A stretch of DNA of 64,000 nt, from positions 51,807 to 115,806 of the forward strand of contig CAYGEJ010000001.1 of the NCBI GenBank assembly GCA_964348935.1. Reading direction: 5' to 3'. The DNA is from an uncultured Candidatus Saccharibacteria bacterium. GTDB lineage: Bacteria > Patescibacteriota > Doudnabacteria > UBA920. Made by a program: the position numbers and the translations under genes. The notes under the pieces are model-generated. The model saw nothing but the letters and a program-made list of their open reading frames with translations, did no database searches and was not told where the DNA came from. Shown piece by piece: positions 1 to 64,000 of the stretch (within the stretch, counting starts at the first letter, position 1; each line of letters starts with the position of its first letter).

Positions 1-34
1 GGCATATGATTCAAAAGATCTCACTGGAGCTGAA

Positions 35-826
35 ATGACTTGGACAGATGACCATGGACATACTCATATTATTAAAACAGAGTTTATTCCAGCAGAAAAA
101 AAATTCAAAGTTGTTGGTATGGATGATTATATAGCTTTAAGGGATTTTGCGTTAAATTATGCGTCTGCTAACGGATTGAATAAAGAACAAAGAGCTACGC
201 TTATTTCTGATATTGAAAAAAATAATACCCAAGGTACATATGGAGATCAAGCAACTGCCTTCAGACAATCACGCCCTGGGTTTAATCAGGCAAATTATAT
301 TAATGCAATGAAAGATCAGACAAAAATTGTAGAAAAAAATAACAACCTTAGTAAAAAAGGTGATATTGATCAAATTACTCAATGGTGGGAATCTTTAGTT
401 ACAAAAGATGCGACAGGTAATATAAGGTTGGGTAGTTCCGGAAAATATTTATTTACACATTGGAAATCTGGTCACGAATTTGCAGCTACACGTGGTAATT
501 TTGCCGACAAAGTACAAGCTCTAATGATGCCTATGGTGATAAATCACCCTGATATTTTAAAGGAGAATTTAAAAGATGCAATTCTTGAAAATTCTAGAGC
601 AGTAGGAAAACTTATGCCACCAGCAGTTTTGGCAAAAAAAGTCGCAGAAGCAGAGTACAAAACATTAAGAGTTGCATTTATGGCTGCGTTTAGAAATGAA
701 ACAGATTTAAAAAATACCATAAGAGAAGCTGGAGAGTTAGGCGATGGTAGTGAAGCGGATTATATACGTTTAAGTACAGCTCTAAGAACTAAATTAAATG
801 CTCCAGGTGTTTTAGATGAAGAATAA
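35..826 (+). CDS. hypothetical protein at the start of the T4SS-like locus
   Basis: Uninterrupted 263-aa ORF in the same orientation and closely spaced with the downstream VirB4-like genes. No motif I recognise. Confidence 0.4.
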   Translation: MTWTDDHGHTHIIKTEFIPAEKKFKVVGMDDYIALRDFALNYASANGLNKEQRATLISDIEKNNTQGTYGDQATAFRQSRPGFNQANYINAMKDQTKIVEKNNNLSKKGDIDQITQWWESLVTKDATGNIRLGSSGKYLFTHWKSGHEFAATRGNFADKVQALMMPMVINHPDILKENLKDAILENSRAVGKLMPPAVLAKKVAEAEYKTLRVAFMAAFRNETDLKNTIREAGELGDGSEADYIRLSTALRTKLNAPGVLDEE

Positions 827-842
827 TAAAACTTAATTTTTT

Positions 843-2129
843 ATGTTTTTAAGTATACAACAAGTTACAGAAATTATTAAACGATCTAAGTTTAAAAACG
901 ATTTTAAAGAACGACTTTTTTTGATTTTACCTAAACTTGAAAAATATACGTTAACAGGTCTTGGTTTAGAGGTGGATAAAAAAGATAGTCAACTTATTTC
1001 TGGTAAATTGGTTAAAACTTGGGAAGAATATGCTAAAATTATTAAAGAATTTGTAAATAATAATGAAACAGGTAAATCTTTTTTAGAGTTATTATCAGAA
1101 GCGAATGAGACCTTCAACGAAGAAAGAAAAATATTTTTTTTATATTTAGCAATGGATATAAAAAACCTTGTCGTTACTAATAAAGTAAATATTGAGGCTG
1201 AAATATATAATCAAATATTAGAATACGAAATAACTTTGTTTTGGAACTTGCCAAAAGAAGAAGTTTTATTTTTGTTAAAATTTAAAATTTTATTATTAGA
1301 AAGTAAATTTCAATTAGTTGAGAATATAAAGGTGGTAATCTGGTTTAATAGTTGGCACTACGAAAAAGATTTTAGCAAAATATTTACTTCATGCATTACG
1401 CAAAACTTCGAAGTTCTTGGAGGTATAAAAATAAGTAATTGGATTGAGAAGTATTTTAATTTTAGCACATCATCTACATTTAGAAATGATGTCATTCAGG
1501 TCGCTGAATTTTTAGTTAAAGACCCTAGTGTAAATATTTTAAAAGACAATGAAAGAAAAACTCTATCTGAAATACTCAAATTATATATATGGTTACTTAA
1601 GCCTGAAATAAATGAAGAGGAGATTTTGGCCTATAAAGAATTTATACGTCAGCAGAAAATGGATGAATTAAACGTCGGTATTGGAGATTTGGATGAAGAT
1701 GATATTGTGTACATTAACTCTCAACAATTTCAGTTGCCTGAGTTGGCGTTTGAGTCTCAGGTTGTTCCTCCGGTTGTTCCAGTACCCAATAAATCGGTAG
1801 TTGAAAAGCAGTCTAAGATTAAGCTGAATTTTGATGTAGATAAGACTGCAGTCGAATTAAATACCAAACCTGTTAAGATTGACGAAATTTTAAAGAAAAA
1901 AGAGGCTTTAATATCCCCGGGGTTGAGATTTCAGTCTAATGAAGACCAGCAAGCGACTCTTAAGTCCATACAAAGACCAAAAGAGATGTCGAAAGTGGAA
2001 GTGCCTGTTATTGCTCCGAAAAGTATAGATAGTTTTCAACCAAAAGCAGTAGAAATAGCTAAGCAAAACGATTTGGACATTGATAAAAAATTACAAGAGT
2101 TGGAAAAAAGGGTAAAGAATAAAAAATAA
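843..2129 (+). CDS. hypothetical protein
   Basis: 428-aa ORF starting 17 nt after the preceding gene. Acidic, Pro-rich C-terminal half. No recognisable domain. Confidence 0.4.
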   Translation: MFLSIQQVTEIIKRSKFKNDFKERLFLILPKLEKYTLTGLGLEVDKKDSQLISGKLVKTWEEYAKIIKEFVNNNETGKSFLELLSEANETFNEERKIFFLYLAMDIKNLVVTNKVNIEAEIYNQILEYEITLFWNLPKEEVLFLLKFKILLLESKFQLVENIKVVIWFNSWHYEKDFSKIFTSCITQNFEVLGGIKISNWIEKYFNFSTSSTFRNDVIQVAEFLVKDPSVNILKDNERKTLSEILKLYIWLLKPEINEEEILAYKEFIRQQKMDELNVGIGDLDEDDIVYINSQQFQLPELAFESQVVPPVVPVPNKSVVEKQSKIKLNFDVDKTAVELNTKPVKIDEILKKKEALISPGLRFQSNEDQQATLKSIQRPKEMSKVEVPVIAPKSIDSFQPKAVEIAKQNDLDIDKKLQELEKRVKNKK

Positions 2130-3349
2130 TGAATATTGCTCAACTTGAAAAATTAAAGGCACTTATTGCAAGTTCACCCATACTTAATGTTACGGAAAGA
2201 GCGGAATGGTTGGCGCTTTTGGAATTGATGAATGACAAGCAGTTAGGGGAGCTGGAAAAAATTTTATTAGAATATCAGCCAGCTAGTGAAGCTATAAATA
2301 AACCTGTCAGCTCTAAGTCTGTGACAGGTGCGCAAATTTTGCCAAAAAAAGCTGAGCCAAGCCAGCAGGTAAATGGTTTGGTAAATTCGTTAAGCGGTAA
2401 GTCTATAGGTGATTTGGCAGGCGATTTGGCGTTACATAAAGAACCAATTGCTAAATTGGCGCAAACTCAAAGTGCTTCCAAGTCGGCTCCGGTTATGCAA
2501 CTTCCTCATTTGAGTCATATTATGAACTTGCCTAATCATTGGGATGAGAAAAAATCTCAAACGCCTTTAGTTGCTAAGGAAAAGATTGATAAGACTGTTA
2601 AGGGCATTGGTAATAAGCAGAGTTTTGCGAGCAAGTTAAAGTCAATCTTTTTAGAAAAAGAACTGACAACCAGTAAGCCGGAATACCCTTTGGAATTAGC
2701 TGATCGTATGGAATTGGAGGCTCAACCCGTGGCAGTTGAAATTTCGCAAATCGAAACACAAAACAAACCAACTGTGCATTTGCCGGAAGTTGAAGTTAAA
2801 ACCAAAACCGAACCAATTGCAGTGGCTGTGCCGAAGCCAAAAGTTCCGTTGCCGAAGATATCGCTGAAACCTCAAATTATTCCTGAGAAGCCAGTTTGGA
2901 AGCCTATAAAGAAGCCTGATTTTTCACAAGGTAAATTTATTCCGGGAGTTGAATTTAAAGAGGATTCAATTGCTTCCCGTAATGACACACTTGCTAATGT
3001 TAAAAAACATTTGGAAGAAAAAGAAGACTTGCATGAGTCATTAAGACCGTTGAATACTAATGTAAATTTAAATGGTTTAGCAGATTTAAAAAATTTAACA
3101 ATAGATACTGTTGACTCTAGTGATTTAAGCAGTATGGTTAATAAAATTAGACAAATGATTTCGAAATACGGTTTTTTTGAAGTTATTTTCAATCTCGAAG
3201 ACAGTTGGGTTTATAAATCATATCTTGCTACCGGGGTAAAATTAATGTCAGAAAATACCCAGGGAGACGATAATTCACTAGAAAAGGTTATGAATAAATC
3301 GCAATTTGAAAAATTTGCAGATTTGTTGTCAAAAATTCAGTCAGCATAA
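2129..3349 (+). CDS. hypothetical Pro/Lys-rich protein
   Basis: 406-aa ORF whose start overlaps the stop of the previous gene (ATAATG). It has repetitive P-K-P-K stretches. Confidence 0.4.
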   Translation: MNIAQLEKLKALIASSPILNVTERAEWLALLELMNDKQLGELEKILLEYQPASEAINKPVSSKSVTGAQILPKKAEPSQQVNGLVNSLSGKSIGDLAGDLALHKEPIAKLAQTQSASKSAPVMQLPHLSHIMNLPNHWDEKKSQTPLVAKEKIDKTVKGIGNKQSFASKLKSIFLEKELTTSKPEYPLELADRMELEAQPVAVEISQIETQNKPTVHLPEVEVKTKTEPIAVAVPKPKVPLPKISLKPQIIPEKPVWKPIKKPDFSQGKFIPGVEFKEDSIASRNDTLANVKKHLEEKEDLHESLRPLNTNVNLNGLADLKNLTIDTVDSSDLSSMVNKIRQMISKYGFFEVIFNLEDSWVYKSYLATGVKLMSENTQGDDNSLEKVMNKSQFEKFADLLSKIQSA

Positions 3350-3388
3350 ATAAATTTTAAGATTTTTGTGTTATAATAAAAAGAGACT

Positions 3389-3835
3389 ATGCAATTTCCA
3401 GTCCCACAATTTACAGATGTTGAAGATCGAATAATTGGTCCTTTGACGATAAAGCAATTCGGTATTGTTTTTGTGGCAGGTGTTATAGTTTTTCTTGGAT
3501 ATTCGGCTACCAAAAGCATTCTCGTTTTAGTTTTTTTAATAGTATTATTTGGAGTTCCGGCTTTAGCCTTAGCTTTTCTGCCATTTAACGGCAGACCAGT
3601 TTATAACACTTTGGGGAATTTAATGAGATTTATGAATAGTCCAAAGGAATTAATTTTTCATAAAGAAGCCCAGAATTCAAATATAAAAATTGTAAAAGAT
3701 GCTGAAATAACTTCGGTGGCTGAGGTTCAAGCGGAAAATATAAACCCGGTAGATACTAAAGCTAATTTAAAAGAGGTACAAAAATTATTACGTGAGACAG
3801 CCTCAAAGCAAAGAGATGTAATTGGTAGAATGTAG
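3389..3835 (+). CDS. small two-TM membrane protein, possibly a PrgI/VirB3-like T4SS component
   Basis: 148 aa with two adjacent hydrophobic helices (FGIVFVAGVIVFLGY...LVLVFLIVLFGVPALALAFLPF). It sits directly upstream of the VirB4-like ATPase, which is the usual position of VirB3/PrgI-like proteins. Confidence 0.4.
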   Translation: MQFPVPQFTDVEDRIIGPLTIKQFGIVFVAGVIVFLGYSATKSILVLVFLIVLFGVPALALAFLPFNGRPVYNTLGNLMRFMNSPKELIFHKEAQNSNIKIVKDAEITSVAEVQAENINPVDTKANLKEVQKLLRETASKQRDVIGRM

Positions 3836-3889
3836 GACTAAGTTGCGAGTTGCTAATATTTAGTAACTAGCCACTAACAACTAGAGCTT

Positions 3890-4573
3890 ATGAAATTAGA
3901 CATGCAAAATAAAAATAAAACTACCACAAAAAGTACCCAGAGCTTTTTAAGAATATCTGAAATAAAAAATGACACAGTAGTAATGGATGACGGTACGCTA
4001 AGGGCAATAGTGGCTGTTTCAAGTACAAATTTTGATCTTAAAAGTCAAGATGAGCAAAATTCCATAATTTTTAATTTCCAAAGATTTTTGAATTCTTTAG
4101 ATTTTTCTATTCAGATTTTGATGCAAAGTCGAAAAATGGAAATTGGGGGCTATATGGAAAAGTTAAGGCGATTGGCTGAAAAACAGACAAATGAGTTGCT
4201 TCGCGTGCAAACTATTGAATATGTGGAGTTTATAAATAGACTTATTGAAAATGCGAGCATTATGAATAAGAATTTTTATATTATTGTCCCGTTGGGGACT
4301 TCCATATTACCGGTTGCATCTGGTTTTTTCTCGAACTTATTTGGTAATGGTAAAAATAAAGAGATTGCCCAAAAAATAGAGAATTTTGAAAGAGAAAAAG
4401 AAAAATTAGATACCCGAGTTTCCTCTTTATTATCTAACTTATCCGGTATAGGAATAAGGGGGGTTCCTTTAAAAACCGAAGAGATTATTCAATTGTATTA
4501 TAATTCTTATAATTTTGAAGCAGGTCCTCTAATAAACCCGTCGCAACTTAAAGATATTAAGATTAGTGAGTAG
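3890..4573 (+). CDS. VirB4/TrsE-like conjugal ATPase, N-terminal fragment (split gene)
   Basis: 227-aa ORF resembling the N-terminal domain of Gram-positive-type VirB4 (FLRISEIKNDTVVMDDGTLRAIVAVSSTNFDLKSQDEQNSIIFNFQRFLNSL..IQIL). It ends just before the four-helix-bundle gene. The downstream ORF continues with the next conserved VirB4 segment. Confidence 0.55.
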   Translation: MKLDMQNKNKTTTKSTQSFLRISEIKNDTVVMDDGTLRAIVAVSSTNFDLKSQDEQNSIIFNFQRFLNSLDFSIQILMQSRKMEIGGYMEKLRRLAEKQTNELLRVQTIEYVEFINRLIENASIMNKNFYIIVPLGTSILPVASGFFSNLFGNGKNKEIAQKIENFEREKEKLDTRVSSLLSNLSGIGIRGVPLKTEEIIQLYYNSYNFEAGPLINPSQLKDIKISE

Positions 4574-4587
4574 TTACTAGGTGCTAG

Positions 4588-5007
4588 GTGCAAGTGACTA
4601 GTATCAAACAAGCAGATATTAAGTATTTAATGAGTAATTCTATTATGTCGATATCTCATTATAAAGAATTAATAGTTTGGCAAAAATCTATGAATTTAGT
4701 AGATCTAATATATATAATAACTAGACAATTTCCAAAGTCGGAAACTTATGCATTAGCAAGTCAGATGCAAAGGTCAGCAATTTCTATACCTTCTAATATT
4801 GCAGAAGGGCAAGGTAGAAATCATAAAGCAGAATTTGTACACTTTTTAGGTATATCTTTTGGTTCCTCTGCCGAATTAGAAACACAAATTTTAATAGCTA
4901 AAAAACAGTATCCGCTATTAAATTATAATAAAGCTGAGGATTTATTAGTAGAAGTACAAAAAATGTTATCAGTTTTAATTAATCGTTTACTAGTCACTAA
5001 CAACTAG
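4588..5007 (+). CDS. four helix bundle protein (23S rRNA intervening-sequence protein family)
   Basis: 139 aa with the family signature (ELIVWQKSMNLVDLIYIITRQFPKSETYALASQMQRSAISIPSNIAEGQGR...FLGISFGSSAELETQILIA), as I recall this family. Located between the two VirB4 fragments. Confidence 0.8.
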   Translation: MQVTSIKQADIKYLMSNSIMSISHYKELIVWQKSMNLVDLIYIITRQFPKSETYALASQMQRSAISIPSNIAEGQGRNHKAEFVHFLGISFGSSAELETQILIAKKQYPLLNYNKAEDLLVEVQKMLSVLINRLLVTNN

Positions 5008-5024
5008 AAACTAGCAACTAACTC

Positions 5025-6872
5025 ATGGCTATATTTGGCACAATTGATGAGCAGGAATTAAAAGAGAAGCGAGAAGCTTTGAACGAAGCTGAGAAAGAAA
5101 GAGATTTAAGCTCTAGTCTTGGAGATTTGGAAAAAACCTACAAGGAAGGTTTGACTACTCTAAAAGACCTTATTGCTCCTGCTTCGCTTAAATTTAATAG
5201 TTCTAACTTTGAACTTAACGGTAAGTTTGGTCGTAGTTTTTTTGTGCTGGCATATCCGCGATTTCTTTCTACCAATTGGTTGTCTTTTATTATTCAAGCC
5301 GAAGGTGCATTGGATTTGTCCATGTTTATATATCCGATTGAGTCTGCGGATATCTTAAAAAAATTGAAGTCAAAAGTCGGGGAATTGGGATCCCAAATGT
5401 CCATAAATCAATCTAAGGGAATGGTTCGCGACCCAATGCTGGAAACGGCGTATAAGGATGTTGAAGGTTTGCGTGATAACTTAATGCAGGGTACGGAAAA
5501 GTATTTTCGATTTGCTTTGTATTTTACAATTTATGCAAATGACCTAAAAGAGTTAGACAAATTTTCTTCAACGTTGGAAAGTTCTTTGGGGTCAAAATTA
5601 GTGGTTACTAAACGAGCTTTATTGCAAACTCAAAATGGGTTGAATTCCACTTTGCCTTTAGGTTTAGATGAACTGGATGTTGCTAGTAATATGAATACCA
5701 GCCCACTTTCTAGCTGCTTCCCCTTTGTTTCCTCGGACTTGAGTAGTAATGACGGAGTTCTTTATGGTATAAATAGGCATAACAATAGTCTAATCCTATT
5801 TGACCGCTTTGCAATGGAAAATGCTAATTCAGTAGTATTTGCCAAATCCGGTGCTGGGAAGTCTTACGCGGTAAAATTAGAGGTTTTGAGGGCCTTAATG
5901 GTGGGGACGGAAGTAATTATTGTTGACCCGGAAAATGAATATCAGCATTTAGCGTCTGCTGTGGGCGGTACTTATTTAAGCGTTTCTTTAAATTCACCTT
6001 CCAGAATTAACCCGTTTGATTTACCGGTAGCTATTGAAGGAGAAGATAATACCGATGTACTTAGAAGTTCGGTTATTAATTTACTTGGATTGTTTAGTTT
6101 AATGCTTGGAAAATTAAACCCGACTGAAGAAGCATTAATGGATAAAGCTATTTGGCAGACTTATGCGAAAAAAGATATTACTCCTCAGCTTGCAGATTTT
6201 CGTGGAGTGGAATATCCGACGATGAATGATTTGGTGGAGATTCTAAATGGTATGGTTGGGGCGGAAAGTTTGGCTCAGAGAATGACAAAATATACGGAAG
6301 GGACTTTTGCCGGGTTGTTAAACCAGCAGACCAATGTCGTTTTAAATAATCAGCTGGTAGTGTTTTCTATTCGCGACCTGGAAGAGGAGTTGCGACCTAT
6401 TTCTATGTACATTATTTTGAATTATATTTGGAATATTGTTCGATCAGAACTTAAAAAGCGTATACTTGTTGTGGATGAAGCTTGGATTTTAATGCAGCAT
6501 GAAGATAGTGCGCGTTTCTTGTTTGGTATAGCCAAGCGTGCTCGAAAATATTATTTAGGATTAACCACAATAACTCAAGATGTCGCAGATTTTTTAGCCT
6601 CGCCTTACGGTAAGCCAATTGTGACAAACTCCTCTATACAGCTTTTACTTAAGCAAAGCCCCGCAGCTATTAATGTAATTGCAGAAACTTTTTTTCTTAC
6701 AGAAGGTGAAAAATATTTGCTTTTGGAAAGCGAAGTTGGAGAAGGGATTTTCTTTGCAGGTTTAAAACACGCGGCGATTAAGATTTATGCGTCTTATGTT
6801 GAAGACCAGATTATTACCACGGATCCAAAACAGTTGTTGGAAATTCAGGATAGCCAGGATAAACTTGGTTAA
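5025..6872 (+). CDS. virB4: VirB4/TrbE/TraC-like type IV secretion ATPase (C-terminal ATPase part)
   Basis: Walker A FAKSGAGKSYAV, Walker B ILVVDEAWIL and the conserved VirB4 N-proximal segment (GKFGRSFFVLAYPRFLSTNWLSFII...DLSMFIYPIE). 615 aa. Confidence 0.8.
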   Translation: MAIFGTIDEQELKEKREALNEAEKERDLSSSLGDLEKTYKEGLTTLKDLIAPASLKFNSSNFELNGKFGRSFFVLAYPRFLSTNWLSFIIQAEGALDLSMFIYPIESADILKKLKSKVGELGSQMSINQSKGMVRDPMLETAYKDVEGLRDNLMQGTEKYFRFALYFTIYANDLKELDKFSSTLESSLGSKLVVTKRALLQTQNGLNSTLPLGLDELDVASNMNTSPLSSCFPFVSSDLSSNDGVLYGINRHNNSLILFDRFAMENANSVVFAKSGAGKSYAVKLEVLRALMVGTEVIIVDPENEYQHLASAVGGTYLSVSLNSPSRINPFDLPVAIEGEDNTDVLRSSVINLLGLFSLMLGKLNPTEEALMDKAIWQTYAKKDITPQLADFRGVEYPTMNDLVEILNGMVGAESLAQRMTKYTEGTFAGLLNQQTNVVLNNQLVVFSIRDLEEELRPISMYIILNYIWNIVRSELKKRILVVDEAWILMQHEDSARFLFGIAKRARKYYLGLTTITQDVADFLASPYGKPIVTNSSIQLLLKQSPAAINVIAETFFLTEGEKYLLLESEVGEGIFFAGLKHAAIKIYASYVEDQIITTDPKQLLEIQDSQDKLG

Positions 6873-6958
6873 ATATTTTACAGAAACTATAACCATAACA
6901 ATAACGCGAAATAGGTAGCTGTTATAGTTGTGGTTATTATTTATAGGTAGGATTTTTT

Positions 6959-9454
6959 ATGGCAGATGACCTGGTAGATGAATTAAATACTGACAGCTCT
7001 AGTTCTCCGACGGCACAAGATGTGGACGCTTTGTCAAGCGAACAGGTGTCTTCTAATACGGTTAAAGTTAGAGAGCTTTTTAAAACCGGGAATACTGACA
7101 GAATTATTTATGATATTTCCACAGATGGTAAACCAAAACGTACTTCCGGCTGGAGAATTCATGACAATAGCCAGGTAGAAATTTCAGGAAGCGGACTTGG
7201 AGTTTATGATCAGGTTGTTTTGTGGATAAGTGGTAGTCCTTTTTATCATAAAAATTTAGGAGGTCGTGAACAAGGGCGGTTGTTAACTTTTCAGGTTGAA
7301 GATTTAAGTAATTTGTACAGTGAAGGTACTCCGGTTGAAATTCAATTTGTTGATTCTAAAAATCCGGAAAATAGTAGATTTTTACAGCAGAAATTTACTT
7401 ATGTACAAGCAAAAACCGATGAAGAACAAGCGAAAAAAAGTCCGGAAGATGTAGAGAACGCAAGATTAGAACGACAAAAAGAGGATGCAAAAATAAATGG
7501 CCCAATGTCTGTGATGATGGACGGTATGGGGCAAGCTATTGGAGGTGTTGGTGGTGTACTACCCAGCAGTGCCAATAAAGATATTAGACCAAAAGGAAAT
7601 ATAGAAAATAATCAAGCAGTTCCTGCTAAGAGTAGTCTTTCTCAGAATGTGGAAGAAGGTGATTCTATAGATACTGAAGAGAATTTAAGTGTAGATGGTG
7701 AGGTTGTAAATTCATCTACCAATGTATCGGATGATAGAGTTCCGATTAGTGAAATGGGAACTGTGAAAAAATCTGATATTTCCCAGGATTCTTCCACTAC
7801 GGTTACAGAGAGTAGTACTCAAAAAACTTCAGGGAATTTGGAATCATCCAGAACAGTAAAAGGTGGGGGTAAGTTAAATGGGGCTGGGTCAGTGAATGCG
7901 ACAGATGACGGAGCTGTGAGCTTGGGTGTTAAATCTCAAGTTTTGGAGACAGGAAATGATGGGGTGGTAGAAAAAGAACCAACACCACCAAATGCTATTG
8001 TGTCAGGTAAAGCTGAAAGTTCGACTCAAGAAAAACTTGATGTATTCGGAACAAGTCAAGTTTCGGAACAAGAACAAGCAAATTTTTCGGCTAATGGAAA
8101 CATTGGAACCTCTAAACAAAAAAAAGCTTCAGAGTTAAAGTCAAAAACTCAAACAGGAATAAGTTCTAGTACTAAGGGGCGAGTACAGGCTTCAGCTTCG
8201 AACCAGCAATTGAATACAGATGATTCAAGACCACAGGCAAGCACTATGTCTAGTGCTAATGCCACTGCACAAGCAAAGCCTTTAAAACCTCCTGCTGGAC
8301 TAGGAGCGATGAAGTCGCTTGAAATAAATTTAAACAAGACTTTGGGTGTGCCTCTAGGAGTTGGAAGTGCTCCCGGAGTATTAAATAAGCCTAGTGAAAT
8401 TACTAAAAGTAGTAATCAGCCTGAAACCAAGAATCAACCTACGACAGAATTGGAAGGTGAAACTATAAATCTTCAGGGGGTTGAAAGTGGACAGGGTTTA
8501 GAGGTTGGTGGTTTAGCCGAACCAGTAGTTCCTCATGAAGGTCAAGAAAAAAAACCGGATGTTGGTTTGGTCTTGAGTAAATCCGACAGAGCTGGTAGCG
8601 AGCCATTTAGACCAAAAACTGGAGTGGAGTCAAGAGGGAAGTCATTTGGTTCAGAAAGGCCTATTGGCGATTTAAACAGACGAACTGAGCCGGATGTTAT
8701 ATTAAATAAAAAGCTCAAGAATAATGAAGATTTGTCATTTGGTGAAAGGAGTTTGGGAATGTCGGCAAGACCGGCAGGTCCAGATGTTGCAGGTGGCGCT
8801 TCTGTCGGTGCGGAAACACAAGATCCGGTAGAGAGTGGAAAAAAGGATGGTGGTGAAACTCAGGATAGCGAGGAGGAGGCAGAAGAGGAAAATCTGGGTT
8901 TACAGCCAGTTATACCGGAAGAGGTAATGCCTGATCCAAGTACAAGCAAGGCGGACGCCTCGAAAGAGGATGTTGCTGACAAGGCTTTAAGTGTTATAGC
9001 AGATAGTAAAGCTGGAAAAGAATTGGTAGGTCAGGCCGTAAGTGAATTTTGGTGGTGGGGATTTGGTATTTCATCCGCTTCATTATTTATTGGTTTGGAT
9101 TTTTTAGCCGGTGCGGTAATAATGAATGTTTATTGGTGGAGACATAGAAAACAGCCAGAGCTTTTACCTATGAAAGGCTGGCAAAAAGTTGTTACAGTTT
9201 TTGCCAGTGTATTTCCTTTTTTTGTTATAACCTTTTTATTGGGATTATTTATGATAGTAGGATGTAATTATCCAATTCTTGGTAAGTATTCAAAATTAGT
9301 GAGTTATAAAACAACAGTCGTGGGAGCATTTATAGGGGAAGATTGTAAATATTTTGATATTACAAGTAGTTCCGAGCTAGATGGCACAGAGAATAACACA
9401 AATCCCCAAAATTTAACCCCTAATCCTTTAAATCCAAGGGGAGTGTCACCTTAG
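6959..9454 (+). CDS. large low-complexity (Ser/Thr/Gly-rich) protein with a C-terminal multi-TM anchor
   Basis: 831-aa ORF. Long disordered S/T/G/E-rich region, then hydrophobic helices near the C-terminus (FWWWGFGISSASLFIGLDFLAGAVIMNVYWW ... VFPFFVITFLLGLFMIVG). Immediately downstream of VirB4, so it may be a T4SS-associated surface or channel protein. Confidence 0.5.
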   Translation: MADDLVDELNTDSSSSPTAQDVDALSSEQVSSNTVKVRELFKTGNTDRIIYDISTDGKPKRTSGWRIHDNSQVEISGSGLGVYDQVVLWISGSPFYHKNLGGREQGRLLTFQVEDLSNLYSEGTPVEIQFVDSKNPENSRFLQQKFTYVQAKTDEEQAKKSPEDVENARLERQKEDAKINGPMSVMMDGMGQAIGGVGGVLPSSANKDIRPKGNIENNQAVPAKSSLSQNVEEGDSIDTEENLSVDGEVVNSSTNVSDDRVPISEMGTVKKSDISQDSSTTVTESSTQKTSGNLESSRTVKGGGKLNGAGSVNATDDGAVSLGVKSQVLETGNDGVVEKEPTPPNAIVSGKAESSTQEKLDVFGTSQVSEQEQANFSANGNIGTSKQKKASELKSKTQTGISSSTKGRVQASASNQQLNTDDSRPQASTMSSANATAQAKPLKPPAGLGAMKSLEINLNKTLGVPLGVGSAPGVLNKPSEITKSSNQPETKNQPTTELEGETINLQGVESGQGLEVGGLAEPVVPHEGQEKKPDVGLVLSKSDRAGSEPFRPKTGVESRGKSFGSERPIGDLNRRTEPDVILNKKLKNNEDLSFGERSLGMSARPAGPDVAGGASVGAETQDPVESGKKDGGETQDSEEEAEEENLGLQPVIPEEVMPDPSTSKADASKEDVADKALSVIADSKAGKELVGQAVSEFWWWGFGISSASLFIGLDFLAGAVIMNVYWWRHRKQPELLPMKGWQKVVTVFASVFPFFVITFLLGLFMIVGCNYPILGKYSKLVSYKTTVVGAFIGEDCKYFDITSSSELDGTENNTNPQNLTPNPLNPRGVSP

Positions 9455-9549
9455 TAAAAAATTAAATTTGGAGTTTTTACAAAACAGTGATATAATAAAT
9501 AAAAGATGTATTTATTCGACACCAAAATAAACAGATTTAATTTATAAAT

Positions 9550-10704
9550 ATGAATAAAAAAGCTATTGCTATATTAGGCGCTATTTTTTTGCTGATCGTT
9601 GGTACACTAGGATTTTTAATATATTCCAAATATTCAGTAAAAGATAACACCACTACTACAAATTCTAGCACTACTACACCGGATAGCGGAATTATTGGGG
9701 ATCCTGTTGAAAATCCGGACACTATAATTCCGGAGACTCCAACAGACTCTGTTGTTAAATTAACAGAATCGGAAGTAGTATCACCGGCTTTATTTTTTGA
9801 CGGTAGCGGAATAACTTATTTTGATATTCAGGGTAATTTGTTTCAGTCAGTAATACAAAATGATAATGGTAAAGTTTCCTTAACTGGTAAAAAGCAGTTG
9901 GATATTCCTCAAAAGCAAAATATTACCAAAGTCCTTTGGCCAGCCAAAGGTAGTGATTTTATTGTCGAGTTTAAAGGTTCAACTGGGAAGAGATTGTTTA
10001 GTTATTTTAACAGTGTTACTCAGCTTTATACTGATTTGCCAGAACAGGTATATAGCCTTGATTGGATGCCTAATGGCAATCAGATTATGTACACCTGGTT
10101 GGAAAACAATAAATCTACTTTGAATTTGAGTGATGGTGATACAAAAAATTGGAAATATTTGGCTGATATGTGGGAAAATGATGACGCTTTAGCAATTTCT
10201 CCAGACGGTACTCAGTTGATTTATTACGAAACAGAAAATACCGGAACCAGTAATCCTATTAATTCTGTGACCAGTGACGGTAAGATTTGGAAGACTTTGG
10301 TGAAAACTGGACAAAATATTGGCGCGCTTTGGAGTCCGGACGGACAAAAGTTTTTATTTGCCAAAAAAGATTTAACTTCATTAAAGTATCAGTTGTGGGT
10401 TTATAATTTAACCTCCGAAGAAGTTAAAAATTTAGGATTTTTTTCTACCCCTGAAAAAGCAGTGTGGGATAAAGATAGTAATGTAGTTTATGTTAGTGTG
10501 CCAAGTTTAAATACTTCTTCTAACGAGGTATTGACCCAAGATTCGTTCTTCAGAATGGATACTACCACTCTTGAGAAGAAAGAATATACTTCTTCAAGTA
10601 TGACCTTGGACGGTAGGAATTTGTTTTTAAATTCAACCAGTGATAAGTTATTTTTTAAAAATGCACAAGATGGTGCTTTATATTATCTTGATTTGACGAA
10701 GTAG
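9550..10704 (+). CDS. TolB-like / PD40 beta-propeller repeat protein with an N-terminal TM anchor
   Basis: N-terminal helix AIAILGAIFLLIVGTLGFLIY. Repeated motifs typical of PD40/WD40-like propellers (LDWMPNGNQIMYTW, ISPDGTQLIYYE, WSPDGQKFLFAKKD). Confidence 0.55.
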   Translation: MNKKAIAILGAIFLLIVGTLGFLIYSKYSVKDNTTTTNSSTTTPDSGIIGDPVENPDTIIPETPTDSVVKLTESEVVSPALFFDGSGITYFDIQGNLFQSVIQNDNGKVSLTGKKQLDIPQKQNITKVLWPAKGSDFIVEFKGSTGKRLFSYFNSVTQLYTDLPEQVYSLDWMPNGNQIMYTWLENNKSTLNLSDGDTKNWKYLADMWENDDALAISPDGTQLIYYETENTGTSNPINSVTSDGKIWKTLVKTGQNIGALWSPDGQKFLFAKKDLTSLKYQLWVYNLTSEEVKNLGFFSTPEKAVWDKDSNVVYVSVPSLNTSSNEVLTQDSFFRMDTTTLEKKEYTSSSMTLDGRNLFLNSTSDKLFFKNAQDGALYYLDLTK

Positions 10705-10792
10705 ATTATTAGTAATCAATTGACAGAATTTATCAAAATTGACAGAATTACTTAAGAGTTCTGTCAATTTTTTAATTTTTTGGTGAGTATAT

Positions 10793-12124
10793 ATGGTTAA
10801 ATCTCAATTAGTATTTATATGTAGTAACTGTCAATTTAAAGCCACCCGTTGGCAGGGGAAGTGCCCAGAATGTGGGCAGTGGAATTCTTTTGAAGAACAA
10901 AGGGTTACTATAACTGGAAAAAAAGGGTTCACAGGAATTGCTTCAAAATCTGTTGAGTTATCTGGGGTTGAGTTGTTAAATCATGCAAGAGTAAAAACCG
11001 GAATAGGAGAGTTTGATGAGGTCATTGGTTCAGGAATTGTGCCTGGAAGCTTAATATTGCTCGGTGGTGACCCGGGAATTGGAAAATCTACACTTGCCCT
11101 ACAACTTTCCATGCAAGTAAAAGCGGACGTGTTGTACGTCTCAGGAGAAGAATCGGTTAACCAAATTAAACTTCGAGCGAATAGATTGAATAAAAATCAT
11201 CAGTTGAATGTTTTGGCTGAAACCGATTTGCAAAGCGTACTTGCGAATGTAGATAGTCAAAAACCTGAATTGGTAATTATAGACTCAATTCAAACTATGT
11301 ATAGTGAAGAGGCGAGTGGTGTGGCTGGGGGAGTTGCTCAAGTGACTTTTGCTGTTCAGCAAATTATGCGTATGGCAAAACAAAACCATATTTCTTTTAT
11401 TGTAATTGGGCACGTAACAAAAGAAGGCTACTTAGCTGGCCCAAAAACTTTGGAACATATGGTAGACACAGTTTTGTATTTAGAAGGTGAGCGCTTTGCT
11501 TCTTTTAGAATTTTACGTTGTGTTAAAAACCGCTTTGGTACCACCAACGAAGTTGGAGTGTTTGAAATGCAAGGTGAAGGTTTGGTGGAAGTTAAAAATC
11601 CTTCCCAATTATTTTTAGGTGAAGATAGTATAAAAGCTTCTGGAAATGTTATAACTGCAGTCCAAGAGGGAAGCCGGGCATTGCTTTTAGAAATTCAAGC
11701 GCTTACCTCAATTAGTAATTTTGGTTACCCTAAAAGAACTACCGCTGGTTTTGATTCTAACCGTTTACAGTTGTTAACCGCTATTCTTGCTAAGCGCGCG
11801 GGACTTAACCTTTCTAACCAGGATATTTATATTAATGTAGTAGGTGGAATAAAAATAGAAGAGCCAACCGCAGACTTGGCCGTGGCTTTGGCTATTTATT
11901 CTAGTCTTAAAGATATTATTATTAGTGATACTGTAGTTATAGGTGAGCTTGGGCTTTCTGGTGAGGTTAGGTATGTTTCTAATTTAGAAAAAAGAATAAA
12001 AGAAGCAAGTAAGCTTGGGTTTAAAAAAGTAATTTGTCCAAAAAATAAACTGACCTTAAAAATTCCGGGAGTGGAAATTGTAGGTGTAAAAACTTTAAGC
12101 GAAGCTATTAAAAATATTTCATAA
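10793..12124 (+). CDS. radA: DNA repair protein RadA/Sms
   Basis: N-terminal C4 zinc finger (CSNCQFKATRWQGKCPECGQW), Walker A GGDPGIGKSTL, KNRFG motif and a Lon-like C-terminal domain. 443 aa. Confidence 0.9.
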   Translation: MVKSQLVFICSNCQFKATRWQGKCPECGQWNSFEEQRVTITGKKGFTGIASKSVELSGVELLNHARVKTGIGEFDEVIGSGIVPGSLILLGGDPGIGKSTLALQLSMQVKADVLYVSGEESVNQIKLRANRLNKNHQLNVLAETDLQSVLANVDSQKPELVIIDSIQTMYSEEASGVAGGVAQVTFAVQQIMRMAKQNHISFIVIGHVTKEGYLAGPKTLEHMVDTVLYLEGERFASFRILRCVKNRFGTTNEVGVFEMQGEGLVEVKNPSQLFLGEDSIKASGNVITAVQEGSRALLLEIQALTSISNFGYPKRTTAGFDSNRLQLLTAILAKRAGLNLSNQDIYINVVGGIKIEEPTADLAVALAIYSSLKDIIISDTVVIGELGLSGEVRYVSNLEKRIKEASKLGFKKVICPKNKLTLKIPGVEIVGVKTLSEAIKNIS

Positions 12125-12130
12125 ATAAAA

Positions 12131-12189
12131 GGGCGGGAAATGTCTACGACTTGCAGGTGTACGTAGATCAATTCTCGCCCTTTGTTTGG
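12131..12189. terminator. bidirectional intrinsic terminator (nested hairpin followed by a U-run on both strands)
   Basis: GGGCGGGA...UCUACG-loop-CGUAGA...UCUCGCCC followed by UUUGUUU on the + strand and UUUUAUUUAU on the - strand. Sits right after the radA stop and at the 3' end of the minus-strand peptide transcript. Confidence 0.5.
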
Positions 12190-12300
12190 AGCCCCATGAC
12201 CCCACTAAAGACTACCTGTCCGGGAAGTGGTTGGTTCCACTTCTCAGGCCTGGCAAACTGTGCCAGAGTCTCAAGTGAGAAAACGGTTCTGGGTTCTTGG

Positions 12301-12495
12301 TTATACAGGCATCAGGCCTGTCGTTTGGAAGACACTGAGACTACCTTTCTTCTCCGGTTTGGAGATTTTTTGAAAAGGTTCATGGCACATACTGCATTTT
12401 TGTGCCGCAATTGGCTGTAATATTCCACAGCACCAAGTTTCAGGTGGTCCCGTTTGAAGAACCTTTTTTGGTTCAGTCTCGGGTTTATTCTTCAT
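12301..12495 (-). CDS. small Cys/His-rich peptide (64 aa) with a zinc-ribbon-like CC..CxxCH motif
   Basis: ATG preceded by UAAGGAGCAACUACC. Sequence MKNKPETEPKKVLQTGPPETWCCGILQPIAAQKCSMCHEPFQ... The C-S-M-C-H-E-P-F segment is reminiscent of the CSxCHPF zinc motif of ribosomal protein L31, but the overall match is weak. Lies in a GC-enriched intergenic island. Confidence 0.45.
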   Translation of the reverse strand: MKNKPETEPKKVLQTGPPETWCCGILQPIAAQKCSMCHEPFQKISKPEKKGSLSVFQTTGLMPV

Positions 12496-12578
12496 GGTAG
12501 TTGCTCCTTAATTGATACCGATATGGCAATCGGCTGTCTATACCAGAAGGCAATCCGGCACAGACCTAACAAATCCCC

Positions 12579-12622
12579 CTGAAGATTTCATTTATTATAC
12601 TGAAATCTTCAGAAATGTCAAT
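12579..12622 (-). promoter_or_regulatory. consensus sigma70 promoter (TTGACA-N16-TATAAT) with the -10 hexamer inside a 12-bp inverted repeat, a putative operator
   Basis: Minus strand reads aTTGACAtttctgaagatttcagTATAATaaatgaaatcttcag. Arms CTGAAGATTTCA / TGAAATCTTCAG flank the -10. The -35 begins 2 nt after the recG stop codon. Confidence 0.4.
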
Positions 12623-12625
12623 CTA

Positions 12626-14689
12626 CTATTCAAAATGTATAATTTTTCCTTCGATTTTCTTTGCAAGTAGTAGGAAGTTTTTTAAGTTTATATCCACACT
12701 TATTATTTTTATGGCTTCCTCGCGGGCAATAGGAATTAAAGAAGTGTATGCAGGGGAGAAGTATTTAAAATTCCAACCAGATTGTTTGAAGCCATAAAGG
12801 TCGCCAAAGCCTCTTTGTTTTAAGTCTAGCTCGGCAAGCGCAAAACCGTCGGTGGTTTTACTAAAATCTTCCAGGCGTTTTTTGGTAAGTAAATATTGTT
12901 CTTCGTTGTTTATACCAACAGTTTCAGACATAAACAAAAAACAATAACTTTGATGCTCAGCTCTACCCACACGACCACGGAATTGGTGTAGTTGAGCAAG
13001 TCCAAAACGCTCAGCTCCTTCAATAAGCATGACCGATGCATTGGGGACGTCTACCCCAACTTCTACTACAGAAGTAGAAACTAGAATGTGAATTTTTCCA
13101 GCCAAAAAGTCCGCCATAACTTGGTCTTTATCTGCACTACGCATTTTTCCATGTAAGAGCCCAACGTTTAAACCTTTAAAAATTTTTTGCAAGGTCTCGT
13201 GCTCAGCTTTAGCAGACTTAATTTGTAAGCTTTCATTTTCTTCTATTAGTGGAGTTATTACAAAGGCTTGTCTGCCTTGTTTAATTTGTTCAGAAATAAA
13301 ATTATAAGCCTCGGTTCTTGAGTTTGGTTCTACTAAAAAAGTAGAAATAGCTTTTCTGCCCTGTGGTTTAGTTTTTATTTGGGAAATATCCAGTTCGCCA
13401 TAATAGGCAAGTTGTAGTGTTCTTGGAATGGGTGTGGCGGTAAGTGAGAGTAAATGCGGGACGCGACCTGTATTTTGCAAAAGAGAAGAGCGTTGCTCTA
13501 CGCCTAGCCTGTGTTGTTCGTCTATGGTTACCAGAGCTAATTTTTTAAATTTTACTTTGTCTGCAATTAAAGCATGGGTACCAAAATAAATACCAGGCAT
13601 TCCTTCAGCAAGGAGCGCCTGAAGTTTTTTCTTTAAAATTACTTCGCCGTTTAATTTACACTCTTTACTTGTAATTAAAGCTATAGTTACATCTTTAAAA
13701 TATTTTTGAGCAGAGGCGTAATGTTGTTTGGCAAGTATTTCTGTTGGAGCTAGGAACGCTGTCTGAAGTTCTTCTTTAGCGGTTTCTAAACTGGCAATAA
13801 AAGCTACCAGAGTTTTTCCGCTTCCAACATCACCCTCAACTAAACGATTCATAGGGGTATTTTTTTCAATATCTTTTAAAATATCCCAACTGGCTTGTTT
13901 TTGGGCTGGAGTGAGTTGGAAAGGCAGGCTGTCTACAAAGGATTTGACTAAATCTTTATTAAACTTAATTTTATAACTTTGTCTTAAGGCAAGTTCCTTT
14001 TTGTGCTTTTGGGCAAGTAGTTGATTTATAAATATTTCTTCAAACGCCAGCCTGGTTTTAGCTCGGTCTACCTCTTCCAGTTGTTTTGGGAAATGGCTAA
14101 TGTTAATTGTTTTTGAAATTGTTAGTAAATTGTATTTTTTTAAAATATCTTCAGGGATAATTTCTTCGACCTCGGTTGCTAATGAAAGTATGTTATTTAT
14201 TAAGTTTCTTAGCGTTTTTGGGTAGAGTCCTTCAGTCATGTGATAAATTGGGACAAGGCGGGCTGTGTGAAGCGGGAAATCGGAAATTTTTTCGTATATG
14301 GGATTGGTTAGTTGGAGTTGGTTGGCGTAATATTCCGGTGTACCGGACAGGTAGAGTTGGTCGCCTGGCTTTAGACTTTTGGCTAAGTAGGGTTGGTTGA
14401 ACCAAATAATTTTCAAAGCCCCGGTAGTGTCGAATACCTGGGCTTCTGCAAGTGATATATAACTTTTAAAAGATTTTCTACTCCCTATGCTTTTTAGCGT
14501 AACGGCTATAGTAGCCGGTTGTTCAGGGATTAGTTCTTGAATTTTTTTAGTGATTGAAAAATCTAAATATCTAAACGGAAAGTATAACAAAAGATCTCGG
14601 ACTGTTAAAATTCCGAGTTTTTTTAAAGCCGCAATTTGCGGCTTTGTAATTTTAGGAAGTACTTGAATTGGCGAGTTTATATTTAGCAT
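12626..14689 (-). CDS. recG: ATP-dependent DNA helicase RecG
   Basis: Wedge/helicase architecture. GDVGSGKT Walker A, DEQHRLGV (DEQH box), QFRGRVGR motif. 687 aa. Confidence 0.9.
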   Translation of the reverse strand: MLNINSPIQVLPKITKPQIAALKKLGILTVRDLLLYFPFRYLDFSITKKIQELIPEQPATIAVTLKSIGSRKSFKSYISLAEAQVFDTTGALKIIWFNQPYLAKSLKPGDQLYLSGTPEYYANQLQLTNPIYEKISDFPLHTARLVPIYHMTEGLYPKTLRNLINNILSLATEVEEIIPEDILKKYNLLTISKTINISHFPKQLEEVDRAKTRLAFEEIFINQLLAQKHKKELALRQSYKIKFNKDLVKSFVDSLPFQLTPAQKQASWDILKDIEKNTPMNRLVEGDVGSGKTLVAFIASLETAKEELQTAFLAPTEILAKQHYASAQKYFKDVTIALITSKECKLNGEVILKKKLQALLAEGMPGIYFGTHALIADKVKFKKLALVTIDEQHRLGVEQRSSLLQNTGRVPHLLSLTATPIPRTLQLAYYGELDISQIKTKPQGRKAISTFLVEPNSRTEAYNFISEQIKQGRQAFVITPLIEENESLQIKSAKAEHETLQKIFKGLNVGLLHGKMRSADKDQVMADFLAGKIHILVSTSVVEVGVDVPNASVMLIEGAERFGLAQLHQFRGRVGRAEHQSYCFLFMSETVGINNEEQYLLTKKRLEDFSKTTDGFALAELDLKQRGFGDLYGFKQSGWNFKYFSPAYTSLIPIAREEAIKIISVDINLKNFLLLAKKIEGKIIHFE

Positions 14690-14774
14690 TTAAACTCTAT
14701 TAAAATAAAGATTCCTTGCAGTAAGAGAGGGGGTGTATTAACTTCCTGGTTTGAGTCTATCAATAAAGACGTAT

Positions 14775-14954
14775 CTAAGTTGTTAATAAATTTGCCAGAA
14801 AATATATAATAATAACTAGTGGCCAAAGAAAAGTGAGATATAAAAAGGTTATAATTTTTTCAAGTAGGGGGACATCTCCAATTTTGGAAGTTAAGAAGGT
14901 ATATACTCCGATACTTAAATAAAGTATGGTAAAAAGGACGAGTTTCTTTTTCAT
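14775..14954 (-). CDS. possible 59-aa two-TM membrane peptide
   Basis: ATG-initiated ORF MKKKLVLFTILYLSIGVYTFLTSKIGDVPLLEKIITFLYLTFLWPLVIIIYFLANLLTT, just downstream of the 157-aa membrane protein gene on the same strand. Below the ORF-track length cutoff. No RBS check possible. Confidence 0.25.
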   Translation of the reverse strand: MKKKLVLFTILYLSIGVYTFLTSKIGDVPLLEKIITFLYLTFLWPLVIIIYFLANLLTT

Positions 14955-14974
14955 TTTTGTTTTTCACAAAATTT

Positions 14975-15448
14975 TTAAAATTTTGTGTGGTGCATTATTT
15001 TTTGAGTTATGGTTTCTTCTGTCTCAGGATGTTCAGGAAGGTATGCGATTAAAAAATCTGTTACTTCCTCCGGGTTTTGTTCATCCAATTGGATTATTAA
15101 GCTATTGTTTACGTAAGCCGAAGTTTGAAAGTTTAAGGTTTTATGTCTGTCGTTAAATACTACCCAGAAATGTTTAATTTGTTTGTATGGATAAAATAAA
15201 TTTCCAAAATGAACGCCTTTAGAGGTCAGCTCAATTGTTACACGCTGGGGCATTTGTTTAGAAAAAGCCAGTATAAGCAAAGCAATAATTCCAAGTGAGA
15301 CTGCGGCAAATATATCGTTTTGTACAAATATAAAAAAAGCTACAACTATGACTGATATGGAAATTACAGTAACATACCACCCGATATTTTTTGGGTAGTG
15401 TTTAAATTCCCAAGCTTCCCATGAAATGTTATTTATATTATTTGCCAT
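14975..15448 (-). CDS. membrane protein with N-terminal TM hairpin and cytoplasmic C-terminal domain (bacterial PH-like?)
   Basis: 157-aa ORF with two hydrophobic helices (GWYVTVISISVIVVAFFIFV, FAAVSLGIIALLILAF) followed by a soluble domain. Confidence 0.5.
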   Translation of the reverse strand: MANNINNISWEAWEFKHYPKNIGWYVTVISISVIVVAFFIFVQNDIFAAVSLGIIALLILAFSKQMPQRVTIELTSKGVHFGNLFYPYKQIKHFWVVFNDRHKTLNFQTSAYVNNSLIIQLDEQNPEEVTDFLIAYLPEHPETEETITQKIMHHTKF

Positions 15449-15581
15449 ATGTTAATTTTTATTTTTTCGTCTAAAATCTCAATTTATAAATTAAATGTTT
15501 ATTTCTAAAAGCTTGCCCCGATCCTGTTTTTAAATAATTTTCAAATCTTCTAGCTAATAGTCTGTTTGGAAAACTACAAAA

Positions 15582-15770
15582 CTATACTAATTTTATTGGT
15601 CTAAAATTTTTAGTTGATTCACATTCTCCTTTTTGATGTTCTTTAAATCTTCCCTTAACATCTGGAGTGGAGCCTGTATAAATTGATTGATTATTAAGTT
15701 TAAGTAAATATACGAAGTACAAATAATCTTTTGTCACCCTTCACTATTATTGTGGCTAAAGGCCACATGT
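15582..15770 (-). CDS. GIY-YIG nuclease superfamily protein (YhbQ-like), short or C-terminally truncated
   Basis: My own reverse-complement translation gives MWPLATIIVKGDKRLFVYFVYLLKLNNQSIYTGSTPDVKGRFKEHQKGECESTKNFRPIKLV. This matches the GIY-YIG core (Y-x-G-x-T-x-D...R...EH..G) but stops straight after KLV, where homologues continue. Not in the ORF track, so coordinates need checking. Confidence 0.4.
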
Positions 15771-15785
15771 AGCTTTAGCGAAGTG

Positions 15786-15875
<90 letters not shown>

Positions 15876-16178
15876 AATAAGGTATAAGTATCTGAAGTTG
15901 TAGATGAGAAAGGTCAGCCAAGACCTGTTATCTTAGTATAAAATACCATAAATATTATAACATTTTCAAATTAAATAAACAAAACAGCTCTTTCTCTAGA
16001 AAAGAGCTGTTTTTTTACGAACATGACGCCTGTGCTTTAATCGTTGGCATCTTTTTGTTTCAAAGCCTTTTTGGCTTTGATGAGAACGAAAACAAGAAGT
16101 ATTAATGCTTTTTGTTGTCGTTCTAGGGTTGTGGTAGGAAAATTCCTGCCTCAACCCTAGAAAAACATTTTAGTTAAG

Positions 16179-17351
16179 CTAGTTTCCTATAAATTGAGGT
16201 GCGGGATCTTCTAAGATGAATGACCCTATTGCCTGGTTTGGATCAAGAACTTCTTCAGTAGAAATTGTCACACTGGAATTTGTCGCAGTGGCAGTCTTGG
16301 TAATAATAGTGGTAATAGTGCCTGTCGAGGTACCTTTAACTATTGCTTCGGAAGCTTCAGGGTTCGTTAAGATTATTTTTGTGGCAATTATATGGTTGAT
16401 ATTTTTTGTTCCAGAAACGTTAACTTTTGTATTTAATTTTAGGTCGATTGCAGAAATATTTTTTCCAGATTCGTCCAAGATAATTGTTTGAGTGTTAATA
16501 ATAAAGTTGGTTTTTTCAACAGTGATTTCGTCTTTGGTAATTTTCGTTATGTAACCCAAAACAATAACTGAGTTTAGATCAGAATTTAATTTAGTAAGAG
16601 CTTGGTCATTGCTGGCAATAGCAACCAAATTTTTAATCTCAGTAATTTTGGCTGAGGATTCATTTAAAGCAAGTTGGGCAGTGTTGGCTTCCAGCCGAAC
16701 TTCGTTACTGGATTTTATTTCTGTCAGCAGATTCTGCTGGTCTTTGGTTAAGGTCTCCAAGGTGATAAGTAGAGGGTGATTTTTATCCGATTGGGGATTA
16801 TTCTTAGTTACGGAACTTACTACTTCTATAGCATTATTAGTTTGATTAGTTAATTCTTTTAAAGCTGCCTGTTCGTCTTTGGTGTCACTATTTGGGTTGT
16901 TAAAAATTTCCCTGGCCTCATTGAGCCTTTTTTGAGTAATTTTTATTTGTAAATCGGCTTTTTTGTCCTGGTTATATGCCAAAATCACTTGTAATTGTTC
17001 GGTAGTTTTTTTCACTGAAAACAACACTTGTCCAGGTGCACTTCTTAAGGAAATTAAGCTGGTGAATAAAAACATACTTACCAATAGCATTATACTCATA
17101 CTAACTCCCGCAAATTTGGAAATATGGAGCCAGGCAAGCCAAAAAGATTTTGTAGGAGCAAGTATATATTTTCTTTGCATGGCCGGTTCTGGGACAATAT
17201 TTTTTGGCAAGGTGGAAAGTGTTAGAGAAATATCTAAAAGGGGAGAGAGTTCTTTTTCGTAATCTGGGAAAACAAAAAGCACCTCTTCTTTCGAGTGGCC
17301 GGAATGCAACATATCCATTGCTTTATTATAAATGTTTTCTATGTTATTCAC
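16179..17351 (-). CDS. putative anti-sigma factor / membrane-anchored coiled-coil protein (partner of the ECF sigma)
   Basis: 390-aa ORF immediately downstream of the ECF sigma gene on the same strand. Cytoplasmic N-terminus, one TM helix (FAGVSMSIMLLVSMFLFTSLISL) and a long coiled-coil or Thr-rich extracytoplasmic region. Assignment is by context. Confidence 0.5.
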   Translation of the reverse strand: MNNIENIYNKAMDMLHSGHSKEEVLFVFPDYEKELSPLLDISLTLSTLPKNIVPEPAMQRKYILAPTKSFWLAWLHISKFAGVSMSIMLLVSMFLFTSLISLRSAPGQVLFSVKKTTEQLQVILAYNQDKKADLQIKITQKRLNEAREIFNNPNSDTKDEQAALKELTNQTNNAIEVVSSVTKNNPQSDKNHPLLITLETLTKDQQNLLTEIKSSNEVRLEANTAQLALNESSAKITEIKNLVAIASNDQALTKLNSDLNSVIVLGYITKITKDEITVEKTNFIINTQTIILDESGKNISAIDLKLNTKVNVSGTKNINHIIATKIILTNPEASEAIVKGTSTGTITTIITKTATATNSSVTISTEEVLDPNQAIGSFILEDPAPQFIGN

Positions 17352-17429
17352 CCAGTTTTTAAATTTAAAAATAAATAAATTATTGGTAGTTTATTATTAT
17401 ACAGCCTGAGAAGTGAGGATTTTTTGAAT

Positions 17430-18026
17430 TTAACGGAGATCTTTATTATCTAATTTTATTAATTCTTGAAGTTTTGTAATTGCACGGTGTTGTATGACCC
17501 TAATAGCACCTTCGCTTTTATTTAAAATTTCTGAGATTTCACTGTTATCTAAATCTTCAAAAAATTTAAGTTTTAAAACAATTTGTTGGTCTTGAGGTAG
17601 CTCCTTGATAAATTTTAACAGTGAGATTTGTTGTTGCTCCAGGTTGACTACATCGATAACATTTGTTTCATATTCCAGTGTGTTTTCTACTTCATCTAGA
17701 CTAATAGTCATTTTTTTCCCTCGGTAGTAATCTATGACTTGATTTCTCGCAATTTGGTATAGCCATCCCAAGAAAGCTTTATTTTCATTCACAGAGCTTA
17801 TTCGGGTGAAGGCTTTAAGAAAAACTTCTTCGGTTAAGTCCTCAGATATCTCTTTATGACTAACACGGAAATAAATAAAGGTATAAATTTTTTTGAAATA
17901 TAAGTTATATATTTCACCAAAGGCAGTTTGTTCGCCATTTTTGGCTTTATTTAGTAAGGACTCCAAAATACGAGGTTTGTCCTCTAAATTGCTGGAACTA
18001 ATATTAAAGACGTAGGAGTTGGTCAT
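17430..18026 (-). CDS. RNA polymerase sigma-70 factor, ECF subfamily
   Basis: Region 2 (FLKAFTRISS, WLYQIARNQVIDYYR) and region 4 HTH (DNSEISEILNKSEGAIRVIQHRAITKLQE). 198 aa. Confidence 0.8.
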   Translation of the reverse strand: MTNSYVFNISSSNLEDKPRILESLLNKAKNGEQTAFGEIYNLYFKKIYTFIYFRVSHKEISEDLTEEVFLKAFTRISSVNENKAFLGWLYQIARNQVIDYYRGKKMTISLDEVENTLEYETNVIDVVNLEQQQISLLKFIKELPQDQQIVLKLKFFEDLDNSEISEILNKSEGAIRVIQHRAITKLQELIKLDNKDLR

Positions 18027-18197
18027 TTGTTACAAGTATTTGGTAAATTATGCAATAAACTTGATTTCTCAGTAATACTCTGAAAGATATGTTAATTTTA
18101 GCAATTATTGCTATATTTTTCCATTAAAAATTAGTAATTTTTTTACTCGGTATTAATTAAAAACCCAAAAAGTTTTGCTTTAAGATTAGTTCTAATA

Positions 18198-18650
18198 TTA
18201 GAGCCTGTTGGAAATAAAATATATTATTAAAATAAAGTTACTCCACCAAGCGGTAAAAGAGATAATAAAAGCTATTGTAATTTTTATTTGCCAGATTTTG
18301 GGAAGGAGGACATTGCCTTGGCCATTTTTTTCTCTATTAATTAGAAAGGGGCTGACTGAAAAAGAAAGAAAAATACCATTGAGAGACATTATAATTGCTG
18401 AAATAATATGCACAATAAAAATGTTGTTAAATTCATAAGTGCTATAAAACAATGTACCACCTATTATAGCCAAAACTATTCCAATCCAGATTAAAGGTTT
18501 AGTGACTTTATGGGTTCTTGTTGTAGCCTCTGTCCAGTAAGAAGATTTTCGTCCTAAAAAACCTAATAAGTCGATGACAGTAACAGCCCCAAGTCCAATT
18601 ATGAATCCTGCAAACAAAATAAGTAAGCTGACAAAATTTGTATTAGGCAT
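18198..18650 (-). CDS. integral membrane protein (4 TM), unknown function
   Basis: 150-aa hydrophobic ORF. Overlaps the TspO gene start by 8 nt. Confidence 0.45.
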   Translation of the reverse strand: MPNTNFVSLLILFAGFIIGLGAVTVIDLLGFLGRKSSYWTEATTRTHKVTKPLIWIGIVLAIIGGTLFYSTYEFNNIFIVHIISAIIMSLNGIFLSFSVSPFLINREKNGQGNVLLPKIWQIKITIAFIISFTAWWSNFILIIYFISNRL

Positions 18651-19044
18651 TTTTGTTTAAAATAGTAATTGAGAGTTGTAATATGGTAGCAAAGCTCACC
18701 CAAAGTAAGTATGGGATTTGTATGTAGGTAATCCATTTAGTATACGGATAAATTGCGTACATTGCCCAAATTAAAGTAATTAGTGCTAGTAATATATCTA
18801 CAGCTGCAAGTAGGTTATTTTTTAAACCAAATTGAAGTGGAGTAAAAGAAGCGTTAAAGATTAAATTAAGTAAAAAAGGTAATGCGACTATATACGGAAT
18901 TTTCTTTTGCCAAACCATTAAAAATACTTTGCCAAAAGAAATTGCTATTCCTAAATAGAGGACTGACCATACCGGACCAAATAACCACGAAGGAGGCGAC
19001 CAAGAGGGTTTTATGAGTTGTGAGTACCAGTTGTATGTATTCAT
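18643..19044 (-). CDS. tspO: TspO/MBR family tryptophan-rich sensory protein
   Basis: N-terminal signature WYSQLIKPSWSPPSWLFGPVWSVLYLGIAISFG and five predicted TM helices. 133 aa, slightly short for the family. Confidence 0.6.
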   Translation of the reverse strand: MNTYNWYSQLIKPSWSPPSWLFGPVWSVLYLGIAISFGKVFLMVWQKKIPYIVALPFLLNLIFNASFTPLQFGLKNNLLAAVDILLALITLIWAMYAIYPYTKWITYIQIPYLLWVSFATILQLSITILNKNA

Positions 19045-19126
19045 GATTTAATTTTAATTTTATATATTTTATTATATAACTTAATTGTAAAAGAAAAAAG
19101 TTCCAAAATATTTTGGAACTTTTTTC

Positions 19127-19218
19127 TGGCGGAGAGGGAGGGATTCGAACCCTCGGAAGGATTTGACTCCTTCACCGGTTTAGCAAACCAGCGCACTAGG
19201 CCTCTATGCGACCTCTCC
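19127..19218 (-). tRNA. tRNA-Ser (anticodon GCU), encoded CCA, long variable arm
   Basis: Reverse complement: GGAGAGGUCGCAUAGAGGCCUAGUGCGCUGGUUUGCUAAACCGG UGAAGGAGUCAAAUCCUUCC GAGGGUUCGAAUCCCUCCCUCUCCGCCA. Anticodon loop UUGCUAA. Shares identical acceptor and T-arm sequence with the other tRNA-Ser. Confidence 0.85.
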
Positions 19219-19405
19219 TCGTCGTAATTCCCTTAACGTCCTCATCTCGCCGGAGGCGAGCTGTTACCGTAGGGTCTTACTCCTTCTTCCCAAAAATCCG
19301 TGCTCGTTTAGATAAAGCCCTGAACTGTGCTCCTAATTTTCGGGAACCCTATTTAAATCTACTATAAAATGCAGAGTTAAATCTTTAGATATTCTAGCAA
19401 AAAGT

Positions 19406-20137
19406 TTAATCTCTGGCAACGGTTAGGCAAAAGACCTTGTTTGCCCCGTTTCTCTTAAGAATTTTTGTGGCTTCTTGTAACGTTGCCCCGGTAGTTGTTA
19501 CATCGTCTATTAGTATAATGTTCTTATTTTTAATATCAGTTTTTGATATTATCTCAAAGGCACTTTGAATATTTTTTAGGCGCTGTTCTTTTTTTAAATT
19601 TTTTTGAGTTTTGGTGAATTTGATTCTGTTTAGAGTCTCCATAACTGGAATATTTAAGTTTTGAGAAATGACATTGCACAGTATTTGTGCTTGGTTGAAT
19701 CCGCGCCAGCGTTTCCGCCATTTGTGCAAAGGAATTGGGGTTAGAACCAAGTTTTCTGTTGAAATTAAATTAGAAAAATCTGTTAGTAGTGATGTACTTA
19801 AAATATTGCCGAGAATTTCATAGGATTTTGGAAGAAAAGAATATTTGGCAAATATTACTATTTTTGCAACTTTTTTATCGTGATAGTCGAAAACAGTTAT
19901 TAATGCATCTGGGTTTTGCGGACTTTTACAGTATGAGTGAGTTAGTCCAAAAGGTGTGGGTTTTTTACAGGCTATGCAAATTTGATTTTTTGCCTTGGAA
20001 AGCTGGGCTTGGCATTCGGTACAAATTAAAGCTCCTTCAGCTTCGCATGAAAGACAGGTAATAGGGAAGACCGTATCTAATATTAATTTAGAAAAATCTT
20101 TATAAAAAGGCTTAATAATTTTCTGGTATAATTTCAT
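19406..20137 (-). CDS. comFC: ComF family protein (ComFC-like phosphoribosyltransferase-domain competence protein)
   Basis: N-terminal Cys cluster (CLSCEAEGALICTECQAQL...CIACKKP) and C-terminal PRTase motif IILIDDVTTTGATLQEA. 243 aa. Confidence 0.75.
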   Translation of the reverse strand: MKLYQKIIKPFYKDFSKLILDTVFPITCLSCEAEGALICTECQAQLSKAKNQICIACKKPTPFGLTHSYCKSPQNPDALITVFDYHDKKVAKIVIFAKYSFLPKSYEILGNILSTSLLTDFSNLISTENLVLTPIPLHKWRKRWRGFNQAQILCNVISQNLNIPVMETLNRIKFTKTQKNLKKEQRLKNIQSAFEIISKTDIKNKNIILIDDVTTTGATLQEATKILKRNGANKVFCLTVARD

Positions 20138-20187
20138 TTGCTTTAAATATTAAAACCCGCCATAAGGTTGGCGGGTTTTAATTACGT

Positions 20188-22743
20188 TTAGACTAACACT
20201 GGAATTTTGGCACTTTTGTGGACGGTAAAGGCAATTTTATCCTTTTTAACATCTGCGTTAATGACCACACCGGCTTTAGCACCACCGGCAATAATTTTTT
20301 CTGCCAACGGGTCTTCTAGAAAGATTTGAATATTTTTTCTGACAAAACGAGCACCTTGTGCAGGATCGAAACTTTTTTCAGAAATAAATTTTGTTACTGC
20401 AGAAGTTACTTTTAGTTGGACTTCCTGTTCAAGGAGTCTGCTTTGAAGTTGTGAAATTTGTAAGGTGGTAATTTTTTTGAGTTCACCAAAGCCTAAAGGT
20501 TTAAAAACAATAATTTTGTCGATACGGTTGAGAAATTCAGGTTTAAATTCTTGTTTTAACTGTTCCAATACACCATTTTTAACCTTTTCGTAATCTTGTT
20601 CCAGCTTAATTTTATGATCTTTAACTTCATCCAGTTTTTCTATAAAACCAATTTTTGCGGCTTGGTTGGTAAGTTCTTGCATGCCTAAATTAGAGGTCAT
20701 AATTATTACTGAGTTGCGGAAGTTGACTTTCTTACCTTCTGCGTCTGTTAGTTGTCCGTCTTCAAGAATTTGTAAGAAGATATTAAAGACATCTGGATTA
20801 GCTTTTTCAATTTCGTCAAACAGGATAACAGAATAAGGTTTTCTCCTGACTGCTTCGGTAAGTCTGCCACCTTCGCCGTATCCAACGTAACCGGCTGGTG
20901 CGCCAATAAGGCGGGCGACATTATGGCGTTCCATAAGTTCACTCATATCGACTCTTATCAGTGCTTCTTCGTCTTCAAAAATTTCTTTGGCTAGAACTTT
21001 TGCGGTTTCAGTTTTGCCAACTCCTGTAGGACCAAGAAAAATGAAAGAACCAAGAGGTTTTTTTGGGTCAGTAATTCCGGCTCTACTTCTTCTTATTGCC
21101 TTGGCGACTTCTTCCACTGCAGTATCTTGCCCAACAATTTTAGATTTTAAAGTTTTTTCTAAATTAACTAGCTTGCCGATATCGGTTTTGGCCAACTTAT
21201 GCAGGGGGATTTTAGTCATCATGGAAACTGTATGGGCAATATCTTCGGATGAGATAATATGGGAAGGAATTTTTTCTTCAGCAGCGAGGCTTTTGCTTAA
21301 GGTTTCTTTTTGCTTCAAAAGTTTCTCTTCTTGAGTTCTTAAGTGTAATGCCGTGGTAAAGTCTTGAGCAAGTACGGCTTTGGTTTTTTCTTCTTCGAGT
21401 GCCAAAAGGTCGCTTTCAATTTTTTTAGTGGCTCTTAGTAGTTTACTACTAGAGTTTATTGATCTTAAAAAAGCCGCTGTTTCGTCTATTAAATCCACTG
21501 CTTTGTCGGGGAGGAAACGGTCTTGAATGTAGCGTGAGGAAAGCTCAACAGCTGATTTAATTGCTTCGTCGGTAATAGTGACATTATGATGTTTTTCATA
21601 GTTTGGTTTAAGGCCATGTAAAATTTCAATGGTTTCTTCTTTGCTTGGTTCTTCGACCAAAATTGGCTGGAAACGGCGTTCAAGAGCCGCATCTTTTTCA
21701 ATGTGTTGTTTGTATTCGGTTAGGGTAGTGGCGCCAATGGCACGAAGTTCGCCACGGGCAAGAGCCGGTTTTAAAATATTTGCAGCATCTAGTGAGCCAG
21801 TGGTAGCGCCAGCGCCTACCATGGTGTGGAGTTCGTCTATAAATAAAATGACATTTTTGTCGTTCTTAACTTCGTCGATTATTTGTTTCAGGCGATTTTC
21901 AAACTCGCCTCGAAACATGCTCCCGGCTACAATTAAAGCTAAATCCAAAGACAGGATTTTTTTATCGAGCAGGGTATCGGGTACTTCGCGTTTGGTAATA
22001 GCTAAAGCCAAACCTTCTACAATGGCGGTTTTTCCCACTCCAGCTTCGCCAATTAAAATTGGATTATTTTTAGTTCTGCGGTTTAATATGGAAATCAATC
22101 TTTCAATTTCGCTTTTTCTGCCAATAACTGGATCTATAAGACCGTTGGTTGCTTTTTTGGTTAGGTCGGTGGTAAAAAGTTCAAGGAGGTTGCCTTTTTT
22201 GGTATCTATAATTTTTTGAACTTGAGGAGAACTGGTTTCAAAGCCCGGCTGTTGTCCAGGTTCACTCCCAGAAGGCATTTCGGGAAATTTGGAAATATTA
22301 TCGAACACATTAAGTAGGTTATGATCCAGCTCGTTTATATCTATTCCTAGTTTAGTTAAAATAACCTTGGCTTTATTCTGTTGAACATTAAGTAAGCCAT
22401 ATAGGAAATGTTCAGTACCAATAAATTGATAGCCGTATTGACTTGCAATAATCGCAGATTTTTCAATAACTAATTTCAAATTCTCGGACAAGACGGGTTT
22501 CCAAGTATTTACAGAGTTATTGCTGTTAACAATGGAGAGTTCTTGTTTAATGGAGTCCGGGGTGAGTTTGGTCTTGGTTAAAATTTCTGCGGCAAAAGAA
22601 CTTTTTTCACTGACAACCCCATAAAGTAAATGTTCGGTACCAATATGATCATGCTTCAGTTCCTCACTGACCAGTTGTGCCATAATCAGCGCATTTTTTG
22701 CACGGGAGGAAAGTCGTTCAAGTATGTATGTAAAATTTGTCAT
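20188..22743 (-). CDS. clpC: ATP-dependent Clp protease ATP-binding subunit ClpC (Clp/Hsp100 with two AAA+ domains)
   Basis: Clp N repeats. NBD1 GEAGVGKTAIVEGLA and NBD2 FLGPTGVGKTETAKVLA. Short UVR-like linker (LEEEKTKAVLAQDFTTALHLRTQEEKL) rather than the long ClpB M-domain. KIGF loop. 851 aa. Confidence 0.85.
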   Translation of the reverse strand: MTNFTYILERLSSRAKNALIMAQLVSEELKHDHIGTEHLLYGVVSEKSSFAAEILTKTKLTPDSIKQELSIVNSNNSVNTWKPVLSENLKLVIEKSAIIASQYGYQFIGTEHFLYGLLNVQQNKAKVILTKLGIDINELDHNLLNVFDNISKFPEMPSGSEPGQQPGFETSSPQVQKIIDTKKGNLLELFTTDLTKKATNGLIDPVIGRKSEIERLISILNRRTKNNPILIGEAGVGKTAIVEGLALAITKREVPDTLLDKKILSLDLALIVAGSMFRGEFENRLKQIIDEVKNDKNVILFIDELHTMVGAGATTGSLDAANILKPALARGELRAIGATTLTEYKQHIEKDAALERRFQPILVEEPSKEETIEILHGLKPNYEKHHNVTITDEAIKSAVELSSRYIQDRFLPDKAVDLIDETAAFLRSINSSSKLLRATKKIESDLLALEEEKTKAVLAQDFTTALHLRTQEEKLLKQKETLSKSLAAEEKIPSHIISSEDIAHTVSMMTKIPLHKLAKTDIGKLVNLEKTLKSKIVGQDTAVEEVAKAIRRSRAGITDPKKPLGSFIFLGPTGVGKTETAKVLAKEIFEDEEALIRVDMSELMERHNVARLIGAPAGYVGYGEGGRLTEAVRRKPYSVILFDEIEKANPDVFNIFLQILEDGQLTDAEGKKVNFRNSVIIMTSNLGMQELTNQAAKIGFIEKLDEVKDHKIKLEQDYEKVKNGVLEQLKQEFKPEFLNRIDKIIVFKPLGFGELKKITTLQISQLQSRLLEQEVQLKVTSAVTKFISEKSFDPAQGARFVRKNIQIFLEDPLAEKIIAGGAKAGVVINADVKKDKIAFTVHKSAKIPVLV

Positions 22744-22814
22744 TTTAGTATTTTTATTGCTAGGTATAAATTTCAGTTTAGCTTATAATTATTATATCAG
22801 ATAAATTTAGTATA

Positions 22815-22855
22815 GTATGTGTTATCACTCGTGTCAAGAGAGTGATAACACATAC
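22815..22855. promoter_or_regulatory. CIRCE-like inverted repeat (TTATCACTC-N9-GAGTGATAA within a 16-bp perfect palindrome) overlapping the clpC promoter
   Basis: GTATGTGTTATCACTC gtgtcaaga GAGTGATAACACATAC. Matches the HrcA operator consensus TTAGCACTC-N9-GAGTGCTAA with one change per arm. On the minus strand the spacer holds a TTGACA -35, and 17 nt further on is TATACT. Confidence 0.45.
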
Positions 22856-22863
22856 TTAAAATC

Positions 22864-23367
22864 ATGAATGAAGATTTAAAGACAGAAAAAGAAAAGGCCT
22901 ATAATTATGCAATATATTTGCTGTCTTTAAAATTGCGAACTGAAGGAGAGCTTAGAGACAAATTAAATATTAAGAAATACAAAGACGATATAATAGAGCT
23001 TGTTGTAACTCAGTTGAAAAATGATAAATATATTAACGATCTTAAATATGCGGAAGTTTATGTGCAAAATTTAAAAGCCTATAAATATTTTGGTTTTTAT
23101 GGAATAAAAAAGAAACTATTGGAAAAAAAATTGACAGGGAATTTAATAGAAAAAATTTTAAAAGCTCATTTATCAATTTCGGAAGAGCTGGTTATTGCTA
23201 AAAAATTTTTGAAAAAAGAAAAATTGGAAACAAAAATACCTTCCGAAGAAGGTGTAGCTCATTATCAGGAATTTAACCAAGAAGGGAATAAGGAAAAACA
23301 GAAAATTATGAATAGGCTTAGATCTCGTGGTTTTAGAAGTGAAGTGATATCAAGGTTGATTGTTTGA
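22864..23367 (+). CDS. recX: regulatory protein RecX
   Basis: 167 aa with a RecX-like three-repeat helical pattern (AYNYAIYLLSLKLRTEGELRDKL, KYINDLKYAEVYVQNL, GFYGIKKKLLEKKL). Confidence 0.6.
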   Translation: MNEDLKTEKEKAYNYAIYLLSLKLRTEGELRDKLNIKKYKDDIIELVVTQLKNDKYINDLKYAEVYVQNLKAYKYFGFYGIKKKLLEKKLTGNLIEKILKAHLSISEELVIAKKFLKKEKLETKIPSEEGVAHYQEFNQEGNKEKQKIMNRLRSRGFRSEVISRLIV

Positions 23368-23368
23368 T

Positions 23369-23674
23369 TTAATTGAAGAAACCATCTTGTTCTAACATTT
23401 GATTGAGTTCCGATAGGGTTAGTCTATTTCCCCAGAATTTTAATATTACGTTACCTATTATTTTATTTTTGTTTCCTAAAGATTGAGCGACGCGTAAGAC
23501 ATCTTCTTTGGTTAAACGTTCATTCTTTTGAAAATTTCCAGATTTTTTTAAAGTCTCGTAATAGTCTTTCAAGTGGTGTTTAAAATTATCCCGAACATTT
23601 TGTTGAAATTTAAGAAGTTCAGTGTCGGACATTTCAAATCTTAAAGCAGCTTTAGATCTGTTTTCTCTGCTCAT
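23369..23674 (-). CDS. hypothetical small protein
   Basis: 101-aa ORF whose stop region overlaps the htpX start (ATGA). No recognisable motif. Confidence 0.4.
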   Translation of the reverse strand: MSRENRSKAALRFEMSDTELLKFQQNVRDNFKHHLKDYYETLKKSGNFQKNERLTKEDVLRVAQSLGNKNKIIGNVILKFWGNRLTLSELNQMLEQDGFFN

Positions 23675-24582
23675 AGATTCATTTCTCTTAACCTTTTAAT
23701 TCGTTCTTCAATAGGTGGATGAGTATTAAATAAGTTGGCAAACCAGCCCACGCTGTCACCTTTATGTTCTTTGAGTGGATTAATTATATACATATGAGCG
23801 GTGGCTTTGTTAGCTGCTTCAAGAGGTTCGGTGTCTTTGCTGATTTTTTCTAAAGCTCGAGCTAGGCCCTCCGGATGGCGGGTTAGGAGAGCCCCTGAGG
23901 CATCTGCCAGGAATTCTCTTTGTCTGGAGACAGCAAGTTTTATAAGTGTGGCAATAATTGGGGAAAGAATCGCTAGTAGAATACCAGCAATCATAAAAAA
24001 TATTTGCATTTGGTTGCCGCCTTCACTGTCAGATTTGCGTCTGCCACCGAAAAAGCTGGCACGTAGAAACCAATCTGCCAGTAGGGTGATTGTGCCGACC
24101 AATACTACAACCAAAGTCATTACACGAATATCATAGTTCCCAATATGGGAAAGTTCATGGGCTATAACACCTTCAAGTTCGGCTTTGTCTAATTTTTGTA
24201 AAATTCCGGTGGTAACGCAAACTACGGCATGTTGTGGGTCGCGCCCAGTTGCAAAAGCGTTTGGTGCGGTATCGTCTATAATATAAATTTTTGGAGTTGG
24301 AAGTCCTCCCGCAATACAGAGGTTTTCTACAATTCTAAATAGTTCTTGATTGTTTTGGCGGTTAATTTCTTTTGCTTGAGAAAGCGCAAGGGTTATTGAA
24401 TCGCTGAAGTAGTAGGAAATAAAACTGGAAAAAATACTAAAACCAACCGCAAAGTAGAGTATTGCGGAATTGTTGTAAACTCGGGAAAATGCAAAGCCGA
24501 GTAAACTAATTATGACTAAAAAGCTGAATATTAAAATCCAGCTTTCGCGTTTATTTTTATTTATAAGATCGTAAGTTAACAT
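23671..24582 (-). CDS. htpX: protease HtpX (M48 zinc metalloprotease)
   Basis: HELSHIGNYD (HExxH). Four TM segments. C-terminal NTHPPIEERIKRL. 303 aa. Confidence 0.85.
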   Translation of the reverse strand: MLTYDLINKNKRESWILIFSFLVIISLLGFAFSRVYNNSAILYFAVGFSIFSSFISYYFSDSITLALSQAKEINRQNNQELFRIVENLCIAGGLPTPKIYIIDDTAPNAFATGRDPQHAVVCVTTGILQKLDKAELEGVIAHELSHIGNYDIRVMTLVVVLVGTITLLADWFLRASFFGGRRKSDSEGGNQMQIFFMIAGILLAILSPIIATLIKLAVSRQREFLADASGALLTRHPEGLARALEKISKDTEPLEAANKATAHMYIINPLKEHKGDSVGWFANLFNTHPPIEERIKRLREMNL

Positions 24583-24616
24583 AGCTTATAAGTTTTTGGG
24601 GGATTGTTCCTAACAA

Positions 24617-25162
24617 CTAAAAGCTAACTTTTACTGGTTGTCCTTCTACACCTTTTTCATCTATATCAAAGAATTGCTTTACAGTAAAGCCAAAAAGAGA
24701 AGCGAAAAGATTGGTTGGGAAAACTTGGAGTTTGGTGTTGTAGTCGCGCACGTTGCCGTTGTAAAAGCGCCTGGCTGCTTGAATTTTGTCTTCTGTGTCG
24801 GTAAGATCGCTTTGCATTTTTAAAAAGTTAGTATTACTTTTTAAATCCGGGTAAGCCTCGCTAACTGCAAATAAAGATTTTAAAGCTCCAGAAAGCATAT
24901 TTTCATCTTTTAACTTTTCTTCCATACTGCCAGCACCCATAGCCAAAGTACGGGCCTTGGTGACATTTTCTAATACTGAAGATTCCTGTTTAGCATAACC
25001 TTTTACAGTGTCTACTAAGTTTGGAATTAAGTCGTAGCGCCTTTTTAATTGAACTTCAATATCACTCCAGGCTTCTTCTACTTGGTTTCGGCTTCTGATT
25101 AGAGAGTTGTATAAAACAACGAGAATGACCAGAATGGCTAAAATTATATACCAAAATATCAT
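24617..25162 (-). CDS. lemA: LemA family protein
   Basis: N-terminal TM helix then the conserved LemA domain (SEAYPDLKSNTNFLKMQSDLTDTEDKIQAARRFYNGNVRDYNTKLQVFPTNLFASLFGF). 181 aa. Confidence 0.8.
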   Translation of the reverse strand: MIFWYIILAILVILVVLYNSLIRSRNQVEEAWSDIEVQLKRRYDLIPNLVDTVKGYAKQESSVLENVTKARTLAMGAGSMEEKLKDENMLSGALKSLFAVSEAYPDLKSNTNFLKMQSDLTDTEDKIQAARRFYNGNVRDYNTKLQVFPTNLFASLFGFTVKQFFDIDEKGVEGQPVKVSF

Positions 25163-25356
25163 ATGATTAATTTAATGATTAATGTATATATTATAGCATA
25201 GTTAAGGATAGTTATAAAAGTTAGAAAGTTTGAACTAATTTGAAGAGTTGAGACGGTTTGTATCCTTACGAGTATATATTTTTATAACTCTCGATTTTAT
25301 GGTATAATAAATTGAGTAAAATACTGATTGAAATCAAAAATAAAATTGTTATACAA

Positions 25357-27780
25357 ATGTCATTTGTAGAAGATTTAAAAGAAAGTACAAATAAATTTAT
25401 AGATAATTTGGCTTTGCAGGATTTGGAATACAGAGTCAAATTAATTTTGAAAGAAAGAGAAGAGCTGAAAAGTTGGTCGGATAAGGAACTTAAACTTGCA
25501 ACGACCGCATTTAAGCAAGATCTTTCAAAAGGAAAAAAGATGGATACTCTTGTAGTGTCGGCTTTTGCCGTAGTAAATGAAGCCGCCAGGCGAGTGTTCA
25601 ATAAGTCTCCTTTTCCTGTGCAGATTTTAGCGGGTTTGGTTATTCATTCTGGTAAAGTTGCGGAAATGAAGGCTGGAGAAGGTAAAACTTTAACTGAAAC
25701 TATGCCAGTTTATTTAAATGCGTTAGTTGGCAAAGGTGTGCATTTAATAACGACTAACGATTATTTGGCGGAACGCGATGCTAAAGAAATGGGTAAGCTA
25801 TACGAATTTTTAGGTTTAACTACGGGCTTTGTGACTTCTTCTATGGAAAACGACGCTCGAAAAAAAGCTTACGCTTGTGACGTTACTTATGTAACAAATC
25901 AAGAAATTGGTTTTGATTATTTAAGAGATAATTTAGTATTTTCCAAAAAGGAGCGAGTTTTGAGGGCGGATGATCCTTTGAATTTTGGTATAGTTGATGA
26001 AATTGATAGTATTTTAATTGATGAATCACGTACACCGTTAATTATTGCCGAGCCAGTCAAGGAAGAGAGAAATTTTTACGATATTTTTACTAAAATTGTC
26101 GACAAGTTAGTTGAGGATGCTGACTTTAAGGTTGATTATCAAAAGAAACAGGTGGCAATGAGCGACGAAGGTTTGGATAAAGTGGAAAAATTATTGGGTG
26201 GGCGAGTTTTTTCCGAAGAAAATCCAATGAATGTTTTTTATTTGGATGTTTGTTTAAAGGCCAAGGTTATTTTTGAAAAAGATCGCGACTATATTATTAC
26301 CGAAGACGGAATTGAGATTGTCGATGAGTTTACCGGAAGGGTTCTGCCTGGTCGAAGATTTACCGACGGAGTGCACCAAGCCATTGAAGCCAAAGAAAAA
26401 GTCAAAGTCAAAGAAGGTGATAGAACTCAAGCGGCTATAACTTTCCAAAATTTTTTTCCAATGTATAAAAAACTTTCGGGAATGTCTGGTACCGTAATGC
26501 GTTCACGGGATGAATTTAACAAAGTTTACAAGTTAGAAGTTATTCAAATTCCGACAAATCGTCCATTGGCTCGTATTGATCATAACGATTTATTTTTTAA
26601 AACACAAAAAGGTAAATTTTTGGGTTTAATGAAACGCGTATCGCAAATACACAAGCGCGCCCAGCCACTTTTAATAGGAGCTAGGAATGTGGAAACTGCA
26701 AATTTAATTTCTAAAATGTTAGACGATGCAGAATATCCTCATCAGTTACTAACCGCCAAAGATCACAAGGCAGAAGCGGAAAAAATTGCCAAAGCCGGAC
26801 AGTCTGGGATGATAACAGTGGCAACCAACATGGCCGGAAGAGGTACGGATATTTTGCTCGGTCCAGGCGTAGTGGAAACTGGTGGACTGTACGTTATTGG
26901 TACGGAAAGGCATGACTCCAGAAGAATAGATGACCAATTAGTTGGAAGATCTGGTAGACAGGGGGAGCCTGGCGAGTCTTTGTTTATGATTTCAATGGAA
27001 GATGAAATTATGCAGTTGTTTGGTAGTGAAAAAATTATTGATATTATGGAGGCTTATGATATTCCGGAAGATGAATATATTTCTGGGGAAGGATTAAATA
27101 AAGCATTTAAAAAAGCCCAAGATTTTGTTGATAGTAAAAATTTAGACAGCAGGTTGTATTTATATAAATATGACAGTGTGGCTTCCTTTCAAAGGAAGTT
27201 TGTTTACGATTTGCGTAATTCTTTGCTTGAAAATGAACAAAATTTTTTAGAATATTTAAAAAATGCCATTTCAGATGTGCTTAGTGATATGTTGTCTTTG
27301 AAAGATGCGAAATTAATTTCCAGTCAACTTCATAACGTTTTTCATTTGGAAGCTCCAGCTGACGAAATTGCAAAAAATTTAGGTTTAAAATTATCTAACG
27401 AAAAAGAAAGTGCCGTGAATGAGTATTTTAATCCATTTTATATCAAGCAAGAGGGCAGTGAATCTGCTATTTTAGAAATGCAGGAAAAATTAGAAATATT
27501 TTTACAACGTGCATCGCAAAGAATAAAAAATGATCAAGAAATTTACAAAGCCTGTCAGAATCTTATTTTAGAAATAGTAGATAACCAATGGAGTGGGCAA
27601 CTGGATCTTATGGATATGCTGAAAGAAGAAGCTAATTTATTTTCGTATGCTTCCCCGGATCCGTTAATTGATTATATTTTAGAAAGTAAGAAACTTTTTC
27701 AACAATCTATTTTAGAGACTAAAAAACAGTTTTTAACTTCTATATTTTTGCTTTTGGACCAAAAAGGGTTACTAACTTAG
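25357..27780 (+). CDS. secA: preprotein translocase subunit SecA
   Basis: DEAD-like motor motifs MKAGEGKTLTETMPVYLNAL, ITTNDYLAERD, DEIDSILIDE. 807 aa from the internal ATG (MSFVEDLKE...). The ORF-track start at 25312 adds 15 aa right after a TGgTATAAT box and is probably 5' leader. Confidence 0.88.
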   Translation: MSFVEDLKESTNKFIDNLALQDLEYRVKLILKEREELKSWSDKELKLATTAFKQDLSKGKKMDTLVVSAFAVVNEAARRVFNKSPFPVQILAGLVIHSGKVAEMKAGEGKTLTETMPVYLNALVGKGVHLITTNDYLAERDAKEMGKLYEFLGLTTGFVTSSMENDARKKAYACDVTYVTNQEIGFDYLRDNLVFSKKERVLRADDPLNFGIVDEIDSILIDESRTPLIIAEPVKEERNFYDIFTKIVDKLVEDADFKVDYQKKQVAMSDEGLDKVEKLLGGRVFSEENPMNVFYLDVCLKAKVIFEKDRDYIITEDGIEIVDEFTGRVLPGRRFTDGVHQAIEAKEKVKVKEGDRTQAAITFQNFFPMYKKLSGMSGTVMRSRDEFNKVYKLEVIQIPTNRPLARIDHNDLFFKTQKGKFLGLMKRVSQIHKRAQPLLIGARNVETANLISKMLDDAEYPHQLLTAKDHKAEAEKIAKAGQSGMITVATNMAGRGTDILLGPGVVETGGLYVIGTERHDSRRIDDQLVGRSGRQGEPGESLFMISMEDEIMQLFGSEKIIDIMEAYDIPEDEYISGEGLNKAFKKAQDFVDSKNLDSRLYLYKYDSVASFQRKFVYDLRNSLLENEQNFLEYLKNAISDVLSDMLSLKDAKLISSQLHNVFHLEAPADEIAKNLGLKLSNEKESAVNEYFNPFYIKQEGSESAILEMQEKLEIFLQRASQRIKNDQEIYKACQNLILEIVDNQWSGQLDLMDMLKEEANLFSYASPDPLIDYILESKKLFQQSILETKKQFLTSIFLLLDQKGLLT

Positions 27781-27831
27781 GGATTAATTAAGCCTCTACA
27801 CAAGTTTATATGATTTTGATATAATCCACGT

Positions 27832-28113
27832 ATGCTGACACGTGAAGAAGTTATTAAAATTGCCCAATTATCCAGAATTGCTTTGACAGAAGCAGAGGTG
27901 GAAAAATTCCAAAAGGATCTTTCTACTGTTTTGGATTATGTTGAAGAATTGAAACTGGTAAATGTAGAAGGTTTAGAGGAAGTAACGCAAGTTACTGGGC
28001 TTGTAAATGTTCAACGCGAAGACAAAGTTGAAATTTCTGAAATAGTAGAGGATATTTATAAAAATGCTCCAGAGATGAAAGATGGATATTATAAAGTAAA
28101 AGCAATTTTGTAA
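27832..28113 (+). CDS. gatC: Asp-tRNA(Asn)/Glu-tRNA(Gln) amidotransferase subunit C
   Basis: 93 aa. LTREEVIKIAQLSRIALTEAEVEKFQKDLSTVLDYVEEL matches the GatC pattern. Followed by gatA and gatB. Confidence 0.8.
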   Translation: MLTREEVIKIAQLSRIALTEAEVEKFQKDLSTVLDYVEELKLVNVEGLEEVTQVTGLVNVQREDKVEISEIVEDIYKNAPEMKDGYYKVKAIL

Positions 28114-28202
28114 CTTTACCAAGTACGAAAAAGATACGAACTTACGAACCAAAAGTTGTCTGTTCTGTATCAATTTCTTAATAATTTGTATTTCGTAAAA
28201 TC

Positions 28203-29678
28203 ATGAATTTTGAATTCCTTGAGTTATCTGAACTCAGAACAAAACTAGATAAAAAAGAAATTAGCTCGGTTGAATTAACCAAGTATTTTTTAGCGCGCAT
28301 TAAAGAAAAAGACCAAGAACTTAATGCCTTTATAACTGTTACAGAACAAGAGGCCTTAAAACAGGCTAAAGAGGCAGATGAATACATGAGTTCCAGTGGT
28401 GAGAATCCTTTTTTATGTGGAATTCCATATGTAGCCAAAGATTTATTTAACACCAAAGGCATTCGTACTACCGCAGCGAGTAAAATTTTAGATAATTATA
28501 TTTCTCCTTACGATGCAACGAGTATAAAAAAGATTAAAGACCAACATGCGGTGCTTTTAGGTAAGGTTAACTTAGATCAATTTGCACATGGTAGCAGTGG
28601 GGAGACTTCTGGTTATGGAGCAACTAAAAACCCTTGGGATGTTACTAGAATGCCAGGAGGTTCTTCTTCTGGTTCTGTTTCTGCAGTAGCTTCAGGTATG
28701 GCACCATGGGCAACAGCCACTGAAACAGGAGGAAGTATTCGTCAGCCTGCAAGTTTAACTGGGCTTAGTGGCTGGAAGCCAACTTACGGAAGAGTAAGTA
28801 GGTACGGTGTTATTGCTATGGCTTCTTCTCTCGACTGTCCTGGTGCTGTGGCGTATTCTGTAAAAGATTTAGCAAAAATTGCCGAAGTTATGTCTGGAAT
28901 GGACCCAAAAGATTCCACCACAGGACAAGGCGCTGTACCAGAGTATTCTAATAATTTAATTACTACTCTAAAAGGTATTAAAGTAGGGATTCCAAAACAA
29001 TATTTTGTAGAAGGAATGGAACAGGGTGTTAAGCAAAGAGTGATGGAAGGTATTAAAGAGTTAGAAAAACAAGGAGCAGAATTAGTCGAAGTAGATTTAC
29101 CAAATACTAAATACGGCTCATTAGTTTATGCAATTGTATGTCCTTCTGAAGTTGCTTCTAACCTTTCTAGGTATGATGGTATTCGCTATGGCCATGTAAC
29201 CAAGGAAGCTAAAAACTTACTTGAAGTTTACGAAAAGAGTCGCGCCGAAGGTTTTGGTAACGAAGCAAAGCGCAGAATTTTAACTGGTACCTATGTTCTT
29301 ACTGCTGGTTATTACGACGCATACTACAAAAAAGCTCAAAAAGTTCGTAGGCTTATAGTAAATGAATTTGAAGAAGTATTTAAAAAGGTAAATGTCTTAG
29401 CTTGTCCTTCAACTCCAAACGTCGCTACTAAGTTAGGACACGCAGCAGAAAACCCGCTCCACGGATACATTGCCGACCAGTTAAATATTCCAGGGTCCCT
29501 AGCCGGACTACCGGCACTTTCCATTCCTTGTGGTTTTTCTAAACCAAGTGACGGAGAAGTTGAGCTTCCTGTAGGTTTGCAAATTATAGGTCCTCAATGG
29601 GGTGAGCAAATGGTATTTAATGTCGGACATGTTTATCAGTTAAATACCGATTGGCACCGCAAACACCCAGTGATTTAA
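28203..29678 (+). CDS. gatA: Glu-tRNA(Gln) amidotransferase subunit A (amidase signature family)
   Basis: Amidase signature GGSSSGSVSAVASG and Ser-cisSer-Lys triad context. 491 aa. Confidence 0.9.
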   Translation: MNFEFLELSELRTKLDKKEISSVELTKYFLARIKEKDQELNAFITVTEQEALKQAKEADEYMSSSGENPFLCGIPYVAKDLFNTKGIRTTAASKILDNYISPYDATSIKKIKDQHAVLLGKVNLDQFAHGSSGETSGYGATKNPWDVTRMPGGSSSGSVSAVASGMAPWATATETGGSIRQPASLTGLSGWKPTYGRVSRYGVIAMASSLDCPGAVAYSVKDLAKIAEVMSGMDPKDSTTGQGAVPEYSNNLITTLKGIKVGIPKQYFVEGMEQGVKQRVMEGIKELEKQGAELVEVDLPNTKYGSLVYAIVCPSEVASNLSRYDGIRYGHVTKEAKNLLEVYEKSRAEGFGNEAKRRILTGTYVLTAGYYDAYYKKAQKVRRLIVNEFEEVFKKVNVLACPSTPNVATKLGHAAENPLHGYIADQLNIPGSLAGLPALSIPCGFSKPSDGEVELPVGLQIIGPQWGEQMVFNVGHVYQLNTDWHRKHPVI

Positions 29679-29719
29679 GATTTATGATTTCAGATTTAAG
29701 AATCTAGACATAAAAGATT

Positions 29720-31213
29720 ATGAAGGAATATCCAAAATCAGATGAATACAAAGCCGTAATTGGTTTTGAAATCCACGTTGAACTTAAAACTAAGTCCAAA
29801 ATGTTTGGGCCGGCTGTAAATAATCCAGACGAGGAAAAACCAAACTATAACATAGACGAAATTGTAACGGCTGAGCCTGGAACTTTACCCGTGGCGAATA
29901 AAGAAGCTATCCGTCTTTCCGCAATGGTTGGTTTGGCTATAAATTGTAAAATAGACGAATGGAGTAAGTTTGACCGTAAGCATTATTTTTACCCAGATTT
30001 GCCTAAAGGCTACCAAATTTCTCAGTTTGACCAACCAATTGCTAGAGATGGTTATTTAGACGTAACAGTTGCAGGACAAAGAGTTAGAATTGGTATAACT
30101 CGCGCTCATTTAGAAGAAGATGCAGGAAAAAATATGCACCCAGAAGGTTTGCCATATTCTTTAGTTGACTATAACCGCGCTGGTTGTGCATTACTTGAAA
30201 TTGTTACAGAACCAGATATAGAAAGCGGTGAACAAGCTAAAGCATTTTTAACCGAGCTTAGAAATATTATTCGTTATGTTGGAGCTAGTGATTGCAATAT
30301 GGAAAAAGGTACTATGCGTGTAGAGCCAAATATTTCTGTACGCAAACCAGGCGAAACCATATTGCCAAAATATAAATGTGAAGTTAAAAATATCAACTCT
30401 TTTAAGTTTGCGCAATTGGCAATAGACTACGAAATAGCTCGCCAAACTGAAATATTAAAAGAAGGTGGAATTCCAAAACAAGTAACAATGGGATGGGATG
30501 AGAAAAATAATTGTACAGTAGAACAGCGGAGTAAAGAAGAGGCGAATGACTACCGGTATTTTCCAGATCCAGACTTGCCGGTCATGCAATTTACTGAGGA
30601 GTATTTAAATGAACTGCGAGCGATAATGCCAGAGTTGCCTGCTCAAAAAAGAAGTAGGTTTTTGACTGAGTTTGCACTTCCAGAGGCAGATGTTGAAAAT
30701 TTAATTAATTGGAAAGAGTTGGCAAATTATTTCGAAGCAGTAGTGAGTGAGATTGAGGAGTGGATAGGGCAAGAGAAAGATTTAAATAGGAATAGCTTAA
30801 TAAAAAGTGCTGCCAATTGGTGTTTGCAAGATTTTTCTGCGTTACTGAATGCAGAACAATTAAATCCTTTGGATTCCAAAGTTGTACCAGAAAATTTTGC
30901 TGAACTTGTAATGCTTATTGTTCAAGGAAAAATTTCTAGCAGTGCGGCAAAAACTGTCTTTAAGGTAATGTTTGAAAAAGGCGGAGAACCTGACAATATT
31001 GTTCAAGATTTAGGTTTAACGCAAGTAAGTGATGAAAGTGCTATTTCTGGAGCAATAGATAAGGTCATAAGTGAAAATTCTAAAGCTGTAGAAGATTATA
31101 AAGCTGGAATGCAAAAGAGTTTTGGTTTTTTGGTGGGGCAAACCATGAAAGAACTTAAAGGAAAAGGTAACCCGCAAATTATAAACGAACTTTTGAAAAA
31201 GAAACTTAGTTAG
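29720..31213 (+). CDS. gatB: Asp-tRNA(Asn)/Glu-tRNA(Gln) amidotransferase subunit B
   Basis: GFEIHVELKTKSKMF N-terminus, GatB central region and C-terminal GatB/YqeY domain. 497 aa. Confidence 0.9.
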   Translation: MKEYPKSDEYKAVIGFEIHVELKTKSKMFGPAVNNPDEEKPNYNIDEIVTAEPGTLPVANKEAIRLSAMVGLAINCKIDEWSKFDRKHYFYPDLPKGYQISQFDQPIARDGYLDVTVAGQRVRIGITRAHLEEDAGKNMHPEGLPYSLVDYNRAGCALLEIVTEPDIESGEQAKAFLTELRNIIRYVGASDCNMEKGTMRVEPNISVRKPGETILPKYKCEVKNINSFKFAQLAIDYEIARQTEILKEGGIPKQVTMGWDEKNNCTVEQRSKEEANDYRYFPDPDLPVMQFTEEYLNELRAIMPELPAQKRSRFLTEFALPEADVENLINWKELANYFEAVVSEIEEWIGQEKDLNRNSLIKSAANWCLQDFSALLNAEQLNPLDSKVVPENFAELVMLIVQGKISSSAAKTVFKVMFEKGGEPDNIVQDLGLTQVSDESAISGAIDKVISENSKAVEDYKAGMQKSFGFLVGQTMKELKGKGNPQIINELLKKKLS

Positions 31214-31255
31214 CTAGTTGTATGTTATAAGTTGTAATAAGAATAGTAAAAAATA

Positions 31256-31289
31256 AACAACTCTGTACTATTAAAAGTACAGAGTTGTT
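31256..31289. terminator. bidirectional intrinsic terminator at the island 2 left edge (14-bp perfect stem)
   Basis: AACAACUCUGUACU-AUUAAA-AGUACAGAGUUGUU with U/A-runs on both sides. Serves gatB on the + strand and the minus-strand island operon. Confidence 0.5.
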
Positions 31290-31307
31290 TTAAAAATAAA
31301 AAAAATG

Positions 31308-31337
31308 CGTCGCCCATGCTGTGAAGCGAGGGCGACG
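31308..31337 (-). terminator. GC-rich intrinsic terminator of the minus-strand Cys-rich peptide operon
   Basis: Minus strand CGUCGCCC-loop-GGGCGACG followed by CAUUUUUUUUAUUUUU, 24 nt after the P3 stop codon. Confidence 0.5.
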
Positions 31338-31360
31338 GTTGGGTGGTTTGCGTTTCGTCA

Positions 31361-31684
31361 TTAAATAGGATGACGTGGGCTGTCGCCGAAAGGGTCGGAA
31401 TCCAGAAATTCTTTCCCTGGGTGCCCTGATTGGCTTGGTATGTCATCAGGGTTTCCAGAGGGGGTGTTGATGGTCGCACCCATCCAACCGTTATCCACAG
31501 CGGCTGAATTGTCTTCGAGGTAGTGCTCTTTCACACCACGTTTTGGCGACAGTAACCCGTCGGCGTATGGCGGGGCGATAATGATGGAATGTTGTAGTGG
31601 TTGCTGGCCAATCTTGTCGCAACAGTGACGTATGCTACAGGGTTGGTCAATTTCTTTATGGCAATTGCAAGGACATATCGCCAT
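31361..31684 (-). CDS. Cys/His-rich small protein P3 (107 aa), paralogue of the upstream 41-aa peptide plus a C-terminal extension
   Basis: Internal ATG of the 212-aa track ORF with an SD (UAAGGAGAAAAACU-AUG) that overlaps the stop of the preceding peptide gene. N-terminus MAICPCNCHKEIDQPCSIRHCCDKIGQQPL. GC-rich codon usage unlike the host. Confidence 0.5.
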   Translation of the reverse strand: MAICPCNCHKEIDQPCSIRHCCDKIGQQPLQHSIIIAPPYADGLLSPKRGVKEHYLEDNSAAVDNGWMGATINTPSGNPDDIPSQSGHPGKEFLDSDPFGDSPRHPI

Positions 31685-31695
31685 AGTTTTTCTCC

Positions 31696-31821
31696 TTAGT
31701 CTGTGAACGGGTGAGTTTGGTCGACCTCTTCGAGAGGTTTTCCTTTCTGCGAACAGCAACGGTGATTTTCGCACTCGTCGTTTTCTACTCCCACATGGCA
31801 AGAGCAGTGACAGGTTTTCAT
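31696..31821 (-). CDS. Cys/His-rich peptide P2 (41 aa): MKTCHCSCHVGVENDECENHRCCSQKGKPLEEVDQTHPFTD
   Basis: My own reverse-complement translation. ATG preceded by AAAGGAGGACUGGAAA. Not in the ORF track (under 60 aa). Shares C-x-C-x-C-H-x(6,7)-C-x(2,3)-H-x-C-C-x-K-x-G-x-x-P-L with P3. Confidence 0.45.
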   Translation of the reverse strand: MKTCHCSCHVGVENDECENHRCCSQKGKPLEEVDQTHPFTD

Positions 31822-31881
31822 TTTCCAGTCCTCCTTTGAATGAAATAGTAGCAAGAAAAGGGGAAAAAGGCAAAAAGAAAA

Positions 31882-31911
31882 CGCGGACAGGGTGGCAAGC
31901 CACTGTCCGCG
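31882..31911 (-). terminator. intra-operon intrinsic terminator or attenuator between the PEP-CTERM gene and the Cys-rich peptide genes
   Basis: Minus strand CGCGGACAG-UGGCUUGCCACC-CUGUCCGCG followed by UUUUCUUUUUGCCUUUUUCC. Confidence 0.4.
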
Positions 31912-31973
31912 TAAAGGTTGTAATGCGCGTTGCTATTTTTACCCAGCACTTTGCCGTGTGGTGGGGTTTCTTC

Positions 31974-32720
31974 TTACCGCTGGCGCCGTATCGCGGCAAT
32001 GCCTACGAGTCCAGCACCCATCAGTACGAAGGTCGTGGGTTCGGGAGTCTCGGTCCCAAGTCCACCCGACGGCTGGCTCGGAAAGCTGTAGTCCCAATAC
32101 TCAGGGTGGCGGTAAAAGTAAGGAGTGTGTTCACCCCTCAGGTAGTTTACAATCTCCCCAAGGTTGTTGATGTCGTAGGAGAACCACACTGAGGCGAGCA
32201 AGTAGTTATCGGTGTAACGATAACCGCTGTTAGTGCCGGCACAACCGCCACTAAGCCCTGCCAGAACCAAATCCCGGCAGTCGTAGGTACTGGTGGTGTT
32301 TTCTGATACCGCAATAAGCGACCTCGATTTTTGTCCGTAAACATGGGTTATGTTCTCGAACGGAAATAGGACTGTCTGGATATACGAGTTCGTTATAAAA
32401 CTCAACGATTCGTACAAGGTGTTAGTCCGTCCCGAGTTACTGGTTGGGTCTGTGAACATAGTAATGCTTACTTGATTGTCTTTTCTTTCGTTGAGACTTG
32501 AACCCTGGTAACTCGTAATCCAGCGACCAGAACCATCTGGGGCTTCGTATGACCCCTGATAGGTGGTGAGTGTGCGATAGTTGTAATCGTACCCATTGGC
32601 ATAACCACCATCTAAGTTGAGGTTCCAGGGCTGAAAATCGTCCTGGAGGACGATTGTGCCGGCCGTTGCCGACATGGCCAGAGCAAAAAAGCCGAACATA
32701 GAAATAAAAAGAGCGCGCAT
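31974..32720 (-). CDS. PEP-CTERM sorting-domain protein (secreted, Gly/Tyr/Asn-rich)
   Basis: Internal ATG with strong SD (AAGGAGGACUUAC-AUG). Signal peptide MRALFISMFGFFALAMSATAG. C-terminal TPEPTTFVLMGAGLVGIAAIRRQR is the PEP-CTERM tripartite motif (PEP, TM helix, Arg cluster). 248 aa from this start. The track ORF extends upstream to 32879 with no RBS. Confidence 0.6.
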   Translation of the reverse strand: MRALFISMFGFFALAMSATAGTIVLQDDFQPWNLNLDGGYANGYDYNYRTLTTYQGSYEAPDGSGRWITSYQGSSLNERKDNQVSITMFTDPTSNSGRTNTLYESLSFITNSYIQTVLFPFENITHVYGQKSRSLIAVSENTTSTYDCRDLVLAGLSGGCAGTNSGYRYTDNYLLASVWFSYDINNLGEIVNYLRGEHTPYFYRHPEYWDYSFPSQPSGGLGTETPEPTTFVLMGAGLVGIAAIRRQR

Positions 32721-32838
32721 GTAAGTCCTCCTTAAGGACTTGTGGAGCTTAAAAGCTCCACGGTTTTGTTCTTGGTTGGCCTTTAGGGGCCGAAAATAAA
32801 TAGATCGAACTGTTAAAAGTTTTACAGGTCGACGATAT

Positions 32839-32867
32839 ATTATACTCTTTTTTTGGGTTTTTGTCAA
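32839..32867 (-). promoter_or_regulatory. consensus sigma70 promoter (TTGACA-N17-TATAAT) of the island 2 operon
   Basis: Minus strand cattGACAaaaacccaaaaaaagagTATAATatatcg. About 115-nt structured 5' UTR, including a hairpin that pairs part of the SD (AAGUCC-UUAAGGA-GGACUU) next to the start codon. Confidence 0.4.
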
Positions 32868-32878
32868 TGCTAAATACA

Positions 32879-32906
32879 AATAACACCCTTATTTAAGGGT
32901 GTTATT
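32879..32906 (-). terminator. hairpin terminator or insulator at the island 2 right edge, downstream of the HTH gene
   Basis: AAUAACACCCU-UAUUUA-AGGGUGUUAUU (11-bp stem) then UUGUAUUU on the minus strand. Sits between the HTH gene stop and the island promoter. Confidence 0.4.
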
Positions 32907-32970
32907 TTTGGTTATTAGGTATTAGCTTATAGGTTTTAGTACAAAATTTATATTTTATACATAATTAAAG

Positions 32971-33225
32971 TTAACTGCTTGTGTTTGTTCTTTGCTTAGC
33001 TTTTTTATAAGCATTTTTAACCGTGACTAAATTTAGTCCAAGTTCCTTAGCAACTTCTTCAGGAGTTTTACCGGAGTCTACCATGTTCATTATTTGAAGC
33101 TGTCGTTCTGTAGCTTCTTTTCCTTTTGGGCTAAATTCTTCTAGAGCTCTACCAGCTTTAACTCTCATAGTAGGGTCTTCTAATACTTCTTGTAAATTTT
33201 TACTTAAGAATTTTTTCTCAGACAT
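32971..33225 (-). CDS. small DNA-binding protein with a sigma-70 region-4 / LuxR-type HTH
   Basis: 84 aa. LQIMNMVDSGKTPEEVAKELGLNLVTVKNAYKKAKQ resembles region 4.2 HTH. Start is a few nt from the miaA stop. Confidence 0.5.
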   Translation of the reverse strand: MSEKKFLSKNLQEVLEDPTMRVKAGRALEEFSPKGKEATERQLQIMNMVDSGKTPEEVAKELGLNLVTVKNAYKKAKQRTNTSS

Positions 33226-34189
33226 TTTTTAAAAAGTTAATTATTAGTTTAGTTGCAATGGAAACTTTTGGTGGTATCCAATTAATATTTTTATTTCGTT
33301 TCCACCAGGTAAGTTGACGCTTGGAATAATGTTTAATTGCAAATGAGAGTTGGGTTTGCATTTCTTCTTTGCTAATTTTATTTTGTATGTAGAGGGCTAA
33401 GTATTTGTATTCTAAGCCAAAACTTTCAAGTTTTTTCCAAGATAATTTATTTTTCTTAAGTTTCTTTACTTCTTCAAGCATTCCTTGCTTAAGTCGCTCA
33501 GCTAGACGTTTGTCTATTTTGTTGTAGAGATCAGTTTGATTTGTTTGGATTCCTAACCATAATACTTTATTACTGTTATCTGTTTGCTGTGAACTGTTTA
33601 CAGGAACTGGTTTGCCAGTGGTAATAACTATTTCTAAAGCTCGGACAAGACGGCGTTTATTAAATCTATCTATATTTGATGCGCGGGTACTATCTAACTT
33701 TTGCAATTGTGAAAATAATTTTTCCGCAGATTTTTTTTCTAAACTGGCGCGAAGTTTAAAATTTGGTTTAACTTCAGGAATTATTTGATTATTGACAAGT
33801 GCGTCTAACCAATGACCTGTACCACCACAAAGTATAGGTATGTGTCCGCGTTCTAAAATTTCTTGAATTTTTTTTTGGGCGACTCGCTGGAATTTTGCAA
33901 CTGAGAATTGTTGTTTTGGATTTAGAAAATCAATAAGGTGGTGGGGAATACCCTTATACTTGAATATAGAATTTTGTCCGCCAGCTGGCGGATTGAATTT
34001 GGACTTAGTCCATTTCCCTTGAACCTTACCAGTTCCCAAGTCCATACCTTTGTATATTTGCCTGCTGTCGGCAGAAATAATTTCACCATTAAAACGTTTA
34101 GCCAGTTTAACGGCTAACTCAGATTTTCCAGAGGCGGTAGGACCCACGATAGATATAAGCTTATAGGTTCTAGGGATTAAGCTTGGCAT
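33218..34189 (-). CDS. miaA: tRNA dimethylallyltransferase MiaA
   Basis: P-loop IVGPTASGKSELAVKLAKRF, ISADSRQIYKGMDLGTGK motif. 323 aa with a C-terminal extension. Confidence 0.85.
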   Translation of the reverse strand: MPSLIPRTYKLISIVGPTASGKSELAVKLAKRFNGEIISADSRQIYKGMDLGTGKVQGKWTKSKFNPPAGGQNSIFKYKGIPHHLIDFLNPKQQFSVAKFQRVAQKKIQEILERGHIPILCGGTGHWLDALVNNQIIPEVKPNFKLRASLEKKSAEKLFSQLQKLDSTRASNIDRFNKRRLVRALEIVITTGKPVPVNSSQQTDNSNKVLWLGIQTNQTDLYNKIDKRLAERLKQGMLEEVKKLKKNKLSWKKLESFGLEYKYLALYIQNKISKEEMQTQLSFAIKHYSKRQLTWWKRNKNINWIPPKVSIATKLIINFLKNV

Positions 34190-34326
34190 TATCTTTTTGT
34201 TAAAGCCTTGCCAGAGTATTTGGAGCCTAAGATTAAAGAGCGGGAATGGACTTGCATTCTTGGACGTTTCTTAATCTCTCTTTTTTTAGATTTGGTAGGC
34301 ACTTCGTCAAATATTTTTTTACGCAT
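34189..34326 (-). CDS. possible 45-aa highly basic peptide, translationally coupled to miaA (TAATG)
   Basis: My translation: MRKKIFDEVPTKSKKREIKKRPRMQVHSRSLILGSKYSGKALTKR. Stop overlaps the miaA ATG. No recognisable family. Below the ORF-track cutoff. Confidence 0.25.
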   Translation of the reverse strand: MRKKIFDEVPTKSKKREIKKRPRMQVHSRSLILGSKYSGKALTKR

Positions 34327-34377
34327 CCTAAGCATGTTATACTTAATATAGGCATTATATCATTAACATAAAATTAT

Positions 34378-34938
34378 ATGAATGGAAAATTTACAGGTGC
34401 AACTTCAACCAGAGCAATAATTATACTGGTAATAATTCTTTTTTTAGGAGCCGGTGTATATTATTTTATGAATAATAGAGCAATTGCTCCAGCTGGTAAC
34501 GGAATAAAAACGACACCACAAGCAGAAGAAGACAAGAGTCCAGCAACTCAAGACATAGCAACGACAACACCGAATAGGATACAGTTAGATACTACCGTAG
34601 ATACAGGCAAATCTGTACCTGTCTATAGCTCTGGCGAAGAAGAAACCCAGAATCCGGATATTCAAGTAGTGGCGATAAATTATGACGGTAAAGAGTTTTC
34701 ACCTGTCTCGGTAAATATTAAGGTGGGAGATTATGTAATTTTCTATAATAAAGGAACCTCTGCCTTTTGGCCAGCTTCTGGACCTCATCCGACTCATACA
34801 AGCTACCCTGAATTCGATGCTAAGAAAGCAATTGATGCTGGTGGAAAGTTTCAGTTTGAGTTTACGAAAACAGGAACTTGGAGTTTTCATGACCATTTAA
34901 ATCCCAGTGCAAAAGGTACAGTTATAGTCACTCAATAG
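34378..34938 (+). CDS. secreted/membrane-anchored protein with a cupredoxin-like C-terminal domain
   Basis: N-terminal TM helix IIILVIILFLGAGVYYF, then a beta-rich domain (VNIKVGDYVIFYNKGTSAFWPASGPHPTHTSY...WSFHDHLNPSAKGTVIV) resembling plastocyanin/EfeO-type folds. No clear Cys copper ligand. Followed by terminator hairpin CCUCUCCG...CGGGGAGG-UUUUUG. Confidence 0.4.
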   Translation: MNGKFTGATSTRAIIILVIILFLGAGVYYFMNNRAIAPAGNGIKTTPQAEEDKSPATQDIATTTPNRIQLDTTVDTGKSVPVYSSGEEETQNPDIQVVAINYDGKEFSPVSVNIKVGDYVIFYNKGTSAFWPASGPHPTHTSYPEFDAKKAIDAGGKFQFEFTKTGTWSFHDHLNPSAKGTVIVTQ

Positions 34939-35082
34939 TGTAATTTAACAACCTCTCCGTTGCTGTTGCTAGCGGGGAGGTTTTTGCTTAATGCTTCAGA
35001 AAATGTTATAGTAAATTATTAAAAGAGCAACTTCTTGCTTAAAAAGTTTGTTTTTTTGGCAGAATTAAGGATTGATACGTAA

Positions 35083-35931
35083 ATGGGAATTGCAAATTTG
35101 AATTGGCAAGTTTTTGGCCACGAAAACGTAAAACAAATCTTGAATAGACAGTTTACTTCTGGAAAGTTTCCTAATACGTATTTATTTGTGGGAAATGAAG
35201 GTATTGGTAAGAAAACTTTAGCTTTGGAATTTGCCAAAAAAATATTAGTCACAGAAAACTTAAATAACCATCCTGACTTTTTAATACTCGACGAAATAGG
35301 GGAGCTCGGCATAGAATCGGCAATTAATTTTATTTCCAAGTTAAATTTCCGTCCTTTTATTGCACAGAAAAAAGTGGCGATTATAAATAACGCTGAAAAT
35401 TTAAATATTAACAGTAGTAACGCACTTTTAAAAACACTTGAAGAACCCAGCGAAAGTACAATACTAATTTTAATTTCAAGTAAATTAAGGTTGCTTCCGA
35501 CTATTGTTTCCCGCTGTCAGGTTATTAAATTTCATACTTTTTCAAGCATAGCACTCAAAAAGTTTGCTGAGCTGAATAAATTAAATATTCCGACCAGTGC
35601 CTTTGATTTAAGTTTTGGAAAAATTAACCAATTAATTAAATTTTCTGAAGATAAGAACGCTTTAATACAAGCAGGATTATTGGCACAAAAGTATAAGGAT
35701 TTAATTAGACAAAGTACAGGGGAGAAACTACTTTCAATAGGTGAATACGCGGAATTGGAAACGGAAGATTTAGAAAAGACTTTTTTGTTTTGGTTAAGTT
35801 TGCAAGTTAGGGATTTGGGAGAAAACCCAACTGATTACAAAAAAATGGAAGCTTTGAATGATTCGATTTTAGGACTAAAATTAAATAAAAATAAAAAATT
35901 AATTTTACAAAATTTGTTTTTAAAAATATAA
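35083..35931 (+). CDS. holB: DNA polymerase III delta-prime subunit (HolB-like clamp-loader AAA+ protein)
   Basis: YLFVGNEGIGKKTLALEFAKKIL Walker A-like, sensor TLEEPSESTILILISS and SRC-like motif VSRCQVIKF. 282 aa. Confidence 0.7.
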   Translation: MGIANLNWQVFGHENVKQILNRQFTSGKFPNTYLFVGNEGIGKKTLALEFAKKILVTENLNNHPDFLILDEIGELGIESAINFISKLNFRPFIAQKKVAIINNAENLNINSSNALLKTLEEPSESTILILISSKLRLLPTIVSRCQVIKFHTFSSIALKKFAELNKLNIPTSAFDLSFGKINQLIKFSEDKNALIQAGLLAQKYKDLIRQSTGEKLLSIGEYAELETEDLEKTFLFWLSLQVRDLGENPTDYKKMEALNDSILGLKLNKNKKLILQNLFLKI

Positions 35932-35933
35932 AT

Positions 35934-37001
35934 ATGAAAATAAAAATTGTTCTTGTATTTTCACTGCTAGTTTTACTTTCGGCTTCATGTAATCCGTTTC
36001 AGTCAACTTTACCTTCAGGTGTTGTGAAGAGTACTAATGGTGGAGTGGATTGGCAGTTTACAAATGCGGTTAAGGGAAGCACTACTGCGTCTATTGGAGG
36101 ATTGAGTATTTCTAAATTGGCCTTTGAACCGAATAATAATAAAATCTTAATAGCTTCAACATATAACGACGGGATGTTTAAGTCGGAAGATTCTGGTGCC
36201 AGCTGGACGAGATTGCTTTCTAAAATTATGGTTTATGATTTTGTGATAAATCCGTTTGATGCCAAAATTATCTACGCTGCTGGTTTCTGTGTAAATCATG
36301 GTTGTGTGGTTAAGACTACGGATGGTGGCGGGAGTTGGAACGAGGTTTATAAAGAAGGTAGTACAACAAATCCGAATCCAGTGCGAGGGGTAGGAATTAA
36401 CCCAAAAAACCCGAATCAGTTGGTAATTGGAACTTTGTCTGGTAGTGTTATTAAATCCGCAGATGCCGGTAATACATGGCAATTGGTAAATAATTTTGCT
36501 GACCAGGTAAATCGGGTGCTGTGGCAGGAAAATAACGTTTATGTTTTATTAAAAGGCAAAGGTCTTTATTCCGGATCGGGGTTTGTGGAGAACTTGTCTG
36601 ATATTACCACTAGTTTAAGTAAAACTTATAGTATCGGAAATTTATCTTATACTCAGGAAACTATAGATAACTTTAGCCAAGTCTTTGTGGATTCGACCAG
36701 TGTCTTATTAATATATGTCACTACAAATAAAGGGGTTTATAAGACGGTAGATGGAGGTAAAACCTGGGAGTTAAAAAAATTACCAATAAAACCAAGTGAC
36801 AGCGCAACCAGGGCTATTGCTATTTCTAAAGCTTCCAGTAATATAGTATTTACAAGCGTGGCTTCAACTATATATAAGTCTTTGGACGGGGGGACTAGCT
36901 GGCAAACACAGAATATTAATTCCGGTGGATTTGTAAATTATATTTTAATAGATCCAATTTTGCCTCAAGTGATTTATTCCGGAATATATTTAAACGAGTA
37001 A
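35934..37001 (+). CDS. BNR/Asp-box repeat beta-propeller lipoprotein (Ycf48/sialidase-like)
   Basis: Lipoprotein-like signal (LLSASC). Six S-x-D-x-G-x-(T/S)-W repeats (STNGGVDW, SEDSGASW, TTDGGGSW, SADAGNTW, TVDGGKTW, SLDGGTSW). Confidence 0.65.
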   Translation: MKIKIVLVFSLLVLLSASCNPFQSTLPSGVVKSTNGGVDWQFTNAVKGSTTASIGGLSISKLAFEPNNNKILIASTYNDGMFKSEDSGASWTRLLSKIMVYDFVINPFDAKIIYAAGFCVNHGCVVKTTDGGGSWNEVYKEGSTTNPNPVRGVGINPKNPNQLVIGTLSGSVIKSADAGNTWQLVNNFADQVNRVLWQENNVYVLLKGKGLYSGSGFVENLSDITTSLSKTYSIGNLSYTQETIDNFSQVFVDSTSVLLIYVTTNKGVYKTVDGGKTWELKKLPIKPSDSATRAIAISKASSNIVFTSVASTIYKSLDGGTSWQTQNINSGGFVNYILIDPILPQVIYSGIYLNE

Positions 37002-37020
37002 ATTAATTAAGAAATATAAT

Positions 37021-37578
37021 ATGATAGAACAAATTTTAAATTCGCATAAAGAAAATTTTGAAAAAGCTTTGGAACATTTTGCCCATGAACTTTCCGGCGT
37101 ACGTACTGGAAGAGCTAATCCGGCGTTACTTAATTCAGTTCAGGTAGAAAGTTATGGAAGCAAAATGCCACTAGAACACGTTGCCTCTGTGTCAGCATCG
37201 GACGCTAAAACCTTGGTAATTAGCCCTTGGGATAAGGGGATGATACAGCCAATAGAAAAGGCAATCCAAGTTGCTAATTTAGGGTTTAATCCAAGCAATG
37301 ATGGGGTTGTAATTAGAATTACTTTACCTTCCTTAAATGAAGAGCGTAGAAAAGAAATGGTAAAGTTGGTTGGTCAAATTGCTGAAAAGGGTAAAATCGG
37401 AATTCGTAATGCACGTGAAGGTGTAAATAAGGAAATGAAAAAAGCTGAAACCGATGGTAAAATTAGTAAAGATGATTTGCAGGTTGGGCAGAAGAAATTA
37501 CAAGAAGTGGTAGATAAATATAATGATGAAATTAAAAAACACGCCGAAGTAAAAGAGAAAGAAGTGATGACGGTTTAG
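37021..37578 (+). CDS. frr: ribosome recycling factor
   Basis: 185 aa. ISPWDKGMIQPIEKAIQVANLGFNPSNDGVVIRITLPSLNEERRKEMVK matches the RRF core. Confidence 0.9.
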   Translation: MIEQILNSHKENFEKALEHFAHELSGVRTGRANPALLNSVQVESYGSKMPLEHVASVSASDAKTLVISPWDKGMIQPIEKAIQVANLGFNPSNDGVVIRITLPSLNEERRKEMVKLVGQIAEKGKIGIRNAREGVNKEMKKAETDGKISKDDLQVGQKKLQEVVDKYNDEIKKHAEVKEKEVMTV

Positions 37579-37631
37579 TTAGAGAAATGAGTTACTAATT
37601 AAGAATTAAGCGTTTAATAGGAATAATCTAA

Positions 37632-38756
37632 ATGTTTACAACAATTATATTTTTTATAATAATTTTAGGAGTTTTAGTTTTTGTCCACGAGTTTGGCCAT
37701 TTTATTGTGGCTAAAAAAAGCGGTATGCAAGTGGATGAGTTTGGTTTTGGTTTTCCGCCAAGGATTGGCGGGGTATATAAGTCTGGTGGGAAGTGGAAAT
37801 TTATTTTTGGCTCAAAACAGCCTACGGATATAGACCAGGGTAATACTGTATATTCTTTAAATGCTATTCCATTGGGTGGGTTTGTGAAAATTGTGGGAGA
37901 AAATAACGAAGATGAGACTAACCCGAAAAGCTTTATTAATAAAGGTTTCTGGCCGAGACTTTTTACGTTAGTAGCTGGTGTGGTTATGAATGTAATTTTG
38001 GCTTGGGTGCTTTTATCAATTGGTTATATGGTTGGTATGAAAGTTGGAGTGAACACATTAAGTGATGTACCAGCCGGAGCCAGTTTTACCAATGCTCAAA
38101 TGCAAATTACAGAAGTAGTTAAAGACTTACCGGCTTATAACTCAGGACTTAAGCCAGAAGATATTATTGTAAGCTTAGATGGTCAGAAATTTGAAACAGT
38201 AAAAGATATTCAAGAATATGTAAAGGTACATGCAGGAAGTCAGATAGATTTTGGTCTGAAACGGGCAAGTGGAGATTTGAACTTGAAAGTAACGCCAAGT
38301 GTAAATCCACCCGAAGGACAAGGTCCCACAGGTATTGCCATAGCGTTAGTTGGAAAATTGCAGTATGTTTGGTATCAGGCATTATGGGAAGGCGCAGTTA
38401 CCACAGGTAAAGGTTTAGTTGGGATTGTTTCGGGTTTGTACCAGTTATTTGCAGGTAATATAGGTTTTGGAAATTTGGGAGGTCCTATTCAAATAGCTAA
38501 AATTGTAGGTGTGGTTAAGCAATCTGGTATATTAGCATTGTTGAATTTAACCGCTTTTCTTTCACTCAATCTTGCTGTGCTGAATATTTTACCTTTTCCT
38601 GCGCTTGACGGTGGTCGAGTGTTATTCTTAATTATTGAAAAAATTCGTAGAAAAAGAAACAATCAAAAAATTGAACAGTATGTTAATGCCTTCGGGTTTG
38701 TATTTTTAATTTTATTAATGGTCGCTGTGACTATTAACGATGTAATAAGAAAATAG
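37632..38756 (+). CDS. rseP: RIP metalloprotease RseP (site-2 protease, M50) with PDZ domain
   Basis: HEFGHFIVAK (HExxH) in TM1, PDZ segment, C-terminal LDGG motif (FPALDGGRVLF). 374 aa. Confidence 0.85.
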   Translation: MFTTIIFFIIILGVLVFVHEFGHFIVAKKSGMQVDEFGFGFPPRIGGVYKSGGKWKFIFGSKQPTDIDQGNTVYSLNAIPLGGFVKIVGENNEDETNPKSFINKGFWPRLFTLVAGVVMNVILAWVLLSIGYMVGMKVGVNTLSDVPAGASFTNAQMQITEVVKDLPAYNSGLKPEDIIVSLDGQKFETVKDIQEYVKVHAGSQIDFGLKRASGDLNLKVTPSVNPPEGQGPTGIAIALVGKLQYVWYQALWEGAVTTGKGLVGIVSGLYQLFAGNIGFGNLGGPIQIAKIVGVVKQSGILALLNLTAFLSLNLAVLNILPFPALDGGRVLFLIIEKIRRKRNNQKIEQYVNAFGFVFLILLMVAVTINDVIRK

Positions 38757-38759
38757 TTT

Positions 38760-39218
38760 ATGAAGCAATTTTGGCCAAAAAAAAATCCAGAGATTCAAGA
38801 AAGTCAGGACAAAGTCTTTGTTGAGTTGGCAAATCCTAAATTATTCAATTTGCTTAAGGAGTTGACAGGGTTAATAGATGGCTTTGATGAAGAACCGAGA
38901 AAGGATTATTTTGAAGCTGGTGTCTTAGGTCAGTCATCAGACTTATTAAATCCTGAACAGTTGACATATAAAAATGAACTGCTTGCTAGATTACAGAAGG
39001 CATTAAATGATCCAGAGTTACTGGCTGAAAAGCAAAAATATTATTTAATAAAGGTGTATTTAGAAGAAGTGGATGTAGATCAATTTGCAGAACAAGTGGG
39101 TTTGAAGCCTCAAAGTATTAAGGAAGTAATTAATAGTGCTTTCCATAAGATACGTGGTTCTAAGTATTTTATAGATTTAAAACCTACGAGTGCAGGAAAA
39201 GGAAAATTAAATATTTAA
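38760..39218 (+). CDS. hypothetical protein
   Basis: 152-aa ORF starting 4 nt after rseP. No recognised motif. Confidence 0.4.
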   Translation: MKQFWPKKNPEIQESQDKVFVELANPKLFNLLKELTGLIDGFDEEPRKDYFEAGVLGQSSDLLNPEQLTYKNELLARLQKALNDPELLAEKQKYYLIKVYLEEVDVDQFAEQVGLKPQSIKEVINSAFHKIRGSKYFIDLKPTSAGKGKLNI

Positions 39219-39220
39219 AT

Positions 39221-40921
39221 ATGAAGCAATCACAATATTTTTTAAAGACAAGCAAAACTTTTTCCGAAGAAGATAAAATGGCTTCGGCAAAATTATTAAA
39301 ACAGGCAGGTTACATTACTGAATCTGTTGCTGGTAGGTATTATTTTTTACCCGCGGGTCAGCGAGTTCAGCAAAAAGTTATGGCTATTGTAAAGCAGGAA
39401 ATGGATGCTGTGGGTGCTCAAGAAATGGTTGCTCCAATTTTGCATCCGTTAGAATTGTGGAAAGAAACCAATAGAACCAATACCGCCGGTTTTGAACTGA
39501 TGAAAGTAAAAGATAGGAGAGATGCAGAATTTGCTTTGGGTGGTACAGCGGAAGAAATGTTTGTCGATTTGGTGCGTAAGTACCAGCTTTCGTATAAGGA
39601 ACTGCCTTTTCAACTCTATCAGTTTTCTCCCAAATTTAGGGACGAATTACGTGCCAGAGGTGGTCTTTTGCGGGTTAGAGAATTTATAATGAAAGATGGT
39701 TATTCGTTTCATAGAAACGAAGAAGATTTTAAAGTTACTTACGAGAAAATGAAACAGGTTTATACCCAAATTTTTAATCGGATGAATTTAAAAACTGCAA
39801 TTGTGGAATCTGATAACGGTTATATTGGTGGGGATTATTGTCACGAGTTTGTGGTAGAATCGGAAATTGGAGAAACCAGATATTTTGCCACGGAAGATAA
39901 TAGCTATGCGGCGCATGAAGATGTGGCAAAATGTTTGAAGGAAGACAAAAATAATTTGGAGAGTGTAAAAGAAATACAAGAGGTGGTAGCGGAGCGTGGA
40001 AACACTATGGAAGATGGGGTAAATTTTCATAAATTACCTTTATGGCAACAAATTAAGGATGTGGTCTTTGTGGACGAAGCAGGGAGGTTTATTTTGGCAG
40101 TTATTCGAGGTGATTTTGAGGTGAATGAAACAAAGCTTAAACATCTTGTTGGTGCTAGAGATTTACGCCACGCTACAGGCGAAGAAATTCGTGAAGTCTT
40201 AAATTCTGAACCGGGTTTTATTTCCCCGGTAAAGATAAAAGAGATTAAAAAAGAGGAGGCGGAATTAATTATTGTCGCAGATGATTCTTTAATTAGTTTG
40301 AAAAATGCTTATGGTGGCGCCAATAAAAAACATACTGATTTGATTAATGTAAATATTGAGAGAGACTATAAACCGGATTTAGTCGGTGATATAGCATTAG
40401 TTTTTCCAGGAAGTTTAAGTTTAACCGGTGGTATTCTGGTGGAAAAGCGCGGGATTGAAGTTGGGAATATATTTCAATTAGGTTACCACTATTCAAAGTT
40501 AATGAAGGGTGCTGTGTATAGAGACGAGGATGGTAGCGAGAAGCCTTATTATATGGGCTGCTATGGTATAGGGATTGGGAGAACAATGGCTTCGGTTGTG
40601 GAAAAGTTTAATGATGAAAAAGGTATAATTTGGCCCGAAAGCGTAGCACCATTCAAAGTTCATTTAATTGGATTAAAGGGTGCGGAAGAAAAGGCTGGGG
40701 AAATATATAATACTTTATTAAATTCAGGAATTGAGGTATTATATGATGACAGGGAAATAAGTGCTGGAGCTAAGTTTGCAGATTCAGATTTAATCGGAAT
40801 CCCTTATAGATTAGTGGTTTCTCCAAAAACTATTGAAAAAAATAGTGTGGAAGTTAAAAAAAGAAATGAAAAAGAGTTTGTTTTGGTAGAAATGTCTAAA
40901 ATTATAGACACGGTAAAATAA
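39221..40921 (+). CDS. proS: proline--tRNA ligase
   Basis: Class II aaRS motifs and a ProRS-specific anticodon-binding C-terminal domain. 566 aa. Context: frr, rseP, proS. Confidence 0.88.
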   Translation: MKQSQYFLKTSKTFSEEDKMASAKLLKQAGYITESVAGRYYFLPAGQRVQQKVMAIVKQEMDAVGAQEMVAPILHPLELWKETNRTNTAGFELMKVKDRRDAEFALGGTAEEMFVDLVRKYQLSYKELPFQLYQFSPKFRDELRARGGLLRVREFIMKDGYSFHRNEEDFKVTYEKMKQVYTQIFNRMNLKTAIVESDNGYIGGDYCHEFVVESEIGETRYFATEDNSYAAHEDVAKCLKEDKNNLESVKEIQEVVAERGNTMEDGVNFHKLPLWQQIKDVVFVDEAGRFILAVIRGDFEVNETKLKHLVGARDLRHATGEEIREVLNSEPGFISPVKIKEIKKEEAELIIVADDSLISLKNAYGGANKKHTDLINVNIERDYKPDLVGDIALVFPGSLSLTGGILVEKRGIEVGNIFQLGYHYSKLMKGAVYRDEDGSEKPYYMGCYGIGIGRTMASVVEKFNDEKGIIWPESVAPFKVHLIGLKGAEEKAGEIYNTLLNSGIEVLYDDREISAGAKFADSDLIGIPYRLVVSPKTIEKNSVEVKKRNEKEFVLVEMSKIIDTVK

Positions 40922-40978
40922 AAATTAAAAAAACACAAATTAAGTATTGAACAAGTTGCTTTAATTTGTGTTTTTATT

Positions 40979-42043
40979 TTGGAACTATACGTGCTTCAAA
41001 GAATATATCAAAAATTTAGTAAAGATATTGGAATAGATTTAGGGACGGCTAACACGCTTGTTTATGTGAAAGGCAAGGGTATTGTTATTAATGAGCCCAG
41101 TGTTGTTGCAGTTAACCAGCGTACGAAACAAATTTTAGCAATTGGTAGCGAGGCACGGCTAATGGTTGGTCGTACTCCACCACATATTGTAGCTACCAGA
41201 CCGTTAGTAGACGGGGTTATTTCGGATTTTGAAGTAACCGAAGCCATGTTGAGATATTTTATAGATAAAGTCCATGCGCAAACTTATACTTTCCTAAGAC
41301 GTCCGAGAGTGGTTATTGGAATTCCGAGCGGAGTGACTGAGGTGGAAAAACGCGCGGTACAGGATGCAGCTATAAATGCAGGGGCAGCTCAAGCCTATTT
41401 AATCGAAGAGCCTATGGCGGCAGCCATCGGGAGTCGTTTAAATGTTCAGGATGCTTCGGGTTCAATGATTGTGGATATTGGCGGGGGCACTACGGAAATT
41501 GCCGTAATTTCTTTGGGAGGAATTGTTATCTCCAAATCTTTAAGGATTGCCGGTGATGAGATGAACGAGAATATTATTCAGTATGCAAGGGATAATTTTA
41601 ATTTGCTTCTTGGGATTAGAACAGCTGAAGATGTAAAAATTAAAATTGGAAGTGCCTACCCGTTGGACAAGCCAATTTCAACTCAAATGCGTGGAAGGGA
41701 TTTGGTTTCCGGGCTTCCTAAAGAAGTTACAATTACCGACACTCAAGCTCGTGAAGCCCTTCTCCATAGCTTAAAGGTTATAGTAAACAGTATTAAAGGA
41801 GTGATTGAAGAAATTCCACCTGAGCTAATTTCTGATATTATGACCAAGGGGATAGTATTAGCCGGAGGTGGGGCATTGTTACGTGGCTTGGATAAACTGG
41901 TTCATGAAGCCACTGCTATGCCGATAACAATTGCGGAAGACCCGCTAACCTGTGTGGTTAGAGGTACGGGTGTTGTGGTGGAAGATTTGGAAGTACTGAA
42001 GGATGTATTAGTCCCTACTGATTTTGGAAAAATTCCAAGATAA
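40979..42043 (+). CDS. mreB: rod shape-determining protein MreB
   Basis: Actin-fold phosphate 1 IGIDLGTANTLVYV, DIGGGTTEIAVIS, adenosine motif LAGGGALLRGLD. The true start may be the in-frame GTG 12 nt downstream of the track TTG start. Confidence 0.9.
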   Translation: MELYVLQRIYQKFSKDIGIDLGTANTLVYVKGKGIVINEPSVVAVNQRTKQILAIGSEARLMVGRTPPHIVATRPLVDGVISDFEVTEAMLRYFIDKVHAQTYTFLRRPRVVIGIPSGVTEVEKRAVQDAAINAGAAQAYLIEEPMAAAIGSRLNVQDASGSMIVDIGGGTTEIAVISLGGIVISKSLRIAGDEMNENIIQYARDNFNLLLGIRTAEDVKIKIGSAYPLDKPISTQMRGRDLVSGLPKEVTITDTQAREALLHSLKVIVNSIKGVIEEIPPELISDIMTKGIVLAGGGALLRGLDKLVHEATAMPITIAEDPLTCVVRGTGVVVEDLEVLKDVLVPTDFGKIPR

Positions 42044-42077
42044 CCTTAACCGACTAGCTAGTAATTAATTTTGTGCT

Positions 42078-42878
42078 ATGCGTTTTATATATACAAAAGC
42101 TTTTGGAATATTTGCTGGCTGTGTAGTAGTGTTATCGCTATTTGTGTTTCTGCAGGTTAAAGGCGTGTTAGATCCTATTAGGGTAGCTATCTTAAGGTCA
42201 CCACGACCGATTGTTTATTTAGTTAAAAATTTTACTTTACCAATTAAAAATTTTTTTGGAACAATCTATCAGTTAAGAAAAATATCACAAGAAAATACCG
42301 AGTTAAGATCCAAGGTTTTAGACTTACAGCTTAAACTGGTGCAGGAAAATCAAGTACAGCGAGAAAATGAAGCATTACGCAAGGAGTTGGGTTTTATCAA
42401 GGATTCAAAAATGCAATTGGCTTCCTGTACAGTGTTATCTGAAAATTCCTTTGGGCTGAGTAACTCATTAATTTTAAATTGCGGATCTGATGACGGGGTT
42501 AATTTGGGGGATGCTGTTATTTCACAAGGGTTTTTAGTTGGGAAGATTAATTATGCGGGAAAAAATTATAGTACGGTGCTACTTACAGTAGCGGCAGATT
42601 TTTTGGCCGATGCTAAAATCAGTCAAACCGGCTCTACGGCGTTGGTAAAAGGTTCTTATGGATCGGGTTTAATTTTAGATCAGGTTCCTCAATCATCACC
42701 CTTGGAGAAAGGCTGGATGGTAATAACAGCAGGAATCAATTCTCAAGTCCCAAAAAATATATTAATTGGCGAGGTTGGTGATATTATTTCTCCTAGTAGC
42801 GACTTGTTTAAAAGAGCGGTGTTGGTAAGTCCTGTGGATTTTCATAATTTAGAATTTGTTTTTGTGGTTAAGGGATAA
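42078..42878 (+). CDS. mreC: rod shape-determining protein MreC
   Basis: N-terminal TM, coiled-coil (LRSKVLDLQLKLVQENQVQRENEALRKEL) and beta-rich C-terminal domain. Between mreB and mreD. Confidence 0.7.
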   Translation: MRFIYTKAFGIFAGCVVVLSLFVFLQVKGVLDPIRVAILRSPRPIVYLVKNFTLPIKNFFGTIYQLRKISQENTELRSKVLDLQLKLVQENQVQRENEALRKELGFIKDSKMQLASCTVLSENSFGLSNSLILNCGSDDGVNLGDAVISQGFLVGKINYAGKNYSTVLLTVAADFLADAKISQTGSTALVKGSYGSGLILDQVPQSSPLEKGWMVITAGINSQVPKNILIGEVGDIISPSSDLFKRAVLVSPVDFHNLEFVFVVKG

Positions 42879-43419
42879 ATATATGAGGTATTTAATTTAT
42901 ATTGCAGTTATTGTTAGTTTGTTTGGTCTAAATTTAGGGATATTTCACAATCTGCAAATTAATAATCAAATACCAAATTTACTTTTTTTATTATCAATCT
43001 GTTTTACCTTAGACAATGAAGGTTTTGACTTCTTTTTTATAGCGTTTACTTCCGGAATAATTTTAGATTTTTATTCTACCGGTTTTTTTGGAGGTTATAC
43101 ATTAGGATTATTGATAATTAGCGTTTTAATGTATTTATTTATAAATAATATTTTGGTAATTGAAGTAAAGTTTAGAAGTCTGGCGGTATCCTTATTATTA
43201 GCACTGATTCTTTTAAATGTTATTGTATGGCTTTACGGTTTTACTGCGTATAAATTAAATATTACGCCAAGTTTTATAAGCTTTAAGACTTATATAGACA
43301 GTTTTCCAATTAACTTTTTCTATAATCTATTCTTTATATATCCCGTCTATTTATTTTCCAGTAACTTAAGATTATTTGTTGAAAAATTAAATATGCGCAG
43401 TAAAGGTGTGGTGCGCTAA
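42856..43419 (+). CDS. mreD: rod shape-determining protein MreD (polytopic membrane protein)
   Basis: 187-aa, five-TM ORF overlapping the mreC stop and the PBP2 start. Assignment is by position. Confidence 0.6.
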   Translation: MFLWLRDKYMRYLIYIAVIVSLFGLNLGIFHNLQINNQIPNLLFLLSICFTLDNEGFDFFFIAFTSGIILDFYSTGFFGGYTLGLLIISVLMYLFINNILVIEVKFRSLAVSLLLALILLNVIVWLYGFTAYKLNITPSFISFKTYIDSFPINFFYNLFFIYPVYLFSSNLRLFVEKLNMRSKGVVR

Positions 43420-45385
43420 CATTATTGAAGATATGTGGAACCCTTTTGAAATAAAAACTAGTTACAACAAGCAAAAATATTCCAATAAATTAGATTGGGA
43501 TGAGTCTGCTGCGGATACTCAAAGCACAGTTGAAGATATTCATGATGAAGACAGAGTTGTGCCAAACTTAACTTGGTTGAAGTTTATATTGGTGATTGCT
43601 TTTGGGGTTTTAACTTGGAGAATTTTTTATTTACAAATAATTCAAGGGTATAATTTTAGAGCCTTGTCAGACAGTAATAGAGTGAGAAGTCAGAGTTTGT
43701 TAGCCCCAAGAGGCTTAATTTTAGATAGAAATGGGCAAATATTGGCTCAAAATACTGCAAGTTTTAATTTAATTGCAGTGCCTTTCGATTTGCCTAAAAA
43801 TTCTGAAGAGTTAAATAGCGTGCTTCAGAGGGCTTCTGAGTTATTTAAATTTAATGTTGACGAGTTAAAAGGTAAGTTAAAAAAAACTAGCACCAATTCT
43901 TTGTTGCCTATTGTCGTTCTGCAGGATATTAATCAAGAACAATCCATACTATTCGAAACTAAGGCCAGTGAGTTTATTGGAATGTCTGTACAAAGAATTC
44001 CGGTTAGAGATTATGTATCGCCAGAAGTATTTTCACACTTACTCGGATATACCGGGCTTGTTAGTCAGCAAGATTTAAAAAATTTAGATCAAGATAAATA
44101 TGATGCCGTGGATTTTACAGGAAAAACCGGTATTGAATTAATGTATGAAAAATATGTTCACGGAATAAATGGTCAGGACTTGGTAGAGGTAGATGCAACA
44201 GGCAAGCTTTTAAGTAGCTTAGGAAAAAATTTACCAATAGCAGGAAATACACTGGCACTTAATATTGATAAAGAGCTTCAAGAAAAATTGTACAAATCTT
44301 TAGAAAGGGGTAAGGATCCACGAGCTACAGCGGTTGCGATAAATCCTAATAATGGGCAAATTTTGGCTCTTGTTAGTTTGCCGGGGTTTAATAATAATTT
44401 GTTTGCCAGAGGTATAAAGTCAGATATTTACAACAGCTTGCTAAACGATAAAGATTTACCTTTGTTTAATCGGTCAATTGCCGGAACTTACCCTCCAGGT
44501 TCAACCGTGAAGCCAATGGTAGCCATAGCAGGGATTGAAGAAAAGGTGGTTACAGAAAATACTAGAATTATTGATAATGGAAAAATTGTCATACCTAACC
44601 AGTTTGACCCGTCATTAAATTATGAATTTAGGGGTTGGAAACCTTCAGGGTTAGGATCTATGGATGTGAAGAGTGCTATAGCTATGAGTAGTGACATTTA
44701 TTTTTATGTTGTGGCAGGCGGTGCGCCTAACGGTTCTATTTCTGGTTTGGGGATAGAAAAATTGGCAAGTTATTATCGTAAGTTTAATTTGGGAGCTTTG
44801 AGTCAAATAGATTTGCCGGGCGAGAAATCCGGTTTAGTACCGGATCCAGATTGGAAGATGAAATTTTATAAAAATGATCCTTTAAGAGGTAAATGGTATT
44901 TGGGGGATACTTATCATGTGGGTATTGGTCAGGGTGATTTATTGGTTACTCCGCTTCAGGTCGCCATATGGACTGCGACAATTGCCAACAACGGTATTGG
45001 TTATGCCCCGCAAATTGCCAATCGAGCAGTGGATGCAAATGGAAAAGTAATTTGGCAGAACGAACCAAAGGTTTTGGTGAAGGATATTGGTTCCAAGGAA
45101 AGTATTAGAATTGCGCAAGAGGGAATGAGACAGACTGTGCTGGATGGAACCGCTAAGGCGTTATCGGCTTTGCCTATAACTTCCGCTGGTAAAACCGGAA
45201 CATCACAGTTTGATGGAAGTAATTTAGCCAGAACCCACGCATGGTTTACTTGTTATGCTCCTTATGAAAATCCTGAGATAGTGATTACGGTTTTGGTTGA
45301 ATCTGGTGGTGAAGGTAATGCCGTAGCAGAGCCAGTGGCAAGAGAGGTTTTGGATTGGTGGGCAAAAAATAGGATGGGTAAATAA
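43406..45385 (+). CDS. mrdA: penicillin-binding protein 2 (class B transpeptidase)
   Basis: N-terminal TM. SxxK (GSTVKP), SxN (MSSDIY), KTG (AGKTGTSQ). 659 aa. Downstream of mreBCD. Confidence 0.85.
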   Translation: MWCANIIEDMWNPFEIKTSYNKQKYSNKLDWDESAADTQSTVEDIHDEDRVVPNLTWLKFILVIAFGVLTWRIFYLQIIQGYNFRALSDSNRVRSQSLLAPRGLILDRNGQILAQNTASFNLIAVPFDLPKNSEELNSVLQRASELFKFNVDELKGKLKKTSTNSLLPIVVLQDINQEQSILFETKASEFIGMSVQRIPVRDYVSPEVFSHLLGYTGLVSQQDLKNLDQDKYDAVDFTGKTGIELMYEKYVHGINGQDLVEVDATGKLLSSLGKNLPIAGNTLALNIDKELQEKLYKSLERGKDPRATAVAINPNNGQILALVSLPGFNNNLFARGIKSDIYNSLLNDKDLPLFNRSIAGTYPPGSTVKPMVAIAGIEEKVVTENTRIIDNGKIVIPNQFDPSLNYEFRGWKPSGLGSMDVKSAIAMSSDIYFYVVAGGAPNGSISGLGIEKLASYYRKFNLGALSQIDLPGEKSGLVPDPDWKMKFYKNDPLRGKWYLGDTYHVGIGQGDLLVTPLQVAIWTATIANNGIGYAPQIANRAVDANGKVIWQNEPKVLVKDIGSKESIRIAQEGMRQTVLDGTAKALSALPITSAGKTGTSQFDGSNLARTHAWFTCYAPYENPEIVITVLVESGGEGNAVAEPVAREVLDWWAKNRMGK

Positions 45386-45451
45386 GGTTTGACAATATGC
45401 AATTATCTTAGCATACTGTGATTAGTAAAAAATTATATAGGACTCTGTGGA

Positions 45452-46282
45452 ATGGTTATTATTGATGGGAAAAAAATTGCTGAAGATATTCTGAATGAAA
45501 TTAAAAGTGAAGTGGAAAAACTTAAATTCCAGCCGATTTTTTGCGATATTTTAGTTGGCGACGACCCTTCTTCGGTGCAGTACGTAAAAATGAAAGCCAA
45601 AACTGCGGAGAGAGTCGGGATGAAATTTTTAAATGCAAATTATCCGGCAACAATTTCCACAGAAGATCTTATCCTAGAGGTTAAAAAGCTTAACGCCGTA
45701 CCAAATTTATGTGGTTTAATTATGCAGTTGCCTCTTCCTGAAAGTATTAGTAAACAGGAGGTTTTAGATGCTATAGATCCTAGGATCGACGTTGACTGCA
45801 CTGGAAAAGTGAATACCGATTTATTTTATAAAGGCAGGGCATATATGAGGTATCCTACAGCCTTGGCGGTTATGGAAGCTTTAGACAGTTTGGAAATAAA
45901 TTTTGAAAGAAAAAAATTTCTTGTTGTTGGATATGGTCAGTTGGTGGGTAAACCGGTCAATTATTTATTGGAAAAAAGAAGGTTAATGGTGGATGTGGCA
46001 AGAAGTAAGACTCCCGATATTTTTGATTTAATGAAAAAAGCCGATGTTATAATCAGTGCCGTAGGAAAACCTAATTTAATTACTGGTGATAAAATTAAAC
46101 CAGGGGTGGTTGTTATAGATGCCGGGACATCAGAAGCAGACGGAGGGGTAGTCGGGGATGTGCAATTTGATTCGATTAAAGATATTGCTAGTTTTATTTC
46201 TCCGGTGCCGGGAGGGGTAGGACCGGTAACCGTAGCGAAGTTGCTTTCTAATGTTTTAAAGGTTGCTAAAATGAGTAAATAG
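45452..46282 (+). CDS. folD: bifunctional methylene-THF dehydrogenase/methenyl-THF cyclohydrolase
   Basis: IIDGKKIAEDI...VGDDPSSVQYVKMKAKTAERVGM N-terminal domain, NAD(P)-binding GxGxxVG-like (VVGYGQLVGKPV). 276 aa. Confidence 0.85.
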   Translation: MVIIDGKKIAEDILNEIKSEVEKLKFQPIFCDILVGDDPSSVQYVKMKAKTAERVGMKFLNANYPATISTEDLILEVKKLNAVPNLCGLIMQLPLPESISKQEVLDAIDPRIDVDCTGKVNTDLFYKGRAYMRYPTALAVMEALDSLEINFERKKFLVVGYGQLVGKPVNYLLEKRRLMVDVARSKTPDIFDLMKKADVIISAVGKPNLITGDKIKPGVVVIDAGTSEADGGVVGDVQFDSIKDIASFISPVPGGVGPVTVAKLLSNVLKVAKMSK

Positions 46283-46284
46283 TT

Positions 46285-47208
46285 ATGGAAGAACAAAAAC
46301 CAAAAATAATATCACCTGAGAAGTACAAGATAAGAGTTAAATTAAGTTCGGCTGTGGCCGTAAAAATTTTAACATTAGTGAATTCAGTATTAAAATTTTT
46401 GGGTTTGAAAAAAACTAAGAGATTTTGGGGAATAGTATATGATAGTGTTAGTAAACAGCCTTTGGATCCGGTAATTGTAAAATTACTTTACGCAGACGGT
46501 AGGGAAATTGAAAGTTGTGTAACTGACATTATGGGTCGGTATGGTTTTTTGGCAGCTCCGGGGAAATTTAAAATTTTTGCTAGGAAGACTAATTATATTT
46601 TTCCTTCGACTGTGGTGACAGGTGAGCGCGATGGTATCTTTGAAAATATTTATCGAGGTGAATTTTTTACTTTGAGTGGTGATTTGGAGGTAGTGGCGCC
46701 GAATATTCCCATGGATCCGGTAAATTTTGATTGGAACCAACAGGCAAAGAAAAAAATGGATCAAAGTTACCCATTTTTTAAACTTTTTTTGCAAAGATTG
46801 TCCGCAACTTTTTTTTGGTTTTTTTTGGTTTTCGGTTTGTTGAGTGTTTGGGAATTTTACCCTAATGTCCCTACTCCTATTTATGTTATTATAGCTATTT
46901 TTTTAGTAGTTATAATTTTGGCGAAGTTAGTGCCTGAGTCTAGACTTTTTGGGCGAGTGGTTTTTCGAAAAGAAATTGAAGATATGAAATACTTGTTTTT
47001 GGAATTGCATAATGCCCAATTTCCGGATGTTAGTTTTGGTAAGACTATTACTCATGAGGATGGTAGGTTTTTATTGAGAGCAAACCCCGGCAAATATCTT
47101 TTAACAGTTAGTCGGGTGAACACTCAGACTGAGAAAGTTTTACTTGGTTCTATAAATATTAAAATAGGACGCGAAGGGGTTTTCCAAAGTACTTTAATTA
47201 TTAGGTAA
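46285..47208 (+). CDS. hypothetical membrane protein
   Basis: 307-aa ORF with central TM helices (FFWFFLVFGLLSVWEFY, IYVIIAIFLVVIILA). Confidence 0.4.
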   Translation: MEEQKPKIISPEKYKIRVKLSSAVAVKILTLVNSVLKFLGLKKTKRFWGIVYDSVSKQPLDPVIVKLLYADGREIESCVTDIMGRYGFLAAPGKFKIFARKTNYIFPSTVVTGERDGIFENIYRGEFFTLSGDLEVVAPNIPMDPVNFDWNQQAKKKMDQSYPFFKLFLQRLSATFFWFFLVFGLLSVWEFYPNVPTPIYVIIAIFLVVIILAKLVPESRLFGRVVFRKEIEDMKYLFLELHNAQFPDVSFGKTITHEDGRFLLRANPGKYLLTVSRVNTQTEKVLLGSINIKIGREGVFQSTLIIR

Positions 47209-47247
47209 ATTTTTTTAAAAGTGCTATAATTAAGCAAATATATTTTT

Positions 47248-47637
47248 ATGGATAATACAAGAAAAAGAATTTTAGTAGTAGAAGATGATGCAGATTTAAG
47301 AACCGTACTATCGGATAAGTTAGAAACTTTGAATTATCAGGTTATTCAAGCTGGAGATGGCGAAGAGGCTATTACTCTACTTTTAGATGAAAAGCCGGAT
47401 TTAATCCTTTTGGATTTAATGTTACCAAAATTAGATGGGTTTAAGGTACTAGAGCGAATAAGGCATTACCCTGAAGAGGTTATTGCTTCCACTAAGGTCA
47501 TTGTTTTAAGTAACCTTTGGAGCGATAAAGACATTCTTAGGGCCCAGGCTTTAAAAGTAGACGAATATTTTGTTAAGGCTAATACTAATTTAGACGAAGT
47601 TTATACCAAGATTAAAACGATTATTTCCTCTAAATAA
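47248..47637 (+). CDS. response regulator receiver-domain protein (CheY-like, stand-alone)
   Basis: ILVVEDDADLR...LILLDLMLPKLDG...VIVLSN. Conserved Asp pocket and phospho-acceptor D. 129 aa, no output domain. Confidence 0.75.
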   Translation: MDNTRKRILVVEDDADLRTVLSDKLETLNYQVIQAGDGEEAITLLLDEKPDLILLDLMLPKLDGFKVLERIRHYPEEVIASTKVIVLSNLWSDKDILRAQALKVDEYFVKANTNLDEVYTKIKTIISSK

Positions 47638-47785
47638 GTCTGATTTTGGCTGTATTATTCTTGGAATTTTGAGGGAAAGGGTGTTAGGGCTGATGTTTGA
47701 CAAAAATTAGAAAGTTATGTATTATGTTAGTAATAAAGGCCTCGTGAGGGCCTTTTAAAAAAGACAAATAATTGTAAGCAAGATT

Positions 47786-47968
47786 ATGAATATAGTGCAA
47801 TTTTTTAGTGAAGTAAAAGCTGAGCTTTTAAAAGTAGTTTGGCCATCGAAGTCTGAGACTTTTCGCTACACTATGACCGTTATAGTTTTTAGCGTTGCTG
47901 TGGCACTTATTTTAGGTGCTTTTGACTATATGTTACTCAGGGTTTTTGAAGCAATTATAAATAGATAA
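47786..47968 (+). CDS. secE: preprotein translocase subunit SecE
   Basis: 60 aa with a single TM (TMTVIVFSVAVALILGAFDYML) and the KVVWP motif. Upstream of nusG, rplK and rplA. Preceded by a TTGACA-N17-TATTAT promoter and an AGGCC-loop-GGCCU-UUU hairpin. Confidence 0.7.
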   Translation: MNIVQFFSEVKAELLKVVWPSKSETFRYTMTVIVFSVAVALILGAFDYMLLRVFEAIINR

Positions 47969-47977
47969 AACAAGGTT

Positions 47978-48523
47978 ATGTTACCAACAGGGCATGTTGC
48001 CGGAGGGTATTTAACCGGTATTGTACTTTTAAAAATTTTAAAACCTGAGTTTAATCCAAATGAGATTAATGGTTTAATAGTTTGGGCTGTATTCTTTGGC
48101 TTTGCACCGGATTTAGATGTCTTTTGGTTCTTTTTTAAGAACAAAACAATGTTAGTAGCAAGTAGTACTAACGAAACAAGCCATAGAAAATTTATAGGTC
48201 ATGCACCGTTGTTGTGGTTAGTGGTTGGATTCGGAATATATTTTTTAGCAAACGATTTATATATAAAATATATTGGGTTGATGTTGTGGATGGGGAGTTG
48301 GAGTCATTTTCTGCTCGATAGTATTGAATACGGGATAATGTGGCTTTGGCCTTTTAGCACCAACATTTATGCTTTAAAAAATACAGCAGTAGCTAAACCA
48401 ATTACAGAGCAGGGTTTTATTAAACATACAGTTACATTTTTAAAATATTATTTAACAAGATTAACTTTTTATTTAGAAATTTTAGTTATAATTACAGCTT
48501 TAGCTGTTTACTTACAACATTAA
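47978..48523 (+). CDS. membrane-bound metal-dependent hydrolase-like protein (YdjM/DUF457-type)
   Basis: 181-aa polytopic ORF with His-containing motifs (MLPTGHVAGG, SHRKFIGHAPLLW, WSHFLLDS). Unusually placed between secE and nusG. Confidence 0.45.
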   Translation: MLPTGHVAGGYLTGIVLLKILKPEFNPNEINGLIVWAVFFGFAPDLDVFWFFFKNKTMLVASSTNETSHRKFIGHAPLLWLVVGFGIYFLANDLYIKYIGLMLWMGSWSHFLLDSIEYGIMWLWPFSTNIYALKNTAVAKPITEQGFIKHTVTFLKYYLTRLTFYLEILVIITALAVYLQH

Positions 48524-48542
48524 TCTTAAATCTTTAATCAAT

Positions 48543-49088
48543 ATGTCAAGACAACAAGTTACAGGACAAAGAAATTGGTACGTACTTCATACCTATAGCG
48601 GTTATGAAGACAGTGTGGCTTTTAACTTAAAGCAACGTATTGAAAGTATGGATATGCAGGATAGTATTTTTGACGCAATTGTTCCTAAAGAAAAAAAGAT
48701 CAAGATTAAGGATGGCAAGAGAACTACTATAGAAGAAAAGATTTTTCCAGGTTATGTGCTAGTCAACATGATTGTAACAGATGATTCTTGGTATGTAGTT
48801 AGAAACACCCCTAACGTTACCGGTTTCGTAGGTAGCGGAACTATTCCTTCTCCGATTGATGATGAAGAATTGGCTTACTTGAAAAAGAGAATGGGCGCAG
48901 ACGAACCTAAATATAAAATTGAATTTGCATTGGGTGATTTGGTAAAAATTCAAGACGGGCCGTTTAAAGATTATGAAGGTAAAGTAAGTAGTTTAGATGA
49001 AGCTCATGGTAAAGTAAAAGTAATGGTTACAATTTTCGGCAGAGAAACACCAGTAGAGTTAGACTTCTTGCAGGTAAAGAAAATGTAG
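48543..49088 (+). CDS. nusG: transcription termination/antitermination protein NusG
   Basis: NGN domain (WYVLHTYSGYEDSVAFNLKQRI) and KOW motif (GDLVKIQDGPFKDYEGKV). 181 aa. Confidence 0.85.
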   Translation: MSRQQVTGQRNWYVLHTYSGYEDSVAFNLKQRIESMDMQDSIFDAIVPKEKKIKIKDGKRTTIEEKIFPGYVLVNMIVTDDSWYVVRNTPNVTGFVGSGTIPSPIDDEELAYLKKRMGADEPKYKIEFALGDLVKIQDGPFKDYEGKVSSLDEAHGKVKVMVTIFGRETPVELDFLQVKKM

Positions 49089-49271
49089 ATACACAGATGG
49101 GAAACAGATGACGCAGATATAACCCACTATATCATCTTGGACGAAGATCTTGGGATCCAGAAGTATTATAAATCTAATAAGAAAGGAATGGTTGGCGGCA
49201 GTGCCGTCCCGATCGCACTAAAAAGTCAAAGCAAGTAATTGCCGAGATAGCGGTCTACCATCACAACATAT

Positions 49272-49694
49272 ATGGCAAAGAAAATTAAGACCACCATAAA
49301 ACTCCAGCTACCAGCTGGAAAAGCAACTCCTGCTCCACCAGTAGGTACCGCCCTTGGACCCCACGGTGTGAACATAGCTGCATTCGTTAAAGAATTTAAC
49401 GACAAAACAGCAGGCGGGGATATGACTATCCCAGTTTTAATGACTGTTTATGAAGATAGAAGTTTTAGCTTTATTTTAAAAACCCCTCCAGCTTCTAACC
49501 TTATTATGAAAGCAATTGGCTTGGCAAAAGGTAGTGCTAACCCACTTACAACAAAGGTTGGTAAAATAACTGCAAAGCAAATTACTGAAATTGCAGAAAA
49601 GAAAATGTCTGACTTAAACGCCAATGATTTAGCAGCAGCCGAGAAAATTATCCGCGGTACTTGTAGAAGTATGGGCGTGGAAGTTATAGGTTAA
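49272..49694 (+). CDS. rplK: 50S ribosomal protein L11
   Basis: [43 protein letters not shown] is near-canonical L11. 140 aa. Confidence 0.92.
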
Positions 49695-49760
49695 TATTTT
49701 AATTTTAATTTGTGGGACCCCGATGTCCATCGGGGGTTTGTACCACGAAAGGAAAACAAT

Positions 49761-50447
49761 ATGGCAAAATTAGCAAAGAGAGTTAAAGCAAATAATGAAT
49801 TAGTAGATTTTAATAAAGTCTATTCAGCTGAAGAAGCTATTGAATTAGCTAAAAAGACTGCAACTACCAAGTTTGTTGGAAGTATTGAAGTGCATATTCG
49901 TACTTTAATTGAAGCCAAGAAAACAGACCAAGCGGTAAGAGGCACAGTTTCTTTGCCAAACGGCACTGGTAAAACCAAGCGCGTAGCCGCTTTCGTAACC
50001 GAATCCAAAGAAAAAGATGCTAAAGATGCGGGTGCTTTTGTGGTTGGTGGAGAAGATTTGATTAAGAAGATTAAAGAAACTGAAAAAACCGATTTCGATG
50101 TAGCTATTGCTGAACCAGCATTAATGCCTAAGCTTGCCGCTATTGCTAAAATTTTGGGTACTCGCGGACTTATGCCTAACCCAAAAACTGGCACCGTAGG
50201 ACCAAATATTGCTGAGATGGTAAAAGAAATTGCCGGTGGTAAAGTTAACTTTAAAAATGATGACTCCGGAAATATTCATCAAGTAATTGGTAAGACCAAT
50301 TTTGACAGTAAAGCATTGTTGGAAAATTTAAAAACATTTTATCAAGCGGTTTTACAAAGCAAGCCACAAACCGTAAAAGGACAATTAGTTGCCAGTGTGG
50401 TTTTAAATTCCACAATGGGACCTGGAATAAAGGTTAAAATAAGCTAA
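49761..50447 (+). CDS. rplA: 50S ribosomal protein L1
   Basis: From the internal ATG (MAKLAKRVKAN...), which gives the canonical L1 N-terminus. The track start at 49710 would translate through an intergenic hairpin (GGGACCCCGAUGUCCAUCGGGGGUUU). 228 aa. Confidence 0.9.
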   Translation: MAKLAKRVKANNELVDFNKVYSAEEAIELAKKTATTKFVGSIEVHIRTLIEAKKTDQAVRGTVSLPNGTGKTKRVAAFVTESKEKDAKDAGAFVVGGEDLIKKIKETEKTDFDVAIAEPALMPKLAAIAKILGTRGLMPNPKTGTVGPNIAEMVKEIAGGKVNFKNDDSGNIHQVIGKTNFDSKALLENLKTFYQAVLQSKPQTVKGQLVASVVLNSTMGPGIKVKIS

Positions 50448-50465
50448 TTATCTATTAAGTAAATA

Positions 50466-50494
50466 AGAAAGCCGGTGCATGGTTTGCACCGGCT
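50466..50494. terminator. rplA intrinsic terminator, also usable from the minus strand
   Basis: GCCGGUGCA-UGGUU-UGCACCGGC followed by UUUUGAUUU on the + strand and UUUCUUAUUU on the - strand. Confidence 0.55.
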
Positions 50495-50519
50495 TTTGAT
50501 TTGGGCGACGAAGTCATGG

Positions 50520-50654
50520 TTAGACTCCCCACAGGTATTGGTCATCATCAGGTTCTTGTGTTGTTGGTTGATCCAGTTTTTTATTGTTGGATTCCTCGTA
50601 AGGAAATCCGGTTGCATCTGCTTGATGAAAATCGCGTTGTGTATCGCTTTGCAT
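50520..50654 (-). CDS. possible 44-aa acidic peptide (MQSDTQRDFHQADATGFPYEESNNKKLDQPTTQEPDDDQYLWGV)
   Basis: My translation. ATG preceded by AAAGGGGGGCUUAUU. Lies between a minus-oriented terminator (50728-50750) and the rplA terminator. Not in the ORF track. Confidence 0.25.
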   Translation of the reverse strand: MQSDTQRDFHQADATGFPYEESNNKKLDQPTTQEPDDDQYLWGV

Positions 50655-50767
50655 AATAAGCCCCCCTTTGTGGCCTAATATCTGAGTATTTAAATAAACA
50701 GTCAGATATTAAAACACAAATAAAAACCCCGCTCCTTTTAGGGAAGCGGGAATTAAAGTTAAAGTAA

Positions 50768-50860
50768 TTAATTACTTGTTATAACCTTAACGAACCCAAA
50801 TTCCCTGGAGGAAATAAGGCTAAGAAGGAGAGACAACAAGTTTTGGTAAATATTTTTCAT
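50768..50860 (-). CDS. leaderless 30-aa hydrophobic peptide or sRNA module (MKNIYQNLLSLLLSLISSREFGFVKVITSN) driven by a consensus promoter
   Basis: Minus strand TTGACA(50891-96)-N16-TATAAT(50869-74), ATG 8 nt after the -10. Intrinsic terminator CCCGCU...AGCGGG-UUUUUUAUUUGUGUUUU at 50728-50750. Transcript about 130 nt and rich in anti-SD-like CUCCUUCUU/UUCCUCC. Coding status uncertain. Confidence 0.25.
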   Translation of the reverse strand: MKNIYQNLLSLLLSLISSREFGFVKVITSN

Positions 50861-50967
50861 GTATATAAATTATAGCTGATTTGGAAAAAGTGTCAAATGA
50901 CAAAATGAAAGCGACCCAGACTGCTTTCTCACTCGGTAAAGGTGAAGGGCTGTGGGGTCGCTTGTCG

Positions 50968-51246
50968 CTATTGGTTTGGCGTTAAAATCACCTCCTTTGA
51001 TGATTTGATTGCGGTTGGTTTTTGTACCATCCGTCGTGCTTCTCCAGCAAGTGAAGTTTCGTTTATTCTGGCAGACCAGATAAAGCGAGTTTCCTCTTGT
51101 GCAAGGTAGAAGCAGAATTCGTAATTCTCGTTACGGTGTTGAGCATTGTCTTTTAGGACAATGGTCACGCTTTTTCCGTCGAGAGTCGCGCTTATTCCAA
51201 CACAGGGAAAGTAGTTTTCAATTGGGTAAAGCAACTGCAGGGTCAT
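50968..51246 (-). CDS. hypothetical 92-aa protein (island 3)
   Basis: ATG preceded by AAAAGGAGCGUUU. GC-rich codons. Followed by a 7-bp stem/long-loop hairpin plus U-run. No recognisable domain. Confidence 0.45.
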   Translation of the reverse strand: MTLQLLYPIENYFPCVGISATLDGKSVTIVLKDNAQHRNENYEFCFYLAQEETRFIWSARINETSLAGEARRMVQKPTAIKSSKEVILTPNQ

Positions 51247-51352
51247 AAACGCTCCTTTTGTGGACTAAAAATTAAATCGACTCGGTGTCAATTTATTTTC
51301 CTAAGCCACAAAAAAAACCCGCCGCGGCGGGGAAGTAAGCTTAAATAAAACT

Positions 51353-51454
51353 TTAGCTATTTATTTCCCACAACCGCATAAATAAAGACTTGATGGACTT
51401 AGTGCCCATTTTGGTTGTCTTCTTGCTAATTTGGGAAACAATGAATAAATTCAT
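51353..51454 (-). CDS. second leaderless small-ORF or sRNA module (33 aa: MNLFIVSQISKKTTKMGTKSIKSLFMRLWEINS)
   Basis: Minus strand TTGACA(51484-89)-N17-TAATAT(51461-66), then ATG at the predicted TSS. Terminator CCCGCCGCGGCGGG-UUUUUUUU at 51318-51331. Transcript about 140 nt. Coding status uncertain. Confidence 0.2.
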   Translation of the reverse strand: MNLFIVSQISKKTTKMGTKSIKSLFMRLWEINS

Positions 51455-51540
51455 ATGAATATATTAAAGTATTTTAGAAATATTGTCAAAAAAATTCCCC
51501 GCCGGTTTGTAAGAGCCGGCGGGGTGTTTTGGATACCTTG

Positions 51541-51795
51541 CTACTTCAATAGTTGTAGATTTTGGCGGGCCCAGTTAATGAGTTCCTGCATCTCTTTTTT
51601 TGTAGGTTTTTCAAGCCCAAAGCCTTTGCCGTTTTTGTTCGAATAACCCTCACGAGACTGGCCACATAAAGTCAGATCGTGGTGTTGAAGAGGGTCTAAA
51701 CTTAGACTCAGCATCCTCATTCTGAGAGATTCGCCTTGAAGTTGAAATCCATATATTGCCTTCCCATTGGAAAGGTGGCCGTGAATTTTTTCCAT
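51541..51795 (-). CDS. hypothetical 84-aa protein (island 3)
   Basis: Internal ATG (MEKIHGH...) with SD UUUAAGGAGUGGGAAC-AUG. The track ORF starts 24 codons upstream with no RBS. Followed by terminator CCCCGCCGG-UUUGUAAGAG-CCGGCGGGG. Confidence 0.45.
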   Translation of the reverse strand: MEKIHGHLSNGKAIYGFQLQGESLRMRMLSLSLDPLQHHDLTLCGQSREGYSNKNGKGFGLEKPTKKEMQELINWARQNLQLLK

Positions 51796-51869
51796 GTTCC
51801 CACTCCTTAAAGTTTTTTTGCAACTTGGTTCTGGGGTTCTGTTAAAACTCCAAAATTTAGGTAACAAAA

Positions 51870-51893
51870 AACTCCTTCCGCCAAGGCGGAAGG
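51870..51893 (-). terminator. minus-oriented intrinsic terminator at the island 3 right edge (11-bp stem then U6)
   Basis: CUCCUUCCGCC-AA-GGCGGAAGGAG followed on the minus strand by UUUUUUGUU. No minus-strand gene lies upstream of it, so it reads as an insulator. Confidence 0.4.
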
Positions 51894-52074
51894 AGTAAAG
51901 TTTAAGTAAAAAACTATTAACTCAACCGTCTTGGAAAAGAAAGAATAATAATGCTTATAATAGAAATTTTATCCTGAATTAACTTCATACAAAGTAATTT
52001 TAAAGGAAACCTAGCCTTTTTGTCAATTACTGTAAGATATAGTAGAATTGAATATATTACTAAAATAAAATTAT

Positions 52075-52608
52075 ATGGCAGAAGAGCGAAAGCATTTTAG
52101 ACCTTCGTGGGATGATTATTTTATGGCTATTGCCAAGATAATTGCGGCCAGAGGAACCTGTGATAGGCTTTACGCCGGTTCAGTTTTGGTTAAAGATAAT
52201 AGAATTATTGCTACTGGATATAATGGTTCGCCAGCAGGGTTACCACATTGTAACGATGTAGGTCATTTACTTGAAGAAGGGCATTGTGTGAGAACTGTGC
52301 ATGGTGAACATAATTCACTATTACAAGCTGCCAGACAAGGTGGAACTGCCACACAAGGTTCAACTATGTATACCAAATATAGCCCTTGCATTCATTGTAC
52401 TAAGTACGTAATTGCTTGTGGAATTAAACGAGTAGTTATTGGTAAAATTTATAGAAACCCTCAAGCATTAGATATGCTTAAAGAAGCAGGTGTGGTGGTA
52501 GATGTGTATGCAGAAAACGAAAATTGGCGTGGGGAGTTAGGTCAAATTTTTATGGAAGATATTCCTGTCAGGCAAAATGAAGGTGAAGTAAAAATGGCAA
52601 ATAAATAA
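52075..52608 (+). CDS. dCMP deaminase (ComEB-type cytidine/deoxycytidylate deaminase)
   Basis: Zinc motifs H(G)EHN (TVHGEHNSLLQAARQG) and PCxxC (SPCIHCTKYVIACGIKRVV). 177 aa. Confidence 0.8.
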   Translation: MAEERKHFRPSWDDYFMAIAKIIAARGTCDRLYAGSVLVKDNRIIATGYNGSPAGLPHCNDVGHLLEEGHCVRTVHGEHNSLLQAARQGGTATQGSTMYTKYSPCIHCTKYVIACGIKRVVIGKIYRNPQALDMLKEAGVVVDVYAENENWRGELGQIFMEDIPVRQNEGEVKMANK

Positions 52609-52614
52609 TTTTAT

Positions 52615-53175
52615 ATGAATAATATTTTACTTGCCGTAGTCGGTTTAGCCGGTGCCGGTAAAACAGAAAGCACAGAGTATTTAATAAAAAAAACATCTTG
52701 GCCTAAAGTTTATTTTGGACAAGCAGTAGTTGATGAAGCAAATAAGCGAGGCATGCCTGGAGAAACTGGGGAAAGGCAAGTGCGAGAAGAATTTCGCGCT
52801 AAGGACGGAATGGCGGCAATGGCTATTGCCAGCTTGCCAAAAATAAAAGAGTTATACGCTCAGGGAAATGTAATTATTGAAAGTTTATATTCTTGGGAAG
52901 AATACACTAAACTTAAAGAGGAGTTTCGAGAGCAGTTTAAGGTTTTAGCTATTTATACTTCTTTTAACACAAGAGTAAAAAGAATGGCAGTTCGTGAAAT
53001 TCGTCCTTTAAATCAGCAAGACTTATTTACCCGGGATTATTCTCAAATAGAAAATTTGCATCAAGCAGGGCCAATTGCTAGAGCTGAATGGACAATTGTT
53101 AATGAAGGAAGTAAGGAAGATTTGTATAAGGAAATAGATAATATATTAGAAAATTTGAATGAAAGTAAAAATTAG
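52615..53175 (+). CDS. P-loop nucleoside/nucleotide kinase-like protein (uncharacterised)
   Basis: Walker A VVGLAGAGKTEST at the N-terminus. 186 aa. Embedded in the dNTP-metabolism cluster. Confidence 0.5.
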   Translation: MNNILLAVVGLAGAGKTESTEYLIKKTSWPKVYFGQAVVDEANKRGMPGETGERQVREEFRAKDGMAAMAIASLPKIKELYAQGNVIIESLYSWEEYTKLKEEFREQFKVLAIYTSFNTRVKRMAVREIRPLNQQDLFTRDYSQIENLHQAGPIARAEWTIVNEGSKEDLYKEIDNILENLNESKN

Positions 53176-53617
53176 CAAATCTGACCCAAATATAGAATTG
53201 CCAAAATATGGAACCAAAGAGTCTGCGGGTTTTGACATAGCTTCAAATAAGGACTTGGTAGTGCCTGCAGGTGGGGTGGAGAAAATCCCTACAGGGTTAA
53301 TTATAGAGGCCCCAGAAGGTTATTTTTTGCTTGTATCGGCACGTAGTAGCCTATCTGTTAAAAAAGGTTTGACTTTGGCGAATGGTATAGGTGTTGTGGA
53401 TAGGGATTATTCTGGGCCAAAAGACGAAATTTATATTATTGTTCATAATTTTACAAACAATTCAGTTGAAGTAAAAAAGGGTGAACGTGTGGCACAAGGT
53501 ATATTTCTACCAGTCAGTCAGGCTGAGTGGGAAGTTTTGGGTGAATTAAGGAAAGAGGATAGGGGTGGATTTGGAAGTACCGGTGGGTATATTGACAGTG
53601 AAAAAGTAATAAGTTAA
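53159..53617 (+). CDS. dut: dUTP diphosphatase
   Basis: dUTPase motifs (KESAGFDIAS, RSSLSVKKGLTLANGIGVVDRDYSG, GERVAQ, C-terminal RGGFGSTG). 152 aa. Confidence 0.85.
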   Translation: MKVKISKSDPNIELPKYGTKESAGFDIASNKDLVVPAGGVEKIPTGLIIEAPEGYFLLVSARSSLSVKKGLTLANGIGVVDRDYSGPKDEIYIIVHNFTNNSVEVKKGERVAQGIFLPVSQAEWEVLGELRKEDRGGFGSTGGYIDSEKVIS

Positions 53618-53626
53618 AAGAACAAT

Positions 53627-54166
53627 ATGATAATAGGACTCGTCGGTGAAAAATTAGCAGGGAAAGACACTGTGTCTAATTATTTGGTAGAAAAGTATGG
53701 TGCTACCCAGTTTAAGTTTACCCATATTTTAGATGCAATTTTAGAAGATCTGAATTTAGAAATTTCCAGAAAAAATGAAATAGATTTAGGTTTGGGGTTG
53801 CGTAAGATTTTTGACGAGCATGTTTTGGTAAATGCCTTGGAGCAAAGAGTTAAAAAATCCCTTTCCAGCTATCGTGTGGTAAATGGTATTCGTATGGACG
53901 AGCTTGGTGTGGTTAAGGGTTGGGGCGCTAAAATTATTTATATCACAGCACCTATTTCAGTTCGTTTTGAAAGATATAAAAATCGTAGAGAAAAGGCAGA
54001 TGATGCTTTGATGAACCTGCAGGAGTTTATTGAACAGGAAAAAGGCCCGACAGAATTAGAAATTCCTGAACTTGGCAAGCGAGCGGATTTTAGAATTGAT
54101 AATACAGGGTCATTGGAAGAGCTTTATGCGAAAATAGAAATGATATTAAAGTCTTTGATAAAATAA
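53627..54166 (+). CDS. second P-loop kinase-like protein (dNMP kinase-like?)
   Basis: Walker A IIGLVGEKLAGKDTVS. 179 aa. Between dut and tmk. Confidence 0.5.
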   Translation: MIIGLVGEKLAGKDTVSNYLVEKYGATQFKFTHILDAILEDLNLEISRKNEIDLGLGLRKIFDEHVLVNALEQRVKKSLSSYRVVNGIRMDELGVVKGWGAKIIYITAPISVRFERYKNRREKADDALMNLQEFIEQEKGPTELEIPELGKRADFRIDNTGSLEELYAKIEMILKSLIK

Positions 54167-54167
54167 T

Positions 54168-54908
54168 ATGGCGTTACTTAAATTTGGAAAATCAAATAAA
54201 AAACATCATACCCAAAAAGGGAAGTTTGTTGTTATTGACGGTACTGATGGCAGTGGTAAAGCGACTCAGACTCAAAGGTTGGTAGAAACTTTAAAAACCG
54301 AAGGCTATATGGTGGAAATGGCGGACTTTCCACAGTATGGAAAAAAGTCAGCCGGGCTAGTAGAAGATTATTTAAACGGCAAATATGGACAGGTGAGTCC
54401 GCAGGCTGCATCTATTTTTTATGCTGTAGATAGATTTGATGCTTCTTTTCAAATTAAGAAATGGCTCGAGGAAGGCAAGATTGTGGTTTGTAATAGGTAT
54501 GTAACGGCTAATGCAGGACATCAAGGTGGTAAAATTGCCGACGATATAGATAGGATGAAGTTTTTTCGATGGTTGGACAATTTAGAGTATGGAATTTTTA
54601 ATATCCCAAAACCAGATTTAAATATTATTTTGCATATGCCTGCAGAAATGGCACAGAAGTTAGTAGACCAAAAGTCAGCTAGTTCTCGTGAATATGTTGG
54701 TGGTAAAAAGAGGGATTTACACGAAGCAGATTTAGATCATTTAAAAAATGCGGAACATGTGTATATGGAAATTGCAAAACTTTTCCCAAATACTAAGTTA
54801 GTAGAGTGTGTACAAGAAGATAAATTATTAACTAAAGATGAGGTTCATAATAAAGTTTGGGCTTTAGTGAGAAGAATCGCTTTAAAAGATTTAAAACCAC
54901 AAAATTAA
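54168..54908 (+). CDS. tmk: thymidylate kinase
   Basis: P-loop [17 protein letters not shown]-like motif (AVDRFDAS), lid region. 246 aa. Confidence 0.85.
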
Positions 54909-54913
54909 AAAAT

Positions 54914-55726
54914 ATGCAAGTATATCACGACTTATTAAAAAAAATATTAGCAGATGGCGTTCAAAAGCACGACCGTACTGGGACTGGAACTAAAAGTATT
55001 TTTGGTTACCAAATGCGTTTTAATTTAGCAGAAGGTTTTCCTTTAATGACTACTAAAAAAGTTCATTTAAAATCTATAATTTATGAACTGCTTTGGTTTT
55101 TAAAAGGGGACACTAATGTAAAGTGGTTGAATGAAAATGGAGTAACTATTTGGGATGAATGGGCAGACGAGAATGGTGATTTGGGGCCAGTATATGGAAA
55201 GCAGTGGCGCGCCTGGAAAGGTTACAGTGGAGAAACATTTGACCAAATAGCTTACGTGGTAGACCAAATTAAAAACAATCCTGACAATAGAAGAATGGTA
55301 GTTTCTGGTTGGAATGTGGCAGACTTGCAAAGTTTAATTGCGGGCAAAAAAACCGCACCACCACCATGCCATACCATGTTTCAGTTTTATGTAGCTAATA
55401 ATAAACTTTCCTGCCAGCTTTACCAACGAAGTGCAGACGTATTTTTAGGAGTACCATTTAACATTGCCTCTTACGCACTTTTAACTATGATGATAGCGCA
55501 AGTAACCGGTAGAGAGCTTGGAGACTTTGTTCATACTTTGGGAGATGCACATATTTACAACAACCATTTTGAACAAGTAAATTTACAACTTTCCAGAACA
55601 CCAAAAGCACTTCCAACAATGAAAATAAACCCAGAAGTGAAAGATATTTTTAAGTTTCGTTACGAAGATTTTACTCTAGAAGGTTACAACCCAGACCCAG
55701 GAATTAAAGCACCTATTGCAATTTAG
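54914..55726 (+). CDS. thyA: thymidylate synthase (ThyA)
   Basis: From the internal ATG ([12 protein letters not shown]...). Motifs [26 protein letters not shown], active-site PPCH. 270 aa. Confidence 0.9.
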
Positions 55727-55791
55727 ACGACTGGACAACTTTAACGCATTTTATACTACCCTCTAATCCCTAATCGCTATTCACTAACTAC

Positions 55792-56271
55792 ATGATTTCA
55801 ATAATTGCTGCTGTAGCGGAAAATAATGTTATAGGTATAAACAACACTCTTCCGTGGAATATCCCAGAAGATTTAAAACATTTTCAGGAAGTTACCAAAG
55901 GTAAAATTGTTTTAATGGGCAATAAAACATTTGAGTCTATTGTTTCTATTTTGGGTAAGCCACTGCCAAACAGAAAAAATGTTGTGGTAACATTAAATAA
56001 ATCCTATACTGTGCCAGCTGGAGTGGAGTTGGAGTTTGATTTATTTAATGCTTTAGAAAAATATAAAAATGAAGATTTATTTGTAATTGGCGGGGCGCAA
56101 ATTTGGAAATTGGCTTTGCCATTTGTAGACCAGTTGTATATAACTCACGTACATAAAAATTATGAAGGCGATGCTTTTTTCCCAGAAGTTAACTGGCAAG
56201 AATGGGAAAAAGTAGAAGAAGAAAAGCATTCAGAGTTTACATTTGCTAAATACATAAAAAAATCCCCATAA
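55792..56271 (+). CDS. folA: dihydrofolate reductase
   Basis: MISIIAAVAENNVIGINNTLPWNIPEDLKHFQEVTKGKIVLMG is the canonical DHFR N-terminus. 159 aa. Stop codon lies in the loop of a CCCCA-UAAU-UGGGG hairpin. Confidence 0.85.
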   Translation: MISIIAAVAENNVIGINNTLPWNIPEDLKHFQEVTKGKIVLMGNKTFESIVSILGKPLPNRKNVVVTLNKSYTVPAGVELEFDLFNALEKYKNEDLFVIGGAQIWKLALPFVDQLYITHVHKNYEGDAFFPEVNWQEWEKVEEEKHSEFTFAKYIKKSP

Positions 56272-56334
56272 TTGGGGTTTAAATTTAAATTGTGGCCGAA
56301 AGTGTAATTCGGCCGAAGTTTTTCGGACTCTTTG

Positions 56335-56547
56335 TTAGGAGTCCTGTTTTTTTGGTTGCTCAAGTCGGATCGCGGTTTTGTACGCCCATTTGGAAATGGG
56401 CATGAAAATCGAGATTCCATGGAGTATGGTCACTCCTACGGTGTTGCTAGTGCAACTTTCGGGAGTGTAGCACGCTCCATTTGCCATGGGTATTACCCAA
56501 AACTCGAGTGCCAGGCTCAGTAAGCCAAAACCAAGAAACCAATACAT
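56335..56547 (-). CDS. secreted or membrane-anchored 70-aa peptide with two Cys (island 4)
   Basis: ATG preceded by GUAGGAGGGCACA. Signal or TM segment MYWFLGFGLLSLALEFWVIPMANGA, then CYTPESCTSNTVGVTILHG... Divergent from the RHH regulator gene. Its stop overlaps a folA terminator hairpin. Confidence 0.45.
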   Translation of the reverse strand: MYWFLGFGLLSLALEFWVIPMANGACYTPESCTSNTVGVTILHGISIFMPISKWAYKTAIRLEQPKKQDS

Positions 56548-56654
56548 TGTGCCCTCCTACGGGTCATTGTTTGCAAAGACTTGTCAATTATTCTTTGCAC
56601 ACTAATTTTGCCATAAACCTTTGGGAATATCCATACCCCCAAAAAACGGTACCC

Positions 56655-56683
56655 TTGACAAAACGGGTAAAAGGGTGTATAAT
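56655..56683 (+). promoter_or_regulatory. consensus sigma70 promoter (TTGACA-N17-TATAAT) for the RHH regulator gene, with a second TATAAT 15 nt downstream
   Basis: cccTTGACAaaacgggtaaaagggtgTATAATaatcaattttttgtTATAATttg. Lies 50 nt upstream of the ATG at 56734. Confidence 0.4.
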
Positions 56684-56733
56684 AATCAATTTTTTGTTAT
56701 AATTTGTGAGCTCTGGTTTTTGAGATAATCGTT

Positions 56734-57174
56734 ATGTCACAATATATCGATCGTCACAAAAACAAACGTATGGTTGCACCAAGACTGTGCGAAACCGAAA
56801 TCCAAAAGCTCATGGCAACAAGGATGTTGCCAGGTCACGACCGCCATTCGAGGTTAGAGTTTTTGCTTACGCTAATGACCGAATTAGCCGAGCAGGAACT
56901 TGAATATCGTTTGGCGCCTACTAATACAGAGGCAAGGCATGGGCACGGAACACATCTTCGTATTTCAGACGAGCTGTGGGACAGATTACAAACCTATGCT
57001 TCAGTGTATAGGATGAGAACAGGTGAGCTTGCTCACGAACTGATACTGCTTGGCCTAGAGCTAGTGGAAGAAATAGAGAAAGTGGTCAAGTGGCCACTTA
57101 GGAAGGAGGAGATAAAAAGCCGGTTTAAAAGGACACTTGAACTTCGGTATGGGCGCATGCGCCAGCCGATTTAA
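56734..57174 (+). CDS. tandem ribbon-helix-helix (RHH) DNA-binding protein, putative repressor
   Basis: Two beta-alphaA-alphaB units: KRMVAPRLCETEIQKLMATRMLPGHDRHSRLEFLLTLMTELAEQ and THLRISDELWDRLQTYASVYRMRTGELAHELILLGLELVEE. GC-rich. 146 aa. Confidence 0.5.
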   Translation: MSQYIDRHKNKRMVAPRLCETEIQKLMATRMLPGHDRHSRLEFLLTLMTELAEQELEYRLAPTNTEARHGHGTHLRISDELWDRLQTYASVYRMRTGELAHELILLGLELVEEIEKVVKWPLRKEEIKSRFKRTLELRYGRMRQPI

Positions 57175-57399
57175 GACCTTACCGGGTCACACCTAAATGC
57201 AGTTTAAAACCCGCCTGGGGCCTTGCTCGCGCACAATTGTTACGTATGCGACAAGGCCTCTTAAATTTGGTAAAAATAAATGATATACTTAGTAAATGAA
57301 TCCCTTTTTAAAAAGGGATAGTCCATTATAAAGGGTTTTTGTATCTTTAAAATTTATTTCTTTATTATTTTAGGAGTAAATTAGAAATTTCAAACAAAG

Positions 57400-58494
57400 T
57401 TGAACGAATTAGCAAAAAAATTAGAACTACTTAAATCTGAAATTTTAAATCTTAAATCTCACTTAAATTTACCCCAAAAAGAGCAAAGAATTTTAGAGCT
57501 CGAAAGTGCTATGCAAGAAGGGGATTTTTGGGCAGATAATTTAAATGCACAAAAAGTTAGTCAAGAGTATAAAAATTTAAAAACATTTTACGATTTTTGG
57601 AAAGGTCTTGAAGATAAAACGCTTGAGCTTTTAGAATTGGTTAAAAATAATACTGACGAGTCGGATGAAACAAAAAGCTATTTAGTTGAGCAGTTTGAAG
57701 TTTTAGAAGAGCAATACAAGAAAAATCGCTTTGTTGCACTGCTTTCTAAAAAATATGACGATCATAATGCAATTTTTTCTATTCACTCAGGTGCGGGTGG
57801 GGTAGATGCGCAAGATTGGGCAGATATGCTCCTACGAATGTTTTTAAGATATTGCGAGAAAAAAGGTTTTAGCACAGAAGTATTGGAATTAAGCAAAGGT
57901 GAACAGGGTGGAGTAAAAACCGCAGTGGTGGAAGTTCATGGGGCATACGCGTATGGACTTTTAAAAAGTGAAGCTGGAGTTCATAGGTTGGTGCGTTTGT
58001 CTCCTTTCAACCCAGCACACACTAGAGAGACTTCATTTGCTTTAATGGAATTATTACCACTCTTAGAAGAAAAAGAAGAACTTACAATAGACCCGAAGGA
58101 CTTAAAAATAGAAGCCAATACTGCAAGTGGTCACGGTGGGCAAAGCGTTAATACTACATATTCTGCAATTCGTATAACTCATATTCCAACTGGACTTAAA
58201 GTTAGCATTCAAAATGAACGTAGCCAACACCAAAACCGCGAAATGGCTATGAAAATTTTAATGGCTAGACTTAAAATTTTAGAAGAAGAAAAACTACAAA
58301 AGGAAAAGCAAGAATTACGCGGAGAATTTAAGAGTGCGGAATGGGGTAATCAAATTCGCTCTTACGTGGTACATCCTTATAAAATGGTAAAAGATCATCG
58401 CACTAATTTTGAAACTAGTGATCCAGATTCAGTATTAAATGGCGAACTTGATGAATTTGTGGAAAGTTATTTGGAAAAAATAGCTTCAAGCTAG
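57400..58494 (+). CDS. prfB: peptide chain release factor 2
   Basis: SPF tripeptide (RLSPFNPAH) and GGQ (SGHGGQSVNTT). 364 aa in one frame from a TTG start. No programmed +1 frameshift site is evident. Confidence 0.85.
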   Translation: MNELAKKLELLKSEILNLKSHLNLPQKEQRILELESAMQEGDFWADNLNAQKVSQEYKNLKTFYDFWKGLEDKTLELLELVKNNTDESDETKSYLVEQFEVLEEQYKKNRFVALLSKKYDDHNAIFSIHSGAGGVDAQDWADMLLRMFLRYCEKKGFSTEVLELSKGEQGGVKTAVVEVHGAYAYGLLKSEAGVHRLVRLSPFNPAHTRETSFALMELLPLLEEKEELTIDPKDLKIEANTASGHGGQSVNTTYSAIRITHIPTGLKVSIQNERSQHQNREMAMKILMARLKILEEEKLQKEKQELRGEFKSAEWGNQIRSYVVHPYKMVKDHRTNFETSDPDSVLNGELDEFVESYLEKIASS

Positions 58495-58595
58495 AATTTT
58501 TGGTATAATAAATATATTAGAAATATTTTGAAATAAATATAAATATAATTTTTTAGTATCCGCGTTATCTGAGTGTATTTGTATATCCGCGATCT

Positions 58596-59273
58596 ATGAT
58601 AAAGTTTGAAAACGTAGTAAAAACCTATAAAAATAGAAAAGCTTTGGACGGTATTAATTTACAAATCCGCCACGGCGAATTTATTTCGCTTGTTGGACTT
58701 TCCGGTGCTGGAAAATCCACTTTTCTTAAGCTTATAATAGGAGAAGAAGATATAGACGGCGGGCAAATATATATTGATGACGTAGATATATCTAAGGTTA
58801 AAAAGTCAGATATGCCTTATTTGCGAAGAAAGATAGGTATGGTTTTTCAAGATATTAAATTACTTCCTAAACGAACAGCTTATGAAAATGTAGCATTCGC
58901 TATGGAGGTGTGTGGGCATAGTCTGGAAAAAATTAAAAAAGAAGTACCTAAAATTTTAGATTTGGTTGGTTTATCCCATAAGAAAGACAGTTTTCCGCAT
59001 GAGATGTCAGGAGGAGAGAAGCAGAGAGTTGCTATTGCTAGGGCTTTATCACATCGTCCAGTGTTGCTATTGGCAGATGAGCCGACTGGAAACTTAGACG
59101 AAGTTAACGCAGCGGAAGTTTTGGATTTGCTCCTGAAAATAAACCAGCTTGGAACTACGGTTATTTTGGCCACTCACGCAGCGGATTTGGTGAATAAAGT
59201 TAAAAAAAGAGTTATTACAATTGAAGGTGGAAAAGTTACAATTGAACAAGCTAAAGGAAAGTATAAACTTTAA
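58596..59273 (+). CDS. ftsE: cell division ATP-binding protein FtsE
   Basis: ABC ATPase: Walker A GLSGAGKST, signature MSGGEKQRVAIARAL, Walker B LLLADEPTGNLD. Followed by ftsX. Confidence 0.85.
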   Translation: MIKFENVVKTYKNRKALDGINLQIRHGEFISLVGLSGAGKSTFLKLIIGEEDIDGGQIYIDDVDISKVKKSDMPYLRRKIGMVFQDIKLLPKRTAYENVAFAMEVCGHSLEKIKKEVPKILDLVGLSHKKDSFPHEMSGGEKQRVAIARALSHRPVLLLADEPTGNLDEVNAAEVLDLLLKINQLGTTVILATHAADLVNKVKKRVITIEGGKVTIEQAKGKYKL

Positions 59274-59322
59274 GTAGGTTAAAGGTCTTGCACCTAGAAC
59301 CTTGCACCCTAGAACCTAAATT

Positions 59323-60240
59323 ATGTTAGACTCAATTTCATTTTTTCGAATAGTAAAAACCGGTTTCACAAATTTTATTAGAAATTTGTGGTTATCTATG
59401 GCAGCGACTATGGTCATGAGTATTACCTTGGTAATTTTTTCTACGCTTTTTTTAATGTTTTTTTTAACAAATTACTCCATTAACACGATACAAAATACTG
59501 TAGATATAAGCGTGTATTTTAAAATAGGTTTAGCTGAGGAGCAGATTAACAATATTAAAGCTGAAATTGCTGGTGATTCTAGGGTTAAGGAGATTAGTTA
59601 TGTTTCCGCAATGCAAGCCTTTGAAGAATTTAAGGCTCGACACCAGTCAGATCCGCTTATTTCTCAGTCATTAAATGAATTAACAGAAAATCCATTACCT
59701 GCAACTTTACACGTCAAAGCAAATAATTTAGAAGATTATCCTGCTATATCCGGCATGCTTCAATCTGAGCAATACGCAAGTTTTATTGATAAAGTCAATT
59801 TTGATGACAATCGTTTAGTTATTGAAAGGCTGAGTAGTATTTTAAAATTTATTGTCACTTTTGGGTTGGGTTTAGTAATAGTTTTTGCAATTATCGCTAT
59901 ATTGGTAATTTATAATACAATTACCCTGACAATTTACAATCGCAAGGAAGAAGTGGAAATAATGCGTCTTGTTGGCGCTACAAATTGGTATATTCGAGGA
60001 CCTTTTTTAACAGAAAGCATATTGTATAGCATATTTTCTACGTTAATTACCGCGTTGTTGTTTGTTCCAGTTTTTACCAAGATAGTCCCCAAGGTTTTAA
60101 TATACGTAAATCCTCAGTTAAGCGCTTATGGTACTGAAGTTTTTAATTTTACGTATCTAGTAATTATTTTATTTAGTTTGGCCTTAGTACTTTCAATAAT
60201 TTCCACAATGTTTGCTATTCGAAAGTACTTAAAAATTTAG
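59323..60240 (+). CDS. ftsX: cell division permease FtsX
   Basis: Four-TM FtsX topology with a large first periplasmic loop. 305 aa. Downstream of ftsE. Followed by a CUCUC-UUAAUAG-GAGAG-U7 terminator. Confidence 0.8.
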   Translation: MLDSISFFRIVKTGFTNFIRNLWLSMAATMVMSITLVIFSTLFLMFFLTNYSINTIQNTVDISVYFKIGLAEEQINNIKAEIAGDSRVKEISYVSAMQAFEEFKARHQSDPLISQSLNELTENPLPATLHVKANNLEDYPAISGMLQSEQYASFIDKVNFDDNRLVIERLSSILKFIVTFGLGLVIVFAIIAILVIYNTITLTIYNRKEEVEIMRLVGATNWYIRGPFLTESILYSIFSTLITALLFVPVFTKIVPKVLIYVNPQLSAYGTEVFNFTYLVIILFSLALVLSIISTMFAIRKYLKI

Positions 60241-60525
60241 CTTAGTTAAGCTAAATTTAAGAATATCTTAATAAGCACTTGATAAAATTAAATAAACTAG
60301 TATACTAACAAAGAGCCCAAGTTAGCTTTTAGGTGTTAGTGGGTAGGTGTTAGAAAAAACATTTACATTCCACTGCAATCGGTGACTCTCTTAATAGGAG
60401 AGTTTTTTTATTTTTTGATAACTAAAATTTATTTTTTACGAATAATAGCGAATGATAACTAATGCTATTGTTTAGGATTAGTTATCATTCGTTGTGTATA
60501 AACTTATTTTTAATTAGTGAATGTT

Positions 60526-60972
60526 ATGAAGGTTATTTTTATCAAAGAACTATCTGGAACTGCAAAAAAAGGTGAAATAAAAGAAGTCAATGACGGTTAC
60601 GCCAAAAATTTTTTAATTGCTAAAGGTTTTGCCCAAATGGCTACAGCGGACATTCAAGCCAAAATTGCCAAAGAGCAAAAAGAAGCAGATGCGAAACATA
60701 AAAAAGAAAAAGAAAAGTTGGAAGCCTTAAAAGCTGAAATGGAAAAAAGAGTTTTTACTGTCAAAGTGAAAGTTGGAGACAAGGGTCAGGTTTTTTCCGG
60801 TGTACACGAAAAAGAAATAGCTGGTGTGGTTAACGCCAAAATGTCTTTAAATATTGAGAAGAATCAGGTTAAATTAGACAAACCAATTAAAGATCTTGGT
60901 GAGCATAAAGTTTCTTTAAAGTTACATTCTGGACTGATTGCTACAATTAAATTAAATGTAGAGGCACAATAA
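60526..60972 (+). CDS. rplI: 50S ribosomal protein L9
   Basis: [36 protein letters not shown] matches the L9 N-domain. From the ATG 9 nt inside the track GTG start. 148 aa. Confidence 0.85.
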
Positions 60973-60981
60973 AAAACAATT

Positions 60982-61686
60982 ATGGATAACCAATTACCAC
61001 AATCTGCAGTGCCTACTATTTGGGAAACTAACCCAAAACTTAAAATACTACTACTTGTTTTAATTTTTGTCTTTTTATTTTCCGGAATTGGTCTAACCGC
61101 TTTTTCTGTTTGGGGTAATAATTATCGCCAGAAAGTTTATGAAGAAACCAAAGCCGGGTTGCCAGTGCACCAAGAGAGTAAATCAGCTAGTCAGCAAATA
61201 AGTGAATCAGAATGGAAAACTTATAGGAATGAAGAATATGGATTTGAGTTTAAATATCCTAATAATTTATCTCTTAGCGAAAATAATTCACAAGTGGTAT
61301 TGAATCATAGTATTCCTTATAAAAACGGTGGGGATTGTGATATGATCGGTGACGGTAAACAATATGACAACTTGGTTGATTTTAAGGTTTCATTTCAAAT
61401 AGCATCCACAGCCCCTTTAAGTTTTTTCGACGGCAGTTATGATAGTGGTAATTTAAAAGGCTCGTGGGTATATGAGGGGGTAGAGGGTTGTGGTCAAGTT
61501 GTATATTATTTTGACTTCAGCAAAGGCAAGACTCTTGTTGTAAAAAAAGATGTCGTACAAGCTCTATCGGGTGTTAGTACGTTATGGGACAAAGAAGCTA
61601 TATTGAAAGTACCGGGAGTAATTAGCGTAAATGATTCCGCTCAATTCTTAGACCAAATCCTTTCTACGTTTAAATTTACCAAGTAA
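60982..61686 (+). CDS. hypothetical N-terminally anchored protein
   Basis: 234 aa. TM helix ILLLVLIFVFLFSGIGLTAFSVW, then a soluble domain with 3 Cys. Confidence 0.4.
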   Translation: MDNQLPQSAVPTIWETNPKLKILLLVLIFVFLFSGIGLTAFSVWGNNYRQKVYEETKAGLPVHQESKSASQQISESEWKTYRNEEYGFEFKYPNNLSLSENNSQVVLNHSIPYKNGGDCDMIGDGKQYDNLVDFKVSFQIASTAPLSFFDGSYDSGNLKGSWVYEGVEGCGQVVYYFDFSKGKTLVVKKDVVQALSGVSTLWDKEAILKVPGVISVNDSAQFLDQILSTFKFTK

Positions 61687-61722
61687 TTGCAAATTGAAAA
61701 TTAATAATTGAAAATCGTTCAT

Positions 61723-63438
61723 ATGTCCTATCACATAAAAGCTCGTAAGGCAAAAAAGTTGAAAACAAAATTTATATTCGTTTCTGGTGGGGTAATATCC
61801 TCGGTAGGAAAGGGTGTTACCACGGCGTCTCTCGCCGCGCTTTTAGAAGCTCGTGGTTATGTTGTAGCTCCGGTGAAAATGGATATGTATTTAAACGTAG
61901 ACGCTGGAACAATTCGTCCACAGGAACACGGGGAAGTATTTGTGACTAAGGACGGTATGGAAACAGATCAAGATTTGGGGAACTATGAAAGATTTATGAA
62001 TGCCGACCTTACAGGAGCCAATTATTTAACCAATGGACAAATATACCAAACTATTATTCAAAAGGAAAGAAATTTTGAATACGACGGAGAAGATGTTGAA
62101 ATTGTCCCGCACGTTCCAGAAGAAATAATTCGTAGAATGGAAAAGGCTGCCGCAGAGCGAAAAGCCGATTTTGTAATTGCTGAAGTTGGTGGAACTGTCG
62201 GAGAATACCAAAATGTGCTTTACATGGAAGCTAATAGAATTATGAAGTTTAGAGATGGGCGTGATGTAATTCATATTCATGTGGGTTATTTGCCAACCCC
62301 GCCAAGTGTTGGGGAGATGAAGAGTAAACCAATGCAGACTTCGGTAAGAATTTTAAATGGGAGTGGAATTCAGCCAGACTTTTTAGTTTGCAGGGCAGAA
62401 AAACCCATAGATGACAGACGTAAAGAAACCTTGGCATGGATTACCAGTGTACCAGTAGCTAATATTATTGCGGCTCCAAATGTTGACAGTATTTATCGTG
62501 TCCCTTTGAGTTTTGATCAGCAAAAATTTACAGATAAAATTTTAGCAAAATTTGGAATGTCCCGCGGAGCGGGATCCGCCTCTGGCGGAAAGGGTTTAAA
62601 GAAATGGACTGACTTAGCAAAAAAGATTACTAAAATCAACTCCAGTAAAAACGAAGTTAATATTGCGGTAGTGGGAAAGTATTACGAAACCGGTTCTTAT
62701 AAACTTGGAGACGTTTATATTTCGGTTGTAGAGGCTATTAAACATGGATCTTGGGCAAATAATACTAAAGCAAATTTGCATTGGGTGTCGAGTATGGATA
62801 TAGAAAAACAAGGTGCAGAAAAAGCCTTGGGTGGATTTGATGGGATTGTAGTTCCAGGAGGTTTTGGAAAGCGGGGGACAGAAGGGATGATTGAAACAAT
62901 TAAGTACGCACGTGAAAAAAAAGTTCCTTACTTAGGATTGTGTTATGGTATGCAAATGGCGAGTATTGAATTTGCTAGGCATGTGGCAGAATTGAAAGGT
63001 GCAAATACTACGGAAGTTGATGATAATGGTCCATATCCAGTAATTCATATTATGCCTGACCAGGAAAAGAAAATGTTAAATAGGGAATATGGTGCCAGTA
63101 TGCGTCTTGGTGCTTGGGATTGTATAGTTGCTAGAGGCACTATGGCTGAAAAGTGTTATTTGGAAGGTAAGTGGATTCAAAAGATTGGTAAAGCAAAAAT
63201 TAGCGAAAGGCATCGCCACCGTTTTGAGTTTAACAATGAATATAGAGAAAAATTAGAACAGTCAGGCTTGGTTATTTCCGGAACCAGTCCAGATGGAAAG
63301 CTGGTGGAGATTGTTGAAATTAAAGATCATCCTTTTTTTGTGGCAACTCAGTTTCACCCGGAATTTTTAAGTCGACCTCTTTCTCCTCACCCGTTATTTT
63401 CCGGATTTATTAAGGCTGTAAATAAACTTAAAAAGTAA
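61723..63438 (+). CDS. pyrG: CTP synthase
   Basis: From the internal ATG (MSYHIKARK...). Synthetase-domain P-loop FVSGGVISSVGKG and glutaminase triad region GLCYGMQMASIEFAR / HPEF. 571 aa. Confidence 0.9.
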   Translation: MSYHIKARKAKKLKTKFIFVSGGVISSVGKGVTTASLAALLEARGYVVAPVKMDMYLNVDAGTIRPQEHGEVFVTKDGMETDQDLGNYERFMNADLTGANYLTNGQIYQTIIQKERNFEYDGEDVEIVPHVPEEIIRRMEKAAAERKADFVIAEVGGTVGEYQNVLYMEANRIMKFRDGRDVIHIHVGYLPTPPSVGEMKSKPMQTSVRILNGSGIQPDFLVCRAEKPIDDRRKETLAWITSVPVANIIAAPNVDSIYRVPLSFDQQKFTDKILAKFGMSRGAGSASGGKGLKKWTDLAKKITKINSSKNEVNIAVVGKYYETGSYKLGDVYISVVEAIKHGSWANNTKANLHWVSSMDIEKQGAEKALGGFDGIVVPGGFGKRGTEGMIETIKYAREKKVPYLGLCYGMQMASIEFARHVAELKGANTTEVDDNGPYPVIHIMPDQEKKMLNREYGASMRLGAWDCIVARGTMAEKCYLEGKWIQKIGKAKISERHRHRFEFNNEYREKLEQSGLVISGTSPDGKLVEIVEIKDHPFFVATQFHPEFLSRPLSPHPLFSGFIKAVNKLKK

Positions 63439-63444
63439 TTTTAC

Positions 63445-63630
63445 ATGTCAGACTTTGAAATGGGGATTGAGAAGAAAAAGGCGATTGTAGAACAGTTTAA
63501 GCTAAACAAAATAAAATTTTATAATTTGCTTATTGAGTTGTCTGGTAGGGATTTTGATAAATATGATGAGTTACAGGATGAATTGATTGTTGATGCAGTG
63601 AACAAGTCGGAGAGCAAAGTATGGAAGTGA
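63445..63630 (+). CDS. hypothetical small acidic protein
   Basis: 61-aa ORF 6 nt after pyrG. No motif. Confidence 0.3.
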   Translation: MSDFEMGIEKKKAIVEQFKLNKIKFYNLLIELSGRDFDKYDELQDELIVDAVNKSESKVWK

Positions 63631-63775
63631 AGAAGTTTTAAAATCATATCTACATCATTTGTTTATTGGTAGTACTACTGATTGGGAAAAAAGTCCAAAT
63701 TTGGATTTAGAAGGTGGGGTAATTGAAAAGCATTTGAATGAAGTCGCCATTCCTAGACTTGAGCAAGAATTAAAA

Positions 63776-63810
63776 AAACTCCCCGAATAACGGGGAGTTT
63801 TTTTAATTCT
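63776..63810. terminator. bidirectional intrinsic terminator
   Basis: AAAAAA-CUCCCCG-AAUAA-CGGGGAG-UUUUUUU. Serves the + genes and the minus-strand rpmA. Confidence 0.55.
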
Positions 63811-63814
63811 ATAG

Positions 63815-64000
63815 TTATTTAGCAGATGGTACTACGTTTACAACTCTGGTTCTCTTTAGGTTGCCGTGGAATTTTTTAACCATTTTGCTTTGAAATTTTA
63901 CTAAACCATCTACTAAAGAGTAGAGGGTAGAGTCTCCACCCTTACTAACATTTTTACCTGGGTGGTATTTGGTTCCATTTTGTCTAATAATAACATCTCC
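63815..64000 (-). CDS. rpmA: 50S ribosomal protein L27 (3' part; gene continues beyond the window)
   Basis: Reverse-complement translation from the window edge: [61 protein letters not shown]. This is the canonical L27 core (RQ-GTK-HPG-NVG-G-D-TL). Confidence 0.7.

Follow-up and report, generated by a model that had tools for sequence, protein, structure and literature searches.

Tandem Cys- and His-rich small proteins encoded in a GC-rich island at the gatB/miaA locus of a patescibacterial genome

Described Cys-rich modules and the P2-P3 pair

Metallothioneins fold only when metal is bound, and among them MymT of Mycobacterium tuberculosis is a Cu(I) metallothionein whose thiolate core accommodates as many as six Cu(I) (PMC7558416). 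At 53 amino acids (aa), MymT resembles the two proteins described here, P2 and P3, in being very short, cytoplasmic, and overlooked by annotation, in being an orphan of one lineage, and in combining CHC-type, CxC, and CC motifs with histidine. We regard it as the closest precedent for P2 and P3, by analogy. When an approximate sequence that we take to be MymT was used as the query in pairwise BLASTP, the 33-column alignment, in which 8 positions (24%) were gaps, reached an E value of 0.011, which falls short of homology. Moreover, MymT belongs to a copper regulon (RicR), whereas neither a regulator nor a copper context can be seen at P2-P3.

Proteins of the BmtA/SmtA family (PF02069) also resemble P2 and P3, being small and rich in Cys and His, and, as P2 and P3 may, they hold a metal-thiolate cluster in which His is a ligand as well (PMC7558416). 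Unlike P2 and P3, SmtA has a zinc-finger-like fold and its own conserved pattern. The solved structure of SmtA is 1JJD (PMC7558416), and our profile search of the PDB did not return it. Even at an E value of 10, none of the five members of the present family (P2, P3, their orthologues at the syntenic locus L005, and a single homologue at the locus L011) had a Pfam match to PF02069. Polycopper Cys-rich motifs occur in the fungal proteins Mac1 and Ace1 (CxCx4CxCx2Cx2H) and in CopY (CxCx4CxC), and their likeness to P2 and P3 lies in C-x-C pairs accompanied by His and in five or six thiolates within about 20 residues, suited to a Cu4S6-type or zinc cluster. Those motifs, however, are C-terminal in DNA-binding regulators, whereas P2 and P3 lack a DNA-binding domain and are spaced differently.

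Two further systems share only outward features with this locus. SCIFF/ranthipeptide precursors carry six Cys in forty-five residues, and P2 and P3 are likewise short with six Cys; but the Cys residues of SCIFF are C-terminal and its gene always lies beside that of a radical SAM maturase, whereas the Cys residues of P2 and P3 are N-terminal, there is no NCBIfam match, and no radical SAM gene occurs among the scanned open reading frames (ORFs) of the window (the whole 64-kb stretch of DNA analyzed here). Zinc-binding anti-sigma (ZAS) factors are small Cys/His proteins encoded near an HTH or sigma-like gene, as at P2-P3, but P2 and P3 match no anti-sigma domain and the adjoining HTH gene is not conserved with the family. 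The original prediction had offered an anti-sigma-like zinc switch as one reading; it is unsupported, as the defining HxxxCxxC, and indeed any CxxC, is absent. Because CxxC is missing from P2, P3, the L005 orthologues, and the L011 protein, zinc ribbons and rubredoxin knuckles are excluded along with the ZAS HxxxCxxC. No anti-sigma motif was found in the window, and its only ECF sigma gene (17430-18026) is 14 kb from P2-P3.

Searches of P2, P3, and the L011 protein against Pfam, NCBIfam, and PHROGs yielded no credible match, and profile searches of PDB sequences returned nothing relevant, which bears out the original view that the motif lies outside described families. The sole profile match, EGF_C8A_B_C6 (E = 0.047), reflects Cys composition. 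AlphaFold models built without metal had a pLDDT of 53 and no secondary structure for P3 and a pLDDT of 65 for P2, in which a weak beta-hairpin and a short helix span residues 3 to 18 (pLDDT of about 71); Foldseek against the PDB gave no match. A search of the literature produced nothing on the motif, on Cys-rich small proteins of Patescibacteria, or on PEP-CTERM in CPR. Judged by these comparisons, the family is new and has no detectable relatives; it is also an orphan of very narrow distribution.

The P2-P3 genes and their transcription unit

Both ORFs were confirmed on the minus strand where they had been predicted (Table 1). P2, translated from the minus strand (31821 to 31696), reads MKTCHCSCHVGVENDECENHRCCSQKGKPLEEVDQTHPFTD, and P3 ends in FGDSPRHPI. 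In each protein, the Cys motif begins at residue 4 and six Cys fall within residues 1 to 23, where they are accompanied by 3 or 4 His; C-x-C and CC are present, and CxxC pairs are not. Totals of His are 4 in P2 and 6 in P3. Cys accounts for about 15% of P2 (6 residues arranged as C-x-C-x-C and CC, with a single Phe in the protein) and for about 6% of P3 overall, contents that fit looser definitions of a metallothionein but are low for a classical one. The Pro/Gly/Asp-rich tail ascribed to P3 is real, comprising 74 aa of which 45% are Pro, Gly, Asp, or Ser. Both proteins are acidic, and neither sequence contains a signal peptide or a hydrophobic or transmembrane segment; the lack of a signal peptide and the start of the Cys motif at residue 4 speak against the extracytoplasmic role that had been suggested.

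Table 1. Features of the P2-P3 region (positions in the window, except for the L011 homologue, which is numbered in its own locus)
Feature	Position	Strand	Description
P2	31696-31821	minus	ATG-started ORF, 41 aa; Cys6/His core only, no tail
P3	31361-31684	minus	107 aa; Cys6/His core, APPYADGLLSP, and Pro/Gly/Asp/Ser-rich tail
P2-P3 terminator	31291-31337	minus	Intrinsic; hairpin CGUCGCCC...GGGCGACG, then U-tract
Block 5' of P2	31822-31882	minus	Pyrimidine-rich, near-invariant; includes P2 Shine-Dalgarno site
P2-P3 promoter	31845-31873	minus	Candidate, sigma-70 type; consensus and conservation
PEP-CTERM gene terminator hairpin	31883-31910	minus	Separates PEP-CTERM gene from P2-P3
PEP-CTERM secreted protein gene	31974-32720	minus	248 aa from MRALF...; in same GC-rich island
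PEP-CTERM gene promoter	32839-32867	minus	TTGACA-17-TATAAT; 12/12 consensus matches
GC-rich island	31291-32880	none	1.6 kb; between gatB and HTH-miaA genes
L011 homologue	7725-7913	minus	62 aa; gatB/miaA gap, single copy

P2 and P3 are true tandem paralogues, as first proposed, in that their N-termini align significantly. Composition-adjusted BLASTP gave an E value of 6e-4 over the N-terminal 43 columns, and the local score of 57 was equalled by 5 of 20,000 composition-preserving shuffles of P3 residues 1 to 45 (shuffle mean, 25; standard deviation, 5). Contrary to the original claim of a residue-for-residue alignment over 33 aa, two or three single-residue gaps are required. The motif originally written as C.C.CH.{6,7}C.{2,3}H.CC matches P2 but not P3, whose His directly abuts the CC pair, and an alignment of the five members shows no conserved His in the interval from the fourth Cys to the CC pair. 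Invariant positions in this alignment are M1, C4, C6, C8, H9, C16, C21, and G26, and C22 is kept in 4 of the 5 sequences. The corrected motif, C-x-C-x-C-H-x(5,7)-C-x(3,4)-C-C-x3-G, fits P2, P3, and the protein of L011 alike and is followed by P-[YF]-x-D, so that the N-terminal definition of the family becomes M-x(2-8)-C-x-C-x-C-H-x(5-7)-C-x(3-4)-C-C-x3-G, then P-[YF]-x-D. The statistics on conservation draw on just three lineages and are thin.

Each gene has its own Shine-Dalgarno site. That of P2, AGGAGG, lies 8 nucleotides (nt) 5' of the ATG (CCTCCT on the plus strand, 31830-31835), and that of P3, TAAGGAG, overlaps the P2 stop codon; together with the 11-nt spacer between the two genes, this overlap makes the close translational coupling originally proposed plausible. 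Upstream of P2, the candidate promoter consists of a -35 element, TTGCCT (31873-31868), a 17-nt spacer, and a TG-extended -10 element, TACTAT (31850-31845). It has 8 of 12 consensus matches, which is under the threshold of the promoter scan, and we therefore treat the assignment as inferred. Within the block that contains it, a 56-nt promoter segment of the window matches L005 at 55 of 56 positions (alignment A1) despite a coding dS of about 1.4, suggesting a bound regulator or a structural constraint. A leader RNA fold in which the Shine-Dalgarno site would be hidden was not significant (z = -1.56), Rfam gave no match within or around the island, and an exact scan of metagenomes for the promoter gave 0 matches.

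At the other end of the unit, the intrinsic terminator (-19.3 kcal/mol, z = -5.9) was also listed by the terminator scan and is kept in L005 with one compensated stem difference. The hairpin between the PEP-CTERM gene and P2-P3 (-20.4 kcal/mol, z = -5.2) is followed by the U-tract UUUUCUUUUU, and the same hairpin occurs 3' of the PEP-CTERM gene in L005. Given these flanking terminators and the candidate promoter block, we take P2-P3 to be an autonomous two-gene unit that has a terminator and a predicted promoter to itself and a Shine-Dalgarno site for each gene. The cotranscription with the PEP-CTERM gene that had been taken as a hint to function is unsupported, since a strong hairpin and T-tract and then a conserved promoter-like block intervene.

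The neighboring gene does encode a PEP-CTERM protein, matching PF07589 at 26.2 bits (cutoff, 20.7) and TIGR02595 at 19.3 bits (cutoff, 16); its tail, ...TETPEPTTFVLMGAGLVGIAAIRRQR, has the PEP motif, hydrophobic helix, and basic tail of the sorting signal. Its L005 orthologue, P0005, is 63% identical, and no exosortase-like protein with many transmembrane segments is encoded within the 64-kb window. Nor is the linkage to P2-P3 fixed: in L005 the gene directly upstream of the cassette is a secreted one with an Nfu_N domain (34.4 bits; cutoff, 27), and L011 has no PEP-CTERM neighbor.

Comparison with the P2 and P3 orthologues at L005 (run SRR12901047; an independent assembly, L001 of run SRR12901042, is identical in sequence) addresses whether the genes are translated. 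The dN/dS ratio is 0.17 for the first 75 codons of P3 (dS, 1.44) and 0.33 for P2 (dS, 0.75); the values for gatB and the PEP-CTERM gene are 0.08 (dS, 1.43) and 0.21 (dS, 1.39). Third codon positions account for 33 of 68 differences in P3 and 15 of 33 in P2, and the FGDSPRHP tail of P3 has 6 synonymous and 0 nonsynonymous codon changes. Low dN/dS, the excess of third-position differences, and the purely synonymous divergence of this tail indicate that the ORFs are translated and selected, and we take P2 and P3 to be real coding genes under purifying selection. Shine-Dalgarno sites and ATG codons are kept in the window, L005, and L011.

The L005 lineage departs from this pattern. Two independent assemblies contain in-frame stops before the conserved tails, a TAG after KPLT in P2 and a TAA after TEND in P3, for which recent nonsense mutations are the simplest explanation. 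In addition, one of the six Cys of the L005 P2 orthologue is replaced by Tyr, which fits relaxed selection. The P2-P3 system may be decaying in this lineage.

Distribution, host, and genomic setting

Carriers of the family were found in three lineages, represented by the window, L005, and L011. The L011 member, which emerged when 48 Doudnabacteria-like loci were screened at the DNA level, reads MSTIAKARCACPCHSKSGHCIGGCCRESGKKWVENPPTIHKDPPPYPDGSLRPQPRKKEDYQ, and its score against P3 was reached by 0 of 20,000 shuffles. Its gene has its own promoter (TTGACT-17-TACACT), a GGAGG site, and a terminator. The ancestral form was probably single copy and P3-like, and we propose that P2 is a duplicate, specific to the window/L005 lineage, that has been cut down to the domain alone.

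Elsewhere the family is close to invisible. A local HMM recovered only the five member ORFs among 19,929 six-frame segments from the window and 50 related loci (L005 to L054). A word-indexed protein search returned P3 and its L005 orthologue only, with no candidates for P2, and an exhaustive HMMER profile search of 1.84 billion representative proteins returned only P0002 and a low-complexity match to the tail. P2, its orthologue, and the L011 gene had not been called as genes, and P2 and the L011 protein are absent from 15 billion proteins. GTDB genomes and JGI metagenomes were also scanned at the DNA level with alignment A2, whose patterns were too narrow, and gave no match; these negatives are weak because L011 sits in the scanned genome collection and was nevertheless missed. 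More lineages than these three may carry the family. The sole match in a viral scan was a false positive, lying off-frame over a phage terminase gene.

Relatives of GatB at 61 to 83% identity come from metagenome-assembled genomes labeled Candidatus Doudnabacteria or Patescibacteria, and we assign the host genome to Candidatus Doudnabacteria (Patescibacteria). About 40 Doudnabacteria-like loci share the arrangement gatB, gap, then miaA and a cupredoxin gene on the opposite strand; among them the gap measures 30 bp at its shortest and over 2 kb at its longest and contains PEP-CTERM-tailed proteins in at least 7. Nearly all Doudnabacteria have the cupredoxin gene, with or without the peptide family.

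The island that holds the cassette has a G+C content of 45 to 55%, compared with 30 to 38% (about 35%) for the genome. GC3 is 0.50 to 0.58 in island genes, against a host median of 0.28. Expression-linked codon bias was rejected as the cause, given that C3 is 0.34 to 0.36 in island genes and 0.11 to 0.18 in ribosomal protein genes. An assembly chimera was likewise rejected: the same junctions occur in the independent assemblies ERR3094302 and ERR3094292, and L005 has the island at the same site. By composition, then, the cassette lies within a foreign island at a variable gatB/miaA hotspot, and its source is probably the gene pool of higher-G+C Doudnabacteria. At this site in other lineages, too, PEP-CTERM genes are richer in GC3 than their gatB. 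By a rough amelioration argument, the high GC3 in both the window and L005 despite a dS of about 1.4 favors repeated import from higher-G+C Doudnabacteria over a single ancient insertion.

Possible functions of P2 and P3

Among the roles first suggested, a metal-binding module is still the most reasonable, on the chemistry of the motif; the genomic context does not add to it, as the window contains no metal-homeostasis gene. We tentatively read P2 and P3 as cytoplasmic metallothionein-like modules that form a metal-thiolate cluster, an interpretation to which we give somewhat less than an even chance. It is supported by the C-x-C and CC motifs, the absence of a signal peptide, and the lack of a confident fold in metal-free AlphaFold models. 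According to this model, P2-P3 would be a lineage-specific tandem duplicate within a small cytoplasmic family, so far seen only in Candidatus Doudnabacteria, whose six thiolates and invariant His9 would wrap a small cluster (for example, of the Zn2S6 or Cu(I)4S6 type known from metallothioneins and from the copper sensors of fungi). Before metal is bound the peptide would be disordered, and binding would cause it to fold. P2 would constitute the bare cluster module, which P3 and the L011 protein would extend by the conserved PPYxDGxLxP segment and by a disordered, partner-contacting tail. We infer metal binding, the choice of metal, and the role of the tail only from motif chemistry.

Against the metallothionein-like reading, homology ties the motif to no metal, and the context points to none. 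The 64-kb window encodes no metal transporter, metal-sensing regulator, chaperone, or metal-homeostasis protein; its scanned ORFs are housekeeping genes (gatCAB, secA, clpB, recG, mreBC, a PBP gene, thyA, folA, ribosomal protein genes, and others). An extended version, in which the family is a metal-thiolate class confined to Doudnabacteria and exchanged between these episymbionts at gatB/miaA as a promoter-gene-terminator module, with the L005 tails produced by read-through of TAG and TAA, seems to us improbable; read-through was proposed because FGDSPRHP diverges purely synonymously after the TAA.

The conserved segments outside the core bear on a different interpretation, rather unlikely but the best of the rivals, in which the Cys/His core is a structural zinc mini-domain that serves as the folding nucleus of a small adaptor or regulator, PPYxDGxLxP and the tail bind a partner, and P2 competes with or modulates P3. 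P3 and the distant L011 protein share the conserved post-core segment PPY.DG.L.P...K..Y, the C-terminal FGDSPRHP is strictly selected, and the P2 model has its weak hairpin and helix, all of which would suit this interpretation. A small HTH gene of the GerE/sigma-70 region-4 type adjoins the island in both the window and L005, but it is only 28% identical between them and is missing at L011. No partner can be named, the spacing is that of no known zinc finger and includes no CxxC knuckles, and the P2 fold drew no Foldseek match.

That P2 and P3 are RiPP precursors, as the original prediction also allowed, is very unlikely. Precursor arrays typically look like this, with tandem, diverged, short Cys-rich ORFs behind a strong promoter, and the position of the core at the extreme N-terminus, ahead of a conserved C-terminal segment, would fit an N-terminal core with a follower like that of bottromycin, matured by enzymes encoded elsewhere in the genome. 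However, no radical SAM, YcaO, or lanthipeptide enzyme was found among the scanned window ORFs of at least 100 aa or at the related loci, and SPASM, LanB/C/M, and peptidase-transporter genes are similarly missing from the window, from L005, and from the vicinity of L011. No SCIFF or other NCBIfam precursor model matches, and the cassette stands complete, from promoter to terminator, in each of three differing neighborhoods. The small genomes of Doudnabacteria also count against this reading.

The Nfu_N-domain gene upstream of the L005 cassette raises the question of Fe-S cluster binding, with a role in Fe-S handling or electron transfer, which we consider just as doubtful as a RiPP. Six Cys suffice for a [4Fe-4S] or [2Fe-2S] cluster, but the Nfu_N protein has a signal-peptide-like N-terminus that P2 and P3 do not share, and its gene is missing from the window and from L011. 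Moreover, ferredoxin, HiPIP, and SPASM motifs are spaced differently from C-x-C-x-C and CC, and there is no Pfam match. Least probable of all is that P2 and P3 have no present function, being either remnants in decay or chance ORFs within imported DNA: the foreign composition of the island, the near absence of the family from databases, and the L005 stops and Cys-to-Tyr change lean that way but are outweighed by dN/dS well below 1 at saturating dS, Cys and His invariant across three lineages, conserved Shine-Dalgarno sites, promoter, and terminator, and window copies that are intact in three independent assemblies.

As a narrowly distributed orphan, the family is of modest importance at present. 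It exposes a blind spot, in that short genes go uncalled and such families are missed by protein collections, so that orphan mini-protein families of uncultured lineages can be mapped only at the DNA level. To our knowledge, the reduced genomes of Patescibacteria are largely without recognizable metal-homeostasis genes. If the motif does bind metal, P2 and P3 would represent a previously unseen family of the metallothionein type and would offer a rare clue to how Patescibacteria handle metals.

Conservation of the P2-P3 leader and orthologues

The putative promoter and leader block upstream of P2 and P3, the tandem Cys/His-rich paralogues, is pyrimidine-rich and is identical at 55 of its 56 nt to that of L005, a syntenic relative locus. 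Synonymous sites are saturated between the two lineages, and such identity despite this saturation points to strong constraint on the block, candidate sources of which include a bound regulator, an UP element and structural features of the DNA.

In L005, the orthologues of both P2 and P3 contain an in-frame stop codon followed by a conserved tail, and both stops are the same in two independent assemblies. The tail of the P3 orthologue differs from that of the window by six synonymous and no nonsynonymous codon changes. The stops reflect either recent nonsense mutations or read-through. The L005 island also contains two extra genes, encoding an Nfu_N-domain protein and a 46-aa ORF, that have no counterpart in the window.

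Variable contents of the gatB-miaA gap

Between the window and L005, the HTH proteins encoded at the same position beside miaA share just 28% identity, as opposed to 78% for miaA, and this gene is thus evolving very fast. The gap in other Doudnabacteria harbors a different family of small ORFs sharing the motif ANRDEIMERFF, most of which (the L024 copy excepted) terminate in a zinc-ribbon-like CxxPGCGYxLNxDGSCxGC. Secreted proteins with PEP-CTERM tails recur in this variable gap, and the GC3 of their genes is higher than that of gatB in every case. No exosortase-like protein was found within the 64-kb window, and a literature search for CPR bacteria with PEP-CTERM proteins or an exosortase returned nothing.

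Features elsewhere in the window

A second GC-rich patch includes a 460-nt intergenic stretch that folds much better than its shuffles (z = -5.2, 0/100) and had no match in an Rfam search. Directly after it lies an orphan ORF of 146 aa (GC3, 0.47), for which a Pfam search gave no match. The patch is a candidate for a structured RNA that annotation has missed or, alternatively, for a small insert of foreign origin. At the 5' end of the window, the large ORFs flanking the PrgI and TraG/VirB4-like genes had no Pfam match; together, these genes resemble a cluster for type IV secretion or a conjugation-like process.

Locations of features in the window and in related Doudnabacteria-like loci (L numbers)
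Feature	Locus	Position	Remarks
Large unannotated ORFs	window	35-3349; 6959-9454
PrgI-family protein and TraG/VirB4-like P-loop ATPase	window	3389-6872
23S rRNA-intervening-sequence protein	window	4588-5007
Promoter/leader block	window; L005	31822-31882; 4893-4950
PEP-CTERM-tailed protein	window	31974-32720
PEP-CTERM-tailed proteins	L007, L010, L030, L031, L038, L044, L053
GerE/sigma-70 region-4-like HTH protein	window	32971-33225 (-)	84 aa; overlaps miaA stop codon
Second GC-rich patch	window	56272-56733, plus ORF 56734-57174	46-48% GC; flanks, 31-35%
Nfu_N-domain protein	L005	4499-4846	115 aa; 34.4 bits; signal-peptide-like N terminus
P2 orthologue	L005	4958-5083	TAG, then VDQIHPFED
P3 orthologue	L005	5098-5391	TAA, then FQFGDSPRHPW
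46-aa ORF	L005	5397-5537	downstream of P3 orthologue
ANRDEIMERFF ORFs	L021	3934-4137
	L022	8010-8252
	L024	7765-8106
	L032	7652-7840; 8322-8525

Follow-up and report, generated by a model that had tools for sequence, protein, structure and literature searches.

Leader-peptide attenuation is the textbook control of amino-acid biosynthetic operons in free-living bacteria. In the enterobacterial leaders trpL, ilvL (of ilvGMEDA), leuL and thrL it follows a four-region logic, regions 3 and 4 having look-alikes in regions 1 and 2; behind the run of regulatory codons, the GC-rich stem encodes a tail rich in Pro, Gly, Ala and Arg (E. coli IlvL, for example, ends in ...VVVIIIPPCGAALGRGKA). The ilvBNC leader of C. 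glutamicum is short and rich in branched-chain codons; its peptide IlvL (MTIIRLVVVTARRLP) starts 1 nt from the transcription start site without a ribosome-binding site, and alternating hairpins end in an intrinsic terminator, giving a short terminated transcript (PMC11857589). In mycobacteria, a leaderless polycysteine short ORF is reported to form the first cistron and stalling on it to remodel the downstream RNA, several independent copies depending on one amino acid in what was termed a 'ribulon' (Canestrari et al., bioRxiv 10.1101/834739). Reports on B. subtilis bmrB-bmrCD (PMC4191407) and on the mef/mel leader (PMC4335068) describe antibiotic-responsive leaders where the position of the ribosome decides read-through into non-biosynthetic genes.

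Our literature searches turned up no report of leaderless mRNAs or of attenuators from Patescibacteria. Saccharibacteria have reduced genomes and depend on hosts and, to our knowledge, the group as a whole lacks amino-acid biosynthesis. Here we describe an island on the minus strand (positions 50448-52030) of the window, the whole 64,000-nucleotide stretch of DNA that was analysed, which consists of three repeats of a single module. On the strength of its signals, of their conservation and of modelled RNA folds, all of it computational evidence, we consider that this island is probably an array of three leaderless ribosome-mediated transcription attenuators, each of which would control the small gene that follows. 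Most likely, this is a familiar regulatory device found in an unexpected organism and with unexpected genes. The device would here be leaderless, come in three versions next to one another and stand ahead of lineage-specific orphan genes rather than biosynthetic ones.

Cassette C of the island has the same parts as the ilvBNC attenuator, here predicted from sequence. Unlike ilvBNC, however, the window cassettes are smaller, lie 71-75 nt (terminator to gene) from what follows, stand three in a row with a different codon run in each, and precede orphan genes of 44-92 aa rather than biosynthetic enzymes, in a Saccharibacteria-like organism. The four-region logic and the tail after the codon run are shared with the enterobacterial attenuators (the leader of locus L105 ends in IIIIITPTPPGLGRVLV), but the window leaders have no Shine-Dalgarno sequence (SD), their cargo is not biosynthetic and some of the ORFs run well past region 2. 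The leaderless sensory short ORF as first cistron recalls the mycobacterial system; control there is reported to be translational, the stalled ribosome unmasking the next ribosome-binding site, whereas in the window an intrinsic terminator stands between leader and gene; the mycobacterial loci are cysteine-metabolism genes, and the amino acids are different ones. As in bmrB and mef/mel, the position of the ribosome on a short leader ORF would decide terminator read-through; those leaders are reported to have an SD and to rely on their peptide sequence for sensing ribosomes stalled by drugs, whereas the window leaders have a conserved single-amino-acid codon run. No sequence similarity was found between the window cassettes and the Rfam leader families.

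Layout and signals of the island

Each module runs from a sigma-70 promoter through an ATG 6-8 nt past the -10 hexamer, a mini-ORF, an intrinsic terminator and a 71-75 nt spacer to an SD-led ORF, which is 84, 92 or 44 aa long in the three cases (Table 1). All of the elements listed in the preliminary description of this DNA were recovered where it had placed them; its promoters and terminators hold under quantitative scoring in a consensus scan, and the mini-ORF starts coincide with the expected transcription start sites. Its interpretation of the island was supported in part, as set out below. The island contains five terminator-like sites, against 1.4 +/- 1.3 in shuffled sequence. Furthermore, the window was searched for the complete architecture (a strong promoter, an ATG 4-10 nt after the -10 hexamer, 10-45 codons and a terminator). 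When the start had to be ATG and the -35 the consensus TTGACA, the 64 kb yielded this architecture at three sites only, all of them in the island, and the same scan over about 935 kb of collected loci returned four unrelated weak hits, every other hit being a member of the cassette families described below.

Table 1. Coordinates of the island features, from right to left in the window
Feature	Position	Strand	Details and basis
Promoter C, TTGACA-18-TAAAAT, 11/12	51997..52026	-	consensus scan; outside the stretch covered by the preliminary description
Predicted leaderless mini-ORF C, 23 aa, MKLIQDKISIISIIILSFPRRLS	51917..51988	-	ATG 8 nt after -10
Regions 1-2 of C, imperfect terminator copy in 3' part of mini-ORF	51919..51947	-	duplex and fold energies
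Intrinsic terminator C, 11-bp stem, U6	51865..51896	-	20 nt after stop codon
Spacer hairpin between terminator C and SD of 84-aa gene	51829..51855	-	seen in window, L084 and L176
84-aa cargo gene, SD AAGGAG 51808-51803	51541..51795	-	ORF list, sequence reading
Bidirectional terminator hairpin after 84-aa gene	51497..51524	both	consensus scan
Promoter A, TTGACA-17-TAATAT, 10/12	51461..51489	-	consensus scan
Predicted leaderless mini-ORF A, 33 aa, MNLFIVSQISKKTTKMGTKSIKSLFMRLWEINS, Lys/Thr-rich	51353..51454	-	ATG 6 nt after -10
Candidate antiterminator partner of terminator A	51366..51379		
Intrinsic terminator A, CCCGC-CGCG-GCGGG, U8, called at 51331-51318	51310..51331	-	consensus scan
92-aa cargo ORF, SD AAGGAG 51257-51252	50968..51246	-	orphan
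Promoter B, TTGACA-16-TATAAT, 12/12	50869..50896	-	consensus scan
Predicted leaderless mini-ORF B, 30 aa, MKNIYQNLLSLLLSLISSREFGFVKVITSN, Leu-rich	50768..50860	-	architecture scan
Regions 1-2 of B	50794..50821		
Intrinsic terminator B, called at 50751-50727	50721..50751	-	consensus scan
44-aa acidic cargo ORF, SD AGGGGGG 50667-50661	50520..50654	-	ORF list
Bidirectional terminator common to rplA (+) and 44-aa ORF (-)	50468..50496	both	consensus scan

Several parts of the earlier picture have to be redrawn. The hairpin at 51896-51871, previously taken for a terminator with no gene upstream, ends the third cassette, whose promoter lies at 52026-51997 and whose 23-aa ORF spans 51988-51917; because these two elements sit just beyond the former right boundary, the feature extends to about 52030. 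The segment had been called GC-rich, and it does fall within the top 5% of windows of the same size, but its 40.3% GC exceeds the window mean (36.1%) only modestly; the excess comes from the three ORFs with an SD (42-44%), and the cassettes are AT-rich (30-32% GC). The terminator assigned to the 92-aa ORF is a hairpin with a long loop, at about 50961-50911 and with TTTCATTTTG after it, which the consensus scan missed. Finally, individual insulation of the units is not supported: the leaderless cassettes pair with SD-led ORFs a short spacer further on, and this pairing recurs in relatives. On the minus strand, the consensus scan found no promoter at 9/12 or better that would belong to the 84-, 92- or 44-aa ORF itself. 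The suggestion that the island is an insertion agrees with the state of the junction in at least one relative, where rplA and the dCMP deaminase gene are separated by 102 nt without interruption (on the contig carrying the dCMP deaminase relative P0004).

The spacer hairpin ahead of the 84-aa gene has a U.G wobble in the window where L084 has a C-G pair. An integron-like, attC reading of the spacer hairpins was set aside; no integrase was seen among the annotated window genes, and the hairpins are not alike. At the gathering score, Rfam 15 finds two tRNAs only in the window; all hits within 50400-52100 score below it, and the alignments shown match mainly terminator hairpins. Pfam, PHROG, NCBIfam and PADLOC gave no credible match for the mini-ORFs or the cargo ORFs. 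Most mini-ORFs were also missed by automatic annotation in the gene calls examined.

Cassette families and the genes behind them

A search for related loci anchored on the dCMP deaminase gene replaced an exact-pattern scan for the core of unit A, which had given no hits in JGI metagenomes and none in viral contigs; the anchored search found more cassettes. In all, 22 units were collected in related metagenomic genomes; they come from 13 loci, with near-identical units recurring in several of these, and fall into three families (A, Lys/Thr; B, Leu; C, Ile) at the same junction. The -35 hexamer is TTGACA in 21/21 scan-called units, and these have their ATG 6-10 nt past the -10 hexamer, a position that makes an SD impossible given the predicted transcription start site. 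The C family, with its Ile run, is represented in L084, L086, L092, L096, L098, L100, L105 and L176 (8/8), and promoter C is conserved in the relatives L084 and L176. Members of the A family, with in-frame indels, are found in L084, L086, L090, L096, L098, L100 and L103. The B family occurs in L086/L087, L092, L101 and L102, with codon switches between tct and agc for Ser and between ttg and ctc for Leu.

Several features of the mini-ORFs would fit a translated leader. Where the sequence diverges, frame and stop position are kept; in each of the 19 scorable units, 12-27 nt separate the stop codon from the terminator; and the indels are in frame and the synonymous Ser and Leu switches are present. 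The Ile, Leu or Lys/Thr runs are retained in every family member while the flanking residues vary. In the nine C units there are 4-7 Ile, mostly inside a 9-codon run (mini-ORF C of the window has seven, six of them in the run I8-I15), B members have 4-7 Leu, and A members have 4-6 Lys and 2-5 Thr. By codon position, differences amount to 255/324/384, 335/348/425 and 112/118/144. The peptides are thus under weak overall constraint, as would suit a leader more than a functional protein. The 3' part of B had seemed to be conserved across a frameshift, but this was dropped, since an ungapped in-frame alignment explains the conservation equally well.

These data bear on an alternative that we regard as unlikely, namely that the cassettes are stand-alone genes for proteins of 23-33 aa, with the ORFs behind them served by terminator leak or weak promoters. 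The cassettes are indeed complete transcription units with strong signals, their reading frame and ORF length are conserved, and they persist while their neighbours change; family A even has a conserved N-terminal motif, xSQIxK, and leader peptides that act in trans are known, such as peTrpL (PMC7298713). Against this stand the weak constraint and the hypervariable N-termini of the peptides, the concentration of conservation in the codon run and the stretch complementary to the terminator, and the RidA-IlvA pair described below, which has no other promoter. Furthermore, stand-alone genes give no reason why the complementary stretch tracks its own terminator.

The cassettes are conserved far better than the genes behind them, and the cargo consists of orphans that vary with the lineage. 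Cassettes and spacers of L084 are 87-96% identical to those of the window despite saturated synonymous sites in the 84-aa gene (dS 1.7, dN/dS 0.19); the stretch of terminator plus promoter A is 87% identical, and the first 72 nt of mini-ORF A, at 96% identity, are the best-conserved segment of the locus. Cargo proteins are unrelated across lineages, except for the 84-aa family and for the close lineages L096 and L098. The 84-aa protein has one close homologue (P0003, 62% identity), and a profile search of 1.84 billion representatives returned two remote ones; P0124 is a distant homologue (45% over 60 aa). A C-type cassette precedes all three of the 84-aa gene, P0003 and P0124. For the 92-aa ORF, a search of 5.8 billion proteins returned nothing but the ORF itself, and the 44-aa ORF has no homologue among the collected related loci. 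AlphaFold2 modelled the 84-aa protein at a pLDDT of 48 and the 92-aa protein at one of 45.

In L092, an Ile-rich cassette is the sole recognisable promoter for the genes of RidA and a threonine dehydratase (PALP + Thr_dehydrat_C), and the cassette terminator stands between it and these genes. This match of an Ile cassette with the threonine dehydratase (IlvA) is a single case, and would arise by chance with a probability of 1 in 3.

Alternative folds and a proposed attenuation model

Because the terminator arms change place from lineage to lineage in MAFFT alignments, energies were tested sequence by sequence. The entire terminator hairpin has a complement in the ORF region upstream of it (z -1.0 to -5.9; over 17 semi-independent units, Fisher p ~5e-18), and this region pairs with its own terminator better than do the upstream regions of other units (Fisher p ~0.009). 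Relative to shuffles, the terminator and the alternative fold are near iso-energetic (Fisher 4e-8), with p <= 0.026 in five of five C lineages, and RNAalifold chooses the alternative pairing for family C. These whole-hairpin and full-fold tests replaced a test of the 5' arm only, which had given a weak signal: Fisher 0.0015 against shuffles, but only p ~0.1 (Fisher) to 0.03 (Wilcoxon) against other families.

Within the window, the modelled energies would make the case for an attenuator strong for cassette C, moderate for B and weak for A. Regions 1-2 of C are predicted to pair with both terminator arms in an alternative, antiterminated fold: the duplex energy is -23.4 kcal/mol, against -12.1 +/- 2.9 in shuffles, the alternative fold costs just 1.1 kcal/mol more than the terminator fold (13.8 +/- 2.7 in shuffles), and the minimum free energy structure of the 126-nt C transcript is the alternative fold. 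For B, the duplex energy is marginal (-21.8 vs -15.5 +/- 3.3 in shuffles, p 0.054), as is the two-state fold (ddG 3.3 vs 6.2 +/- 3.0). In A, the pairing between the upstream region and the terminator is weak (-15.5 vs -11.9 +/- 2.5, p 0.09) and the folding test does not support a two-state fold in the window (ddG 6.0 vs 4.4 in shuffles).

In the mechanism that we propose, transcription would start at, or 1-2 nt before, the AUG of the mini-ORF, so that the leader would be translated without an SD. The run of codons, which are Ile codons in C, Leu codons in B and Lys/Thr codons in A, would act as the sensor, and right after it the ORF would encode an imperfect copy of the downstream terminator hairpin. 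When the charged tRNA is scarce, the ribosome would stall in the run, leaving the copy free to pair with the 5' arm of the emerging terminator; with the terminator blocked, RNA polymerase would continue into the SD-led gene. A ribosome running through would cover the copy, the terminator would form and a transcript of 125-145 nt would be released. A ribosome-position scan of 11 units with a thermodynamic model is consistent with this sequence of events: the 5' arm of the terminator is predicted to pair with upstream RNA for as long as the A site has not passed the run and, in most of the units, to be released a few codons beyond the run. In the same model, region 2 is exposed again in some units once the ribosome is at the stop codon, and the free RNA of most units takes the antiterminated fold; thus, unlike in trp, absence of translation would give read-through.

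As in known attenuators, a short 5' ORF lies on the same strand upstream of the gene and shares its promoter (also in L092), a run of codons for the presumptive sensed amino acid lies inside this ORF, and an intrinsic terminator separates it from the first gene. Family and homologue searches gave the window cargo genes no tie to amino-acid metabolism; cargo that makes or imports the amino acid in question was found once, behind the Ile-rich cassette of L092 (RidA + IlvA). As a point against the attenuator model, conserved leaders with regulated genes that turn over are unusual for cis-regulators. It is possible, though rather doubtful, that in this Saccharibacteria clade the junction between rplA and the dNTP operon serves as a cassette array, in which portable, conserved, leaderless Ile, Leu and Lys/Thr sensors stay while the small genes are continually replaced. 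Through it, an epibiont unable to make amino acids would tie the expression of fast-evolving accessory proteins, which might interact with the host, to the particular amino acids that its host supplies.

If the attenuator model is true, these organisms gauge the supply of individual amino acids through the speed of the ribosome and use this signal to switch on accessory genes. This would provide a definite starting point for work on gene control in Patescibacteria, a largely unexplored subject, and the three cassette families could mark condition-dependent accessory genes in metagenomes.

The terminated transcripts of 125-145 nt could also be trans-acting sRNAs, maybe of dual function, that pair pyrimidine stretches such as CUCCUUCUU with SD regions, which we consider quite improbable. 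Their compact promoter-to-terminator units fold better than shuffles (z -2.7 to -2.95), nucleotide conservation is high, and rnTrpL sets a precedent for an sRNA derived from an attenuator (PMC6614838). However, the cassettes belong to no Rfam family at threshold, the weaker hits falling mainly on terminator hairpins. The stretch that had been read as rich in anti-SD motifs is a conserved, in-frame run of Leu/Ser codons in the Leu-rich leader family, and upstream of it the synonymous switches keep the amino acid, not the bases; nor would an sRNA need conserved open frames, stop positions and in-frame indels. Nothing observed requires a role in trans for the terminated leader RNAs.

The preliminary description had also likened the modules to type I toxins, and mini-ORFs B and C do encode short hydrophobic peptides on small, tightly terminated transcripts; we now find this reading very improbable. 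Over 19 residues, the Kyte-Doolittle maximum of all window peptides is 0.12-1.39 (1.32 for B and 1.39 for C), below the transmembrane criterion of 1.6, and apolar runs span 5-11 residues, only 11 in B and C. The conserved part of the peptides is the Ile or Leu run, not a segment of helix length, and the mRNAs, predicted to be leaderless, have no structured 5' UTR. The consensus scan, the only method applied to this point, found no plus-strand promoter-like site within or beside A or B; the sole such site, opposite C (51932-51961), points into the dCMP deaminase gene and is probably its promoter.

Three tandem modules between rplA and the dCMP deaminase gene

The minus-strand island at 50448-52030 is built from one module repeated three times: a promoter, a mini-ORF predicted to be leaderless, an intrinsic terminator, a hairpin-bearing spacer, and then a Shine-Dalgarno (SD)-led ORF that ends in a further terminator. 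We refer to the first three elements as a cassette and to the SD-led ORF as its cargo; the order is cassette C with an 84-aa ORF, cassette A with a 92-aa ORF and cassette B with a 44-aa ORF, and in all three modules 71-75 nt separate the leader terminator from the cargo ATG. The consensus scan found no promoter scoring at least 9/12 before any of the three SD-led ORFs. We lean towards a model in which the cassettes would be cis-acting leader-peptide attenuators with leaderless leader ORFs, in place of the type I toxins or trans-acting sRNAs proposed in the preliminary description.

Every element listed in that description is present, and its promoter and terminator calls withstood quantitative scoring, by consensus scan and, for the terminators, by comparison with shuffles (five terminator-like sites in the island against 1.4 +/- 1.3). 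Furthermore, a script that searched the whole window for a promoter, an ATG 4-10 nt past the -10, 10-45 codons and a terminator returned three matches that begin with ATG and carry the consensus -35 box TTGACA, all within the island. What had been described as a terminator lacking an upstream gene is the 3' end of cassette C, whose start falls beyond the segment then delimited. The island had also been called GC-rich; its 40.3% does place it among the top 5% of segments of that length (36.1% for the window as a whole, from an AT-rich genome), but the excess is modest and comes from the three SD-led ORFs rather than from the cassettes.

Features of the island and its flanks (scores from the consensus scan)
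Feature	Position	Strand	Details
Left flank	rplA 49761-50447	+	secE-like/ydjM-nusG-rplK-rplA
Right flank	dCMP deaminase 52075-52608	+	dNTP-metabolism operon: dCMP deaminase, P-loop kinase, dUTPase, dNMP kinase
Promoter of cassette C	52026-51997	-	11/12; absent from the preliminary description
Mini-ORF C	ATG 51988	-	23 aa, MKLIQDKISIISIIILSFPRRLS
Promoter of cassette A	51489-51461	-	10/12
Mini-ORF A	ATG 51454	-	33 aa, MNLFIVSQISKKTTKMGTKSIKSLFMRLWEINS
Promoter of cassette B	50896-50869	-	12/12
Mini-ORF B	ATG 50860	-	30 aa, MKNIYQNLLSLLLSLISSREFGFVKVITSN
Terminators	51896-51871, 51331-51318, 50751-50727, 50496-50468	-	consensus scan
Bidirectional terminator hairpin	51497-51524	both	consensus scan
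Spacer hairpin, 84-aa gene	51829-51855	-	between terminator C and SD
Spacer stem, 92-aa ORF	51259-51310	-	long stem TGTGGCTTAGGAAAAT...ATTTTTAGTCCACA shortly before SD
Spacer palindrome, 44-aa ORF	50677-50710	-	AT-rich, AATATCTGA-N16-TCAGATATT, shortly before SD
92-aa ORF	50968-51246	-	
Terminator-like element past 92-aa ORF	50911-50961	-	AAGCGACCCCAC...GGGTCGCTTTCATTTTG
Promoter-like site	51932-51961	+	TGGAAA-18-TATAAT, 10/12; antisense to mini-ORF C, directed into the dCMP deaminase gene
Second candidate promoter	52020-52048	+	

If the promoter-like site at 51932-51961 is used, the two divergent transcripts would overlap over roughly their first 20 nt. The spacer hairpin of cassette C (TTYTGGAGT...ACYCCAGAA) is kept in three lineages, recurring at about 2164-2192 in L084 and about 131-159 in L176 (both related metagenomic loci), and where the window has a U.G wobble L084 has a C-G pair. 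This hairpin may serve as another regulatory element, as a processing site or as a stabiliser.

The nearest relatives of the window's ribosomal protein L1 are from Saccharibacteria/Patescibacteria MAGs, with 70% identity to a contig labelled 'uncultured Candidatus Saccharibacteria'. The contig of the window recurs in ERR3094302 and ERR3094292. Identity of L1 is only 50-70% even to the nearest genomes, and for the dCMP deaminase the figure is 72-88% against proteins labelled Parcubacteria, Buchananbacteria, Kuenenbacteria and others; judged from these identities, the deaminase may be either unusually conserved or exchanged within the radiation.

Conserved cassettes and changing cargo

Related loci, retrieved with the dCMP deaminase gene as anchor, show that its junction with rplA is variable. 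The uninterrupted junction sought in relatives was found on at least one contig, that of the dCMP deaminase relative P0004, where 102 nt separate the two genes; on the P0010-carrying contig and in L004 it is occupied by unrelated genes, and analogous minus-strand islands lie there in L086-L089, L090/L091, L092/L093, L096, L098-L103 and L105. Our scan and nhmmer recovered from these relatives the same three cassette families: A in L084, L086, L090, L096, L098, L100 and L103; B in L086/87, L092, L101 and L102; and C in L084, L086, L092, L096, L098, L100, L105 and L176. The gene calls examined miss most of the mini-ORFs, the sole one called being the 33-aa A peptide in L086.

Pairings of cassette and cargo are shuffled between lineages. 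Behind cassette C lie members of the 84-aa family (three lineages), a 111-aa ORF (L086) or the genes for RidA and threonine dehydratase (L092); cassette A precedes ORFs of 92, 90, 70 or about 55 aa, and cassette B ORFs of 44, 81, 99 or 59 aa. Outside the 84-aa family and close lineages such as L096/L098, no similarity between the cargo of different lineages was detectable. The 92-aa ORF matched nothing but itself among 5.8 billion proteins; it is on record from Logan assemblies only, whereas for L1 and the 84-aa protein of that contig NCBI records exist too, and it is thus apparently unannotated in the deposited genome. The terminator-like element behind it resembles one in L086 (about 4322-4349; 80% over 30 nt) that follows an unrelated 90-aa ORF, and both ORFs lie downstream of A-type cassettes, which hints that cargo has been swapped between conserved flanks.

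Three homologues of the 84-aa protein were found: P0003 (62% identity; contig L084, at the same position adjoining the dCMP deaminase gene), P0124 (45% over 60 aa; contig L176) and the remote P0125. The last, a metagenomic protein of 161 aa, contains two copies of the C-terminal motif WKGTG..SPTK.EM.ELY.WL, a doubling that suggests a small repeatable domain; its match to DUF505 is weak and sub-threshold. Compared with its L084 counterpart, the 84-aa gene of the window shows a dN/dS of 0.19 and, at a dS of 1.7, near saturation of synonymous sites; it is therefore a real gene whose neutral sites have been randomised. Despite this, the non-coding parts of the island are much better conserved than randomised neutral sites would be: identity to L084 is 89% in the cassette C region, 90% in the spacer, 87% in the terminator and promoter A and 96% in the first 72 nt of mini-ORF A, compared with 71% in the 84-aa gene and 75-89% in the flanking housekeeping genes. 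Conserved leaders in front of regulated genes that turn over are an unusual combination, and this keeps in play, beside attenuation, the idea that the cassettes function in their own right, as small proteins or trans-acting RNAs.

Codon runs, RNA folds and a candidate mechanism

In the units called by our scan the mini-ORF invariably starts with ATG, 6-10 nt past the -10, and in the 19 units scorable by script 12-27 nt separate its stop from the terminator. Indels that distinguish the lineages preserve the reading frame. Serine codons switch between tct and agc with the amino acid kept in mini-ORF C (window versus L084) and in mini-ORF B (window versus L086), where leucine codons likewise switch between ttg and ctc. 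Past codon 24 the A peptides from the window, from L084 and from L086 no longer resemble one another at all, yet each stops at codon 33. Constraint on the peptides is weak overall, with third-position differences only mildly enriched and N-termini hypervariable; what every member keeps is a run of codons of a single type, for Ile in family C, Leu in family B and Lys/Thr in family A, and the nucleotides immediately 3' of it.

These features bear on the earlier readings. Type I toxins are unlikely, since the mini-ORFs have no helix-length hydrophobic segment, the consensus scan found no antisense promoter at cassettes A and B and, at cassette C, just the site directed into the dCMP deaminase gene, and the mRNAs are predicted to be leaderless. 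The terminated transcripts might act in trans as sRNAs, a precedent being rnTrpL, which also derives from an attenuator (PMC6614838), but the supposedly anti-SD-rich stretch is an in-frame Leu/Ser codon run, and Rfam families gave no match.

According to the attenuator model, scarcity of charged tRNA-Ile, tRNA-Leu or tRNA-Lys/Thr would stall the ribosome in the run and leave free a copy of the terminator located in the 3' part of the mini-ORF. The free copy would pair with the 5' arm of the terminator as it emerges, the terminator would be blocked, and RNA polymerase would continue into the SD-led gene. A ribosome passing through the run would instead mask the copy, so that the terminator forms and an RNA of 125-145 nt is released.

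Each of the three window transcripts is more stably folded than its shuffles (z -2.7 to -2.95). For the 126-nt RNA of cassette C, the minimum free energy structure is not the terminator but an alternative fold in which the 3' part of the mini-ORF engages both arms of the terminator, and RNAalifold chose the same fold from the C alignment. When the terminator 5' arm alone was tested for an antiterminator the signal was weak. However, the region upstream of the terminator is complementary to the entire hairpin (z -1.0 to -5.9; Fisher p ~5e-18 over 17 semi-independent units), which points to an imperfect terminator copy, as where regions 1-2 of classical attenuators resemble regions 3-4. Moreover, each terminator pairs better with its own upstream region than with those of other units (Fisher p ~0.009). 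In full folding, all five C lineages have the alternative within 0.4-8 kcal/mol of the terminator fold (10-16 in shuffles), and a near-equal alternative was also found in two of four units of family B and two of seven of family A (Fisher 4e-8 overall). Within the window, the ddG is clear for cassette C (1.1 kcal/mol; null 13.8 +/- 2.7) and marginal for cassette B (3.3; null 6.2 +/- 3.0), and this folding test gives no support for cassette A (6.0; null 4.4), the least secure of the three. In cassette A, a long conserved hairpin joins the 5' conserved block to a segment able to pair with the terminator.

We also scanned ribosome positions: at each step 28 nt centred on the A-site codon region were masked and the RNA was folded as far as the terminator loop. 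With the ribosome at or before the codon run, the terminator 5' arm was paired upstream in 11/11 units; a few codons beyond the run it was released in most of them. Some mini-ORFs extend well beyond region 2, and the model therefore needs timing arguments. Unlike the trp attenuator, most units are predicted to adopt the read-through fold when untranslated.

The strongest single evidence from gene context comes from L092, where RidA and a threonine dehydratase with a regulatory domain have no recognisable promoter other than the Ile-rich cassette, from which only its terminator and 34 nt separate them. Since an Ile cassette would match by chance one time in three, this case is suggestive, not decisive. 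The two genes (L092 1968-3708, minus strand; Patescibacteria-type MAG contig GCA_038203095.1; regulatory domain C-terminal) lie beside the dNTP operon, and are unexpected in a group generally regarded as lacking amino-acid biosynthesis.

Related systems and other patches of the window

The nearest known counterpart comes from Actinobacteria: the leaderless attenuator of C. glutamicum ilvBNC, whose leader peptide starts 1 nt from the transcription start site and which produces a short terminated transcript (PMC11857589). Mycobacterial polycysteine sORFs share with the island a sensory leaderless ORF but exert control via access to the RBS, not via a terminator as proposed here (10.1101/834739). 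The island differs from both in its phylum, compact size, three flavours in tandem, hypervariable junction and orphan cargo in place of biosynthetic genes. Full-text searches found no literature on attenuators or leaderless mRNAs in Saccharibacteria/Patescibacteria, and the interest of the attenuator finding would lie in the organism and the cargo.

Two other patches of the window deserve mention. In a GC-richer one, a perfect 12/12 promoter (56655-56683, plus strand) lies 50 nt upstream of a 146-aa ORF (56734-57174) with no Pfam match, and just downstream of a cluster of plus-strand terminator-like hairpins (56264-56344); there is no leaderless mini-ORF at this site. The most GC-rich patch (31200-33225, minus strand; up to 49%) adjoins miaA (33218-34189), and its minus-strand ORFs include a PEP-CTERM-motif protein (31974-32879) and an 84-aa LuxR/GerE-type HTH protein (32971-33225); it may be another acquired island.

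What the first reader, a model, noticed from the sequence alone, without database searches (positions are those of the whole stretch)
56272..57330. Island 4: divergent pair of a secreted two-Cys 70-aa peptide and a tandem ribbon-helix-helix repressor, inserted between folA and prfB
This GC-rich 1-kb segment holds two divergent genes. A plus-strand gene, behind a perfect TTGACA-N17-TATAAT promoter, encodes a protein with two consecutive RHH units (beta-strand MVAPRL / HLRISD, each followed by two helices). This is a covalently dimeric Arc/CopG-type repressor. The minus-strand gene, with an AGGAGG SD, encodes a signal-peptide-bearing 70-aa peptide (CYTPESCTS...). A small exported peptide under a dedicated RHH repressor resembles bacteriocin or immunity modules, toxin-antitoxin modules, or plasmid/ICE maintenance modules. 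An imperfect long hairpin (GGCCUUG...CAAGGCC, 57218-57262) and an AUCCCUUUU/AAAAGGGAU palindrome follow the regulator gene.
Basis: partly seen in the sequence, partly recalled or inferred. Interest (0 to 1): 0.6.

Follow-up and report, generated by a model that had tools for sequence, protein, structure and literature searches.

The report
prfB-linked double-RHH protein plus variable peptide
This GC-rich kilobase is not a recently inserted island: it holds a rare, unannotated DNA-binding protein (two ribbon-helix-helix units in one chain, folded like plasmid protein TraY) that sits just upstream of the release-factor-2 gene prfB in every relative recovered from a group of uncultured Patescibacteria, and in this sub-lineage it faces a small, unusually variable membrane-peptide gene across a strongly conserved control region.

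Summary

The "inserted island" reading fails. X belongs to a very rare family (19 representatives among 1.84 billion proteins). In all 11 lineages recovered it lies directly upstream of prfB (tmk–X–prfB–ftsE–ftsX–rplI). X is GC-richer than its neighbours in every lineage checked. No relative was found in plasmid, phage or viral collections.

The 70-aa ORF is a real gene, with pN below pS and a conserved SD and ATG, and it occurs in four lineages. It looks like a two-helix membrane hairpin rather than a free secreted peptide. It is confined to one sub-lineage, is far more diverged than its flanks, and has been swapped as a cassette.

Most likely X is a monomeric sequence-specific DNA binder that autoregulates and, here, also controls the peptide gene. 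DNA binding and regulation are inferred, not shown. This is a new sequence family with a known architecture in a new context. Interest is moderate.

The parts
56264..56352 (.). Block of three hairpins between the convergent folA and peptide genes, acting as a bidirectional terminator cluster. Hairpin 1 is CCCCATAATTGGGG (56264-56277) and contains the folA stop codon; on the minus strand it is followed by ATTTTTTT. Hairpin 2 is 56293-56315. Hairpin 3 is GGACTC..GAGTCC (56325-56344) followed by a T7 run.
   Evidence: The terminator scan lists these hairpins. The fold is -33.4 kcal/mol (plus strand) and -29.5 kcal/mol (minus strand), z = -5.8 and -6.1. The stem of hairpin 2 and the TTTAAATTTAAATT spacer are invariant in four lineages. 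Hairpin 3 keeps its pairing with different sequences in win, L004, L006 and L007.
56335..56547 (-). Gene for a 70-aa small membrane peptide. It has a hydrophobic N-terminal segment, then the loop G-A-C-[YF]-T-P-x-x-C-x-x-N, a second hydrophobic helix containing a conserved His, and a basic C-terminal tail.
   Evidence: The ORF is present. Orthologous ORFs occur in L004, L006 and L007. pN is below pS in all pairs. Hydropathy shows two hydrophobic segments. No family match in Pfam, PHROGs, NCBIfam or PADLOC. There is no paralog in the window.
56552..56558 (-). Shine-Dalgarno site AGGAGGG of the peptide gene, 4 nt before its ATG.
   Evidence: Read from the sequence. The block GCCCTCCTAC is invariant in four lineages.
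56572..56599 (.). Inverted repeat TGCAAAGA-N12-TCTTTGCA. It is either a candidate operator or a 5' stem-loop of the peptide mRNA.
   Evidence: It is unique in the window, with 0 expected by chance. The arms are invariant and the spacer varies across four lineages. As RNA the fold is not significant (z = -0.85), and no covariation is possible because the arms never vary.
56627..56649 (.). Conserved intergenic block ATATCCATACCCCCAAAAAACGG of unknown role. It may belong to the peptide promoter.
   Evidence: Near-invariant in alignment A5.
56655..56683 (+). Promoter P1: TTGACA-N17-TATAAT. It is found only in the peptide-bearing sub-lineage.
   Evidence: 12 of 12 matches. Both hexamers are invariant in four lineages. 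It is absent upstream of X in the distant loci.
56695..56716 (+). Family-wide promoter and transcript-start element P2: the extended -10 TGTTATAAT (56695-56703), then 6 nt, then GCTCTGG (56710-56716).
   Evidence: Alignment A8 of 11 lineages gives the consensus TTTTTTGnTATAAT-N7-GCTCTGGCT, with TG and GC..TGG invariant. No comparable promoter-linked GCTCTGG copy was found elsewhere in the window.
56734..57174 (+). Gene X: a 146-aa single-chain double ribbon-helix-helix protein with a C-terminal helix. The family signature is P-L-R-K-E-E.
   Evidence: Purifying selection acts on it (pN 0.10 against pS 0.57 versus L004). No lineage has an SD before the start codon.
57103..57109 (+). Internal AAGGAGG, formed by the Lys-Glu codons of the PLRKEE motif, conserved at nucleotide level.
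   Evidence: The codons are AAG GAG G in 8 of 8 lineages, although AAG and GAG make up only 49% and 46% of the Lys and Glu codons in X genes. Its meaning is unknown.
57217..57260 (+). GC-rich hairpin after X, a likely (weak) terminator. Every lineage has a GC-rich hairpin at this position, and in most it is followed by a T run.
   Evidence: The window hairpin folds at -24.1 kcal/mol, z = -3.0. The homologous spacers are shown.
57281..57399 (+). Putative prfB promoter (extended -10 TGATATACT, 57281-57289) and a conserved leader of about 100 nt. The leader includes the non-conserved palindrome at 57300-57319 and AGGAG at 57372-57376.
   Evidence: Conservation is seen in alignment A1. The palindrome is listed, and its fold gives z = -1.15. 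The promoter assignment is an inference from the sequence.

Best explanation
The segment is a conserved chromosomal locus of a group of uncultured Patescibacteria (CPR). The nearest named relative, judged by RF2, is Candidatus Doudnabacteria.

Gene X encodes a single polypeptide with two ribbon-helix-helix units. They pack into the pseudo-dimer that ordinary RHH proteins form from two chains, and a conserved C-terminal helix (PLRKEE...) follows. X has its own extended -10 promoter, an SD-less leader that starts at a conserved GCTCTGGC, and its own terminator hairpin. It always sits immediately upstream of prfB-ftsE-ftsX.

Proposed mechanism (inferred):
- X binds DNA as a monomer, through the two-stranded sheet (strands 11-18 and 73-78, with conserved Arg/Lys17 and Arg76) and the basic N-terminal arm DRHKNKR.
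- X autoregulates at its own promoter or transcription start.
- In the window's sub-lineage X also controls the divergent peptide gene. There a 186-bp control region gained a consensus promoter (P1) and an invariant inverted repeat (56572-56599) next to the peptide's SD.

The peptide is a 64-70-aa membrane hairpin with a short outward C-x5-C loop. A Glu in helix 1 and a His in helix 2 each lie 11 residues from the Cys pair, so they would face each other in the membrane. The peptide is an accessory cargo gene of the variable slot upstream of X. It is maintained as deeply diverged alleles that are exchanged by recombination between the conserved flanks.

Shown: the fold, the synteny, the conservation, the coding status, the cassette mosaic and the compositional anomaly.
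Inferred: DNA binding, the operator identities, repression, the membrane topology and the peptide's role.
For: Fold:
- AlphaFold2 with 20 sequences gives pLDDT 85 and pTM 0.80, and all five models score 80-85. The elements are E11-14, H20-28, H37-54, E75-78, H79-91, H96-115 and H124-138.
- The top 11 Foldseek hits are all TraY chains, with probability 0.97-1.0.
- The profile search against PDB sequences hits mostly RHH proteins, including MazE7, AvtR and HP0222.
- Family members hit the Pfam families RHH_5, NikA-like, RHH_1 and ParD_like.
- The literature describes TraY and DndE as monomeric tandem RHH proteins with a C-terminal helix (PMC10853773; bioRxiv 10.1101/2024.12.19.629322).

Synteny:
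- X lies directly upstream of prfB in win, L004, L006, L008, L009, L010, L091, L092, L093, L094 and L096, i.e. 11 of 11 lineages.
- L092 and L001 show tmk-(thyA-folA)-X-prfB-ftsE-ftsX-rplI.

Cis-elements: alignment A8, alignment A5, and the uniqueness of the inverted repeat.

Peptide:
- It is coding, with pN below pS in all six pairs; win versus L007 gives 0.198 against 0.449.
- Invariant residues are E15, P20, A22, G24, A25, C26, T28, P29, C32, N35, V37, G38, V39, L42 and H43.
- It has two hydrophobic segments and a basic tail.

Mosaic:
- L007 is 97-100% identical to L006 in both flanks, and their X proteins are 98.4% identical.
- Their peptides are only 51% identical, whereas the L007 peptide is 72% identical to the window's.
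- Between win and L004, pS is 0.32 for folA, 0.57 for X and 0.71 for the peptide.
Against: - No experiment or binding data exist.
- The arms of the inverted repeat are invariant, so neither covariation nor co-variation with the protein can separate a DNA operator from an RNA hairpin.
- Strand 1 differs between win and L006 (MVAPRL against FLAATL) although the inverted repeat and the other blocks are identical. This argues against strand 1 reading those blocks specifically.
- Most X homologs have no peptide gene, so X's primary role is not peptide control.
- GCTCTGGC could simply be a conserved transcript start rather than an operator.
- The peptide promoter could not be placed convincingly. 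The only scan hit (ATGGCA-16-AATAAT, 9 of 12) is not conserved in L004 or L006.
- The closest structural analogues (TraY, DndE, VirC2) are DNA-processing accessory factors, not simple repressors.
Confidence: 0.5

Rival explanations
1. X is a DNA-architectural or accessory factor, or a regulator of prfB-ftsEX, and has no regulatory tie to the peptide. The peptide is an independent accessory gene that landed in a plastic intergenic slot. The inverted repeat is then a 5' stem-loop of the peptide mRNA, or the site of another factor.
For: - The association with prfB is universal (11 of 11 lineages), whereas the peptide is confined to one sub-lineage.
- In L009 prfB starts about 20 nt after X's terminator, with no room for a promoter. 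This implies read-through co-transcription.
- The nearest structural analogues TraY, DndE and VirC2 are accessory DNA-binding factors (PMC10853773).
- Several homologs carry a C-terminal amphipathic tail (DIRQGFRLIWRAL..) that suggests membrane association.
- The slot upstream of X holds unrelated genes in other lineages, for example an HExxH membrane protein in L096.
Against: - The 186-bp divergent region is more conserved than either flanking gene in all four peptide-bearing lineages.
- That region gained a consensus promoter for X exactly where the peptide gene is present, which suggests coupled control.
- No motif is shared between the X and prfB promoter regions. GCTCTGG is absent from the prfB leader.
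Confidence: 0.3
2. The segment is a horizontally acquired island carrying a bacteriocin/immunity, toxin-antitoxin or plasmid/ICE-maintenance-like module: an exported peptide plus its dedicated RHH repressor.
For: - The compositional anomaly is real: GC3 is 0.47-0.54 against 0.25-0.29 in neighbours.
- The peptide is cationic and hydrophobic, has a two-Cys loop, is hypervariable and has been exchanged by recombination. That pattern is seen in bacteriocin and pheromone loci (general knowledge).
- RHH proteins are common antitoxins and plasmid regulators.
- X identities do not track RF2 identities. For example win versus L092 is 82% for RF2 but 30% for X, while L092 versus L009 is 71% for RF2 and 43% for X.
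Against: - X sits in the same slot in every lineage, down to RF2 identities of about 64%.
- X is GC-richer than its flanks everywhere, so the anomaly is a property of the gene and not of a recent import.
- No integrase, repeats, tRNA or attachment sites are nearby.
- No relatives were found in 72,556 plasmids, 50,697 phage records or IMG/VR, and no meaningful PADLOC hit.
- The two genes are divergent rather than a bicistronic toxin-antitoxin operon.
- There is no toxin, immunity or export gene.
- The peptide keeps a membrane anchor, so it is not a released product.
Confidence: 0.1
3. The 460-bp GC-rich gap between folA and X encodes a structured non-coding RNA, and the 70-aa ORF is spurious.
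For: - The gap has a conserved length (about 450-470 nt) in three lineages, and gene callers skipped the ORF in L004 and L006.
- The region is GC-rich in an AT-rich genome.
- The 56260-56352 block is strongly structured.
Against: - Rfam finds nothing, even at E up to 1.
- The ORF, its ATG and its AGGAGG SD are kept in four lineages despite about 50% nucleotide divergence.
- Changes are biased towards synonymous sites (pN/pS 0.4-0.6 of pS).
- Indels in the peptide alignments fall in whole codons.
- The structured block is explained by convergent terminators.
Confidence: 0.03

Closest known systems
TraY of the F plasmid (relaxosome accessory protein; Pfam TraY)
   Different: Aligned identity is only 12-15%, and there is no Pfam TraY hit. 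X is chromosomal, with no relaxase, oriT or tra genes nearby. It is fixed next to prfB in CPR genomes and absent from the plasmid collection.
DndE (DNA phosphorothioation) and VirC2 / MJ0366 (single-chain, trefoil-knotted RHH proteins)
   Different: No dnd or ABC-ATPase (DndD) partner genes and no virulence or T-DNA context are present. There is no sequence-family match.
Arc / Mnt / CopG / MetJ-type RHH repressors and RHH antitoxins (MazE7, ParD, HicB and similar)
   Same: The DNA-binding fold is the same, and each unit has the beta-strand/helix/helix pattern. Weak profile hits fall on unit 2, residues 67-109. Autoregulated small genes with operators overlapping their promoters are typical of this class, and X probably works in that way.
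   Different: Those proteins carry one RHH per chain and act as homodimers or higher oligomers. X carries both halves in one chain, so it can read an asymmetric site. It has no toxin partner and no bicistronic operon.
Small two-helix membrane proteins: class II holins and sec-dependent class II bacteriocins
   Same: The peptide is 64-70 aa with two hydrophobic segments and a charged basic C-terminal tail, as in class II holins. It is cationic and hydrophobic with an N-terminal two-Cys loop, as in some class II bacteriocins.
   Different: There is no endolysin or phage context, no immunity gene and no dedicated transporter. The spacing is C-x5-C, not the pediocin box (C-x4-C). No match was found in Pfam, PHROGs, NCBIfam or PADLOC.

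Membership tests
Ribbon-helix-helix (MetJ/Arc) superfamily | A beta-strand/helix/helix unit in which two strands pair into an antiparallel sheet | tested here: met
   AlphaFold predicts two beta-alpha-alpha units. The best structural matches are RHH proteins. Weak but consistent RHH sequence hits were found.
Ribbon-helix-helix (MetJ/Arc) superfamily | Sequence-specific binding of double-stranded DNA through the sheet | not testable with these tools
   This needs gel-shift or footprinting assays. Only candidate sites were identified.
Single-chain tandem RHH architecture (TraY / DndE / VirC2 type) | Two RHH units in one polypeptide plus a C-terminal helix | tested here: met
TraY family (Pfam TraY; relaxosome accessory) | Sequence match to the family profile | tested here: not met
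   No Pfam hit for X at E up to 10. None of the 20 family members hits TraY.
TraY family (Pfam TraY; relaxosome accessory) | Encoded in a tra/relaxase/oriT context on a conjugative element | tested here: not met
   The neighbours are folA/tmk and prfB-ftsE-ftsX-rplI. tblastn against plasmids finds nothing.
DndE | Pfam DndE match and pairing with a DndD/CxC ABC ATPase and dndA/C genes | tested here: not met
   No Pfam hit and no dnd genes in any of the loci.
Type II toxin-antitoxin module with an RHH antitoxin | A co-directional, adjacent or overlapping antitoxin-toxin gene pair with a recognisable toxin | tested here: not met
   The genes are divergent and 186 bp apart. The peptide matches no toxin family. 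Most X homologs have no partner gene.
Genomic island or mobile element | Patchy presence or absence at the site, mobility genes or flanking repeats, and relatives on mobile elements | tested here: not met
   X is present at the same slot in 11 of 11 lineages. No integrase, tRNA or direct repeats were found. No plasmid, phage or viral relatives were found. The compositional anomaly is real but family-wide.
Sec-type secreted peptide or class II bacteriocin | A cleavable leader that releases a soluble mature peptide, with adjacent immunity and export genes | tested here: inconclusive
   An A-x-G/A motif preceded by Pro could be a signal-peptidase site. However, the part after it keeps a membrane-spanning segment and a basic tail. 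No immunity or export gene is present. SignalP and DeepTMHMM were not available.
Class II holin | Two transmembrane helices, a charged C-terminus, and a lysis-cassette or phage context | tested here: not met
   The layout is compatible, but there is no endolysin or phage context and no PHROGs hit.

The most novel reading that the evidence does not exclude
X founds a previously undescribed, group-specific family of single-chain (possibly trefoil-knotted) RHH proteins. In a group of ultra-small Patescibacteria this family is the dedicated transcriptional controller of the RF2-FtsEX unit, possibly membrane-tethered in some lineages through a C-terminal amphipathic tail. In one sub-lineage it was co-opted to gate a hypervariable, recombining membrane peptide that acts in cell-cell or host recognition, in a pherotype- or bacteriocin-like way.
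Probability: 0.12. Interest if true: 0.65.

Novelty: new variant of a known kind. Interest (0 to 1): 0.45.

Why it matters
CPR/Patescibacteria have tiny genomes with very few recognisable regulators, and most of their lineage-specific small genes are uncharacterised. Here a rare, fast-evolving DNA-binding protein keeps a fixed position next to an essential translation-termination and cell-division gene cluster (prfB-ftsEX). It has an architecture so far known from plasmid and DNA-modification accessory factors (TraY, DndE, VirC2). If it regulates that cluster, it would be a new lineage-specific control point for core functions.

The adjacent peptide gene is a clean natural example of a small membrane-protein cassette kept as deeply diverged alleles and swapped between conserved flanks. 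That is the pattern expected for molecules under frequency-dependent or recognition-type selection. It is of interest for organisms thought to live attached to other cells. None of this is functionally shown, so the present value is as a well-defined target for experiments.

Tried and rejected
- Rfam, over the region at E up to 1 and over the whole window at gathering thresholds, found only two tRNA-Ser genes far from the region. ARAGORN found the same two. An ncRNA or tRNA-linked island is therefore rejected.
- Pfam, NCBIfam, PHROGs and PADLOC gave no significant hit for X or the peptide.
- A genome-contig scan with the X alignment found nothing.
- A second genome-contig scan with RF2 returned 80 loci at 64% identity or less. 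None contains an X homolog by HMM search. Presence or absence in the closest named genomes could therefore not be scored. The best locus, L011 (Candidatus Doudnabacteria), is truncated at the prfB 5' end.
- The metagenome scan with the close alignment found nothing. The scan with the distant subfamily found 2 loci. The full-family alignment was too divergent for pattern building.
- Viral-contig scans and tblastn against plasmids and phages found nothing.
- The search for a regulon gave little. GCTCTGG occurs 7 times in the window against 2.9 expected, but only the copy at X follows a promoter that is conserved across lineages. The TTCTTTGCAC half-site is at chance level.
- Hairpin 2 and the TTTAAATTTAAATT motif are not a repeated element.
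- RNA-level reading of the inverted repeat showed no covariation and z = -0.85.
- The idea that GTATCTTTAAA in the prfB leader is a remnant of the RF2 frameshift site was rejected. The RF2 N-terminus is encoded downstream and there is no upstream ORF.
- The type IV pilin and lipoprotein readings of the peptide's N-terminus were rejected by inspection. There is no G-F-T-L-I-E-type motif, and the -3 position of a would-be lipobox is Lys or Asn.
- The afdb50 fold library was unavailable.
Full report
**1. What is in the sequence**

The window is AT-rich (about 0.30-0.39 GC per kb). Between about 56300 and 57300 the GC rises to 0.44-0.48. Two divergent ORFs lie there. One is a plus-strand ORF of 146 aa (56734-57174, here called X). 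The other is a minus-strand ORF of 70 aa (56335-56547). folA ends at 56271 and prfB starts at 57400.

- TTGACA-N17-TATAAT at 56655-56683 matches 12 of 12 positions.
- AGGAGGG lies 4 nt before the peptide ATG.
- A long imperfect hairpin after X folds at -24.1 kcal/mol, z = -3.0.
- The palindrome is at 57300-57319.

The GC excess is not only an effect of amino-acid composition. GC3 is 0.47 for X and 0.54 for the peptide gene, against 0.25-0.29 in six neighbouring genes.

**2. X is a real protein and a single-chain double RHH**

Only three close homologs exist among 5.8 billion clustered proteins: 100%, 82% and 53% identity. Substitutions are strongly biased towards synonymous sites (pN 0.10 against pS 0.57 versus L004).

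An exhaustive HMMER search of 1.84 billion representatives found only 19 relatives. All but one are 95-170 aa long, and none has an annotation.

AlphaFold2 with the three close sequences gave strand-helix-helix twice, followed by a C-terminal helix (pLDDT 73). With 20 family members it gave pLDDT 85 and pTM 0.80, with all five models in agreement.

Structure and sequence comparisons agree:
- At sequence level the weak hits are all RHH: PHROG Arc-like; MazE7, AvtR and HP0222 on unit 2; and RHH_5, NikA-like, RHH_1 and ParD_like for some family members.

The literature describes exactly this architecture for TraY and DndE: two RHH copies plus a C-terminal helix, acting as a monomer (PMC10853773; bioRxiv 10.1101/2024.12.19.629322). 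It also notes that VirC2, DndE and MJ0366 are trefoil-knotted (PMC5425179). I could not test a knot in X because the model coordinates are not exposed.

**3. It is not an inserted island**

All contigs carrying X or its relatives show the same neighbourhood.
- L001 (identical to the window) and L004 (82%) read dut-dNMP kinase-tmk-thyA-folA-[about 450-nt gap]-X-prfB-ftsE-ftsX-rplI.
- L006 (53%) reads folA-gap-X-prfB.
- The distant homologs (23-34% identity to X) are also immediately upstream of prfB: L008, L009, L010, L091 and L092, and L093, L094 and L096.

That makes 11 of 11 lineages in which downstream sequence is available. In L092, L009 and L094 the upstream neighbour is tmk itself, with no peptide gene. 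In L096 an unrelated 146-aa HExxH membrane protein fills the slot.

RF2 identity to the window ranges from 93% down to 64% across these lineages, while X identity falls to 27-34%. X is thus a fast-evolving but positionally fixed gene.

X is GC-richer than its flanks in every lineage checked (0.46-0.53 against 0.35-0.45). Its GC3 stays at 0.47-0.58 whatever the host GC3, which ranges from 0.25 to 0.57. The anomaly therefore belongs to the gene and not to a recent import.

No relatives occur in the plasmid, phage or IMG/VR collections, and there is no significant defence-system match. No tRNA, integrase or flanking direct repeats are present.

The nearest named genome by RF2 is a Candidatus Doudnabacteria MAG (64%). 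None of the 80 GTDB loci fetched carries X. X is therefore confined to a narrow, poorly sampled Patescibacteria group.

**4. Cis-elements**

Aligning the X upstream regions of 11 lineages gives a common layout. The terminator of the upstream gene comes first. It is followed by TTTTTTG-n-TATAAT (an extended -10), about 7 nt, GCTCTGGCT, a pyrimidine-rich leader of about 20 nt without an SD, and then ATG.

In the window this element lies at 56695-56716. It is the second -10, not the 'perfect' promoter. The perfect TTGACA-N17-TATAAT (P1) exists only in the four peptide-bearing lineages, where it is invariant.

The 186-bp divergent region is better conserved than either flanking gene. The invariant blocks are GCCCTCCTAC (the peptide SD), TTTGCAAAGACT.GTC..TT.TTCTTTGCAC, ATATC.ATACCC..AAAAAA, P1, and P2 with GCTCTGG.

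The inverted repeat TGCAAAGA-N12-TCTTTGCA (56572-56599) is unique in the window, with 0 expected by chance. Its arms never vary, so it cannot be decided whether it acts as a DNA operator or as a 5' RNA stem-loop. As RNA it is unremarkable (z = -0.85).

Every lineage has a GC-rich hairpin right after X. In L009 prfB starts about 20 nt after that hairpin, which implies read-through co-transcription in that lineage.

Between folA and the peptide gene three hairpins form a bidirectional terminator block (z = -5.8 and -6.1). Hairpin 3 is kept through sequence change in four lineages.

**5. The peptide**

Orthologous minus-strand ORFs exist in L004 (64 aa), L006 (67 aa from the conserved Met) and L007 (67 aa; P0005). 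The ATG and the AGGAGG are conserved. pN is below pS in all six pairs, so this is a coding gene.

Invariant residues are E15, P20, A22, G24-A25-C26, T28-P29, C32, N35, V37-G38-V39, L42-H43 and K67. Hydropathy shows two hydrophobic segments and a basic tail.

An A-x-G/A site preceded by Pro could be cut by signal peptidase. Even then the product would stay anchored by the second helix. E15 and H43 each lie 11 residues from the Cys pair, so in a helical hairpin they would sit at the same membrane depth. I therefore favour an uncleaved two-helix hairpin with a short external C-x5-C loop. This is an inference, and no predictor was available.

No family matches were found, and there is no paralog in the window or the fetched loci.

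**6. Hypervariability and cassette exchange**

- L007 is 97-100% identical to L006 on both sides: the folA end through hairpin 2, and from the SD region onward. Their X proteins are 98.4% identical.
- The L007 peptide is only 51% identical to L006's, but 72% identical to the window's.
- Between the window and L004, pS is 0.32 for folA, 0.57 for X and 0.71 for the peptide. The corresponding pN values are 0.02, 0.10 and 0.42.

Old, diverged peptide alleles are therefore being moved between otherwise similar chromosomes by recombination in the conserved flanks. Loci under recognition-type or frequency-dependent selection show this pattern. The pattern does not say what the peptide does.

**7. Mechanism and rivals**

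Best-supported model (confidence 0.5). X is a monomeric, pseudo-dimeric RHH DNA binder that autoregulates. In this sub-lineage it also controls the divergent peptide promoter through the conserved control region.

Main rival (0.3). X serves prfB-ftsEX or has an architectural role, and the peptide is an unrelated accessory gene.

The mobile-module reading (bacteriocin, toxin-antitoxin or plasmid maintenance) gets 0.1. The ncRNA reading gets 0.03.

Caveats:
- No binding data exist.
- Strand 1 differs between lineages that share identical intergenic blocks.
- The peptide promoter could not be placed.

**8. Novelty and verdict**

The fold and the single-chain architecture are known. The new elements are:
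- the sequence family, which has no profile match and only 19 representatives in 1.84 billion proteins;
- its strict chromosomal linkage to prfB in a CPR group;
- its persistent atypical composition;
- its pairing with a recombining membrane-peptide cassette.

I rate it a new variant of a known kind, of moderate interest (0.45). It gives a well-defined experimental target, but no function has been demonstrated.

Noticed in passing
L096:5040-5110 versus window 57400-57480: The prfB of the distant lineage L096 carries the canonical +1 programmed frameshift site (AAGGAG CAT CTT TGA G after a 22-codon ORF1). The window's prfB reads straight through (..LKSHLNLPQKEQ..). X is linked to prfB in both cases.
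   Followed up: partly
L092:5540-5575, L010:560-591, L094:990-1016: In several related lineages the prfB ATG lies only 6-8 nt after a TATAAT-like -10, which suggests a leaderless mRNA. The window, L004 and L006 instead have a conserved leader of about 100 nt (57296-57399) containing AGGAGTAAATTAGAAATTT.
   Followed up: no
window 57103-57109 (and the same codons in L004, L006, L008, L009, L010, L091, L092): The Lys-Glu codons of the PLRKEE signature are AAG GAG G in 8 of 8 lineages, forming a perfect SD-like AAGGAGG inside X. AAG and GAG make up only about half of the Lys and Glu codons in X genes. No consistent downstream start codon was found.
   Followed up: partly
window 56813-56832: The perfect intragenic palindrome TGGCAACA-AGGA-TGTTGCCA (encoding MATRMLP) is invariant at nucleotide level, including four synonymous positions, in all four peptide-bearing lineages. 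Elsewhere synonymous sites are near saturation.
   Followed up: no
P0012, P0013, P0015, P0016, P0020, P0026; L091:83-550: About a third of X homologs carry an extra C-terminal amphipathic tail (..DIRQGFRLIWRALS..R) that looks like a membrane-targeting helix. The window's X lacks it.
   Followed up: no
L096:4011-4451; L004:1311-1886 and 2751-3113: The tmk-thyA-folA-X stretch is plastic. L096 has a 146-aa protein with an N-terminal transmembrane segment and a HELYH (HExxH) motif in the slot that holds the peptide gene in the window. L004 has an extra 191-aa ORF and a 23S-rRNA-intervening-sequence/bAvd-like gene.
   Followed up: no
P0018 (835 aa): A long protein with nine repeated stretches matches X residues 45-98 (helix B of unit 1 through strand 2). 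It may be a repeat protein built from RHH-like pieces, or a low-complexity artefact.
   Followed up: no
X genes of all lineages: X keeps GC3 near 0.5 (0.47-0.58) regardless of host GC3 (0.25-0.57). X identities are also not congruent with RF2 identities. Possible causes are recurrent recombination with GC-biased conversion, exchange among related lineages, or selection on synonymous sites. None of these was resolved.
   Followed up: partly
window 49699-49765: The intergenic region upstream of the ribosomal protein L1 gene shows TTTTAATTTTAATTTGTGG followed by a GC-rich hairpin (GACCCCGATGTCCATCGGGGG) and an SD. It may be an L1-binding leader. Rfam reported nothing at gathering score.
   Followed up: no
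L092:3872-4084: A 70-aa Cys-rich small protein with an N-terminal hydrophobic segment (..CRALGGQIAGCGLSYECPEGEE..CYMGCCK) lies upstream of tmk in a distant lineage. It is unrelated in sequence to the window's peptide.
   Followed up: no
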